NCBI GenBank assembly: GCA_050575255.1
Contig: JBNZDD010013726.1
Location: forward strand, 8,622,302-8,686,301
Reading direction: 5' to 3'
Source of the DNA: Harriotta raleighana
Lineage: Eukaryota
DNA: 64,000 bases
The notes below the pieces were generated by a model. That model was not told the DNA's origin. It worked only from the letters and a program-made list of their open reading frames with translations, and did no database searches. Position numbers and translations under genes: made by a program. Positions 1 to 64,000 of the stretch are shown here, piece after piece (within the stretch, counting starts at the first letter, position 1; the number at the start of each line of letters is the position of its first letter).

Positions 1-852
1 CATAGTGGTTGTGTAAACGAAAACAAATTGATCTCTCTCCCAAAGCTGCGTTTTTTTTACTGAAAACTTAAAGCACAATTCTAATTGACATGTCAAAAAT
101 GTTACACAGAATAAAGCATTAATTCAAATTTGGTTGAAATTAATTTATCCCAAAATGCGTTTAATGCTTTACTGGCCATAGAAACAAAATTAATTAATTA
201 AATTTAAATTTAACAACTCAGTGCACAACATACTCAAAATCTGCATTGAACAGACCGGTGGTGACTGCCATACTGATAGAAAATGAAATAATGCATTGAA
301 ACTTGGTTAGTAAATTCATTAACCCCCACCAACCAAAATTAGGGGAGTTTGTGGGGGAAATGCACTGCTTTGTACTGTCAAGCAAAAGTACGACAAACGG
401 AAAATCTGGAGAGAAGAAACAGCACAGAAAATCTCCCTACAAAATTGAGATCTGAACAAAATGCATTCAAATCCACCAGTATAAGTCCGAACTGCCAGCA
501 TTCTTTCAAGTGAAATTTACAACGTCACATTTGCGTGCAACAAGCAGACGACAGACAGATGCGGTTCTATAACAGCTACAGCAAATGATTTTGTGCAAAA
601 AGACACTGAACTGGTGATTAAAACTGATGAAGTAAAATCAGCCATCAAACTGGCCAATTCATATCTTTAAATGCAATTTCTAGATATAATCAACTAAGAA
701 TTGACAACATGCGTCAACGGAAGGGTTCAACTACAGATAACATATCTCTCAATACCCTAGTTATTATGTTACTGAGTCATCGAGAAGCAATAAGTAATAA
801 TGTGTACAGTGACTATTTGTGCAGTGCGGTGAATACAGATAAATATTATTAC

Positions 853-1035
853 ATAAAACAAAACCAGAAATCGCTGAGAACACTCAGCAGGTCAGGCAAC
901 GTCTATTGAGAAAGAAAAGTGAGTCAACATTGACTCATTTTCCTTTCTCCATAGATGCTGCCTGACCTGCTGAGTGTTCCCAGCGATTTCTGTTTTTGTT
1001 TCAGACTTCCGACATCTGCAGTATTTTGCATGTTG
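853..1035. mobile_element. Non-autonomous fold-back (Penelope-like) element, internally deleted copy
   Basis: Inverted arms of about 70 bp (cagaaatcgctgagaacactcagcaggtcaggca... / ...tgcctgacctgctgagtgttcccagcgatttctg) centred on gagtc-aacatt-gactc (921-936). Candidate 13-bp TSD taaatattattac (840-852) / taaacattattac (1036-1048). Same family as 17115-18203. Confidence 0.75.
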
Positions 1036-2364
1036 TAAACATTATTACTATACACGTTCAGCTGAGACTTGAAAAAATAACTGACTTTAGGGCATCAGAT
1101 CACTGCGGACTTCATTTCCTGTGTGTTTGATACATACCAGGAGTGTTAAAAATTTCCTTGTCAAATTAACACCGGTTGCTTTTTTGCGTATAATGTGCAT
1201 GTTTATGACCTGGAAGCCAGCTGATCAGTACAAGAAGCCAGGTGTAGCACATTTCTGGTTTGCATAGATCAATAGTAGGCCACCCAATGAGACAGACCAA
1301 TAAATACCAAAGGCGCTATAAACACAGTCGCTCACAGAATAGGGAAAAGTGGAGGCAGTTCAATAGGAATTTGATATCCTGAAGGTGTCTGCAAATTCAC
1401 GAGAGAATTAAATCAACTCAACGCCCTGAAGTCAACTTTGACCTGATGATCAAGTGAATGAAGTGTGTAAGAGATGAATTCTTGCTTTAGTTTTTTTTAA
1501 AATTAAGCGTCAAATGAACCAATCCCTGTACCTTTCAACTCTCTCTATCAATCACTATTAAAAATTGCTACATCACATTGTATTTTTTAATTAAAACTAT
1601 TTGCAGTAATCCTGTCCTCATACTAACATTAGAAATGAATAATTTGGAGTAGCAGTACGTGATTTAGTTACAAGTCGATTTTCCCAGCTTAAAGATTCTT
1701 TACAGTAAAGATTATGTAGCGAATTAGTAGGTTCATCGCAACCAAGTATGGAGGAAGGACAATAGATTTATCAACATATTTGATTGGTTAGCAAATAACA
1801 TTTCAGTTGAAGTGCTTGTGATTCTATTCTCTATGCCTTGTTCTTTCACTGTGCTGAATCACCCATTTCCAAGATGCACTCTTTCTAAATTAGCCTTGGA
1901 CACTGATCACAGTTGTGATGTTGGTTACTCCTGCATGAGAGAACATGCATTGTAGAAGGCAATGCAATGCAACTTTAAAGGACACCAAATAGTTCTTGTG
2001 TCATCTACTCAAAAGGAACCAACAAGACAAAAATCATACCAAGCCATAATCCATGAACCCTAATCATACGTTCATGATCTTTTTGTATATTTGTCAATTT
2101 GCACAAATATTTAGACAAAATGCTCACATCAATCAACCGGAGGAACTTGTCAATGTTAAGTTGCAGAGTCCAGCTGTATATGGAAACAGCATGTAACATC
2201 AGGTATTTTCATTAATCCAAGAAACTTCAGCAGTCCCATCATTGGCACGGCTAATGTTCAGCTCTCTCACATGGTTAGGCTCAGTGGCTTGTCAAAACCA
2301 GCTGATCAGATGAAGTCTTTGGGAGTCTTTTTTTAAATACTTTTTTTTAAAAAGACTGATACTG

Positions 2365-2570
2365 TAATGATGCTGGAATGCATTGCCTGAAAAGGTGATG
2401 GTGGCCGATTCGTTACCAGCTTTTAAAAGATAATTAGATTTTTAAAAGAGGTCTGTTAGGTTGTGGGGAGAGAGCTGGGCAGTGGGATTGAGTTGCTCTA
2501 TTCACAGAGCTGGCACAGACTAGATGGGCCGAATGGCCTCCTTTTGTGCTGTAAAATTCTATGATTCTAT
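2365..2570 (+). mobile_element. CR1-clade LINE 3' end
   Basis: ctggaatgcattgcctgaaaaggtgatgg (WNALP..V-type ORF2 end), 3' UTR gatgggccgaatggcctcct..tgtgctgtaa and attctatg-repeat tail, typical of CR1. Confidence 0.8.
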
Positions 2571-2571
2571 G

Positions 2572-2628
2572 AATAATTATACTCCTTGCATTTGATATTG
2601 CGTTTTTCACGTCTTCTAGAGGTCTCAA
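2572..2628 (-). mobile_element. tRNA-SINE 3' tail fragment
   Basis: ccttgcatttgatattgcgtttttcacgtcttctagaggtctcaaa is the reverse complement of the tail of the full copies at 14350, 27715 and 60159. Confidence 0.8.
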
Positions 2629-2699
2629 ATAAAAAAAAAGGAATGGAAGCTAAAACAGCACAATTATAAAACTAGATAGATCTGAGTTCCTTGGCCACA

Positions 2700-2960
2700 T
2701 ACATACAGACAGATTGCACTTTCAAATCCCTGTCAATGCTGAGTTAACTTGGGTAGCAATTAAAAAACTGCAAGTGGCCTCCGTGCTTCTGGGTAAGAGG
2801 TAATCTGTCAGGATTCCTCCTGCTCTTGATTAGTACGCAGTTTACTACCAGATGTGTATACACATTGACATTGCATGAACACAGGATCAGGCTGCGTCCG
2901 AACTACCACTAACTTTCAAGGTTCATAAGTGAATGGCGATTACTTGGCTGAAGGAATTGT
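2700..2960 (+). mobile_element. Ancient SINE, AmnSINE2-like (degenerate)
   Basis: Ordered motifs tgctgagtta..., tggcctc..gc..ctgggt, ttcct..gctc.tgat, acaggatcaggct match my recollection of AmnSINE2-type consensus. A related copy lies at 37905-38040. Confidence 0.5.
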
Positions 2961-5900
2961 GGCATTGTACAGAAAGAAAGTTAAAATGCCTCAAAGCAGA
3001 GAAGGCAGTGGCGAGAGAATGTGGTGTTCGCAAAGCAAAATTCCCAATCCAATTCAAATTACGTACTGAGAAACACAAACTTTGTGATGGAAAAATAATA
3101 TTCCCTCATCTTTATTTAACAGCAGCCACACATCAAGCTACAACTTGTTTCTGCGGTGTTTGTGTGCTTTGGAAGCCATGACCATATTTGTGGACAAGAA
3201 GTTCTGTCAGAACAAGGAGAACGCCACAACTTTCCATGATGTCAGCTGAGAAGCTGTAGAGTTGGCTGCAGGCCAGACTGAAGTACTGCATCTGTTCTTA
3301 TGCAGGGAGTCTATAGCTCAGCTCCCTCACAGCCCAGTCTGCCTGCCTTTTTAACTCAATAGCAAAACAAAACACATTAATCAAAAAAAAACTGTGGGTT
3401 TCTGCACAACAAAATCAAAAAATAAACTTGGTGTGAATCGAGTTCCTTCTACGATTCCAATTCTCTTTTACACAAAACCATCAGTTGAAGGTTCCCAGAT
3501 ATTTCCTCTATGCAAAATGTTAAGATAGTTTGCTTTTAGTCAGAATTCTCAAACAGCTTGCATAAAACCCAGGTTGTGGGGAGGTCGGGAGAGAGAGGAA
3601 GAATGGAGGGCTTGACCAGTATTACGTATTATTCTCTGGTTTCTGAATTTATTCATAGATTAATTGGATTAAGGTAGGTTTATTGTATCCATTGCTTGGT
3701 AACAATAACTGTCATAATAGTACTCTCTGTGTGTAAGAGAGAGAAAAAAAAGTGAGTGGAGACAGGGGAAGAGAGACTGAATGGAATGAATTATTAAATG
3801 CTCTGGGACTCTACCTTGCATGAGAGCACTATATAAATGCAAGTTGTTGTAAAACTAAACAGTTGTTAATATTAAATGACTCAATATTTGCATTTCTCAA
3901 TGGTTTGAACATCTCTGCTTGACTTATTACATTTTTTGAGGTAAAACCTCTGGCAGACATCTAAACTGCCGAAATCAAAAATCACGATCAAGTGCTTTTA
4001 GTGATATTCCCACCATCTTTATTTTTTGCTAAATCTTTAAGTAAGGAAAAAAAATCATAGAAATGCAAGGTTTTTTTTCTTTATGGTTGAAGGTGAGGTA
4101 GACAGTTTTACTCAGAAATGAAGAATAAAGCTGATTAATGTGCTAAATGCACCTTGTGTTTTATTCAGTGCTAACTAATGCAAAAAAAACCCCCACAGAA
4201 ACTGTTGCATCCATTGATAACATTCTCAGCTGCAATGAGATCCAATAAACTGAGGTACTGTATTGTTATATTCTCGTGGGGAAAATCATGTTTCAATTGT
4301 AACAGTTGCTGAAATGTGATGTTTAAATAAAACCACAAAATACTGTGCTTGCCTCTTAAAGCATTGGGAAGTCATGTGAAACTAAGCATAACAGCTCTGC
4401 ACATTCTGGGCCTATTAACTCAGAACTGCTAAGCGCTAAGTTTCTGGGTTTGTGTGGTTTCACAGGTGGCCAACACTATGAATGAGCCAGTGTTATACTT
4501 AGGCACATTATAGTAGGATTGCTCTCTGAGTGGATTTGCGATTATTAAGGTCATTCTCAATAGCACAATACATTTTATCAATACTATTTTGTCGTATTTA
4601 CGATTCTTAAATTCTCATTTCTCTTATAAAAAGAAAAACTCTTAACATTTGTTGTACAAATGAACAGAACTAGAAATTGTATATTCATTCATTAACTTCA
4701 ACTGAATTGCAGATATTACTGATCAATCCAAAAGTGTTGGAGCTCAAACAAAGCACTGGCCATAATAATAATAAATCCATTCATTTGGTATGGCACCTTT
4801 CATCTCGATAAGACTTCACAAAGTGCTTTAACATCAACAACAAAATTACAGAGCGCCTTTCATGTCGGGGGGACATAGGATTTAGTGTGTAGTTGTGTGT
4901 TTGTGTACTTGTGGGCAAATAATAGATTTCAGAGGGGGTTTTTTTTTTTGGGGGGAAGACTGTATTAATCAAGCAGTATCTCAAAGAATGCAACTGAACA
5001 CTACAAAGATGCGCAAAGGTCCCAAATGTGCATGCAGTAAGCCTATAATAATACAAATACAGTATATACATGTCATTGCAATATGCGTTTTCACCAATAG
5101 ATGTCAATGGCTTGCTTGATAAAATATAAACCAAGGTAACAGAAAAATTATCAAGGAATTTACGGGTGTTTACCACTTTGTTGTTGGAATGACTGAAAAG
5201 TAGACAATTAGCTTTAATGCTACTGTCTAATGTACACCTAATCAGAATCATTCCAGTTCTAGGCTTCTCACTGTGGATTAACAGAACCATTGAAAGATGG
5301 TTTACCATACAGTCACTTATCATGTGCTGCTCAACATGTCTAAGAAATCAGTGTCAGTATTTAAATGCTTAGCAAGCAAACACTTTGAGTCAGTTTTATT
5401 TAATCTGACTTGATCAGTTCACAATGCTTTGGGATTGGATCTTGACCAGTTTTTGAGTCAGTCATTCACTATGTTGTATTCATTATATCCCTCGCCTTCA
5501 TTATATCCAGGATATAATCTATAGCCTATTAGAGTACTTAACCTAACCATGTTTACTGCAGGTGAATCTGAAGTAAAATAACTTGAGAAACTCTAAATGG
5601 AAAATCTTCTACTGATTATTGAAATCCTCACTTCTGTCACCTCAGAAATAAGGCAAAAGCTCAGATCTATCAAATATAGAATTCCGCTAATCTAAACATA
5701 AGAAAATTAATTTTGTAGCTGTCAGCATTGTATGAATTGCTCTGGATTTATAAATCACATAAGTAGCATGGTCTTAAAGTGTTCTGGGATGCTATGCTGT
5801 GTGAGGGTCTATATAAATATAAGTTGTTGTGGTTATTGTTGGTCCAGGGCTGAAGTGCCTAGATTGATCACAAACTCTTGTGTTAACAGCGACAACAACA

Positions 5901-6887
5901 ACATCTTTGATTTATATAGCAGTTAACAAGGCAGCCGTGCACCTCAGTAGAACGAGAGGAAGAGCAGGATACCTTGGATCATTCGTTAGGCAGTTCCAAG
6001 AGTATCATAAAACCCGAGTGATACTCAAATAGTTTACAACCAACTCTGAGCTAAAATAAAAAGGTTTTAAATTACTTCACATCTCTGTTTGTATTATCCA
6101 GTTTAGACTTTATGTAGAGAGTTTGTTTGGCTATTGGCACACACCCTTGTTCTTCAGGTCAAGGGCTCACAATTTATTCTTATGTAGTAGTGGATTAAGA
6201 ACCATCCTATTTTTACTGCAGCTTTGAATAAACATTACACATGAGATCTGTTCTAACTGTAGAGAATATATAGATGCTAATACAGGGGTCAGAATAGGAA
6301 ACCAGTTGTATTATTGGCATTAGTGATACAAACCGCATTTTCTGCAGGGAATTCCCTACAACTCAAAACGTCGGAGCTGGACAAATACAACAATTAAATT
6401 ATCAACTACAGTATTGATAGGAGCAGAGTATGCTGCTTCAGGTTAGCACAAATCCACAATAGACATTAAGTGAGCTGACACTCTAATCAAAGGGTGCTCT
6501 CATATGGTTCCCCTGTTCAATTGAAAGGTATTCTTGAGCACATAATTTCTTAAGAATGAAATATCTACGACATGCAAAAATAGCAAAGAATTCAAATGAA
6601 TTACTAAAAGGCTCCGATCATGGTTTCTAATACATATAATGAAAATATATGTAATTGTACACAGAATTGTGTTCCACTCCACACATGTGTTAATCCAAAT
6701 CCCAAAGTACTGTATAAGGCAGCAGAAGTTTACAGTTCGTGGTTTTTCTCGAGTTCCTTCCTCAACTGCAATAATCTGCCTGAAACAATTTGCTTGTAAA
6801 TTCAGTCACTCTGCACACTTAGGTTTCTCACTGAATTGTCCACTGCACAGAAGCATTTGCTCAACTTTTACTCCTAGATATTCCTAC

Positions 6888-6929
6888 CTGATAAAACTCT
6901 CGAAGCCAGTTCTTTTGTAGGTTTTCAGG
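6888..6929 (-). CDS. INPP5A: Inositol polyphosphate 5-phosphatase A (type I IP3 5-phosphatase), coding exon 2, 42 bp, phase 0/0
   Basis: Minus strand reads ccttttgttttgcAG|CCT GAA AAC CTA CAA AAG AAC TGG CTT CGA GAG TTT TAT CAG|GTagga = PENLQKNWLREFYQ. This matches the vertebrate INPP5A segment ...GSLFDD-PENLQKNWLREFYQ-VVH... as I recall it. It has a polypyrimidine tract, a canonical AG acceptor (6931-6930) and a GT donor (6887-6886). Confidence 0.95.
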
Positions 6930-7090
6930 CTGCAAAACAAAAGGTAGAACAATGTGTAAATAAAATGTTCACAAAAGACATACTAGTTTGTGCTATTTGA
7001 CTCCCTGAAAGCTACTGAAGGAATATTTTGCTAAAACTTTTTTAAAAACAATTCTTGTGAAAAATGATTATTTAACCAAAGGGAACCAAA

Positions 7091-7275
7091 TTATAATACT
7101 CTTTGCATTTGATATAGTGCCTTTCATGCCAGAAGACATTTTAAAATGCTGAACAGAATTTACTATAAAGTGTATTTTTGAAGGAAACACAGCAGTCAAT
7201 TCGCACACAGCAGTGTCCCCCAAACATCCATGAAATTAATGAACTATTTTGTTTATGGGATTGTTGGCCAGGTCT
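7091..7275 (-). mobile_element. Deu-type SINE 3' half (degenerate)
   Basis: ttgcatttgatatagtgcctttcatg...gcagtcaattcgcacacagcagtgtccc is the reverse complement of the gggacactgctgtgtgcaattggctgc core plus tail. Confidence 0.7.
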
Positions 7276-9004
7276 CTTTGTGAGTAGATCATGGGATGAG
7301 TAGGCAGGTGGTGTTTTCGACATCAATTAACAATTTCATTTCAATCAAACTGTTGGAAGAAATATAGAAATGACAGATTTGTGTTAATTGATGGCAAATA
7401 GCTCTTTCTCAAAAAAAAAGCCATGAATATTTCCTGTGCAATAGAATTACACTATGTTAACTCCACCAACAAGTTAAATAGAATACCGAATCATTTACTA
7501 TACTATGAGAAGCTATCTTCAAATTGTTCCTAAATTGTTCAGTATCTTCCAGGGTCGTATTGCTATCATCATCGATTGGTTAACATTAGTATCTGTGACG
7601 TCATTTGAAAAAGCATGTATTATACCATGCCCTGCTTCAGATTTCCACTAGTGTGACTGTGCCTTAAACTGTTTACTGACTGTAATCTGGCGTAACATTG
7701 AAGTCAGCCTATAAAGAGCACTTATTGGGATGAAGGAGAGTCTGCTCTTAATCTAGCCAGAGGTACATTTGTACTACAGAAAAGACATTCACTATACCAG
7801 CTAGTATGCTCTGCAATACTAAGCAACGTGAAAGGTCTGTAAATTTAGCAGGAGCAAATTTTAAGGTTTCTTATTTTGTTCAGCAAACTCCAAGTTGGAG
7901 GTTTGGGTGGGGTGGGGGAGAGTAATTTTCTCCCAGAGAGGGGTTTGTGAGTGGTGTAAGAAAATAAATAGATATCTAACTTAACATGCCTTCAATCAAC
8001 GAATCTCTGAACAGTTTTGTTACTACAGTACCTATAATGTTATGAGAAGTGTGACTATTATTGTTTTCCACTGATAAAGATGTAAAAGTACCTAGTTTCA
8101 TGTTTGCAGTGTGCACACAGGCAGACCTCAGAACTAATGGGCATGACTGTGAATTGCAGTTGCCAGCCTGATGCTTTTAATAGGATTTGATTCCAGTCAG
8201 TGGGATACACAACAAAGTCTGTACCAGCTGTGTCAATGGGATATGAGATGCACCAATTCTGATGTCAATCACACTCAATCCTTAGCGAGTGGGCAGCTTC
8301 CCACCGAAATAACTTGCTGCAATTTCAATCTTCACTGGCTGGTTGCAGCAATCTTTCCCTACATGCAGTACAAGCCTCAATCATTTGCAGCCTTTTACCC
8401 TCATTCACAACATCTCTTTTAATAAATGTACTCAATCACTCAGGACATAATTAAGTACAATATTGCTCTTTGCTTTAACCTACAAAAGAACCACCAGTTT
8501 TTACACTGCAAAACTCCCAGCTTCTCTGTGGGTTCTGTTTTTGTCGTCAATGGTAACCACAATAATATTAAAGCTGGCAGCTATTGTGCCCAAACACATA
8601 AAAGGTTGTGTTTAGGTGACTGCTATAGTAACAACTCGCATGGTCTGATTAGGCAGAAAAATATCTGAAGGACCCTCTTCAATTTGTCTAAGGGTAACTA
8701 AATATTTCTAAATTCTAATTCAGTATATTGTAATTTATAATGTACTGTAAGGAACCTAGCAGCTGAGTTTGACCTCTTGATGATCTCGCAAACCTAAGTT
8801 CATCTTTGCAAAACACTAAACTTGTAGCAAACATTTCTCCTAATCTCCAAACTATAGCTCAAATGAAATAGGTGAGGTGTGAATTCATTTCTGAACATTC
8901 TTGACTCTACTATTGTACTATGTTTTTAAGGTTTAGGAGAAATCATAACAATATTCTAATTTATTCAAGTTCACATAATATTTTATATTGAAATATGGTA
9001 CAAC

Positions 9005-9357
9005 TACAGGAACATAGAGCTGGCCCATCGAGTCTGTTCCTCCATGCTACAATCATGGCTGATCTATCCCTCAACACCAATACACTCACCCTTGCCCCAA
9101 TTGCCTTGATATATCTTTACTTAATAGATGTCTGTCCATCACAGTCTTGGAAACTTGAATAGATTCAGCATCCACAGCCCTTTGAGCTTTTTGATAACTT
9201 CATGTCGTTGTTTTTAGTGATTTGTTTTAAGTGATTTGTAACACCCAAATCTCTTTGCTCCTCCATAGTTCTTAGGTTCTCACTATTTAAAAAATCTTCT
9301 GTTTTGCTAGTTTTGGATCCATAGGCTAAGACCTCACACTTACCCATATTGAATTCT
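9005..9357 (-). mobile_element. CR1-clade LINE fragments (3' end plus ORF2 piece, internally deleted)
   Basis: Minus-strand ORF ...MGKCEVLAYG...ENLRTMEEQRDLGV matches the CR1 ORF2 FN..KCEV.HFG / EQRDLGV motifs. ggcccatcgagtctgttcc...atcatggctgatc is a reverse-complement CR1 3' UTR. Confidence 0.75.
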
Positions 9358-11199
9358 AATCATTTTTATCAGGAAATATTGCATTTTTAAATGTATTCAA
9401 CTAACAATCCTTCAATCTGAAGAATAATATAAATTGAAAAAGTTATGAGTTGTGGCTTTCTCAAAAATGTAATAATCCCAGCCTTTGATAAAGCATCAGC
9501 AAAAGAATATCAAGAAAATCACAAAGAGTTTCATAAGAGTTTCTGTAAGATGTATTTGATTAAATATTTGTAAGCATCCGCAGCAGACAATTTTCACGCA
9601 GGAACATTTGACATGAATAATCATAGAATTTTAAAATGATTCAGCCCATGGTGTCTTGTGTTATTTGGAAAAGTAATCCTCCTAATTGCTCTCCTTCACT
9701 CTTTTGCTAATTATCCTGTCCCACAATCACTGACTCATTGACCACACTAAACTTTATCTGGAGGATTGTTAGCTGTATTTAAGACTTCACCAAATTTGGG
9801 AGATTTAATATGCTATATAAATATATAGAGGTGTAATTTCTCCCAATGGTATTGTAAAACATTACTTCTACAATTTAGCTGCTGTTAAAAAATTCACATT
9901 TTAGTCTTACGCTCAGAATTTTAAAAATATTCAGTCATATTTCACCCTTTCGTGTAAAGCATGAGAAGTTTCTCAAATTATGAAATAATACATAAGAATT
10001 TAATTTAATTGGGTATTTTCCTGCAAAATACAACATTCCAACCACACTTCAAAGTATAAAATGAAAGGCGTCACACCAAATTAAATTAATTAAATACAAC
10101 AATTATTTTAAGGACGTGGTAAATAAAACAGTGATTTTTATGAGTGGAAATGAGCTTTCAATAGATGTTGAAAGTTTTAACTAAATTGAATACCCGTAGA
10201 AAGTTGGCAGAAAGGATGCAACTCAAATCTTTAACCTTATCTCTAGCTTCAGATATGAATTAGCACTGCCTTGCAGTGACTCCTCCGTAGCTAATGCTAG
10301 AAGTAGCTACATTTCTGTACATTTTCTCCCCCAGCCTGCTCAATCATCTCAGCACAAAGTGAAAATTCAAATCTACTACCATCTGATCTGTATGGGACAA
10401 TCTGCCGAAATAAAAGGAGCTACACAAATGTAATTTTGTTGTTGTTGTTGTTGGTACCTGCCTGCAGTTAATTGCTAGGTTATCAAATGAGCTTGCTAGC
10501 ACTATCCGCGGTGAACGAGACAGAATAGAATCACCAGTGGCCTGAGGGCAATTCAGCGCTGGTTCTATTTGAATCAAACCTCTATGCAACAACAGAGATC
10601 CCTGTGCATTACCAGAGTAACTGATGTAGTTGTCTGAATGAGGTTGGTTAATTTTCCACTGACATGAGTGCGCATTAAATATGGTTAAGTGAGCTCAATT
10701 TTTGGGGTAACTTGGGGAGTTTTTCAAATGGAAAAATGACTATTCATTGCAATAACTAAGTTCCATTGTCATGTGCCACAAAATTGTATGTTCCTGTCAC
10801 CTGCTTACTGATCAGATAAGTTACAACTGTATATGAGCAACAGCACCACAGATAAGTGCAGTATCTCCACTGAGTTAATATAAAATATGTTTTCTTCAGA
10901 CTACACTGAATAGTAAAGTTCCCAGTCCCTACTATACAATTCTAAAGAATGCTAGCATGTTTTAAAGGTCGATAACAGAGGTATTTCTGCACTACTTCAA
11001 CCGTTTTATAAAATGTACAACTTTTATTTGCATCAGGAAGCATGGTAAAGGTTTAATCTTAAAGTCTTTTTGACATTTGTCATAACTTCACCATTAGAGA
11101 ATTATCAAGTTTATCATCTAGTAGTTTCAAATTATATTTTTTTTACACTGCATTTTGGGAGAAGCTAAGCAATCATCTTTTCTGATCTTGTACACCTCT

Positions 11200-11352
11200 C
11201 CAGTAGCTCAGCGGTTAGAGCACTCGCCTGACAAGCATGAGACCTGTGGTCGAATCCATGCAGATCAGGGCGAAACCTTGGGCAAGTTTCCTTCCGACTA
11301 ATAGTAATGCATCCAAAAAAAACACAATAAGAAAATTTGGTCATTTCAATCA
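11200..11352 (+). mobile_element. tRNA-derived SINE, 5' half
   Basis: tagctcagcggttagagcactcgcctgacaagcatgagacc..gtcgaatcc head followed by gggcgaaaccttgggcaagtttcctt. Confidence 0.85.
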
Positions 11353-12669
11353 CTGAACAGTAGGAAGGTACAGAAGATTATCATACACTGTTTGCGAATC
11401 CCAGAAAAAATGCAGTTAGAAGGATAGAACAAACTTTTCGCTGCATTGGCTAACAAAGCATGTTAGATTCAAGTGTCACTGCCAGTAATTACAATAATAT
11501 CATTCAAATTGTTTTGTCAAATTGTCTGCGTAATAACCAAATTTGTTTGGTGTTCCAGCAAGGAAATCAGCTCACTGAAACTGTGGTTCACTGTGAATAA
11601 TACAGTACGATATATGTTCCAAGTCCTTTATAAAATGCATTGGTACTTTTGGAAACTGCTGGAAACTGTTCCTTTGATGAATTTAAAAAGGAAACTGATT
11701 CCAAAGTAATTGAAGGGGCAATGAAACCCGCAATGGAAGAGAAAGCATTGGTGTTTAAAACGAGGCACAATCCCAATATTTAAAGAATTCTCCCTGTGGT
11801 CCAATGTAGATTAAAACGTTACTTCCATATACATTATGTCAATCAAACTTGCGGTTAAAGCATAAATAGAAACTCTATCTACATTCTCTATCCTCAGTCT
11901 CTATCCTCTATACTTCCTGTACTGCTGCCCAGAATATAATTTACAAATTGTAATTAAAGCAACCTTCTAATTGACAGGGTTCTATAAATACATGCTCAGT
12001 TTTTAGTTCATCCGTTTTCTCCATTATTAAAGACGGTCACTAACCACCTCAAGGTTTCCGCAGCAGCACTCACCAAACCTTTCATTTCAACCAAAGCGTT
12101 TAATTAATTTTTCATGGGGGAGACAGATTCCTATACCACTTGAAATATTCGTTTCGTTCCCTGATATTTTAATTTCTGCATTGTCTGTCATGTTATGCTG
12201 TGTGCTGAGCACAGATACAGTGAGTGTCTCCACCACACCGACACCACAAGAGAGCTCTGCAGTTTCTGCTTCAAAATTGCCTCTTAAATTGCCATTCTTG
12301 GTTTCAAATCAGCTGGGAAGAGAGTAAATTAAAGACTGCCACATGGGTTGTGCTATTTTTAATATTATCTAGTCCCCTACAGATAACTCAAACTTCCAAT
12401 TATATTTGATAGATGGCTGACCTTAGCATTCAGCCACAGAAAAATTAACAGGCACTTAAGTCCACAGATGCACTGAGATATGGTCATGATAGCTCTTCAT
12501 AAACACTTGGAAAGTTGCAGAGAACAGGACATCCATCCATCAACTTGGTGGATGACTAATTGGTAACAGAAAACCCGAAAGCTGTTCAATCACCAAACGG
12601 GGGGAGGGGGTAGGGTAATTTCAGATCTCAATTTACAAGTTTTTTTTGTTCTGATTCTGATTCTTGAGA

Positions 12670-12835
12670 AAAAAGAATACAATAATGAATTGGTCACTTC
12701 AATCCTCAACGGTTTTTGGGACACTGCTGTGCGCAATTGTCTACCGCGTTTTCGCCTACAGTCAATTCACTCAACAGTATTTTCTGTGAAGCACTTTGAG
12801 ACATCTAGAAGACATGAAAGGCGCTATTATTATTA
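12670..12835 (+). mobile_element. tRNA-derived SINE, 3' half
   Basis: ttggtcacttcaatcc...gggacactgctgtgcgcaattg...ctgtgaagcactttgagacatctagaagacatgaaaggcgctattattatt. Confidence 0.85.
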
Positions 12836-12837
12836 AT

Positions 12838-13100
12838 TCACCACCCTACTTCTGTAATCTCCTGCAGTCCCACATTCGCGCCCACTTCCTCTGCTCCGCA
12901 ACTCGATCTGCTCCATATTCTTTTCCCCAACATTAGCAGGCGAGCTTTCGGTCATTATGCCCCCGCTCTCTGGAACTCCATCCATCTCATGCCTTCCTAC
13001 TATCCTCCTACAGCCCACCTTATTTGGGTTTCCACACGCCCTTCGTAAAGCGTTTTATGGTGCGATGCTAAATGAAAGGTGCTATACAAGTGCATTCCTC
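12838..13100 (+). mobile_element. L2 LINE 3' remnant (old, degenerate)
   Basis: Degenerate ORF2 C-terminal motifs PPYFCNLLQ and RRAFGHYAPALWNSI (L2 consensus APPYL..LL / G.RAFS..AP.LWN.LP), followed by the tail gtaaagcgtttt...gaaaggtgctatacaagtgca. Confidence 0.7.
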
Positions 13101-14349
13101 TTTATTCTCCCTGCCGCTCAAGATACACACCAAAATTATTGTGGATTTCTAACAGTCAAGTAGCCATAGATCAACTATACATTTGAATTGAAGGATTTGT
13201 AATAGTTTGTAGTTAGCTGTTTACAACTAAACAACGTTCCCCCAGCAGCTCACATTTCAAATTGGAAGAACACCAAACATCTGATAGAAAGGCCAAGTTT
13301 GAAGACTTCAAGTAAATTTCTAATGACAGGGCTGATTTAGGTCCCTGATTGGAATAAGGAAGAACTTTTTATATTAAAACAAATCACTTTGTCTTGGAAC
13401 ATCTCAAAATGTATCAGAAGTAACCACTGTTCTGCCAATTTCAGCAATTGGTCTTGCAGATAGCCATTCGCATCATCGAGGATCCACAAATACACATGAG
13501 GTAAATGACCAATGAATATGTGGGACAAAGTAGGACAGCAGTGTCTCAATCTGCTCAATTCACTGTGAAAAATTAAACATTATTTGTGCAGTACTACTCT
13601 CTAAGTAGACAAAGAAAATAAATTTATATCCAATATCCATGTCATTTCAAATTCAATGAGAAAACAGTTGGCTCCTATGAAATAGGAGTAATGGATCTTA
13701 TGTTCTTACTTGTTAAACTTCCTCAGGATAAGTATACCCATTCACATACTTCATATACCCTGTATACATATAAGCCATTACTAACTCCATTCCCAATTCC
13801 TTTTTAAGCAGGAATCTGCTCAATCTGCAAAGAAACCCAAACCAGAGGTTAGACGACCCGCAAAGTCTACGTGGGACGGAGACCAGATATCAATTATGCT
13901 CCAGAAAAGTGATTGCATTTTGCAAGGCACAGAATGAAAGGTTTCAGAGCAGATTAGAGTGTTNTACCCATTCACATACTTCATATACCCTGCATATATA
14001 TAAGCCATTACTAACTCCATTCCCAATTCCTTTTTAAGCAGGCCATACAAGCTCAATCTGCAAAGAAACCCAAACCAGAGGTTAGACGACCCGCAAAGTC
14101 TACGTGGGACAGAGACCAGATATCAATTATGCTCCAGAAAAGTGAATGCATTTTGCAAGGCACAGAATGAAAGGTTTCAGAGCAGATTAGAGTGTTCTCC
14201 AATGTTTGTATTTATTAATTGGGACAAATAGCAACCCAGCCAATCCTATAATAAAGAATTGTATAATAAACATCCTACAATAAACATTCTATAATAAAGA
14301 ATGTTTTGTTATGAAGACCATCAATATTATTACAAGCTGCAGTACTTAT

Positions 14350-14655
14350 GTGGAGTCCTGTAGCTCAGTGGTTAGAGCACTTGCCTTACAAGCGGGAGAA
14401 CTGGGTTCGATTCCCAGCAGGGCGAAACCTTGGGCAACTTTCCTTACTTTACATGCATGATAATAAACCCTCAAGAAAAGAACAATAATAAATTGGTCGT
14501 TTCAATCCACGACTGTTTTGTGGGACACTGCTGTCGCATTTCGCCCACAAATACTGTATACAGTCAATTTACTTTACAGTATATTCTGTGAAACGCTTTG
14601 AGACGTTTAGAAGATGTGAAAAGCGCTACATCAAATGCAAGGATTATTATTATAA
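14350..14655 (+). mobile_element. tRNA-derived SINE, full length
   Basis: A-box tagctcagtgg, B-box gttcgattcc, CORE-like ccttgggcaactttccttac, Deu-like gggacactgctgt, L2-type tail ending gcaaggattattattat. Confidence 0.9.
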
Positions 14656-15954
14656 TGCAGGGTAACCAAAAAGTCATGATACCGTTACAATGTCTAATAT
14701 GTCTGATAGAAATTATGATTTTTTGTTTGTTTTTAGTTAATGGGGTAGATATCATGATATATTTACAGAATTCCAAAAATTATGATTAGCAATACTGTAT
14801 TATTTGCTGGGAATTTTATTTCCAAAATGATTCTTTTGTTTGAAGCAGTATTTTGTAACAACTGGGCAGTGGAAGGCAAGAGTGGGTTTGGAAGAAAACG
14901 CCCTGTGATCCATTTGATTTCCTCCTTCCAACTTTATCATCCTCCCATTTCAGCATCAATCACTTTTTTTTAAATGATACTAATACAAAATTGTAATAAA
15001 TGACTTTGCAGGAAAGCTGTGTAAATATTAGGAGGCAAGAATTTGATAGTAATGCCAAAGAAAACATCGTAAGTATTTTAAAGCTGTTATTCAAAATTAG
15101 ACAAATAGTAAGTTCAACGCAGCTTTGATCCTTGCCACTGCTCACCGATAATATTATTTGGGCAATTTCTTCACATAATGGCAAATAGAAGTTCTTCTTA
15201 ATGTTAAACGTTATTGTTATAAATAAGCTGTGCTCCATTTTACTTTCAAAATGTCAGCTCCCATATCACTACTTCAAATCGATCTTCCAAATACATATCT
15301 CACAGGATTCATTCTGTTTGTGCACGTTCTTATCACTTAGATCAGTTGTGTCATCCCACCTCCAAGATTCCTTCATTCCCAAGATACAACTACCTCGATG
15401 TCTCTCTGCTCTCAGCGGCCTTGCTCTTCCAAGAGCATGCAGCAGCTCGTATCAAATGTAGGTTGAAACATCAGACGACGGAAAAATAAATGGGAGGCTC
15501 GTAAAGAGAAAAGCCAACATTCCATTCTATTAGCTGTTTAAGTCAAATGAGCTGCACTGCCCAAGGCATTTTCGATGACTCTCAACTATTTGTACCAACA
15601 TCCAACGGTGTGCTCCAGAGGCGAGACCCACTTCCAATCGACTGGAGACAACCAAATGTTTCACGTTGAAAATTTTTCCAGAACAGAATAATGCAGTCGA
15701 GGAAACTTATGCCCAAATGATGCTGACTTTAAACTGCTTAAAACGACAGTTACACTCACCTGGCAATAAATGTTACTTGTTGAACTTTAATAAATTGGAC
15801 CAACTGTTCACCAAACGGATCCCAACTCCCAGTCATGTTAACAAAATAGGTAAGATACTCCTAATAAATAATATTATCTGCCAATTTTTAAATGTAATTA
15901 GAGAATATAATTAACCCATAGGAGATCTACAATGCAATACTCTAAATTGGGGTG

Positions 15955-16360
15955 GGGCGGAACCTAATCGAGGTCTTTCAAATTCTGAAAGGTTTTTCAT
16001 AATTGACATTTGAAAGGGAAGATGTTTCCACTTGTGGGGGAGACCAAAACCAGGGGCTATAAATATAAAATAGTTCGAAATAAATCAAATAGTGAAGTCA
16101 GAAGAGACTTCCTTGCCATGAGAGGGATGGGAACGGAGAACTTGCTACCACAGAGAGTGGTTGAGGCAAACAGAATGAATGCATTTAAGGAGAAGCGAGA
16201 TAAGCACATGAGGGAGAAATGAAGAGAATATTACACTGATAGGCTGAGTTGAGGAAGGGCATCAGGAGGCTCACGTGGAGCATAAATCCTGGCGTAGACC
16301 AGTTGGGCCGAGTGGCCTGTTTCTGTGCAGTGTATTCCTGGTACAGTAATTCTATGTAAA
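15955..16360 (+). mobile_element. CR1-clade LINE 3' end
   Basis: Track ORF 16010-16222 KMFPLVGETKTRGYKYKI...RRDF..MR...NLLPQRVVEAN.MNAFKEK.DKHM is the CR1 ORF2 C-terminus. It is followed by gaccagttgggccgagtggcctgtttctgtgc...attctatgtaa. Confidence 0.88.
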
Positions 16361-16449
16361 TCGGTTCTCCGATAATGTTCTCTACCAGAAAAGAGACAGA
16401 TTGTAATAAAAAGGCCTTTTAAATGTGAATCTGACTGCAAATGTCAATT

Positions 16450-16715
16450 TGTCTCAGTTGGTGACAGGCTCGCTCTGGGTCAAAAGGCTATTGGTTCAAG
16501 CCCCACATCAGGCTCTGAACTCAGTCAAAATGACACTAGAATACAATACCATGGGAGCACTATATTATTGGAGGTACCGTCATTCACAAGTTGTAGTTTC
16601 CTGTTCAGGTGAGCAATGAAGAGAATTTATTGCTCACCTGAATGGCACTATTTGAAAAGAGAAGTAATTTTTTCCACAGTGTCCTGACCAACAATCTTCC
16701 AGATAAACTGAACAT
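16450..16715 (+). mobile_element. Deu-SINE (SacSINE1-like, old)
   Basis: ctcagttggtgac...ggttcaagcccc head; ggaggtaccgtc, tggcactatttgaaaagag and gtgtcctgaccaaca motifs shared with 37608, 39765 and 45460. Confidence 0.7.
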
Positions 16716-17180
16716 TAAGGATGATTTGCCAGGCAAAAAAAAATGTCTGTTGATTTTTGCCAACAAAATTAGTCCCTGTGTATAACCCCGGGTAATTATG
16801 TGCCATACATCAATCAAATAAGTGAAATAAGAATGCAACTTCCTCCTTTTTTCATTTATACCCAGATATAAATGAGATATGCCATGTGTGTAAACTGGAT
16901 TTTAAAACAATAAACCCGCCTTAATTTTCCAGCAAATTAAAATCTGTGTGCCCAAGCATGCTGAAGAATATAAAACTTGCAGTGCTGGTTCTAGGTAATC
17001 CACCCACATAGCGAGTTAGCAAACAATGGATGCACTTGTCAATAAAAAATAAGGAAGCACATAGCAGTGAAGATCTTTTCATTTGAATCTATAAAGTTGA
17101 ACCTAAATGCCTAAGGCAAAATGCAAAGTACTGCAAATGCTGGAAGTCTGAAACAAAAACAGAAATCGCTGGGAACACTC

Positions 17181-18027
17181 AACAACAACAACAACAACAA
17201 AATTACATTTATAGAGCGCGTTTCACGTCAGGAGGACGTCCCAAGGCNNNNNNNNNNNNNNNNNNNNNNNNNNNNNNNNNNNNNNNNNNNNNNNNNNNNN
17301 NNNNNNNNNNNNNNNNNNNNNNNNNNNNNNNNNNNNNNNNNNNNNNNNNNNNNNNNNNNNNNNNNNNNNNNNNNNNNNNNNNNNNNNNNNNNNNNNNNNN
17401 NNNNNNNNNNNNNNNNNNNNNNNNNNNNNNNNNNNNNNNNNNNNNNNNNNNNNNNNNNNNNNNNNNNNNNNNNNNNNNNNNNNNNNNNNNNNNNNNNNNN
17501 NNNNNNNNNNNNNNNNNNNNNNNNNNNNNNNNNNNNNNNNNNNNNNNNNNNNNNNNNNNNNNNNNNNNNNNNNNNNNNNNNNNNNNNNNNNNNNNNNNNN
17601 NNNNNNNNNNNNNNNNNNNNNNNNNNNNNNNNNNNNNNNNNNNNNNNNNNNNNNNNNNNNNNNNNNNNNNNNNNNNNNNNNAGTGTCGCAGTCTGGCGAT
17701 GTTCCGGAGGTGGTGGAAGGCAGTGCCAGTTGTGGCGCGGATGTGGGGGAGAAAGGACAGCTCAGGGTCAAATAGAACACCGAGGTTCCTGACTGGCTTT
17801 GCGAGGTGGAGAGTGCAGCCTTGGATGCTGATGCTGTCAGCACCCGAGTTGCGGAGGCGCTGACGCGAGCCAATCAGGAGGGCCTCGGTTTTCCGGACAT
17901 TGAGCTGAAGAAAGTTATCTCTCGTCCAGGACTCGATGTCAGACAGGCAGGCTGTCAGGACATCAGTAGTCGTGGAGTTGAGGGTAGAGGAGGAAAGGTA
18001 GAGTTGGGTGTCATCCGCATACATGTG
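17181..18027 (-). mobile_element. 5'-truncated young L2 LINE (RT C-terminal part, 3' tail with (TTG)n); spans the assembly gap
   Basis: Uninterrupted frame 18024-17682: MYADDTQLYLS...CLSDIESW..DNFLQLNVRKTEALLIG...VRNLGVLFDPELSFLPHI..TTGTAFHHLRNIARLR, containing the RT YADD motif and L2-specific downstream motifs. The 3' end reads gccttgggacgtcctcctgacgtgaaacgcgctctataaatgtaattttgttgttg. Confidence 0.93.
17248..17681. other. Assembly gap (434 N)
   Basis: Run of n inside the L2 copy. Confidence 1.
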
Positions 18028-18058
18028 GGTCAGGCAGCATCTATGGAGAAAGGAAAGT

Positions 18059-18095
18059 GAGTCAAGATTTCAGGTCCACGACCCTTCATCAGAAC
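18059..18095 (-). ncRNA. Degenerate minimal type I hammerhead ribozyme motif
   Basis: Minus strand GUU-CUGAUGA-AG GGUC GUG GACC U-GAAA-UCUU-GAC. Both core boxes and helices I and II are present, but helix III has lost the CG palindrome. Confidence 0.55.
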
Positions 18096-18100
18096 CGCAA

Positions 18101-18137
18101 AGTTTTGATGAAAGGTCATGGACACGAAACGTTGACT
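18101..18137 (+). ncRNA. Degenerate minimal type I hammerhead ribozyme motif
   Basis: AGUU-UUGAUGA-AAG GUC AUG GAC AC-GAAA-CGUU-GACU. Helix I AGUU/GACU, palindromic helix III AACGUU, GUU cleavage triplet; core C3 is mutated to U. Confidence 0.55.
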
Positions 18138-20129
18138 CACTTTCCTTTCTCCATAGATGCTGCCTGACCTGTTGAGTGTTCCCAGCGATTTGCGTTTTTG
18201 TTTCTAAATGCCTAAAATATGGTTTGATTGATGACTACTCGCTCCTCCTCCTCCTGAACCCTCTCCTCCCACCTCCATAAGTATTTACATTGTGCCCAGC
18301 GCTGTCACACAAAGCAAACTGTTTAAACACTTGAATACTCTGATACAGGTTAACACATGTTGACGTCTGTTTCTTGCTGAGGTAAGTGCCATTTTAAGCA
18401 CTGATGCATTGAACAGATGCCACGCCACCAGCTGGGCTGTTAAGTTTCACAATTAGCAGTGCGAGAGATAACACTTAGCCTGGCAAGGGGGGGATAATGA
18501 GATCCATAAGCAATAAACTGCGTAATAAATTACGAATATGCATTGAATCTTCAGTTCGCCTGCAGATCAACACAGGCTATCGGCAATGTGAGGAACGTAA
18601 ACAAGTAAACAACTGAAGAGTTGACGGGGTGTAGCCATTAACTCCAGCTATAATTTGAGTCTCACAATCTCCAAAGTTGCTTTTTGTCACACTAACACAG
18701 ATGACATGATTTGCATTTTTAATTATAGTCACATAATCACATCTTAGGGGTTAGCCTGCAGTGGCCTATTTACATGAAATTATTCACTAATGAGAAATTG
18801 AAATGAACTGTTGCCTGCTATATGTTTCAAGTGTTTAGAGATGGTCTCTCAGTGATAAGTATCTAACTGTGGTATATTGCTTACCACATTTCAGCCAAGA
18901 ATCAGAACACCTTTCAGAGTCTGGCATACAATTCTGAAATCTAGCCTATAACAAACTGGTTTGATGCCTGAAAATATCGGTTGTTTTATCCATGGCTTTG
19001 ATAAAAATCAACTAGTTAGTAAACTAACTGCCCAATTATTGCTATAATTTTACAAGTAAACACTCGATAATGGTTGGCTTCATCCCCACGCTACTAAGCC
19101 ATTGGGAAATTACACTCCAATCTTTATTTATGCAACAACAACAGCTATGTGTAAGTGATAAGTAACAATGAATGATCCTATTGATGAACTAGATTGGCTT
19201 TGCCTCTCCTTTGTCATGACATAAATGTGCTGCTACAAAAATACCAGCAACTGTCGTCACAAGTGACTTCCCTCCCTCTCTCGAAGCAGTAAACAAATGC
19301 ACACTCCATGGGCCCGAACAAAATTACGACTAGTTTTTTCCCGGCAATTTTTCATCGTTGTGATTCTCATCAACAGTGATACATCATGGTTTTGCCTCCT
19401 GATTTGCGACCTTCAAATCCATGGTGGATTTTAACTCTTGCCTTGTGAAAACTCTCACCGATGTCTGCTGTATTTAAATCTTTGAGATAGGTATAGCTGG
19501 TCTGTCAAGATGCTCTGACTTTGGATCTTGGTTTCCGTTGAAAACCCATGTGATCTGTAAAACNCCTCACCGATGTCTAGCAGCCTTTGCTGCTGTATTT
19601 AAATCTTTGAGATAGGTATAGCTGGTCTGTCAAGATGCTCTGACTTTGGATCTTGGTTTCCGTTGAAAACCCATGTGATCTGTAAAACCTTTGGACCACA
19701 GGCCAGTGACTTGTGGACTAATTCAATCCGAAGTAGACGAGGGAAAACACACAGCATGACAGATCTATGATTCGATTCCTAGCGTACATGTGGTTCATTA
19801 GATGTGTATTGCTCTAAGCAATCAAAGCTAATAGCTGGGTCTGTGTGTGGAAAGAGCATATGTTTATCCAGAGTCATTAAGCAAAAGCTATCAGGATATT
19901 TTAACATGAATAGTGGGATTTAAGTACATTGTGGGTCCCAAAAAAATAAAAATGTAAAATATTACCCAAAGCCAATAATCAACTCTGCAACAATTTTGGA
20001 TCTGGGGGGAATGGGGCAGCTTGCTAAAGATCCTTATTGTGAAGTTACATGCAGCACATCATAACAAGCACAAAATTGAAACACTTCGAGGAATATACAA
20101 AAGTGGAGTACTGTATTTGGTCGATAAAT

Positions 20130-20250
20130 ATGGGAGGCAATTTGCACACAGCAATGTTCCATACACAGCCAAGACGTGAATGACCAATTTGATCTGGAGG
20201 ATTGTTGGGTCAGGACATCGGGAGAAACTCCCTTCTCTTTTCAGTATAGT
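20130..20250 (-). mobile_element. Deu-SINE fragment (old)
   Basis: ggcaatttgcacacagcaa...gtgaatgaccaat...ggattgttgggtcaggacatcgggagaaactcccttctcttttc. Confidence 0.65.
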
Positions 20251-20656
20251 GTAGCGATCCGAGTGTGATACAAACTGAGCTAGGCTTGCACATATATGGA
20301 GTCTAGCATAGCAGAGAATGCAATTCTGTTAAGGATGTGTGGGGGTAGAGGAGGCAGTCCTATAGATCCCTGATAATACTTTATTCGAAGCTCTTCATAG
20401 AATCGACACAGAAGAGATATAATCGAATTTACTTTCTGAAATTGCTGCAGGACTCTGCTCAAAAAACAGATGTCCAAAGCATGCAAATCTAGGGAACCAG
20501 ATATGTGTTTAGTTGCATTTTGATTAAAAAAAACAAATCAGAAGACTATGTCTGTAAGTGTCACTGCAGAGTCCACTCTACACAGAGTACAATTGCACTA
20601 GTTTATATAGAGTGCAATTGCTTTCCTCCTGTAATTATCCATAGTCTGACCTCTTT

Positions 20657-20808
20657 GCACCACAAAATATACAGTCAATTCACTGTGCAGTATATTCTGT
20701 GAAGCACTTTGAGATGTCTCGAAGACATGATAAGGCGCCTTAACATGTCTTCGAGACATCTCAAAGTGCAAAGATTAATAATCCTCAAATGCAAGGATTA
20801 TTATTATT
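20657..20808 (+). mobile_element. tRNA-SINE 3' tail carrying an internal fold-back duplication
   Basis: cacaaaatatacagtcaattcac...ctgtgaagcactttgagatgtc...tcaaatgcaaggattattattat. Confidence 0.85.
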
Positions 20809-22329
20809 TCCCCCTGCACAGTATCTAAGGTCTGACCTTTCCCACCTTTCTGTCAACTCACTCTTATATTTTCATATCATACAACACAAGCTCTACAGTC
20901 AAGAATCGTGTTCTATACTTAGTTTCAAATTTACACCCAAATTTCAAATGAATCTTATTCTTTACAGATAGTGCAGATTAGCTGCTGTTTGTACAACATT
21001 CACTTCATTTCTAAATTCCAGGTACTGTAATTATATTTTGTTAAATATTACAGTAAACTTCTGATAACTTAATTTGTCACCACCACTAAAGCCAACATGG
21101 AAGGATCAAAAAAGCATCATATTTTGAACCACCAGGTAAAAGGTTACTGTAAGCAAGGATAACTTGGATAAAGCAATAAAACACAATTTTATAAACGCAC
21201 AAACAAACACACTGCTGGTCTTATGCATATTGTCACATTCACCTGGTGAAGACTCAGGTAATCCATAGCTTCAAAGTAGCTATTTTTATAAAAAATCAAG
21301 AGCTGGGGGAAGTTAAGCTAATATTTAACATACACAGCAATCTAATCAGTTTTTTTCCCCCCCGAGTTGTACAATGAAGTGAATCTTCATTAGTGAATCT
21401 TCATAAAGATTTATCTTCCAGATAAACCACTCAAACCAGCAAGCCTGCCTTGGAGTCAAGTTACTCTGTATAAATAAGAATCGATCTTAGTTACATTAAT
21501 GCTCCATAGCATCATGACAAGATGACGATACACAGTTCTCCACCAGTCACCATTACCTCAGAACTATTTCCCCAAGACGTTTTCTTAAAAGAAGCCTTAT
21601 GACAATTCAGCGAAGCCGGACGCTTGTTTACAATAGGCATGAGGCATGTTATCTGTGTATTGACACATGGAAATCTGGGTGCTCCTCACAAGGCCTTCGT
21701 TCTCCATTAAACGCTTTAGGCTTAGAACAACAACACAACACACACTGTACGTAGCTCAAGAGTGACACATTTGGAGTCGGTCATGCAGAGAGACATGAGG
21801 CATTAGGGCCGCATTCTTGAAAGAGGACCGATCAATGAATAAAGAACAAAAAACCTTTTTAAAGGTTACAAGAGAGATAAATGCTGAAGGGCTTTTATTA
21901 TCAAAAGGAACACTTGAAGCCAGGCGTACAGACAAACATTTTTCAATTGCAAAGGTCAGCTTTTTCCTCAAAACAGAATGTTTGCTTCCTTTTTAAGCTT
22001 GTTTTTCAGTATGTTTCTCCACTCCTTTTTTTTGCCATCGCTAAATGGCCATTGCTCAAATGTGAGCACAGTGTTAGGAGGAGATTACAGAGAGCCTGTT
22101 CTTACCCAATAACCCCAACACTTGTATATTCCATTAGCATCAGCGGATATTAGTGTAAGCAGCTGGAACCCTCACCACCATGGTTTGGCCACAGACCTAT
22201 TGAGGTGATTCACATTCATACCGTCAGACCTGTGCTATCTGTACCAGTCAGGTATTGCCTAGAAAACATTTACATTCCCTGCAGCAATTTTATTCTAAAT
22301 TGACACTCTAGTGCAGCTGGAAAGAACAC

Positions 22330-22550
22330 TGTCCTTTAGGCATAGAAATAAAGTCAAGTCTGGTTTGCTCGATCAAGAGCCCATGATCCAATGTGAAAAG
22401 ACAATAGTTTCTCTTGATGTCCTGATCTGACCAAATCAAAAGGGTTTAACTCATAACTTTGCTGTGCATCAATTGACTGCCATATTTGTCTATAAATACA
22501 CAGCCACTACATTTGGCAATAGTGTGAAACACTACGAGATGTTTTTACAT
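22330..22550 (+). mobile_element. Deu-SINE fragment (old)
   Basis: gtttctcttgatgtcctg...ttgctgtgcatcaattgactgccatatttgtcta...gtgtgaaacactacgagatg. Confidence 0.55.
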
Positions 22551-23148
22551 TATTAGCACAAAATCAAATCAAAATCAAACAGATTTGAGTTCCCCTTAAC
22601 TGTTACATCAATAGAAGACCCTAACTTTAACCCTAACTCAATAGAAGATAAAAGATCACCTATAACACAGGCTAATGTTGGTCAGGATTAACACTGAAAG
22701 GTATGAAAGGTGAAAGGTCCTCTTTATAAGCTTTCAGAGATGTCATATTAACTTGTCCGAGTCCTGGCAACATATTGCCCATCTCTCAGATTGCACCTGT
22801 AGATGCCCAAGTCAAGCTCCAGTTTTCAGACACTGATGGATGAAGGGAAACAAAGGTGAAACCTCCGAGGAGAGATGAGACAAACTAATCTAGGCACGTG
22901 ACAAGTATCACTAGGCATTTTAGTCACTCCCAAAGGCTACATTCTTATGATTTACTATCCCCCAAATTCAAATCTATGACGTTTGAGTATAAGGCAGAAA
23001 GCTGCAGACAAGACCGAGTTCATGATAAATTCAACTATGAAAGTGGAAGATAGGCAGATTTCAACAATCTAACTCAGGGCCACTGTTTCCAATTTAGATT
23101 TTGTGAGAATTTATATAATATTGCTCAAGCGATCCCTCGGTGGTGGGG

Positions 23149-23191
<43 letters not shown>

Positions 23192-24418
23192 NCACATGTT
23201 TAACCCCAGTACATGTCAGGGTTTCTAGACTGAAAAGATCCACTTGATTGATGTACTTTGGCAGCTCCATTTCAACAGCTGAAATCATGTTGAGTGGGAG
23301 CAGATATCTTTCCCGGGTGTGGAGAAAGCCAACAGAACATGACAACCAAACGCTGAGCTGCTCACAGCAGTTTTCCTGTGCACTAATTTCAAATGAGATG
23401 CTGCCACTTATACACTTCACATGTGAATTAATCGGTGTGTTTACTATATTTGTATCGCTGACAGGAAAGGCGCAATGCAAATGTAATTTTGTTGTTGTTG
23501 TCGTTGTATATTATTCCAGATTTTTTTAAATGTCGAATTTGCAAAATTAACGCAATTTGAGAGCTAATTGGTCCCAGTTCAAAAACAATGGTTCTCAGAA
23601 TTCCTCTTTTGGTTAGAACTCATAAATTTTTTTACAGTGCACAATTAGTTCCCCCCAAAATATCTACAAAACATTACTGTTCTCAGATGCCTCAAGTACT
23701 CTCATCTGAGCATTTGTGAGCTTGTTTAATGCCAAAAACGAATCTAAATTCAAACCCTAGTAATTAATTTTAATGCCAGTGAAATATCCTCCCAAATTCA
23801 TCTTATAGGCATCAGGAAAAATTACTTGTTCTTCCAGGTCCTTCTTTACATTATAAAGTACACAAATTATATAGTACACAAGTCAATTTGTTTGATGATC
23901 TGTGCAATGACAATCACACGAGTCACATGGTGTATTCCATGAACCCAAATACCCTTCGCAAGACTGTAAGCAATGTTGCTTCCTCCAATCATGTGCACTG
24001 ATTTTGCAAATGATATTAACTGTGAAGCCATGAGCACAAGAATGTCTATAAAACCACCCAGTTACTAAAGCTTGGCAAAAACTATGGTCGTTTGTCAGCT
24101 TACGACATACAGCACATTCACGTTCTTGGCCTACCTGGAACGGTCAAAAACAAAGTCAATATTGTGATATAAGTTATTTACGGAGAAGCTAAAAATACAT
24201 ATTTCAGTTCTCCAGCATGACCCTCGGGAATTCTTAATTTGATTTGGATAAGATGAAGATTCAGATTTATTTCCCCCAACCGGAAGCAAAAAGAGGACAG
24301 TTTCAGGCTCTGCTCACAGTTTCAATACGTGATATGTACTGTATAAGCAATCAAATTGGGTGAAAGATAGAGTCAGAAATGTTCCGGTAATGCAACTCAA
24401 GAAGTCAAGTGTCATTAT

Positions 24419-24467
24419 TTTATATATATATATATAGATGTATCTATATATATATATATATATAAAA
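24419..24467. repeat. (TA)n microsatellite, interrupted
   Basis: tatatatatatatatagatgtatctatatatatatatatatata. Confidence 0.95.
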
Positions 24468-25409
24468 TATACACACGTTGTTTCATAGCAAATCTGATAT
24501 GGTCAAATCCGTTACACATTTTCCATTCAATAGCATGTGGTTAAAAACTAAATGAAATTCACAGTGGGTTGCAGAGATGTTGCTCAGGGATAGTGATATA
24601 CAGTGGTGCATCTTGGCAGATCCATAATCACAGTGATTATCATTCAGGAAGATGGCAAGCAGAGTGCGGCTATCCCCCGCAGGGAGGGGGGGAAAGAAAT
24701 GGAGAGGTAGTGTTAGCCTCAGCACTCTACTTCATAGCAAAGGACCTTCCCACTTTTTCCGTGAGTAGATGGGAGTAGAAAAATGGCATAGATAAATAGC
24801 TCGAATTGAACTCTGAGCAACCTCTTTTGGATTATAATTTCTTCCCTACAAGATCAAGACCTCACACAAATACGGACATCAATCAGTAACCAGATATCAA
24901 TTCTTGGATATTACCGCCTGCCAGCAACTAACACAGCAAGAATGCTGTCAGGCTAATCTGCAAAGCACAGTAAGTATAAAAGCCTAACTGACCCTGAAAA
25001 GCACATTGCAAATTCAATGGAATAATACATTGTCAAATATAATACAATGATCATAGTCTCTAAAGCAGGAGGGGGGAAAAAAAGCAATTTTCTTTTCTTC
25101 AGAGGAGGCTTTGGGAGGATAGGATCAGAAGCACAGGATTGACACAACTGAAAACAGAAAAATCACTTGCCCCAGAAAGGTCTTCAAACACAAATTCTGA
25201 AAGCTGTGATCACACTCCGACAATTATCTCCACAAAGAGTGAACCCATTGAATCTAAATAACTTAACCCCCTCAAAAGCCGAATGAGTAAAGACGGTAGA
25301 CGTCCAGGAACTATTGAGGCACAGCCCTTGGGTAGCAAAGGAGGAAAATAAGTGAAAGTGCAAAACGATCTGTGTATCTTGAAAATAATATTAATGTGAT
25401 AATAATGAG

Positions 25410-25729
25410 AAGAAGAACGTTTGCATTTTATACAGTGCCTTATCACATCTTCAAGGCATCTCAAAGCGCTTCAGAGGATATACTGTAGTGTGAATTGACT
25501 GCACCAATTGTGCACAGCAGAGTACACAAACAGTCACGGATTGAATGACCAAATCATTTTTAAAAAATTTAAGCAATATTATCCCCAGAGAAGCAATCTG
25601 TCAATCAACCAACGACTGGGTTCCTACTTAATGCTAAGGAAACTTGCCTGAAGTTTCGCCCTGCTATCAAACCTGGATACTCTCACTTGCGAGACGAGTG
25701 CTCTAACCGCTAAGCTACCAGGACTCCAC
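25410..25729 (-). mobile_element. tRNA-derived SINE, full length, variant middle region
   Basis: Ends in gagtgctctaaccgctaagctaccaggactccac (reverse-complement head). The tail ttgcattttatacagtgccttatcacatc lies near 25420. Confidence 0.85.
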
Positions 25730-25928
25730 AAATAAACATTGTACACACAAAAAATACCATGTCATGTTACAGTGACACAACCAAAACTTCTTAGTTGCAG
25801 CTCAATCATAAATCACAAGTGTGAAAAACAGCATGTCATGAAGGTCCAATATAGAGTGAGAGACTACACTCAACACCACACACAACTCACAATCACTGAC
25901 CCAATACTCATGATCAGTCAGTGCATAT

Positions 25929-26240
25929 AACAATAATAATAATAATAATCCTTGCATTTGATATAGCTCTTTGACGTCTTTTAGACGTCTCAAACTGCTT
26001 CACAGAATATACAGTAAAGTGAATTGACTGTATATTTGTGGGCGAAACGTGGCAGCCAAATGCGCACAGCAGCGTCCCACAAACAGTCGTGGATTGAAAT
26101 GACCAATTTATTATTGTGTGTTTTTTGGAAGGATTATTATTAGGTGTGTGAAGCAAGGAAACTTGCCCAAGGATTCGCCCTGATCTGCCTGGATTCAAAC
26201 ATAACTCTCACACTTGTAATCAGTAAGTTACAGGATTCCA
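25929..26240 (-). mobile_element. tRNA-derived SINE, near full length
   Basis: (aat)n ccttgcatttgatatagc...gcgcacagcagcgtcccac...aaggaaacttgcccaagg.ttcgccctgatctgcctggattcaaac. Confidence 0.9.
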
Positions 26241-27714
26241 TACAAGATGAGGTTTTGTAGCTCATGGATTCATTTGTTGCAAAAAAACCCAGTATGTTTG
26301 TGATCGCTGTGAGAGTTTTTTTTCCAAACTTAAAAGACTGATTAAGTTAACTTATGCTTTATAGCCATTTTAATAATGTTCTTTAACAAAACAGCTCATA
26401 AATCTTTCCAATCGGTCAGTCTCTAAGGTGTTGCTTCATTCCATAATCGGAAACATTATCATCCTCCTTAAACCAGACATTAGTATCTTCCATCACATTC
26501 CATTCATTGCACATCCTTCCTCATCACCTCCACCACCCATGCATTTAGTTGGTAAGGACAGGAAAAAAAGCACAACCTATTCTGTTACACTTCAGCTGAT
26601 CGTAAACGGACCACACCCAACAGCGAGAGCAATGATGCTCATTCATGTGCTCTGTTCAGAAATCATTCTTTGCATTTTAAAACTAGTTAGAGAAAATTAT
26701 TTTTCCTGTATAAACTCTCGTCTGTCACAATTACAGACTGGCAAATGGACTGCGCGATGCAATGGAAACTAACTGATGTTATCACATTGCAACCTGGCTT
26801 ACTCATAGCATCCTCAGATAGTGCTTAGTGAATTACACATTTTTAAAATACAGTAATAACACTTTTATAAAAAGATTTGTGCATCCTGGGCATTCCCTTG
26901 AGTCTATATCAACAAAGCTCCTAAACATGGACTTGTTATTAGCTTTATGCAACAAAACCATGGTATTTTAGGGTGTTTAAAGGCCTCTCTATAGGTTTAT
27001 CTGGAGCTAAAATTAATTCAAATTACAATCTGTTCATGATCACTGTTCATCGGTGAATATGAACAGCAACCATACATTTGAAAGTGGACAAGCTTTTTCT
27101 AAATGCCACGTATAATTACTGCAATACAAGAGTGTTATATAAGATTTTTGCTTTTTTTTTTTCGGATTCGCTATAATAATTGGTTGAACCCTGTTGAGCT
27201 ATATAGCCTGGATTTCCTTTTACTATTGGTTGAATCATCCTAGGCACTGCACTCAGGAACACTTTCACTGTGGCGAGTGAGGCTGCCTGAATGGGTGAAC
27301 CTGCTTGAAAGGTTCTAACTGGAGGCAGTTGTTTGCTGTCTGCTGCGAGAACTAAAGCCTCCATTTCCTCTCACCATCGAATTGCGACTTTGTAGAATGA
27401 CGGCTGACTTTCATTCGCCTGCACTGCCTTTGTATCGACACACGCGGTCATCAATGAATCAGCAAAATGGCCTTTTATGAAAAATAAATTGCGCAGAAAG
27501 CACTTGAATTACTGTACAATGTGAGTGAAAAAGCCAAAAGAATGTGCGAGCTGATGGTACTGCTGAACTACAGAACTGAAGTAGCTTCTTTAATACACTA
27601 AATAAAAAGCATTTGGAACAAGGTTGACTAAATTTGAATACGTATTATAAAAATTCCTGGCAGATCAATATTCCGCAAACAAACCCACTTTAGGATCAAA
27701 GTTGAACATAAATT

Positions 27715-28047
27715 GTGGAGCTCCTGTGGCTCAGTGGTTAGAGCACTCGCCTTACAAGCATGAGACCTGTGTTCGAATCCAGGCAGATCAGGGCGAAACC
27801 TTGGACAAGTTTCCTTACTCCACACGCCTAATAATAATCCCTCCAAAAAAAAAACACAATAATAAAAAAATTGGTCATTTCAATCCATGAGTGTTTGTGG
27901 GGGACGCTGCTGTGCGCAATTGGCTGCCGCGTTCCGCCCACAAATATACAGTCAATTCACCTTACTGTATATTCTGTGAAGCGCTTTGGGACGTCGATGA
28001 GATGTGAAAAGCGCCATATCAAATGCAAGGATTCTTCTTATTATTAT
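27715..28047 (+). mobile_element. tRNA-derived SINE, full length, young
   Basis: gtggagctcctgtggctcagtggttagagcactcgccttacaagcatgagacctgtgttcgaatcc head with intact A and B boxes. CpGs are retained. Possible 7-bp TSD ataaatt (27708-27714 / 28046-28052). Confidence 0.93.
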
Positions 28048-31000
28048 AAATTTAAACTATGAACAGATGAACAAATTCTTGATCCTTGGCGATCTTAAGG
28101 GAAACGCATCACAATAGTCGCGATGGCGGAGTTCTGTGGATCCCTTTATGAAAATAGGAGCAAAGGTAAAATATCATAACCCACGAAAGTAATGAACATG
28201 TAAATATCCAAACTTCTAACTAAAATGTTTCACAAGCAACTTATTTTAAGAGTGGATGTGTAACCGGTTTAAATTGGGCTCCAAAGATGGAGGTTTTGAG
28301 GCTAACATTTCTCAACTGAACTCTACTAATTTGCAAACCTGCTGGTTGGAATGAGTATGAATTCATTTTTGACAATTATTGATAAGACAGCAGGGCTGGT
28401 AAACATAGCCATTGTTCCACATAGAGTTAGTAGTAGTTTGGGGATGAGAAGAAATTAACGCTTTAAGTGTAACACCTACTGCATGTTAACCAACTACCAT
28501 GTAAACCTTTGTTTGGTTTGATGCTAGTGAAAGACTCTCTTGAGAGCAGTATCTTTGTTAATTTGACCAATAATAAAAGAAAATCCACGCAATAGAGTTC
28601 AACAGCTTCATAAACATGGGTGGTTCCACAGAACTGTGCCATTACTAAGTTTCAGCCTGATCATGTTCAGACTGGTTGTTTAATTCCCTCTGCCAAACGT
28701 TGAATGGAAACTTGGCAGTGAGGTTGATTGTTGATCTAAAGATCAAATACCTATCTTTGAATGTACACTAGTTTAATTTCCATACATTTAAGTCCTCGAG
28801 GATAAACTCACCAGTCAAATCTGGTGACATTTTCCTATTTACATACTGCACAAAGGCCTCAAATCCAAGATCATGCATTCTCAATCCAAGTTTGGGATTT
28901 GATGATGTCATCCTCAACAACGTGAAAGGCACTATGTAAGTGTAATTTTGTTTTTGGAACAAAAGATAAATTTAACAGGTTGGTGGTGCTGCTGACAGTA
29001 CAGCCAGCCTGACTCATCAGCAACATCTGGAATGGCTGACCAGTCACTGGCAGTAGGAAGTCATCAGAGCCAAAGTTAACCCTGCAAGCCAAAGCCGTAA
29101 TGGGTGATCCTAGCTAGACAAGAAGTGGGAAGGCTTGCCAGACAACAATATCAATGGTAAGCTATGCAGTTATAGCTGGTTAGACTCCAGCAGTACTCCC
29201 AGTACACACTGTGGATCCCCAAGCCTTGGCTCTTGCCAACCTGATGCTAAATTGGAATTTCTCGAATTAGGTAAACAGGATGCATCGTTATACGGACGGG
29301 GTGTGCGTACCATTCCAACAATCTATCTCAACTTGGTTTGGATATTCATGGTGTTGGGCTTCTTTCTGCATGTGTCAGACACCCAGCTGATCAAGACAAA
29401 GTACAATTTCACTGCACTTGATACCATGAGAAAGATGGCACATGATGAGCGAGGTATTTGGAGAATAAAATCTCCTTAATATCTTCAGAATTATAACACA
29501 GTGGTGTCAATTCCTGGAAAGAGGATATTTGTGATTTTATATCAAGACTTGACTTGTGCAATGACATTCAGCAAATCTAATGGCTGACAGTCAAAGAAAT
29601 TCTGCATCAACATACCTTTGTGATCCCACTTGCCTTTGGAAGCAGCAGTCCTATTGTTTTAGGAATATATCCAGAAATGAATTGAATGTCGTCAAACAAA
29701 ATTCTGTCAGCTATAAATTTTTACATATACAAGTACACTAATTCTTCTGATTACTACATGATACATTATCCTCACAGTGAGGATAATGTGAGGATAATGT
29801 ATCATGTAGTAATCAGAAGAATTTCTAGTGATTTGGAAAGAAGACTTTGAGACTTTTTTCAGACATCTTGCAAAAGAAACCAGCTTCTAAATTAAGACTT
29901 AATTGAAAACTTTTCCCACTGTTCTGCACAACCTTCAGTTGGAAGACAAAACAATCTTAAATCCCAAGACTAGCTGGTATTTCTAATTTGCCCCCCAAAA
30001 GTTCCTGCTAAGCATTTCTAAAAATAGCCAATGGGTTAATTCAATGATTCAATCTAAAGCNTCCAAAAAGTTCCTGCTAAGATCAGCATTTCTAAAAATA
30101 GCCAATGGGTTAATTCAATGATTCAATCTAAAGCAAAATTATGGAACACTTCACAGGGGCAATTGATATACATTTCTAATATGGTGATTTTGAGGGAAGG
30201 ACAAGAACAACAACAAAATTATATTCATAGAGTGAGCACTTTTCACATTGGGAGGAGATAAGAATAGATGGAAGACAGCCAGAAAACATTTTTTTATTCT
30301 GAGTACCTAACTGTATTACCAAAAGGCTTAGGATCCCAAGTTGCAGAACAACACCAAGGATGTGAATGGTACTAGCTAAAAATAGAAATTGTCAACAAGT
30401 GGTAAGGGGATGCCAAGATTTAAGTTTTAAAAGCATGTATACTGTAAGGGAAAGGAGTTTCATAAGCCTTGACAACCTAAAGAAAGTAGAGAACATAGGA
30501 AAATGTTTGGTGGCACAATAACCAGAGCAGTATTGATAAGATAAAATAAAAAGACAATAAAGATTGAATAGAGAGAAAATTCAGGCCAGGATTGAGAATC
30601 TAGACTGCTGTAGGTTCAGAGGTTCAGACTGCTGTAGGTTCAGTCAGAGAATGAACCACCACCTACTTGGAGGAAGGTAGATGACTATGAACATAACAAT
30701 TTAGGAACAGTTATGAATAGGAAGTTTGTCTCTCAGGAAACTTATTGCCAGATGTTCTGAACAGCACTTACAGAGAGAGACCTGGGACTAGATTATTTGC
30801 CCTTCCCATGCTTTAGTGACTTGAGGAACCCAAGAGCAAATGAAGAAAATAACAGGAAACGATGGGAGATAAGTAAATATAGATGATGAAAGTATGACTG
30901 CAAGACTACATATTGAGTTGAAGCTTTGTCACTGCTCTGAGCTCCTGTGTTCTGACAATTACAAAGAGGCACAATTGTTCAGTGCTGTGAATGTAAGTGC

Positions 31001-32714
31001 TCCTGGAATAACAATCTCACAAGCATCGCTAATATAAAATACTCCATGCACCAAAGTAACCTCTGGCACATGGAATGAGCTGAAGCTGCTGGATGTGAGC
31101 TTATCAAAGCTGCATCCACAGGAAATCCTGCTTTCCACTGCCGTCTTTTCCATCAGCAAAATCCGCAGTAGAAGCAATTTCCTTTTTTCCAGAACAATTG
31201 CTGTCTCAATTAATTGTTGTGCAATTAGAACTAATTTTAAACTTGCACCAAACAGAGCACTTGAAACATTTTGTGAAGCGAGGCTGAAAAGAGCCTTGCT
31301 GGAAAAGCGGCTTCCACGTTTCCTTGCAATTGTATTCAAAAAGGAAAGGGTTAGTAAAATAGATTTATAAACAAAAGGACAGAATATTGAACAGATGTAA
31401 TATTAAACATTTGATGTAGTGATTCCATTCAGAATAAGCTACATCCGAAAGCAGAGGTGGAATACATTGCTTGTCCATCTGGATAAAATCACATTTTATG
31501 CTGTCAAATAAAACAGTCTCAATATCCTCCTTATAATCTCTATCTCTGATGGGGAGTGGGGTGGGGGGGGTGGGGTGGGTGGGGATCAGCATGTGGTAGT
31601 TTTGCTATGTCCATTTGGAGAAGGAAAATAGAGCGGAAACGGCATCGTCTTAATGTATCAGAAATAGAATTGAGAGAAGAAAATGAAAAGGAAGCACTTT
31701 GAGAAGTTAACAAGGATAGATCCACAGTGCGGATTAGGTTACAGGGGAGTCGAAAAGATGGAAGGTCACCAGAGATTAACAAAACATTTGTACATCTCAA
31801 ACCCTGCCAGTGACTGAATGTGTGTCACTGGAACCTACAGGAATGCCACTCCAATGTGATCTCTCTCTCAGGCCAGTGCCTCGGGACATTCTCCAGCAAA
31901 CTGGAATATCTGCTAATTGTTCTATGCATATACTGTGAATGGTTTTAAAAGGCGAGAGGAAAACGCACAAATTCAAATTAAGTTACCTGAAATTACTTTG
32001 CAGGTAAAACTGGATAAGCAAGATACTGTATTATATAATATAATTTACATTTATAGAGTCATATCAGGTGGCGGGCTGGGGCACTTTAAAGCCTTTCTCA
32101 CTCCTGGCTGCTGAGGAGGGAAGTCTCCTTAAAGAACAATCAAATAGGTAAGAGGTATTGTACAAATCTGCACACAGGCAAATAGAACAGTTACGACTGA
32201 TTAAATAGCAATTATACAGTAGTTTGCATATATCATAGCAGTTGCTAAACTCTCTCCAATTCCCTATTGATGTTATCACATTAACTTGTGAAATGCAGGC
32301 CAGCTTGCTTTGACAACAACCACAAGGTGAATTATGTATCAGCACTGTGTTAAGTAATAGAGTTCAGCACAAACAAACCGGCCACTTTGAGCTTGTGGCT
32401 TGGGGTCAGTCAAGTGGTTACAGGTTAAATCACACTAAAGCAAATTCATGGAATCAGTTGACAGTGAGATGATCTTTGGGTTTTCTGCAATTAAAAAAAT
32501 ATTTTGAATAGATGCCCTCAACCGGTGGTCGTAAACGAGCTGTTTCTGGATATCAACACATCAATCAACAATTATATCTGGGAGTGAACTGGCTTGGTAG
32601 AAATTCAAATTATTACTAAACCACAAACCAAATTTATATAACTAGCATTACCAGATTCTAAACATGATCTGTAAAATATCAAACCTTGCACATTCTTTGC
32701 AGTAATACCAACTA

Positions 32715-33320
32715 CAGTGAAGCCCCGTTTATCCGTGACTCGATGAACCGGAAACCCCGTTGAACCGCAACCTCAAAAAAAAGTCCCGATTCGATAAACC
32801 GGAAGTTATCCGGCAGTATAGCGATGACGCATTTAATGCATCAATTGTTGCTCACGAATATTGGTGCAGGTACTTGGCTGGCTGCTAGTCTAGCCTAAAA
32901 TACTGCCTTTTTTTAAAAAAAAGTCACGCTACTGCTGCTTGGTTTTCTTCCCATGGCCGCCATTGCAGAAGTTAAGTATGAATAATAAAGTACTAATACA
33001 ATATTCTGTTATTACAGTATATCTGTTATTAGTTATTTAGTCTATTATTTGTATGGTATTGTTCACCATTTACAATAAAGTAGCCATACAATATTATTAT
33101 TACAGTATCTGTTATTACTGTATTTACTCTATTATTTATATGGTACATTGTATATCATTTACAATAAAATACCCATGCAATATTGTTATTATCTGTTATT
33201 ATATAGCCTATTATTAATATGGTATGTGTTCAAATATTTTTTCATTAACCGTTCAACTGGAAAACCATTTAACCCTCACTGGCCAGGTCCCATGGGTGCC
33301 GGATAAACAGGGTTTTACTG
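32715..33320. mobile_element. Non-autonomous Tc1/mariner (Tigger/pogo-like) DNA transposon, 606 bp
   Basis: TA|cagtgaagccccgtttatccg ... cggataaacagggttttactg|TA. The 21-bp TIRs (3 mismatches) start CAGT, with TA target duplication and no transposase ORF. Confidence 0.88.
32981..33240. repeat. About three diverged tandem copies of a ~90-bp AT-rich unit inside the MITE
   Basis: aataaagta..atacaatatt...ttattacagtat.tctgttatta...tctattattt.tatggta recurs three times. Confidence 0.8.
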
Positions 33321-36300
33321 TATTTGACAATGAGTCATGGTGGTATTGATAGACAAGGAAAAAAGAGCTCTTGTTTTATCACAGAAATTATTTTCCTGTG
33401 GACAAGCTTGTAAATTAATTACTTCCCTCAGTCTAGATTGAGACAAAGCATATTTTACAACTTAAAGAGGATCAGAAGGTTGTGGTTTGAAAACCTACAT
33501 TGGGACTTTTGTATTTCTAATAGTCCACGCTGATTCTCCGGGTGCCACATTGGGGGATGAGATTTTAAACTGAGTTTCTGGCTACCTAGTATGACTACCA
33601 GTCAATACACTTAAGAACAATTATAGGTAAAGTGTTTTAAGGATGTTTTGACAATATCAAACTTCAAAGACGGTACTATAAAATGACTCCATGATTGGTC
33701 AGATCAAGATGGAGTTCAAGCTAAATCAAACAATTCATATCAAATAAGCCACTCTGTCTCTTTCCCCCTCTCCCACCTAATGATGGTATAGTTTTATACT
33801 CCCATCATAGGACGTAAACAGAAAGTTAGATGTACAGTATAGAAAGCCCTAAGAAAACAGACCAAACAATAGTGAGCAAATGAAGGCCATCGTTAATAAT
33901 AGGAAGAGTGTGGCAAATAAATACATCTCAGTCCAAATCCAAGCCACATCACCTGCCTGCAGTTCATTGTCTTAAAATGTATTACTCTGTACAATATAAA
34001 CACCCCTTGAACAACAGTGGATAGCAGATGAGGGCAGAGTGACGGACCCAACATTGAATGTTACTAGTAAAAGAAGCAACGGATATCACACAGTGTGAGC
34101 TGTTGTGCAACTGCACCACTACAAATAGTCGGTAACTACAAGGAATGCATTGTACAGATTGTGAAAGTGTGTCTCAGGGCAGTGATCCATCATAGCTTTG
34201 AGATGAGGTTAGAAACTACAGGAAGTTTTTCACATCAATGCCTTCTCAACTTGCCTTCTCACCACCTTGAAACACGGATTGTGTTATTCTCTGCAGCCTG
34301 TACATACTTATATGTTTTTACTTAAACCGAGTTTTCGTTTGTTGTTGGTGCATATTCTAGTGAAGGTGGGTAAACTATGGTGATTGACAACATATAATGT
34401 GACCAGTGGCAAACTTGCTGTATATTCATGAGACGTATGCATTCCCCTTCATTACAAAGTGCTGTTACACAGGAACAGATCTGTTCGCTAGCTGTTTGGA
34501 ATGTGGGCTCATACAACATGTGTCTGTCAAGGCCATGTTACAAGCACCACAGGTCAAGAACATACTGTTCTTCAGTCTTCCACTGTACTGCGCTTGAGTC
34601 TCCAATCTCTCTCCCTTCAACTACAATTTTTCAAGTTTGCTGATTACAACCTGCTTCTGCTTGCATGTGTTTCCTGATGTTGCAATCTGCATTCAGAGAC
34701 AAGACACAAAACTACTTCAAAACCTATTTTTTTATATAAAAAAAGATGATGAGTTGCAAAATGGGGTATTAAAAAATTGTTGCTGGGAAATGTAGATAGA
34801 TCCGACAAGAGCTGGATTTTCCATCATGACTGAAACAAGTTTGAACAAGTAAAGAAAGGCATACAGTATTTCCTTCCAACTAAGAATATTGCTCCAATCC
34901 TCATCTGCAACAATCTCTTTGCTCTCAATAGTTTCCAACAGGTCCATGCTTGCATTGCAGTTTTATTTACTTGAATGGGAAGCTATTGTGATTTTGTGAA
35001 CATGAAACATGAAAAAATTAAAAGTGCAGGCAATCCAAGAGTAGTATATACTGTCACGTTAAGTTGTAGTCTCGGTTTTTGGTTCACAAACAAACAGATT
35101 GTCATCAGACCTGGAGCGTCATTCACTAAATACTTAAATCACAATGTTTCTTATGCAAAGTGACCTTGACTCTGAGCTGATGCTAATCGTTGCAAAGATT
35201 CTAACAATGGCAATCAGGTGAAAACTCATCTTTGTAGTTAGTTTGATACGAGCAAAAAAAATCATGAACAAAATAGGAAAGAGTGCCAACAAACCCCTCC
35301 GTGCGAGAAATACAAGATAATAATGTTTTGACCAGAAAGCTGAGGAGAAAAGGTAATTGCTCTAATAATACTGTACTTCCATTTAATAAAGCACCTTACC
35401 ACATCATTGAAACATTTCAAAATCCATCACAAGGTTTTACTTTAAACTGACATGGCTGTGTTGTGTTGCGTTGTATCACGTCTTGAAAGAGCACATTGTC
35501 TCAGATTTATCGGACAGTTTTAGCAAAACAAATTCTACACATTTTGAAGTTGCGTTATACCATTAAAAGGAATGCATTTAAAAGGTAGGATGATTGGTAG
35601 ATGAAGTTACAGGGTTTTCATTTTTAGTGCAGTAAGGTACCTTGCCCTACATGTAAAATAAGGAGTCAAATATCTCTTTGTAATCTTCAATTGCAGCACT
35701 TTCTAGAACCTATCATGAAGGGCACTTCAATAAGAAGCAACTGCTCTCTTAATAGCATTCCCCCTTTCACTATCATTATCAATAAATCTAGCACAAGAGG
35801 CTAAAATCCAAATGTTGGGACAATCCCATCTGTAAAGCACAGAGATCCATTTAATATACTCTTAATTTAAGTAGATATGTCCATTCTGCTTGTCAATCAA
35901 TACATGCTGCACATCAACAGAGCTTTTAAAACATTCTATAAAAGTTCTCTTTCCTGTTCCACATGCCATTAAACTATTTCAGACATTGTGGGAACGCAAT
36001 AATCTGAAATACGGACAACAAAATAGTCAAAAACATTTGCGAGCTATTTAGGAAGCAATCATTGGACAACTGGAAATTTAAAATAATTCAATTTCTGTCT
36101 GTCTACTCCGGTCTGCAGCTTTCTTCTAGATTATGAAACAGATTTTCAAACCAATTCTTACAGTAATACGCCCTGGTTTCAGTATGAAGGACTCTTCCAC
36201 CAGATACTACAATTCAACTTTCAATTGGCTTCCCTCGTATCCCTGTGGGAATTTTTGCTATTTAAACTATTGGTGCAGTAGATTTATTTTTAAATTACAC

Positions 36301-36734
36301 TCTGTATCATGTCCACATCACACCAGTTGATATTCTCTCTGCTTTCTGTTCTCTCTTTGTCTTCCCGCACCCCCACTTAAACCCCAGGGCAAAACTTCTG
36401 ACCTTATATTGTAGACTAGCACAAGCTTTATTTTACATTCATAAGCACTTCTTGGATGGGTTGTGCAACTTTGCTATACTGTAGTTTATTCCTGTTAAGT
36501 GATTGTTCATGAACTCTAATTGAAAATCAGCCCAGTGGCTCGAATGAAAACACTTTACACCTCTAAAATAAGGCCCGAGAGTTCCCATCTTAACACTCAA
36601 ATTTCCCATCTTCCCAAAGCTGTTCCAGCAGTTTTTACCGATGTCATAAGACAAAGCATTTTTCCAGATGTTGCATTTTATTTGAATGCAGTTTTAACAT
36701 ACTGAGCCATAATGGACTGATGTAAAATTGGTCA

Positions 36735-36865
36735 GAGTGCATGAATAAAAACCCAGACCCAGCTAAAATTAGAGTGTAAGTCTTGGAGCTCAAAGTCCAA
36801 ATGTGGGGGCTTGAACCCAAAACCATGTGACTCAAAAGGAGAAATTGCGAGTAACTGAGTCAAAC
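36735..36865 (-). mobile_element. Old SINE tRNA head fragment
   Basis: gtgggggcttgaacccaaaaccatgtgactcaaaaggagaaattgcgagtaactgagtca is the reverse complement of the Deu-SINE head. Confidence 0.6.
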
Positions 36866-37607
36866 TGTATAAGGATCATATACAGGCCAGACAGCTGGAT
36901 TCTACATAATAAAGAGCAGCAAGCAGTAATTAATTACAGGCCACACTTCTGTATTTCCCAGCAATGGGCTATGAGCAAGTGGCTTCGCTGAATAATAAGA
37001 GTTGGTCCGTGGCCAGAAGAGGGAAAAATATTGAAGATCTGGGAAGAAAGAAATGTTTCAACCATTCAAATCGTAAAAGAAAACATGTAGTCCGAAGGCT
37101 GCTGTTGCCAGATAGCATTACAAGTTAAAAGGTACTTCCCCCCCCCACCCACTATCTAAATTAATAAATTAAATTAATAAAATGCAATAGCAATATTACT
37201 GCTTATTTCATTGTACGTTTAATAATTCATTCAGTCAGCTTGATTTATTTTCCTTTCCTTACAAAACACTATTTATTTTAGTTTGCCTCAAATGTGCATC
37301 AACGTAAAGGAACCACAAGCCTTCCTTGGTGTTGATAGCACACTCACAGATATGCCAAATACTTCACGAACAATCTGCCAAATTGCAGTCAGTAACACAT
37401 AAGTTAAATATTATTTGAAGTGCAGGGGCAACATTTTCCAGGCAGCTACTTGGTTGAAGTGAGTATTACCTAGTCAGTGCGTGGTACAATGACAGGTGCA
37501 CCTGGCCAGCTCAGAGATAGAATAGGAATAGGAACATGCGTAGAATAGGCCTTTCTTTCCATTGATTAAATGTCTCGTTCACGTTTGTTGCGAGTAAAGA
37601 AATGTTG

Positions 37608-37855
37608 TCGCCCTGGCTCAGTTGGTAACACTCTTGCTTTCGAGTCAGAAGGTTGTGGGTTCAAGCCCCTATGTTTGGCTTTGAACTCCGAGTCTAGGCT
37701 AACATTCAGATACAGTGCCTCAGAGAACTGCATTGTTCAAAGTACTGTATTGCGCTTTGATGAGATGTTAGACCAAGGTTCCAGCTGCCTGTTCAGGTGG
37801 ATGTTAAAGATCCGATAGCATTATTCAAAAAAAAAGGATGTTTTTCCTGGTGTTA
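37608..37855 (+). mobile_element. Deu-SINE (SacSINE1-like)
   Basis: tggctcagttggtaacactcttgctttcgagtcagaaggttgtgggttcaagcccc...gatgagatgttagaccaaggt...ttcaggtggatgttaaagatcc. Confidence 0.8.
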
Positions 37856-37904
37856 TATTAATGTAAGATGTTGTTGTTGTAGTAATAGAGCTGCCAAAGT
37901 TTTC

Positions 37905-38040
37905 AGGTGGAAGCTACAATCAGCCTCAATATCCCTTTGCTAGGAAGTGAACATTTTGTCAGACTTCCTGCTCCTAATTCCTGTCCAGTCACCCCTGCTG
38001 GAAAATACGAGTGGGTACGCAGTGAAAACAGGATCAAGTT
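37905..38040 (+). mobile_element. Ancient SINE, AmnSINE2-like fragment
   Basis: gctacaatcagcctcaatatccctttgctaggaag...ttcctgctcctaattcctgtccagtcacccctgctggaaaa...gtgaaaacaggatc. Confidence 0.55.
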
Positions 38041-39764
38041 TATCTTTATCAATCAAATACTCTACAAGCGTCAACAATACCGTCCTGATTCACATTTAAA
38101 AGATGCAAATTGGGCGAGCCAGCTGAGGGGTGGGGGTGAAGGAAGAGGCAAATTGGATTTGTAGAATTGTACACTGAAAAACTACGAGTTTTGTTTGCAT
38201 GGGGAAAAAATGGAAAAGGCTTGTAAATGGTAGCGACCTTAAGAGACAAAGACCTCCAGAAAGTAGGATTAAAGGCATTTATGGTTGATAATCACTGACA
38301 TTCCACTTTTTCGCACCAATCTGTGAATAGATTAGATGTAAATAACATATAACTGAACCAGATACAGTATATGCTAAGTATCAGAAGAAAGTAATATTCA
38401 CAGATATTCAACAACGAGGATGTAGTTAAGGGGAGATTTTGTATAAACATAGCCGTATAATCGTGGACAGTGAAGTGATTGGGAGATGATTTACATACAA
38501 CAACAAAATTACACTTGTATAGCAACTTTCACATCAGAAAGAGGTACATACATGCATATGGCTGGCTCACTTTGAAGTCACAGCTCCTGGGGACTTTGAG
38601 TAAAGATTGCTAAAAGTAGTATGACCGATTCAGTCAGTTTGGTAAGGTTTGGTAAAATCAGTGTCATAGCGTAGTGAACGCAATCAACAGTGAAAGGCTT
38701 GGAAAGCTGCATGGTCTGAATTAATGATGCAGCCTCAAACTGCACCAGTCACCAATTTCCTGCCATTAATCAATAACAAAATGAAAAGTGAATCAAACAG
38801 GTCTGAGATCATAAGCAAATCCTTCAATTCAGACCATTCCATTGAAATAAATTAGACATTAAGACCGAGGTAACATTTCCTTAGATTTCCACCTGGTAAA
38901 GGAAAGCACACGAACTTGTTTATACCTTCCCATAATAGAAGCCACAGTGTTCTACTATATTGCTGCTTATCTGACTGCATGGACATCCAAACCACTGGAA
39001 TGTAATCCATGAATATGACTTCAGCCTGTTCACGCCTCCAAGACCTCTAGTGAGGCCCACAGAGTAGTTAGCGGCATTGTGATGCTTGGCACAGTCTTGT
39101 CTGCAGTATCTGACACCGCTGAGATACATTCATTTGCAAAAAAACAAGTGGTGAAGCTCATGCAAATTAACAATTTCTGGGCAAAATAACAATTTTCCCC
39201 CCCATTTCATCAAGCTGTTTGGGGGTCTGGCCTGATTGAGGCCGTGAGTAATTCAAAGCATTTCAAACCTCAGTGCTTACATTCGATGCCTTTGGTGAAG
39301 AGCTGTTAAAAAGTGTCCTTTCATTCTGTTAAACTAACTAAAAGAAGGATGCAGGATGAGGAGAGACATTACTAAGGCAGCTATTCACCACCTATAACCA
39401 TTTCTGGTCAGACCATGTCTGTTCTATCCACTAAGCAAAATACCCCATTTCTAAAAGGAATCTGAAACTGCTCCGGATGGGAGAGGCATACAAAAGGCCC
39501 ATAACATTCAATGTGTCAAGATGCAGTGGTCGGATTTTATTAATCTGTTGGCTCAGTGCTAATTAGGTTGAACAATTGCTTGGATATTTATTAGGTTGAA
39601 TATTTATTACGCTTTATGTGCCAGACATGGCCGATTTAACGTGGCTTACCACAGCTCAAGAGTGTTCACTCCAGATCAAACCTTTGTCTTAAGTGTTTGG
39701 AGTGAAGCATCAATACAAATCTCAGTATTAAAGATAGCCCTAAGCATAAGTGTAAATAATAGGT

Positions 39765-40130
39765 GTGGCTTCGTTGGTAGCATTCTCGCCTCCGAGTAAC
39801 AAGGTTGTGGATTCATTTCCCACATCAGGACTTCAAACACATATAGTCTAGGCTGATACTCCAATGCAGGGCGAACAACCAATGCAATGCTGGAGGTATG
39901 TTGTTTTGCTGGAGATGCCATATTTGGGATGAGACGTTAAACCAAAATCCTACCTGCCTGTTCAGTGGACATGAAAGAAAGCAAGACACTATTCGAAAAG
40001 AGAAGGGAGTTTCTCCTGGGGTTCTGCCCAACAATCTTCCAAATAAAAACCAATCCATTCACTTCATGGTTATTTATTGGAGACTTTGCTGAAGGCAAAT
40101 TGTCAACAACACAATTAGTGGCTACACTTT
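39765..40130 (+). mobile_element. Deu-SINE (SacSINE1-like)
   Basis: gtggcttcgttggtagcattctcgcctccgagtaacaaggttgtggattc...ggatgagacgttaaacc...gttcagtggacatgaaaga...gggagtttctcctggggttctgcccaaca. Confidence 0.8.
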
Positions 40131-42404
40131 GCAGAAAAAGGCTATACAGTATGTCAAAAACAAGGGTTAACATTAGTACGGTACTGTACTATAAAAAACA
40201 TAGCTGACAAAACCACAGAAAACACTTTCTAAGTTGGTGCATAACAATGCTATAAATGTAATAACCCAGCCCGAACTAATGTCATTAGTTTAAAGCTTGC
40301 ACAATTTCAAGCCAAATGGAAATTTTTACCACAACCCGATAGGAGTCATGTGAAAGCAACGCTTTCCCCTCCTCTCTGCTGTCAGTAGATTAAACAAAGC
40401 ACAGACTATATCCCTTTAAAATCCTATTCTGGAAAAATCTTCTGATCAGTTAATGTGCTTGTACAGAATTACCCTTTTATGCAGGTGACTGTAAAGTACA
40501 TAAACTGCTGCTATGTGTGACATTTGGAGCTGCTCTTTCTCAAGACTCTGAAAGGGCATCTTTTCCCTCTAAAACAGCAGGTTTACGTAATGTCGATTTC
40601 CTGCCCTTCTGCTCTTTTCAAGATGATGACTCTGTGTAGGGAGAGCACATTGACGGGTACAAGCCTTGCTCTGGTAACTCGTGTCAAAGGCTTTTCGTTA
40701 TTCATGAGCCAAAATTAACGGCGTTGACAGGCTATTCACACAAGGTGTGTTCTTTGCATCCCCAATCGTGCTCTCACTGAATTTCGATCAGCTGTCCAGT
40801 GTCACCAGACAGCAAAAGAGAAGTGAAATAGCGGCTGATCTCCTGTGCGGAAAAAGCCAGAAAAAATAGATCTCTCTTTTTTGGGGGGAAAAAAAAAAGC
40901 ACTGCTTAACTCCGGGACACCCATCCGCATTGAACAGTGACGCAGAAAAAGAACACATGGAACGGAATAGTGAATTATGGTAAATAAACCTCTTGTGGTG
41001 TGAATGACACAACGTAACATGGAGACTGCTGAACCTGAGTTATGCACCATACGACCTCTGAAATATTTTTCCATAAGCCGTGCCAATGTTTATCTGCTAT
41101 GTCACATATACAACATTGAAAACATATTTTTTTTCTGGCCCTGTGGAAATAACCTCACACTTTTCAGGCGAAGCGTCTGCTAAAAACAACTTTTGTCCAT
41201 CAGCTAACTCTGTCCTCCCATAGTCAGCTGAGCAAGCCCAAACAGTAAAGTATGATTTCAGCAAGATATTAATCTCAGTAACATATCGGGCTCACTCTGG
41301 GGTCTAATGTACTATTAAAGCCTAAAATAGCAATCTTTTTGACTGATTACTTAGCAAGGGATTTCCCTGTATTTTACATGTATCGCTATCAAACTGGGAA
41401 TCCAGCCAGAAGACCCCTTTGAGTTGGGGCCCTGTGTGGCTCACATCACATAGGAATGAGTCTCTCCTTGAAGCAAGACACGAGAAGGGGTGGTCTGCTT
41501 CAAGGAGACTTCCCATCTGTCAAAAGTGGCAAACTAGATTTCACATCCACACATTTTAAGCACAGGTTTAAACAAAATAAATTGCTGGAGCAGCACAGAA
41601 AAGCTGGAGAGAAATGAATCATGGCCCACGATGTGATTGCATCAGCTCTTCGTTTATTGCACCTCAGAGTAGATGTTCGTCTGCAATCACGGATTACTCA
41701 ACTTAGATACATACTGTGTTCCATTACGGCAAATCATGCCTACAGAATTGCTTTGCGAGGCGTCCTGGATAATAATGAATCCCGCTTAGGCCAGTAAAAG
41801 ATGTATGGTCCATGTTGAATCAAGCTGAATTCAAACTCAGGAGAATTGCAGCTCTAGGCCAAGTGTTTCTCGGCTATAATATTAAAGGAGGTCAATAAAT
41901 GAAGCAAGGTCCATGGGAAAACTATTCCTGGTCTAGTACGCAATCTCCAAATCAACACACAGCAGACTTCTGAATGTACAGTACTCTGAATTTGCTTTTA
42001 GTTTTAAAAAAAAACATCAAGGCAGATACTGCTGAATATTCTTGGAAGGAACTCCAGAATATGAAACATTTCCACCAGAATCAAGTTGAAAATGATTTTC
42101 TTGAATTACGGTACCAAGAACAATACAATATAAATTCCTATTCAATGACTAATCTGGAGGAGTGATTTAAGTTAGTGTTGGTATACTCGAAACATGACAG
42201 CAGTGTTTGAATTGCAGTGTGTGAACATTTGTGTCAATGAATTGTTGCATCAGGTCTCTCACTGTTCAGCATTATACTCCCAAAATACCCAAAGGTGATA
42301 TTACAGACTAGAAAATTCCATAATGGAATTTTGATAGTTACGACATGTCATTTTAAGTTGATTATTTTGAGTTTTCAATATATTATGATCAATTTGCTGA
42401 AGAG

Positions 42405-42690
42405 ATAATAATAATCCTTGCATTTGATATAGATTTTTCACATCAGGAGGCCATCTCAAAGCGTTTCGCGGGATTTACAGTAGCGTCATGATTATATTTC
42501 ATCAGAATAGCAGCAGTACTTTGAACACCGCAAAGTTGCACAAACAGCCATGAAGTGAATGACAAGTTTTATACAAGTTTTACTGGGATACCATTTCTCT
42601 TCCCTTGATGAATAATGCCACAGAATCCTTAACGTCCACCTGAACAGTCAGACAGGACCTCAGTTTAACATTTCATCCAAACGATAGCAT
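42405..42690 (-). mobile_element. Deu-SINE 3' part (old)
   Basis: ataataatccttgcatttgatatag tail; aatgccacagaatccttaacgtccacctgaacag...ggacctcagtttaacatttcatcc. Confidence 0.7.
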
Positions 42691-45459
42691 CTAAAACTAT
42701 TCAGCGCCGACTGGCATGGTATTGGGAGTATGAAAGAACTGAAGTTTCCTATAATTGGATTGAATACACCTTAGTCTGCACTTATATTGATTTTTAGTGG
42801 AACATTTCAGAACCCAGGATTTGTATCTAGGTTTCACCTTTCACTAAGTATACCATCACTCAATTCTGAAGGGTTGCTGCATTCATATCATTGCATGCTG
42901 TTCATTCTCAGTCAAACTATATTTTAAAATACTGCAAATTCAGAAAAACTACTGCTGTATACAGTATATTGCTACTTTTCTACCTCTCCCCTATTAAATT
43001 GTTTTTAATTTTCTTCCATCAGTGTCCCTCTTCTAAATTCACAATCCGTCTCCTTCTTTCCCAAGCTCCGTGTCTCGCTCGCTCTTCCACCAACCATTAA
43101 TTTCCGAGTTGGCCCCACCTCACCTAATTCTCTCTCTGGGCTCAGTTGCTGATGCTTTTTACTTTCTCAGCCCTCAAAAGTAGTTTCAATTTGCCCCATC
43201 ACCTGCCTCCCAGTACGTAGTCCAGTAAATTCAACCCGCTTTCACACAAAAAACATGTATCTGGTGTGATATAAATAGGACAGATGGTAGGTCTTTGGAG
43301 TTACTTACAAGTAAGACAACCGTGAGTCACACAACAATATTCGTTAAGCAGATAACGGAAGCCTGCTTTTATTCAGTGGCTCACTCCTTCACTGAAATCA
43401 TCACTGACGTAGAGCAAAACAAGACCTTCACATATGCAGTCATTTACATGTGTCAAGACAGTGCCTGGAGATTGCTTAAGCAACCCTGCTCAGTGTATAA
43501 TCTGCCACAAGACCTCTCCACCTACATGGAAATGTGCACTTTCTCCCCAGAGGAATTCCACATTGCTTACCAAATTCTGCTGAGTATTAGACGTAAATTG
43601 GCAAGAGCCAAGGTTTGGGGAGACTGTAGTGGGTGTTGGAACATCCCTAGATTTTAACAAACTGAAGTTGACACTAAGAGCACGATCTGGCAAGCTGCCC
43701 ATTGCTTGGCCAGCTAAGACCATCATTATGGCTTTGGCTTGCAGTACTACAACAACAACAACAAGAACAACTTTGATTTATATAGCGCCCTCCACGCAGG
43801 ATGGCATCTCAGAACGCTTCAAGGGGCTTAGGAGGCGGATGGGAAGAATACCTGTCAATTAAACAGATTGGCTAGACTGTTTTCACCAGTGCCCTGGAGT
43901 AAAACGGACCAACCATCTCAGGATCTATGCTACTGAGACATCCAATACAAAACAAGTTGACTTATTCCGACATTACGTTGCCAAGTAACAAATTTTGCAG
44001 CCAGCCAGCACCAAGATGAGGTACTGTAGTTGGAATATTTTTGAACAATGCAAACATTTATATTGCTTTCAGTTGTAATTAGCTGAATTCACTGTGGAAA
44101 CATAAGCTGTGCAGTTTGCACAGAAGACTCGCAAGAAGCAGGCTTTTAAAAAAAACTCACTTGGCAGTATCGTCTACACAGAAATGTTACCGTTAATAGG
44201 ATTGATGAGTGGAAATACAAAACAGAATAACCCATAAATCAGGCACTGATTGTCCATCCTTTGAGGTATCAGCAACCAATCCATCAGAGTGGAGGGAGCT
44301 ATACAAGCTACATCGCGTGTTTCTATGATACGCTTGATCCAGCCACTGCCATTGCTTCTCCACTTAGATCTTTAGTTTATAGCACATGTCAATGTCAATG
44401 GTGGACGTGTTTGCTGGACGCTTTCACTCTTTCAACATGTTGGGAGCAAATGAATAGCACCAAATGGTATTTCAAATTCAAGGACGCAGCCCATTCACTT
44501 CTGAAGGTTATAAGTTAATTGTGCAGCATTTTGCTCCCAGTCTACCAGTAACTAAATCCCTTGCAGTGCACGGGAAGATAATTTAAAAACTTCCATTTCC
44601 GAAAGTTACAGATCAAAATGTATTCTTTACTCCCAAATCCCATTAGCTGAAACCCTTATATGAGAAGGGCAACTTCATTATAAGTTAAAAATACATTCAA
44701 AAAGGTATCAACGCACATGTAGTGTGTGGGTACAGTGAACAGGTCATCATCTTGTCAAATTCTGTCATTGTATCAGGACTTTCTCTGGATCTCTAAAGCA
44801 CTTTGGGGACGAATTTAATGTAGACAAGGGATTTGATTGGCCAAATGAGCAGATATTTATGGGAATTCAAAACAATGTATTCCTAGACAAGCTTATGAGA
44901 TCAATGGTGACTTGGTAATGTGCTCTATTCACATAATGCACAATTATAATGAATGGTCCGGCAGGTTTTGTGCTGGATGTTCAAGCTGATTAAAATGCTC
45001 AGCTGTGTCAAACACTCTGATCAGGTCTCAGTCCCCCAATTCCAACCTAAAATATATTTGGGCTATTTTAAACGAGAGACACATCTTGAATTAGTGCAAC
45101 TTCTCCTACATTAGCTGGACAGGGATTGGACTGAGCAAAATTACAGTCCCTACTAACCCTTGATCAACAGCATTCCCACCTGAACTCAGGTTTAAAGAAG
45201 TTATGAAAATGTGTGTGGGAAGAAGTGGCAAGCTGAGTCCTATTCCGTTATAAATAATGCCACAGACCAGTAACCAGCATTACAACATCATTTGCATCCC
45301 TGTGTCACATATTCAGCAATGAAAAAAGATGTCTTATGCTTTTTGATGAATTTATTTTCATGTAACACTAAAATCAGATTGATGGAAAGGCTTCAAGAAT
45401 TAACCAGCTAAACAGCATCACAATTGCCTACATTTTCCTGTAGTTTTAGGTGTCTGCAT

Positions 45460-45695
45460 GACTTCGTTGGTATCACTCTAGCCTCTGTGTCAAGAGGTTG
45501 TGGGTTTGATTCCCATTCCGGGACTTTGATCTCACAATGGAGGCTGACTCTGTAGTCAGGTCAGTTGTGTTCTCAGCAGTTGTGTACTTTATATGAAATG
45601 TTAAACCAAGGTCCTATCTGTTTGTTCAAATGGATGTGAAAGATTCCACGGCACTATTCAGAAACAAAAGACAAAACAGTTGTCCTGGCCCGACA
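45460..45695 (+). mobile_element. Deu-SINE (SacSINE1-like)
   Basis: gttggtatcactctagcctctgtgtcaagaggttgtgggtttgattccc...atgaaatgttaaaccaaggtcc...tggatgtgaaagattccacggcactattc. Confidence 0.75.
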
Positions 45696-48474
45696 AGCAT
45701 TATAAAGTCACCAATACTGTTCTCCAGTATGTGTGTTCCTGTTAGTGGGCTTGTGTTAACCCTGAGGAATCAACATAAAAGTGGCCTCAAAACATGAATG
45801 GGATTTGCACATTCATTACATTTGGCTTCTCCTAATGGAATATTTCCAGAATTGTTACAAGCCATCAGCTAAGAGGCTTGCTTTCGCTCTTGTGCCTTTC
45901 CATTTCATCTGAAAATGCCTTGACAGGCGACCACAATGAATACAACACTGCATTTTTCTGGCAATGGTCGAGTCACAATGTTGCTTAATGCACTGAGATT
46001 TGAATTTCCAAATTTAAAAAAAGCTGATTCTAACAGGTTGTCTTGTTTTTTAAAAAAAGATATCAGCATTCTATTAAATTTTCACACTTCATCTGGAATA
46101 GGTCATTGAAAAAAACACTCAATGCACCCAAAAAGCGAAGTAGGCCAAACTAAAAAGTCAATTAAACACATGATCCCTTGGGTGTGGAAGCAGGATACGA
46201 TGGAATAAAAGTATAATATATGTAATTGAATTAACCTGCTCATGTGAAACAACAGGTTTGAAACAGAGCCAGAGGGAACAACCTTTGACCAAACTGAAAA
46301 TAGCTAAAGGGGGCCAAGCTGCTGATTTGAAGCATGCAACTATGGTAAATAGACTTGAGAAGTGTTACGTTTGAAAGTGGATCTTCAGCAGTCAGTATCT
46401 CAGCACAAAACTGTGATAGCAAATACCAGACATCCTCCGATAAAGAGAAATATTGGCTTCCTCTGGCTTTTAAATCGAACGTGAACCACTGAATCTTAAA
46501 TAATAAGTACTGTATTTTGGTTTTGTTCAGGTCGTTTTATCGGATTTACATTAGAACGTGTTCCATTTATTCCTTTCCCCCATAAACTGGAACGGGATGT
46601 TGTTCATGGTGAATTTCAGCAATTTGTTGTGATTATGTTTCAAGAATTCTATTTCGAGGATTAAAATGGAGCTTCTAATTGTTCAAACACACATTTGGCA
46701 GAGCCTGCCAAGCAAAATGAACTTGTATTTATTAAATGACTAAGGTCAATATGAACTTTCAACATTTTGCCTCTGAGTGGAAAGGCAAGCATGAGTAAGA
46801 ACACTCCCAATTGCTGGAGGATTAGATCTGTTTCACTATTGCACTGAAGTTGACACATTGAATGCGTAGATGCTTTATGATTAATCCGGAAGAAAAGGGA
46901 CAATTTCAACTGATGTAAAGCTGTTTAAAAGTTTATTTACTCAGGCAAACTTTTTACATTCAATAACGCAGTGATGACTGGTTGTACTCATAATTGGAAA
47001 TCAGATTGCCCAACCCACCAAGATGATCAATTACCATGAATTTCTGTGAAGTGCTTTGAAATGTCTGGATCTGATAAAGTGATATCAAGGCAAGAGCTAA
47101 TTTTATTACCAACAAATATGCTAGCAGGAAAGCTGGTATTAAACTGCTCTACATTCTGGAAGACTTAACATTTGAAAATGTTCAGTTCCAACAAGTTGCA
47201 CTAAGATGCTGTCCAAACTCTCCCCTTTCAATTCCTAATGTCTCTAGTTTTGTCAATGTAGCAATGGAATAATATCATTGCACAACAGAAGTGGATTAGT
47301 GGTGCCTGAGCACGAGAAGGAAGCCCCTTGGTAATGTACACAAACGATCATACATAATGCAAACTGGATAAGAAGGTTGCAGGCAGGATGGATTCGGGAA
47401 AGAACATAAGGAACATTGAACATCAAAAGGTCAACCAAACGATCAAAGAGTGGAACTCCCTAACACATTTAACCTGGGTAAAAAGTTCATGAAGTTTCTT
47501 CCTGTAAATCAAGCAAAGTAAATACATTTTCTCCCAAAGTAAATCAAGCAAAGCTCCCAAGTACACATCTAACTGCAACCAGCATGATAGCTTGCTTTTC
47601 ACAATCCCCCAAACTGAAGAGCCATCACAATTGCTTCAAAGCAATTCTTCTATTTATCTCTGCATTCCACAATCCTGTCCATATTTAAAGCATTCATCAA
47701 ACTGTTTTTCTAAAGGTGTTAATTGTCAATGGCATGAACTGCTGTGGCTCCTTGAGTCCAAAGGAAGCGAAAAAATCCTTCTAACTGCAAATCTGGCTCT
47801 TGGTTAATTTTATCCTCGTGTTCCCTATATCTATTTTTTAATCTTATGTTCTTAGGTATACTTTCTGTTTTTATGACAATTCAGATTTTATTTCTTGATG
47901 CTCATTGTTCACTACTGCTATATTAAGTAACACAAGCCCTCATTGGCTGATGTGTCTGAAGAGGCATGCATCAGCACAAATTGGCATGAATGTCGAGTTC
48001 AATATGAAATCTTATACTGAACAGTTATGCCTTTTGTTATGTTAATTAACATTGCTTCGCACAACGCTTACTAGCCTTATGAGTTGAAAACCTGTTATTG
48101 GCAGCAGGGTATTTACAATAAATAACAAAAATAAATAAGTATTTATCTTTGAAGAAAATGTACGCCATGAATGCCTGGTGTACTAAGTGGAGATCTATGT
48201 CTATCAGTTATTTTCTTTACTATGAGACACTACGCTGTATGGAGGATACAAAATCAATGTAACTTGTTGTTAACTAATCATTCAGAAAATCTTCAGTTGG
48301 ATAATTTTACATTTCATGCCAGCTCTTTAGTGCCTTGTTAACTATAAAAGTGTTTTCCCATTTATTGGAGATGTTGCATTTGCAATACTCTTGCACTCAT
48401 ACATTTCAGTACCTGATATGAATCCTGGCCCATCACCTCTGATCTTGTGAATTTTCACATTAATAACCATAATC

Positions 48475-48712
48475 CAGGCAGGGGCAAAACCCTGGCCAAG
48501 TTTTCATGCTCCACATGCCTAATAATAATCCCTCAAAAAAGCAATTATAAATTGGTCATTTCAATCCACGACTGTTTGTGGGACACTGCTGTGTGCAATT
48601 GGTTCCCGCATTTCACCCACAAATATACAGTCGATTCACTTTACAGTATATTCTGCGAAGCACTTTGAAATATCTAGAAGAGGTGAAAAACGCAATATCA
48701 AATGCAAGGATA
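48475..48712 (+). mobile_element. tRNA-derived SINE, 5'-truncated
   Basis: caggggcaaaaccctggccaagtttt...gggacactgctgtgtgcaattgg...atcaaatgcaaggat. Confidence 0.88.
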
Positions 48713-49509
48713 GAAAATATATTGAGACTACTGTATATTGAAACTAATCAATATACAGTAGTCTCATTATATTTTCTATTCTGCATTTTATCTCATCCAG
48801 ACTGCACTGAAAAGTCCCAGCAAGCCAGTAACCAAGTTAAGTTTGTATAATCTTCGGATGTGCCGAGCTCACACAAAGATTTCTTTTTCCTCATAGAATG
48901 CAAGCTTGAATTTATTTCAAAATCTGACAAACTCACAATGAAGACTTAATCGCTGCGATACACAAGGCAGATTTCATTGCCGATGACAGTAGATATCACT
49001 CAGGTGCAAGAAAAGTCAACATTGCCTGCCTCTACAAGCTCTAATCTTCATTCACTCACACGTGGTTTTGCATCACTCGTCTCAAGATTGGTGTGAAAAT
49101 CACATAAAGCAGACACTGAAAATCACCGATCTGAAAGTAAAATAGCTATTGGCATAGTATTCGAATTTGTAATGCTATAACTTTAAACAAGCTTTTTTTA
49201 ATGTTCCAGATTTATTACACTCCATGACAAGTGACTTTTATACATTGGCGAAACTGTTATTGTACGCACTGTTTTTATTTTTAATAAAGGTTTATTTACA
49301 CTGTTATAAATAAACATCTGAATGAAGTGGTTCCATTGGTAACTATCATTTTTGGAGAATAAAGAGTGCATTGTTTTCTGTTGCTGCAAGTCTATAAATT
49401 ATTGCTGCCATTTGTATTCAGGTTGGAATAATTAGAGCTCAAATCATCACTGCCCCACTCACCAGCACCCAACACACTCTGTGCGGGCATGTGTGTGATT
49501 GTGTGCGTC

Positions 49510-49668
49510 TCCACAACTGTTTGTGGGACATGGCTGTGCGCAATTGGTTGCTGTGTTTCGCCCACAAAATATACAGTCAATTCACGTTACAGTAAATTTT
49601 GTGAAGTGCTTTGTGACTTCTAGAAGATGTGATAAGGAGCCATATCAAATGCAAGGATTATTATTATT
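49510..49668 (+). mobile_element. tRNA-derived SINE, 3' half
   Basis: ccacaactgtttgtgggacatggctgtgcgcaattgg...atcaaatgcaaggattattattatt. Confidence 0.88.
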
Positions 49669-50644
49669 AAAAACAGATTTGCAGCTTGATGACTTAGCCA
49701 ATCAAAAGTGCTTTCTACTTTCTCCTTCACATAGTTTCTATAATGAGCACATATAGATTTCATTTAGCTTGCACATGAATATTTCCTTCTCCCACAGAGT
49801 AATGTGTGTGTGGAGCATCTTTCTCACTAACATAAGCCAGATGTTTCTCAAATCTATTCGGTTTTCGAAAAAGTCAGTTGAGTTGTTCCATCGCACTCAG
49901 TAGGCCATTAAATAAATTCCAGAATGAGTGGATAACTGAGTATAGGACTCAGTTTGTTACTTGCCAGTGATTTAATATGAAACAAATCAAGGAGAAAAAA
50001 CATTAGGATTCTAATGTGGAAACTGGGCTCTCTCCCCTTCCAGAGCCGAGACTACAAATGACAGTCACTCGTGTAAAGCTCGGGAGTCTGCACTCCACAG
50101 AATGTGTGGTGCTACGACTATACATAAGTCACTTTTCTGGCCCCACATAGGTGAATCTGAAGGTTGAATCACTGAACAGCTTCAGACCTTAAACTTACCG
50201 CAGCAAAACCTGAAATTGGAAAGGTTTGTGTGGTAAATGATATCTGGAATATAGTTAGTACGAAAGCCAACTACTCTGATTTTGAATTCCACCAACAAAG
50301 CTTAATAAAGTGGTCTTTAGAACAGTGTTTGTATTTTTCTTGTGTATTTTGGGTTCCTACAACAGTACTATGTCTCTAACCACATGTACACTGCAGCTAC
50401 TTAGTTTTAAGAGGTCTCTGACTTTCTCTCCCTCGGAGTAAAGTATTTCCCTGAACTGCAAGAATCACAGTTACCAACAACAACCAACAAAAATTACATT
50501 TTTAAAATTAGAATTACAACTTAAGCTCTGTCACTTTGCAGCACAATAGTTTAATGTAGTCGAAGGCAGAACAGTCTTACCAGTCAGCACTTTAACACCA
50601 CCAACAAACCACACAACACACACACAGATGATACCATCAGAACA

Positions 50645-50870
50645 ATAACCTCTGCATTTGACATCGTATATTTTAGTCAGGAGGATTTCTCAAAGCTCTT
50701 CACAGGAAGTACTACTATAAGGTGCTGTGACTGCATTATGTAGGCCAATGTGGCAGCCAATTTGCATACAGCAACTCACCAACAGCAATGAAGTGAACAA
50801 ACAATTTTATCTGGAGGATTATTGACCAGGACATTGGGGGAAACTCTATCTGCTTATCGAACAGTGCCAA
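50645..50870 (-). mobile_element. Deu-SINE 3' part (old)
   Basis: ctgcatttgacatcg...gtggcagccaatttgcatacagcaa...ggattattgaccaggacattgggggaaactc. Confidence 0.7.
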
Positions 50871-53800
50871 TGTATTGGAGCATCAGTCAACATTATTATT
50901 TAAAGGTCTCAAAGATGAGGCATGAACGCCCATGCTTCTGAATCAACAACAAGAGTGCTGCCAACTGAGCCAGGCTAACACACGTTAGAGGAGAGTTAGT
51001 GGGCACTGTATGAAGACAAGAAAGGGTCTCAGGAGTTGGGAAATGTAACTCACAAAGCAATGGTAATGCCACTGCCAAAAGGCAGCATGGTTCGGAGGTT
51101 TCATTCATTTAAGCTTGGGGTTCCTAGGAACAGAGACAGTCATTCTGCGAGAAGCTGGTACAAGGAACCTATCCAACCGCAAGCCCAAACCATTGCAACG
51201 TGCTCGCTGTCTCTTTTTTTGTGTGACATTTTTATAGGTTAACCTTCTCTGTGTATTTTCCTGTGAACACCCAGCCATCAAGTATAGAAACAATGAACTG
51301 GTAGGTAATTATTTAAGGTACTTAAACTCTGTGAAGAAAAGTGAAGGGAAGACCTTCATTTCATTTCCTTTCATAATGTCAGCTTGCGTCCTTTATTAAG
51401 CTTTTTTTTTNGCTGGTACAAGGAACCTATCCAACCGCAAGCCCAAACCGATGCAAGCTGTCTCTTTTTTTGTGTGACATTTTTATAGGTTAACCTTCTC
51501 TGTGTATTTTCCTGTGAACACCCAGCCATCAAGTATAGAAACAATGAACTGGTAGGTAATTATTTAAGGTACTTAAACTCTGTGAAGAAAAGTGAAGGGA
51601 AGACCTTCATTTCATTTCCTTTCATAATGTCAGCTTGCGTCCTTTATTAAGCTTTTTTTTTTACATCCTGCTATCAAGACACACTTCCCTTTCCAGACAT
51701 TTTATGTCTCAAATTTTCGGAACCTCTCAATCCTTTATCAGGCCACTGTCAGGGTTTGTGTTCACTTTTCTGGTTTGTTTTCTGGGTTTCCTTATTTCCT
51801 TATTGCTGCAGGCTTCTTGTCTGCGTCTAATAGCTGTACAAATGTAAACATAAACTAAAAATAAATGATCTAACATGGCAGCACACTCTCGCTCGGCCAT
51901 AACAGCTTTACAGTGGGTGGAAACATGCTGATATAGATTACGACAGAGATTAATAAACTAGACTATCTTCCATCCTATTCTCTAGTGTGATCAGAATCAA
52001 TTCATCTTTGACACAGCAATAAAGCCAATCATCCAGCGTGAAGCAAAGTGGATTTAGTGAATCTAAAGTAAAAGTAGCGGCCAGAACATTGCTAAAATGT
52101 TCAAACATATTTTTATACACATCTCTAGTACAACTGTCAAGGATGTGGACTTCCAATTGACATTTTGAATGTAGGCTTCTTTATTATTTTTTCAAAGTAA
52201 AACTAAAAATGTCAAATAGTCTTTTGCATGGACACGATTTTCGTGTGCAGCTGTGTTAGAGGGGCATTCACTCCATACGAGCCATGTTGTACAATAAAAT
52301 GCCCCATCACCACCACTACACTTAAGTAAACCCTAAATCTGTAAACAAAGCCTGTAATACAAGTGTACATATATGACCTTAACTCCACCCTCCCTGATCC
52401 CGACCTNCGAGCCATGTTGTACAATAATAATACAATATTATTATATATTATTATACAATATTATTATACAAGTGTACATATATGACCTTAACTCCACCCT
52501 CCCTGATCCCGACCTTAGCTCGGGTGCGAAACACTGATTGACCAATGCCTTGGGACATCCTCGTGTGCAGCTATGTTAGAGGGGCATTCACTATACAGGG
52601 TGCTTATACAAATGTAATTTTCTTGCTGTTGTGAAGCAAACTACTGCTGAAAGACTGAATATGCTAATCTCACTCCCATCACTCAGTCCCTTCACTACAT
52701 ATTTCCGTTATTCTTAATAAGAACTTGAACGTCCTTTTCCCCCAAAAAAGTTTCTCTTCTTTTGGATTCTCCATTACTAACCTGTTGCACGCATCATTCC
52801 CTCTGCTACAAGGATTGCAAAAAAACAATCGCAATCTGTACTGTTCTATGAAGTAATTGAAACGTTTGAATAGTAGATCATTCCACATTGTGATAATTCT
52901 CTGTGTGTTTATAGTCCTCAGGAGGATAAGCACTGAACTAGTTAGACTGGGTCAGTCAAGTACTGCATATTTACACGCAAGCAGTTACTCTGCCAAAGAA
53001 TGGTAGGATAAAAATAACAGCAACTGAAAGGAAATGAGTAAACAGAGAAGTGGAAAGAAAATTGGGGTAAATTGTCAGAACTCTGGAAAACACATTACAG
53101 TCAGAAAATCTTTTTACATGACCATAAATAACTGAGTAATCGATGTCAAGAAGGAAAGCATCTGGTACGAAGCTGAGTGGTTTCTACCTTCAAGGGCGTT
53201 AGCATCTATCTGAAGACATAAGACTTTGTTTGTGTGGCATGATTTGGTCGCTGAGGTTTCGTCAGAAATTGTAAATTATGATGTTTATGTTGCGGCGCAA
53301 AATATTTTAAGCAGCAATTGTACAATTCAAATCTTCCAAATCATAACAAACAATCAGACAAAGAAAGCAATCCTTAGAAATTCTTTCCTAATTATCGACC
53401 ATCGGGGGAGGGGGAGAAAAAATACTAAAGAGGCAGTTCTGGCTGCTTATAATGACTTCACATCAGAGTAACTCTCTGGTTATTTTTCTAACCTCTTAAA
53501 TTTTAAAATATCAGGAAGATATTTTTTGCCTGCTTACAAAGCCGTAATATTAGATCTGCAATTGTCTCCTATTCTCAGTGAGGCAAGAATCATCTATTAT
53601 CTATTATTCCTAAAGTACTTCACAGACGGGTAAAACAGCAATATTTAGCCTTTTATTTGTCTATCTGTACACTGTCTTGGTAGCACTCACTGAGTTAGAA
53701 GATGTGAGGAAGAGGGTAAGTGATTCAAACGACAGTAGATAGAGTGCTCAAATACAGCAACACACTTGTTAACGCACTCATTATCTCCTTCATGGCTTAT

Positions 53801-54589
53801 CTGCCTCGTAGCAGAATCTCGACAAGAATGTAGATTCGCGCATCAGCCTGTGTGAAAGAACAGCTCAGTGACATCTTCCTTTCACACGTCTACATTCCAG
53901 TTCAAGTGCTACTAAATTCTGCAGCTGCTTTACAAGGTCATGTTCTTGGTGGATTAAGATTTTAAACCGGGATAAAAGCAGACAAAGTAGACCTTCCCTC
54001 TTGATCAACAAATCAATCTTGTTTGAAACTGAAAGCACTTCAAGTGATAAGGTTTCTGGAACACCCTGCGGAGTCAACATACGCCCAATGTTGTGTTGAA
54101 TATTCGATGCTCTGAACATTAAGGAAGAAATAAATTCCATGTTTAGATCAGATCAGGGCTTTAGCGTAATCAGGAGTAGTTTGGCTCATTGGAATTCAAA
54201 GTATAGATCAAATCTCGGTTTACATTCGGGCAAGCATGTTTCAGGTAAATTCCTTTGTGAGCAATACAAACTCAGATATCGATGGGAGGGGCAGACATAT
54301 TTCATATTTCACCCAATACCTTGCAACAATCGGCTGGAACATATTTATTTACGAATATCTTTCCTCATTCTGGATGAGAGCTTGTAAAATGTTGATACTG
54401 CAGCTACTTTCTATTGTCCCCCTTGTACAGTATTTACAGTCATGTTTGTGGCCCTTTCAGTGCTGAATTGTGGAGCAGCATTAGCAATGGAAATAAACCA
54501 GCACTCCAGTGGCTTTAGAAGAGAGTTCATTCATTCAGCAACAGGTTCCCAGATACTATTGTGCCTAGAATCCGCCAAATTCATTCTTA

Positions 54590-54652
54590 CAGCCTTGGGA
54601 CGTCCTCCCGACATGAAAGGCGCTGCACAAATGTAATTTTATTGTTGTTGTC
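54590..54652 (+). mobile_element. L2 3'-terminal stub
   Basis: gccttgggacgtcctcccgacatgaaaggcgctgcacaaatgtaattttattgttgttg, nearly identical to the L2 end at 17181-17247. Confidence 0.85.
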
Positions 54653-57600
54653 ACAAAATGACCAACCACTACATCACTTCAAATAATTTTTTTTTAATTA
54701 ACATTTAAATAGAGCAGTGGATACAACATCAATATTGCAAACAGGCAACTACTACCCATGAGTATTTAGGAGTGATTGTCCCTGAAACACAATGATAGTT
54801 CCTGTTTCCATCAGCACACGAGGAAAACTGCCAAAATAGTGAATCTGTGAATTGGTACTTTGCGGCCTTTCATTGTTAATAGATGCTACATAGCAAATGA
54901 AAGTGTTATTGCTATATGGGTTGCATCAACATAAACATATATCTTTCCGCATTCCTTCCTTTCTTTCTTGCTTTACTTTCTTCAAATTCTGCTCTGCCTA
55001 AAAGGGTCGGCGGGCAAGTTGCTCTGANTCTTTCTTTCTTGCTTTCTTTACTTTCTTCAAATTCTGCTCTGCCTAAAAGGGTCGGCGGGCAAGTTGCTCT
55101 GACAGCAAACAGACAACTGCATCTATGAGGTACTCAGAAGCAGTCCAAATTTACTCTATTGGCCTTTGATATTCCTGCCTGATTTCTGACGACCCCAATA
55201 AAAAATAAGAACTCACTGTGCAGATAATCACGAGTGCATCCCCAGCACTCTGTTCTGTTCTTCCTACATTTTCAACGAAAGATAACTCAAGGTCATGTAC
55301 CGACCTGGTAAATGGGAAAAATTACACAACAATAATTATTTTAAACTCTATATATTTAGCAGTTCCGAGAAGGGAGCTTTCTTCAAGGCCGGCCTAAATT
55401 TAACTCTCTGTGGAAGCTGCAGAATGGAGCTCAATTTCTTTCCTGTTGACTATAAATAACGGAATTGAAAGGGGGCAGAATAAAGAAATCACATTCTTAT
55501 GCAGGTTTTCCACGAGTCAGTGGAAGGGGACTTAACTCTTGTCTCCGGTTTCACGCGCTTAAAGAATGTGGTGGTAGTAAAAGTGAAACACCTTCAACAA
55601 AATGGCCACCACAAACTCATTACCTCCCGGTTCTTCCTGTGGAGTCCGGAGATCATTTAACAGTGCAATGACTCCAGCATTTACTTTTGGTTTTTCTTCA
55701 GTCACTCTCCGCAACTTCACCCAGGAGTCCTTTCACCTTGCCACGCCCCTCACCTCCTTCAAATAAGTTGTGTTTGTGGTTTGCCAGTTAAAATAAAGTT
55801 ATTACCCTTTATAAAAAAAACATTTTTCAAAATCTTTCATCTTCGTTACCAAGTGTGCACTTGGTAACGAAGCTAAGGCATCCAGAGTTGCTTTCCAATG
55901 TTCTTTTTTTAAAGTGTTTGAAAACAGTCAAGAGAAAATGTTTCTTTGGGCACACTGCCAAAGTACGCTGTGTGGAATATTCTTAGATCTAAGAAGGACT
56001 GCTCCTGTGAAAGTATGATGTAGTCTCAATCTCTGACTGATAAGAGCAATATAGTACAGTAAAATCTAAGATGGATTACAAGTTGCCAAGATTATTAAAC
56101 TTGAATTTGTTAAAATTACAGATAAGTTTGTAGAACGAGCAAATACTGAGATTAAAAACTTTCCTTCTTTGCAAAAAAAAACTTTGCATAACCAGCTGCT
56201 TTAAATACCAGCTTTAAATTGCAGTCTTCCTTCCAATATTTTTTGGTCTCCAATTTTGTTCTTTTCCAGATTTACATTGATTAATCCAAAAATCAAAGTT
56301 GTTTTTCTGATTATAGGACCAACTATTCTTTTGGGGATATCAACAAAAATAGTGTTCCAATGTCTCCAAATTCCCCTAAAATGATTTGACTCTTTTCTGT
56401 TTTGCCTCAAAAATTGCTGCTTGCTACTCAGTGTAACTTGATAAGTATATAATCGGTGCAGTTAATGATTACAATAGAATAGCTGAGTCTATAATCCAAT
56501 GATCTCTAAAGGGTTGTTCCATCGACTATTTTCCGAGTCCCATCTATTCTTCGGTGACAGGAACCATTGGAAATGGAATTTGTGCACAAAAGCGTGTAGA
56601 ATTCACAATAAAAACAAGTCATATTGTTGGCGGCTGTTGCAAACATCTGGTGTCTCAAAGACAATGTTGGGAATTCAAATTTATAAATAACAGGTAAGTC
56701 AGAAATAAAATGCAAGCAAAGCGAGCGACCAATGTTACTTGGGGGTTTGCTGGCTAAGACACAAGGAGAAACTCCCCTCTGTTTTTGAATGGTGCTGTGG
56801 GATCTAGCTTTCGTGCATCACACCCCCAGCATTGCATTGGAGTAGCATCCTTGACAAACAATAGCATCTTAATCTATTTGTGCTGCTGGCAAGGGAAATT
56901 ATTTATCCCAATGGCAGCCAATTCTGATGGTTCCAATTACCCAACCTTGTACATTATAATTATTATTACCTGAATTTTTTTTGGAAAATCTTTTCAAAAC
57001 CAGAGTCACTATTTTTAAACATTATTTTCTGCACTGACACAGCGAAAGCTAAGCCTGCAACTGGGCTGAATTCCAGATGTGTGTTTACATGACATTTGAG
57101 AGAATTCAGTACAGTAATTTGCATTTCTTGCTTCCCCCATTTTAATCCAGACTGCATGTCGATTTCCTTTCTGCCACCAGAACTTTCCTTTCGGCATTAA
57201 ATTGGCTGACTATATTCAGCAATAAATATTGGTGTTACACAGACTTTTAATACTTGCATTACTAATTACCTGTGGCACTGAGTGGAACCATTTAATGAAG
57301 GAGGCAAGCTCATAACACCCACTCACTGTTTCCAACTCATACGCCATAGACTACAAGCAGTATTCTACGCAATTGCTGCAGTCACAGGAAACATATCGTA
57401 CAACAATCTAGATTGCAGTAGTAAAGTGTGGAATAATTCAGCCAGAAAAAGATTGGCCACAAGTATGCCCAATTCTAATTATTCCAAGTGTGCTTCCTAA
57501 CGGCGGGGGGGGATTGGGAGTGGGGTGTCACAGGATAGTGATCACAAATAGACATCCTCAGGACTGGATGTCATGGCAAACTATTTCCCTGGTTGAGTTT

Positions 57601-59277
57601 GGATAAGGAAGCATTCACAACCCTAGCCTCCCACAACTCTTTTGTTTTTGCTACCGCTTTGCAAAAAAGTCTTAGTTTGTTGTGATTGAGAAGGCAATCT
57701 GAGGAGTCGAGAAACACCAAAGGGAGAATGAAGCAGAAAGAGATAACATGATAATGACAGTAAGGTTTAATATGTACTGATGATTGGTCAAACTGCTTGT
57801 CGCAAATGAATTAAAAAGTGGGTTCGGTTGATTGTATACTAACACTGAGGCCACTAATATAATATATAAATAAAAAATTAAAAAATTAAAAAATAATCTG
57901 GACACAGGACACTCCCATCTTTTCTTCCACAAATACAAGACGATGTGATGGAGAATTTGGCTGCTTGGGAAGTTGGGAATCAGTGTGTGCTCCTATTTTA
58001 TCTTTGCGTACGAAAAAATCATGTTTTCTAGTACACTGGCTTGCATTTCAGGAATTGTGGCAAAACAAAATCAAGAACAACAACTACTTGCATTTTGTAT
58101 TATTCGATATTACTGTTCAACATACTTTTCACAAGGAATATAACCCACTGATTGAACATGGTTTTTGTGCTATGAATTCATTCAATTTTTTTAAAATAAA
58201 AACGATAGCACAGGCTTTGTAAACCAAACCCTTTAGAATTGGGCTCACAGATCCAGTTGCATTTTGAAGGTGACATTACACATACAAACACTGGTTCTTT
58301 GTGAGTGAGTGTTCACGCACACACTGTCACTGAGGGGGGAGAGTTCATGCACACTTTCATTTAGAGTGGAATTGCTTCTAAGATAAATATTTCCCCCCTG
58401 TTCTCAATCCTCTCAGCCCCTGACCACATCTAGCTCAGAGAGTTTTCAGATTCTGCCACTTTATACCAGCCGCGCAAAAAATTGTTTGGGACAATGGCTC
58501 TGGATGATTTTCTGCCTCTTTCTTTGACTGAGATCAAGAATATATAAACGACAGCGAATTACAACCAGGAACTGACGGTGTGAGGGATTCTGCTGGTGTT
58601 TCCCTGAATCGTGCCAAGTTTCACTTCATTAACCCAATTCCTTATTCAACGGCTATTAGTCTATGCTACCGCTCTATGACACCATTCTGGATTTCCTACA
58701 ACTTCAGTTGGTCAACGAGCACAGATGGTTGTCATGGGTATTAACTGGCAGGTTAGCAAGAGTATTATATCACAAAGGCAAAAACAAATTGCATACTCTT
58801 TCTGACTGGCAGAATTAAATGAAGAAAACAATGCAATTGTACAAAATGGTATAATAAATATTGTGGCTAGAATGTCAAATATATCCTTGATGTGGAAAAT
58901 AATTGAATCCTCCCCTACAGAGTAATAAACTTGGGCAGACGCTCAGCAAAAGCAGTTAAAAAGAAGGGCAGAAGGTTACAAGGATAAGGATAGACGAGGA
59001 CAATCAAATGCTCCACAGAACCGGATGATTCATCAATGCTGAGGCCATGGTGAGTCAGCTGTGGAATCTCCCGATCAGAGTTTAATAGTATGGGTTGTAA
59101 GATTAAGACACTAGGGAGGGAAACTGGTTGCCCTGACTGATGAAGTCAGAGTTGTAAAATTAGACTAATATCCTGCAGGATTGCTTGATTACCTCCAGGG
59201 ATCAAGGAGACACGATGCAGTAGTTTACCTGTTTCCCGCTTGTAAATAACTGTGGCTGGCTAACACTTGGGGACTTT

Positions 59278-59612
59278 GAGCATTCGCCTCACAATCAAGA
59301 GACGTGAATTTGATTCCCAGTAGGACAAAATGTTGGGCACGTTTCCTTACTCTACCCATCTCGGTTTACCTAGCAGTAAGTAAAAACCCTGTTGTTAGTC
59401 GATTGGCAGATCACTTTCCTGGGGGTAACAATTCCTTCAAAAGAAATTGATCACTTCAATCCACGACTAATGGGACACTGCTGTGTGCAATTGGCTGCCT
59501 CGTTTCGCCCACAGAACATAAGCATTTACTTTACAGTATATTCTGTGAAGTGCTTTGAGACATGTAGAAGACATGACAAGGCGCTATATTCAAATGCAAG
59601 GATGATTATTCT
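59278..59612 (+). mobile_element. tRNA-derived SINE, variant middle region
   Basis: gagcattcgcctcacaatcaagagacg...ttgggcacgtttccttactc...gggacactgctgtgtgcaattggctgcc...caaatgcaaggatgattatt. Confidence 0.85.
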
Positions 59613-59849
59613 AGTATTATCATCATGGTCCATGCTTAGGATGGGCGGAAAGAGCTGAATAGTATTTTCTCACTCTACAGTTACGCAAAACAGAAATACA
59701 GCAGTAAATTGAATGTTCAGAGAACACTGAGTTCTTTTAAAAAAGCATATTCATAGATCTCTCTCTTTCAAATACCAAGCAAGCTCCGTTTCAGGACATG
59801 AATCCCCTTTCTACAGCGACACTCCAGCGAAGTATTTTGGGGAAGAACT

Positions 59850-60095
59850 GAACTGCCAGAGGTTCCATCAATCAGGTTAAATGTGAAATCACATTTCTGC
59901 CTGTTCAAGTTGACATTAAAGATACCATAAAACTATGAAAAGAGAAGGGAGTTTCTTTGTATCTCGATTAACATCCCTCCCTGTAAATTGCTTACGGCTG
60001 TGCGTAGGACCTATATTTGGGGAAGTTGGCTGATGCTTTATCTACAAATACACACAATTATGAAGTGCGTTTGAGATATTTCAGCATTATAGACA
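59850..60095 (+). mobile_element. Deu-SINE fragment (old)
   Basis: ggaggttccatc-like segment, tctgcctgttcaagttgacattaaagatacca, gagaagggagtttct. Confidence 0.5.
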
Positions 60096-60158
60096 TTATG
60101 CCAAATGTTGGGATTACTATAAAAGTTTTTCCAGTTCCCATTCTGACCATCTCCGACC

Positions 60159-60499
60159 GTGGAGCTCCTGTGGTTTAGTGGTTAGAGCACTTGTTTTATA
60201 AGCATGAGACCTGTGTTCGAATCCCGGCAGATCAGGGCGAAACCTTGGGCAAGTTTCCTTACTCCACATGCCTAATAATAATCCCTCCAAAAATACAACA
60301 ATAATAAAATTGGTCATTTCAATCCATGACTTGGGTGGGGGGGACGCTGCTGTGCGCAATTGGCTGCCGCATTGTGCCCAGAAATATACAGTCAATTCAC
60401 TTTACAGTATATTCTGTGAAGCGCTTTGGGACGTCGATAAGATGTGAAAAGCGCTATATCAAATGCAAGGATTATTATTATTATTATTATTATTATTAT
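60159..60499 (+). mobile_element. tRNA-derived SINE, full length, young, (TTA)n tail
   Basis: Near-identical to 27715-28047; B-box gttcgaatcc; long attattatt tail. Confidence 0.93.
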
Positions 60500-60773
60500 C
60501 TCTCGCTGCATGTGGTGAACTCCAGAGCACCTGGCTGCCTTCCTAAAGCTGCAATGCAGATATTAAAAGCTGATCGGCGGGGGGGTTGGTGGGGTGGGGG
60601 GCAAAAGGGCAGGGTGGAATCACAGAGCAGCAGCATAAACTTTAAAACCTGGACCCAGTACTGTATTATGATTAGTATTATAACTAGATTACATATCATC
60701 TGGGCCTGCAAATCAGGAACAACTATGTCAGTTGGTAAGTACAATTTGATATAATTCCTCAAAAGAATTTTGG

Positions 60774-60954
60774 TAATAATACTAATGCTTGCATTTTGAT
60801 ATAGCGCTTTTCACGTCTTCTAGACGTCTCAAAGTGCTTCACAGAATATACTGTAAAGTGAATTAACTGTACATTTCTGTGCGAAACGCGGTGTCCGACA
60901 AACAGCCGTGGATTGAAATGACCAATTTATTATGGTTTTTTTTTTGGACGGATT
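60774..60954 (-). mobile_element. tRNA-derived SINE, 3' half
   Basis: cttgcattttgatatagcgcttttcacgtcttctagacgtctcaaagtgcttcacagaatatactgtaaagtgaatt...gtggattgaaatgaccaatttatta. Confidence 0.9.
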
Positions 60955-62027
60955 GTGAATACTGTTTTGGGATCTTTAAGAAGCCACCTGAAAAGGCAGA
61001 TGGGCACGCAGTTGAAAGGAAGATTTGAATAAAAAGGAAGTTTTAATGTGAGGAAATGGTCTGCTAACTCAAGACTGCAAACATGATCTTCCCTCAAGTT
61101 AATAATATTGCTTTAATAACTAAAACAATCCAGCAGTCGCAGTGTCCTGATAGACAGGCGCCAGGAAGTATTTCTTTGTGCCGTGCGTAATCCACAGNTC
61201 AAGACTGCAAACATGATCTTCCCTCAAGTTAATAATATTGCTTTAATAACTAAAACAATNGTGAATACTGTTTTGGGATCTTTAAGAAGCCACCTGAAAA
61301 GGCAGATGGGCACGCAGTTGAAAGGAAGATTTGAATAAAAAGGAAGTTTTAATGTGAGGAAATGGTCTGCTAACATGATCTTCCCTCAAGTTAATAATAT
61401 TGCTTTAATAACTAAAACAATCCAGCAGTCGCAGTGTCCTGATAGACAGGCGCCAGGAAGTATTTCTTTGTGCCGTGCGTAATCCACAGCTGGAACATGT
61501 TTACAAGTGGATCCTTGAGACTGGAACATCAGATTAATTTAAAAAACAACTTGATCTTGTAATCTGATGACCATATAGTTTGTATAACAATAATCAATAA
61601 TAATCCTTCTTCGTCCAACCTGTTTTGTGATCCTACAATAAATGCTTAAATCTAAACCATATGTTGGTCCCTGTGAAAGGCTGCAAATTATTAACCACTG
61701 ACTTTTTTAAAAAAAAATCATATGAACATAGGATGATGGAATTTGGAGGATTGAAGGGAGGTGGAATCTCACAGTGAGGTCCCAGCAATTCTCCAGCTGT
61801 GTTATTCAAGAAGCAGGTGATTGGGAACATAATGGCATGTTGGAGAGTTGGGAGGATCAGGAAGAAGAAAGAATGCGAGAGATCAAAAAGGGAACAGGAA
61901 ATAAAATTGCAATCAAGTAAAAGATTATTTCATAACAATCTAAAATGCATCCTCATCATAACAGGTGATATACACAGAGACTATTTAAGTACGTAACTAA
62001 GTAAGTGTCCTTGATGTGCAAACTAAT

Positions 62028-62336
62028 GTGGAGGCCTGCAGCTCAGTGGTTAGAGCATTCGGCTAGCAAGTGAGAAACCTGGGTTCAATTCCCGGCAGGG
62101 TGAAATGTTGGGCAAGTTTCCTTACTCCATATGCCTGATAATAATCCCTTAAATTAAAAAAAAAAGTGATCACTCAATCCATGACTGTTCGTGGGACACT
62201 GCTGTGTGCAATTGGCTGCTGCATTTCGCCCACAAATCTACAGTCAATTCACGTTACAGTATATCGTGTGAAACGCTTTGTGACGTTTGGAAGACGTGAA
62301 AAGCGCTATATCAAACACAAGGATTATTATTATTAT
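62028..62336 (+). mobile_element. tRNA-derived SINE, full length
   Basis: gtggaggcctgcagctcagtggttagagcattcggctagcaagtgagaaacctgggttcaattccc...aaggattattattattat. Confidence 0.9.
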
Positions 62337-62424
62337 GATAAAGACTCCAAGATGCCAAAGAACAGTGCTGCAATAGCAGAAGGGAATAGTGCACCAAAAG
62401 TAATAGCAAATAATGTTTTACAAT

Positions 62425-62615
62425 CAATGCAGTGCATTTCACATCAAAGGTGTGTCTCTCAAGCACTTCACAGATGTAAAATAAAGTGTAGTGACTGCGT
62501 ACTTTATAGGCAAATGAGGCAGCCAACTTGCACATAACAATGTTCAACAATTTTATCTGGGGGATTGGTTAGCCAGGACATTGGGAGAAACTCCCTGTTC
62601 TTTCTGAATAGTGTT
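62425..62615 (-). mobile_element. Deu-SINE 3' part (old)
   Basis: tctcaagcacttcacag...ggcagccaacttgcacata...ggattggttagccaggacattgggagaaactccctgttctttctgaatagtg. Confidence 0.7.
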
Positions 62616-64000
62616 TCCACTGTACACACACACATACAACACAGCTGTGGGTGCATAATGTCTGGGATGCATATAGCCCTGAATAACAGTCCATTATTCT
62701 GAAAACGAAGGAGAAAAGCCAGCCTAATGACCGAGAGGTATGGGGAAAAAAAAACGTCAGGCAGATCGAAAACAGAACGACGTCTAAAAACTCAGGATTT
62801 CAGATTCTTAAATGACTCGGTGTTTATTTCGATGGTGAAATACCAACTTATTGCTCAGATTCGGGTGAAATATACTGGTCCAAACAAAAAAAAAAAAAAA
62901 AAAGGATTTGAATCCGGCAGATCACTTAAAGATGCCAAAGTGACCGTCTCCAGTCCATGATAAAACTGCAGTGTGCAGCACAGCAATTAAAATGTACAAA
63001 TACGGCCATGGAACACAGTCCTCCATCGCTTGGCAATGTGTCAAATGTCGAGAGGCTAAGCTTTTTTTTTTCCATTTGCATTATCGTTTTACTGACTTAC
63101 TCCAAATGTAGAAAATATCACACATTTTGTTCTGGCTGTTCTAAACTCACCTCCTTCACCAGCAATTTTTTTTAACCCCCCCCCACTGCCCACCGCCCCA
63201 CACCCTTCCTTCCACTTCCCCCACCCTTCCAACCCCCCCCCGCCCCCCCACATCTCTGCCCCAACTGTACCTGACTGTTTCATAGTTACAGAAGTAGGTG
63301 TTACAACATTTATTTATAGAAGGGGTTAAAAAAGCATTTTTAAATCTTGATTTTCTTGACCACAGAACAATGTGCAGAATATGATCTGTCCTGCTGTGGG
63401 TTAAGATATCTTTAAATAAACTAAATTTGGCTGTTCAGTGCAGAGTCACGCAAAACGATGGAAACAATTTGGCAGCTCATATTCATCGCTGTTCCATGTC
63501 ACAGAAAACAATGATTAGACATATTTAACATTCAATGATGCAACGTCTCGCGTTTGATTTCAAAACTACCACAGCTGGTGTCTTTAATACTGAATTTTCC
63601 TTGTTGGAAGATCAAGCAGGGCCATTTCTGGTATCATATTTCTGGCATCATTAGCTATGCACATCCACAAAGTGCAATACAACAACATCATCGTGCATCT
63701 CTTTATTGGCTGCATAAGTACATCAAATAAATGAAGCCATTTATAACCACAAACCAAATGTAAATTGTAATTCTACAAAATGGTGCCCACTAAGCCATTC
63801 AATGTAATTGGTGTGTTTACCAATTCCCTGTATGTCCATCCTTTAGTTTTTTTTTTAAAATCAAGGCAGCCCTAAATTCTGAGTTTCCCTGAAGAATGAA
63901 CAATGAGTTACTGTAAAATGAGACGGAAACCATCCACACAGGCCAGGGAATTCTCTATTAAATCACAATATAGGTACATGCTCTTCTAGTTTTTCCACTG

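Follow-up and report, generated by a model that had tools for sequence, protein, structure and literature searches.

Results

The window that we analysed, a 64-kb stretch of the Harriotta raleighana genome, holds at 17115-18203 a short fold-back insertion with a hammerhead-like motif on each strand, and at 853-1035 a second copy of the same family. A splice-signal scan also located a 42-nt coding exon with clean splice sites on the minus strand (6929-6888), which is presumably exon 2 of INPP5A. Since no upstream exon was identified in the window, where short 5-phosphatase motifs led to no exon either, we infer rather than observe that the host transcript runs on the minus strand and that the element is intronic.

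The insertion is flanked by an AT-rich 12-bp target-site duplication, CTAAATGCCTAA, found by direct-repeat comparison on the plus strand, with its left copy at 17103-17114 and its right copy at 18204-18215 (12/12 identical, for a rough chance of about 4e-6 at such offsets), the first base of the right copy possibly belonging to the arm as well. Once a nested LINE piece is set aside, 246 bp remain between the duplicated sites, arranged as two unequal arms that lie head-to-head. The long arm, 138 nt on the minus strand, consists of a 35-nt tail that is present on this arm only (17115-17149, by repeat comparison), a distal part (17150-17184) and, severed from it by the LINE piece, a proximal part that holds the minus-strand hammerhead (18028-18095). 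The short arm (18101-18203, plus strand, 103-104 nt) is an inverted, tail-less pLTR piece, and the comparison of the arms leaves a seam of 5 nt between both heads (18096-18100). In the inverted-repeat comparison by which the arms were delimited, the pair 18028-18095/18102-18169 aligns over 68 nt with 90% identity and the pair 17150-17184/18170-18204 over 35 nt with 94%; arm against arm, this copy shows mismatches at 9 of 103 positions. The contiguous part of the fold-back has predicted energies of -113.7 and -118.1 kcal/mol (z = -14.7 and -17.6), values that none of 200 shuffles equalled. The sequence-only reading of this locus had described an asymmetric inverted repeat of about 240 bp within a 12-bp direct repeat, a description that holds in all its parts.

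The nested piece (17185-18027, minus strand) is a 5'-truncated LINE fragment with a microsatellite tail at 17185 and the C-terminal part of a reverse transcriptase, readable from the YADD motif onwards (RVT_1 match with E 7e-5, below the curated cut-off). Judging from its tail and protein, it is presumably L2-like. It contains 434 N and shows no target-site duplication of its own at its junctions, and LINE-bearing reads depart from the window at 18028.

Each arm starts with a minimal type I hammerhead, that is, a 4-bp helix I, the core, one additional A behind A9, a helix II closed by a loop of 3 nt, GAAA, two further letters and UU. A motif descriptor, together with inspection of the helices, places one motif at 18060-18096 on the minus strand, the presumed sense of the host, and the other at 18101-18137 on the plus strand, with C3 at 18092 and 18105, respectively. 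The descriptor was composed after the motifs had been seen, and returns exactly these two matches in the 64 kb versus three in 20 shuffled windows; a strict core pattern misses both motifs and gives one chance match. In the minus-strand motif CUGAUGA and GAAA are intact, helix I has 4 bp and helix II has 5 bp, and the lesions are a helix III that reads AUCU in place of ACGU, with loss of the palindrome, and a G-U at 10.1-11.1. In the plus-strand motif, which would be cut after 18133, the ACGU of helix III is intact, the core reads UUGAUGA (C3>U) and two outer pairs of helix II are broken (A-C and G-A). Of the features of minimal hammerheads (extra nucleotide, G10.1-C11.1, helix I, palindrome), at least one is lacking in either motif of this copy.

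One motif per strand at the centre, with C3>U on the plus strand and CG>UC in helix III on the minus strand, is what had been noticed from the letters, and we recover both motifs and both lesions, adding those listed above. The helix II of the consensus that had been merged from the two motifs is an idealised form and does not describe this copy, given the broken outer pairs on the plus strand and the G-U on the minus strand. Rfam gave 12 matches up to E 10 in the region 16800-18500, and no hammerhead family was among them. The best were hairpin-driven miRNA models, far below their gathering scores, and we discarded a miRNA precursor. Forcing the hammerhead helices costs 40.2 (plus) and 44.5 (minus) kcal/mol compared to the hairpin fold, and both ribozymes are predicted to be inactive in this copy; they are presumably passengers of the parent pLTR.

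The second copy (853-1035, plus strand, recognized by sequence comparison) has an orientation opposite to that of the first. It carries a tail of about 33 nt and a target-site duplication of 13 bp with one mismatch (840-852 and 1036-1048), and its arms overlap in the helix III palindrome (926-931), without a catalytic core. These are the two whole copies that we compared, both from within the window. The two arm ends of the second copy fall at most about 2 nt from the same two family positions as those of the first, and two fixed ends lying 33-35 nt apart are found in both copies. The centres differ, that of the first copy being at the head of helix I and that of the second in the helix III palindrome. 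Both copies have kept sequence located 5' of the predicted cut, amounting to 33-34 nt in both arms of the first copy and to 5 of the 6 letters of the palindrome in the second (chance 0.5%), which argues that the template RNA was uncleaved.

We then turn to the family as seen in two runs of raw DNA reads from one sample, bearing the same species label as the source of the region. What we report of this comparison covers 40 of 125 differences, 15 of 290 joints and 24 of 3058 loose ends. Read depth is 0.7-1.0 in the flanks versus 9340-11792 in the distal short arm; by depth over flank this gives some 1.2-1.3 x 10^4 arm equivalents, and about 1500-1700 where C3 of one arm is located, both figures holding within a factor of two either way because the flank value comes from few reads. 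The family has C3 in 2393 of 2724 reads and, at 18124, a C that restores the helix II pair in 8330 of 9497. Among the loose ends listed, the consensus (1379 and 1709 reads, agreement 0.70-0.71) shows five G-C-rich pairs in helix II and an ACGT palindrome, and family reads extend the short arm behind 18204 with the tail sequence of 17115-17149. The family state has the core CUGANGA, GAAA, UH, the extra nucleotide after A9, G10.1-C11.1, a short helix I (4-5 bp) and a palindromic 15.2-16.2, all of them features of minimal hammerheads. The proposal that these are minimal type I hammerheads of the Penelope-like kind, with a core conserved across the family, is well supported by these reads.

Also among the loose ends listed, 988 reads (set X22, agreement 0.5) pass the arm head at 18095 into upstream sequence, and in a different species 212 contigs (X5, agreement 0.37) pass it into similar upstream sequence, which indicates that longer elements exist. 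In the 15 joints listed of 290 there are many different skips through the fold-back centre, and these could have arisen by later deletion in the hairpin instead of reflecting different insertion centres. The 64-kb window does not contain the upstream pLTR motif. The hammerhead pattern found no family copies in the metagenome and viral contigs scanned. Three matches to the arm pattern (one plus two) were dropped as chance, one being without further likeness and two lying in bacterial assemblies. In the collection of papers that we searched there was none on such a family in cartilaginous fish; the family may already be in Repbase or Dfam.

Discussion

We regard the insertion as a likely stub end of a highly abundant element of the Penelope type, in a layout that has already been described. 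According to the available part of PMC8557442, insertions of endonuclease-bearing (EN+) Penelope-like elements (PLEs) carry an inverted truncated pLTR copy and a tail of 30-40 bp on one end, and Pen2a_Av of Adineta has an inverted truncated pLTR with target-site duplications of 8-10 bp (PMC3846280, in excerpt). Both window copies present an inverted 5'-truncated pLTR copy beside a direct one, a tail at one end (35 nt and about 33 nt) and a short duplication in AT-rich sequence whose length varies (12 and 13 bp). The 35-nt asymmetry recurs in the second copy and fits the published size of 30-40 nt, so we read it as the PLE tail. The likeness thus extends to head-to-head pLTR pieces, the one-ended tail, the short AT-rich duplication and a hammerhead within the repeat; in contrast to EN+ PLE insertions, there is neither ORF nor body between the arms, and both arms start at the hammerhead head. 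Membership of the PLEs is something that we infer from layout and motif, since no coding partner was found: among 123 of the 128 window frames of 72+ aa (those with N were dropped), plus the LINE piece, none encodes a reverse transcriptase with GIY-YIG, and the one Pfam match is the LINE piece. Two peptides derived from the arms had no protein match, as weak queries with only about 22-25 element residues each.

The ribozymes point in the same direction. As far as the accessible text of PMC4209133 goes, minimal hammerheads of metazoan PLEs share with ours the extra nucleotide after A9, G10.1-C11.1, a 4-bp helix I and a palindromic 15.2-16.2, and differ in helix II, of 7-8 bp there and 5 bp here. 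The same text, by Cervera and De la Pena (2014), describes opposed pairs of minimal hammerheads in Schistosoma, on opposite strands and 100-700 bp apart, ascribed to truncated PLEs; in our copy the motifs are 12 nt apart. No cartilaginous fish is named among the hosts of minimal hammerheads in the part of that paper available to us.

We therefore favour, with a probability of about 0.75, a decayed head-to-head stub insertion of an EN+ PLE that was assembled at its landing site instead of being copied as a unit. One stub per landing fits better than a unit resembling a SINE because the fold-back points differ and because reads run into a longer element. In this scenario, the GIY-YIG nuclease of the element would make a 12-nt staggered cut in AT-rich DNA, and both 3' ends would prime reverse transcription on uncleaved element RNA, one at each start site, the tail resulting from two start sites that lie 35 nt apart. 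Both cDNAs would stop at the hammerhead head and be joined, through a 5-nt seam of filler in the first copy and through the palindrome in the copy at 853-1035, while fill-in of the staggered cut would create the target-site duplication. The LINE fragment would have inserted afterwards into the long arm, and point changes, many of them at CpG, would then have broken both hammerheads. Several of these steps have counterparts in published work: in the portion of PMC11167929 available, the PLE protein of Anolis (PAc) cuts and extends both strands of AT-rich DNA, the tail corresponds to the span between two internal start sites of reverse transcription, and ribozyme-dead RNA inserts in vitro as well as the wild type. 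Against this scenario, twin priming is not known in vivo for any PLE, and a partial collection of the literature held nothing about strong-stop products or twin priming in PLEs.

As a locus, this insertion carries little weight, being a dead stub among thousands in a known layout. Taken as a class, such stubs preserve a natural record of how PLEs insert in vivo: the two arm ends would mark the two sites of priming, the start of the parent element's RNA may be marked by the arm heads, and the sequence retained 5' of the cut says that the ribozyme had not acted.

A tentative extension of assembly at the landing site is that the fold-back is a double strong-stop product, in which both cDNAs ran off the 5' end of the uncleaved RNA and were then joined. 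The parent RNA would start at the hammerhead head and reverse transcription would begin at two sites in the 5' pLTR copy, 104 and 138 nt downstream. In the upstream consensus of the two species, read in pLTR sense from the loose ends listed, a TATA-like box precedes an initiator-like YYAGTTC by about 28 nt. The A of this motif opens the plus arm and lies one base before the minus arm; that both arms start at such a site suggests cDNAs that reached the 5' end of the RNA. A TATA box and an initiator are noted for the pLTR of Adineta Pen2a too (PMC3846280, in excerpt). In the first copy the priming sites would lie at about 92 and 127 nt, counted from stem II, which is on the scale observed in Anolis, namely 111-118 nt into an ORF with its beginning at stem II (PMC11167929, in part). 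The same letters could, however, form a 3' splice site, with CAG behind a pyrimidine tract, instead of an RNA start, and we consider this a real alternative because in D. virilis an intron ends at helix I (PMC4209133, available text); that intron lies 46 nt below the start (PMC2377424, available text). If the strong-stop product were real, a single step would account for the tail, for the inverted upstream pLTR that full-length PLEs carry and for the very small stubs in their thousands, and the hammerhead would leave the insertion template uncut.

It is rather doubtful that, with the same PLE origin, the inverted arm arose from a single cDNA by fold-back self-priming or template switching. Palindromes at the inverted junctions of Adineta PLEs are so interpreted in the accessible part of PMC3846280, and the copy at 853-1035 is joined exactly in a 6-nt palindrome, but the seam of the copy at 17115-18203 is 5 nt long and non-palindromic. 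By itself, self-priming leaves unexplained the fixed stop of the short arm 33-35 nt before the end of the long arm, which two start sites of reverse transcription do explain.

We consider unlikely a SINE-like, non-autonomous master, in which the entire fold-back would be transcribed and then retrotransposed in one piece with the help of a PLE partner. The abundance of copies, which is very high, and the absence of coding content would suit it, as would the report that in Adineta pLTR sequences are enough for mobilisation in trans (PMC3846280, as available) and a minority T at 18172 shared by both arms (the family has C in 21718 of 24340 reads), which fits one template. This shared T is compatible with the twin-copy model as well, and its mirror position is at the LINE junction. 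Against a master, the two window copies differ in centre (2/2), reads pass from the arm head into longer elements, and copying from a 3' end needs one defined end, yet both ends are fixed in both copies; nor was there any tRNA, 5S or 7SL match in Rfam over 16800-18500. A SINE that depends on its ribozymes is unlikely, as the antisense arm comes first in transcripts of either direction, both ribozymes are buried in the hairpin (-113 to -118 kcal/mol) and the helices must be forced at the cost given above. A subset may be copied as a unit alongside the stubs. Of what the sequence-only reading had proposed, a ribozyme-bearing retro-insertion with a target-site duplication, distinct from a MITE, stands; the SINE-like parasite is not supported, in view of the PLE tail, the differing centres, the longer elements and the buried ribozyme.

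That reading had also left open whether the lesions reflect selection or decay. Selection would act if an active hammerhead in host sense cut the INPP5A pre-mRNA, and we find this quite improbable. Differences between the arms do cluster in the ribozyme part (7/37 versus 2/66, Fisher p = 0.0099), under a uniform rate the chance that both motifs are hit is only 0.19-0.28, and tandem retrozymes are depleted from Xenopus introns according to the available part of bioRxiv 10.64898/2026.07.22.740005. However, CpG sites account for 4 of these 7 changes, and once CG columns are removed the contrast falls to 3/31 versus 1/62 (p = 0.11); 4 of the 7 affect the plus-strand motif, which is antisense to the host gene, and the host-sense motif keeps its catalytic core, its losses being confined to the dimer palindrome and a single G-C pair. 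Besides, a single minimal hammerhead showed no cleavage (PMC4209133, excerpt), and the hairpin blocks folding. With both motifs buried in the hairpin and the host-sense core intact, selection against cleavage of the host RNA is not needed; it is weakly contradicted by this one copy. Given the hairpin and the inactivity of monomers, decay suffices for both lesions.

A DNA-transposon MITE with inverted repeats that contain hammerhead-like words by chance would be short, non-coding, inverted-repeat and of high copy number too, but can be dismissed given the 35-nt tail that breaks the mirror symmetry, duplications of 12 versus 13 bp, differing centres and a family state with all features of minimal hammerheads.

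We also compared the insertion with the non-LTR retrozymes, found in one chondrichthyan genome among others treated in the accessible text of bioRxiv 10.64898/2026.07.22.740005. They are likewise non-coding, carry type I hammerheads and derive from the pLTRs of PLEs; theirs are head-to-tail tandems with dimerisable ribozymes on the same strand, whereas ours is a dispersed head-to-head pair with a target-site duplication. We rejected this assignment, as the motifs here are opposed, one per strand, with no same-strand tandem.

Further copies and variants of the element

A contig of another species, matching the window at 18177-18489, spans part of the short arm of the fold-back element (17115-18203), its target-site duplication (TSD) and the right flank, and this sequence match suggests that the insertion is common to the two species. 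The match holds 27 short-arm letters, the TSD and the right flank, in which 20 letters are different, and it falls under the 31-letter threshold set for bridging. The second copy of the family, at 853-1035, is devoid of the catalytic core; its arms overlap in the helix III palindrome, it is flanked by a 13-bp TSD, and its short-arm end carries 3 additional letters.

At window position 18186, 1286-1594 reads depart from the arm, as loose ends, into a variant distal sequence, which points to a second subfamily. A frame opened by an ATG right behind a stop runs through arm and tail (the 35-nt end found in the long arm only), at 18157-18204 (+) and, over 27 codons, at 955-1038 (+) in the second copy. 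It is possibly the start of the ORF of the coding parent element, as in Pen2a; homology searches gave no matches. The tail boundary coincides with a pyrimidine tract and CAG.

Other features of the window

The microsatellite tail of the nested LINE (17185-18027, minus strand) lies, at 17178-17190, on a matching word that the other arm of the element has as a minority variant, and tail-target pairing may have occurred at this insertion site, where no TSD was found. Eleven more matches to the 3' end of this LINE, likely SINE or LINE tails, are found elsewhere in the window (4830, 10450, 23501, 28956, 30202, 38497, 43750, 52632, 54651, 60468 and 60789).

On the minus strand, upstream of the host's 42-nt exon, lies an exon-like stretch of 107 nt (16275-16381). 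Its splice signals are good and it is open in two frames; for the one frame tested, Pfam returned no match. A small hairpin occupies 16604-16642 (17-nt arms, 94% complementary; 5-nt loop), and local duplications, seen as repeated translations, lie at about 13750-14100 (spacing about 233 nt) and about 60990-61400 (spacing about 292 nt).
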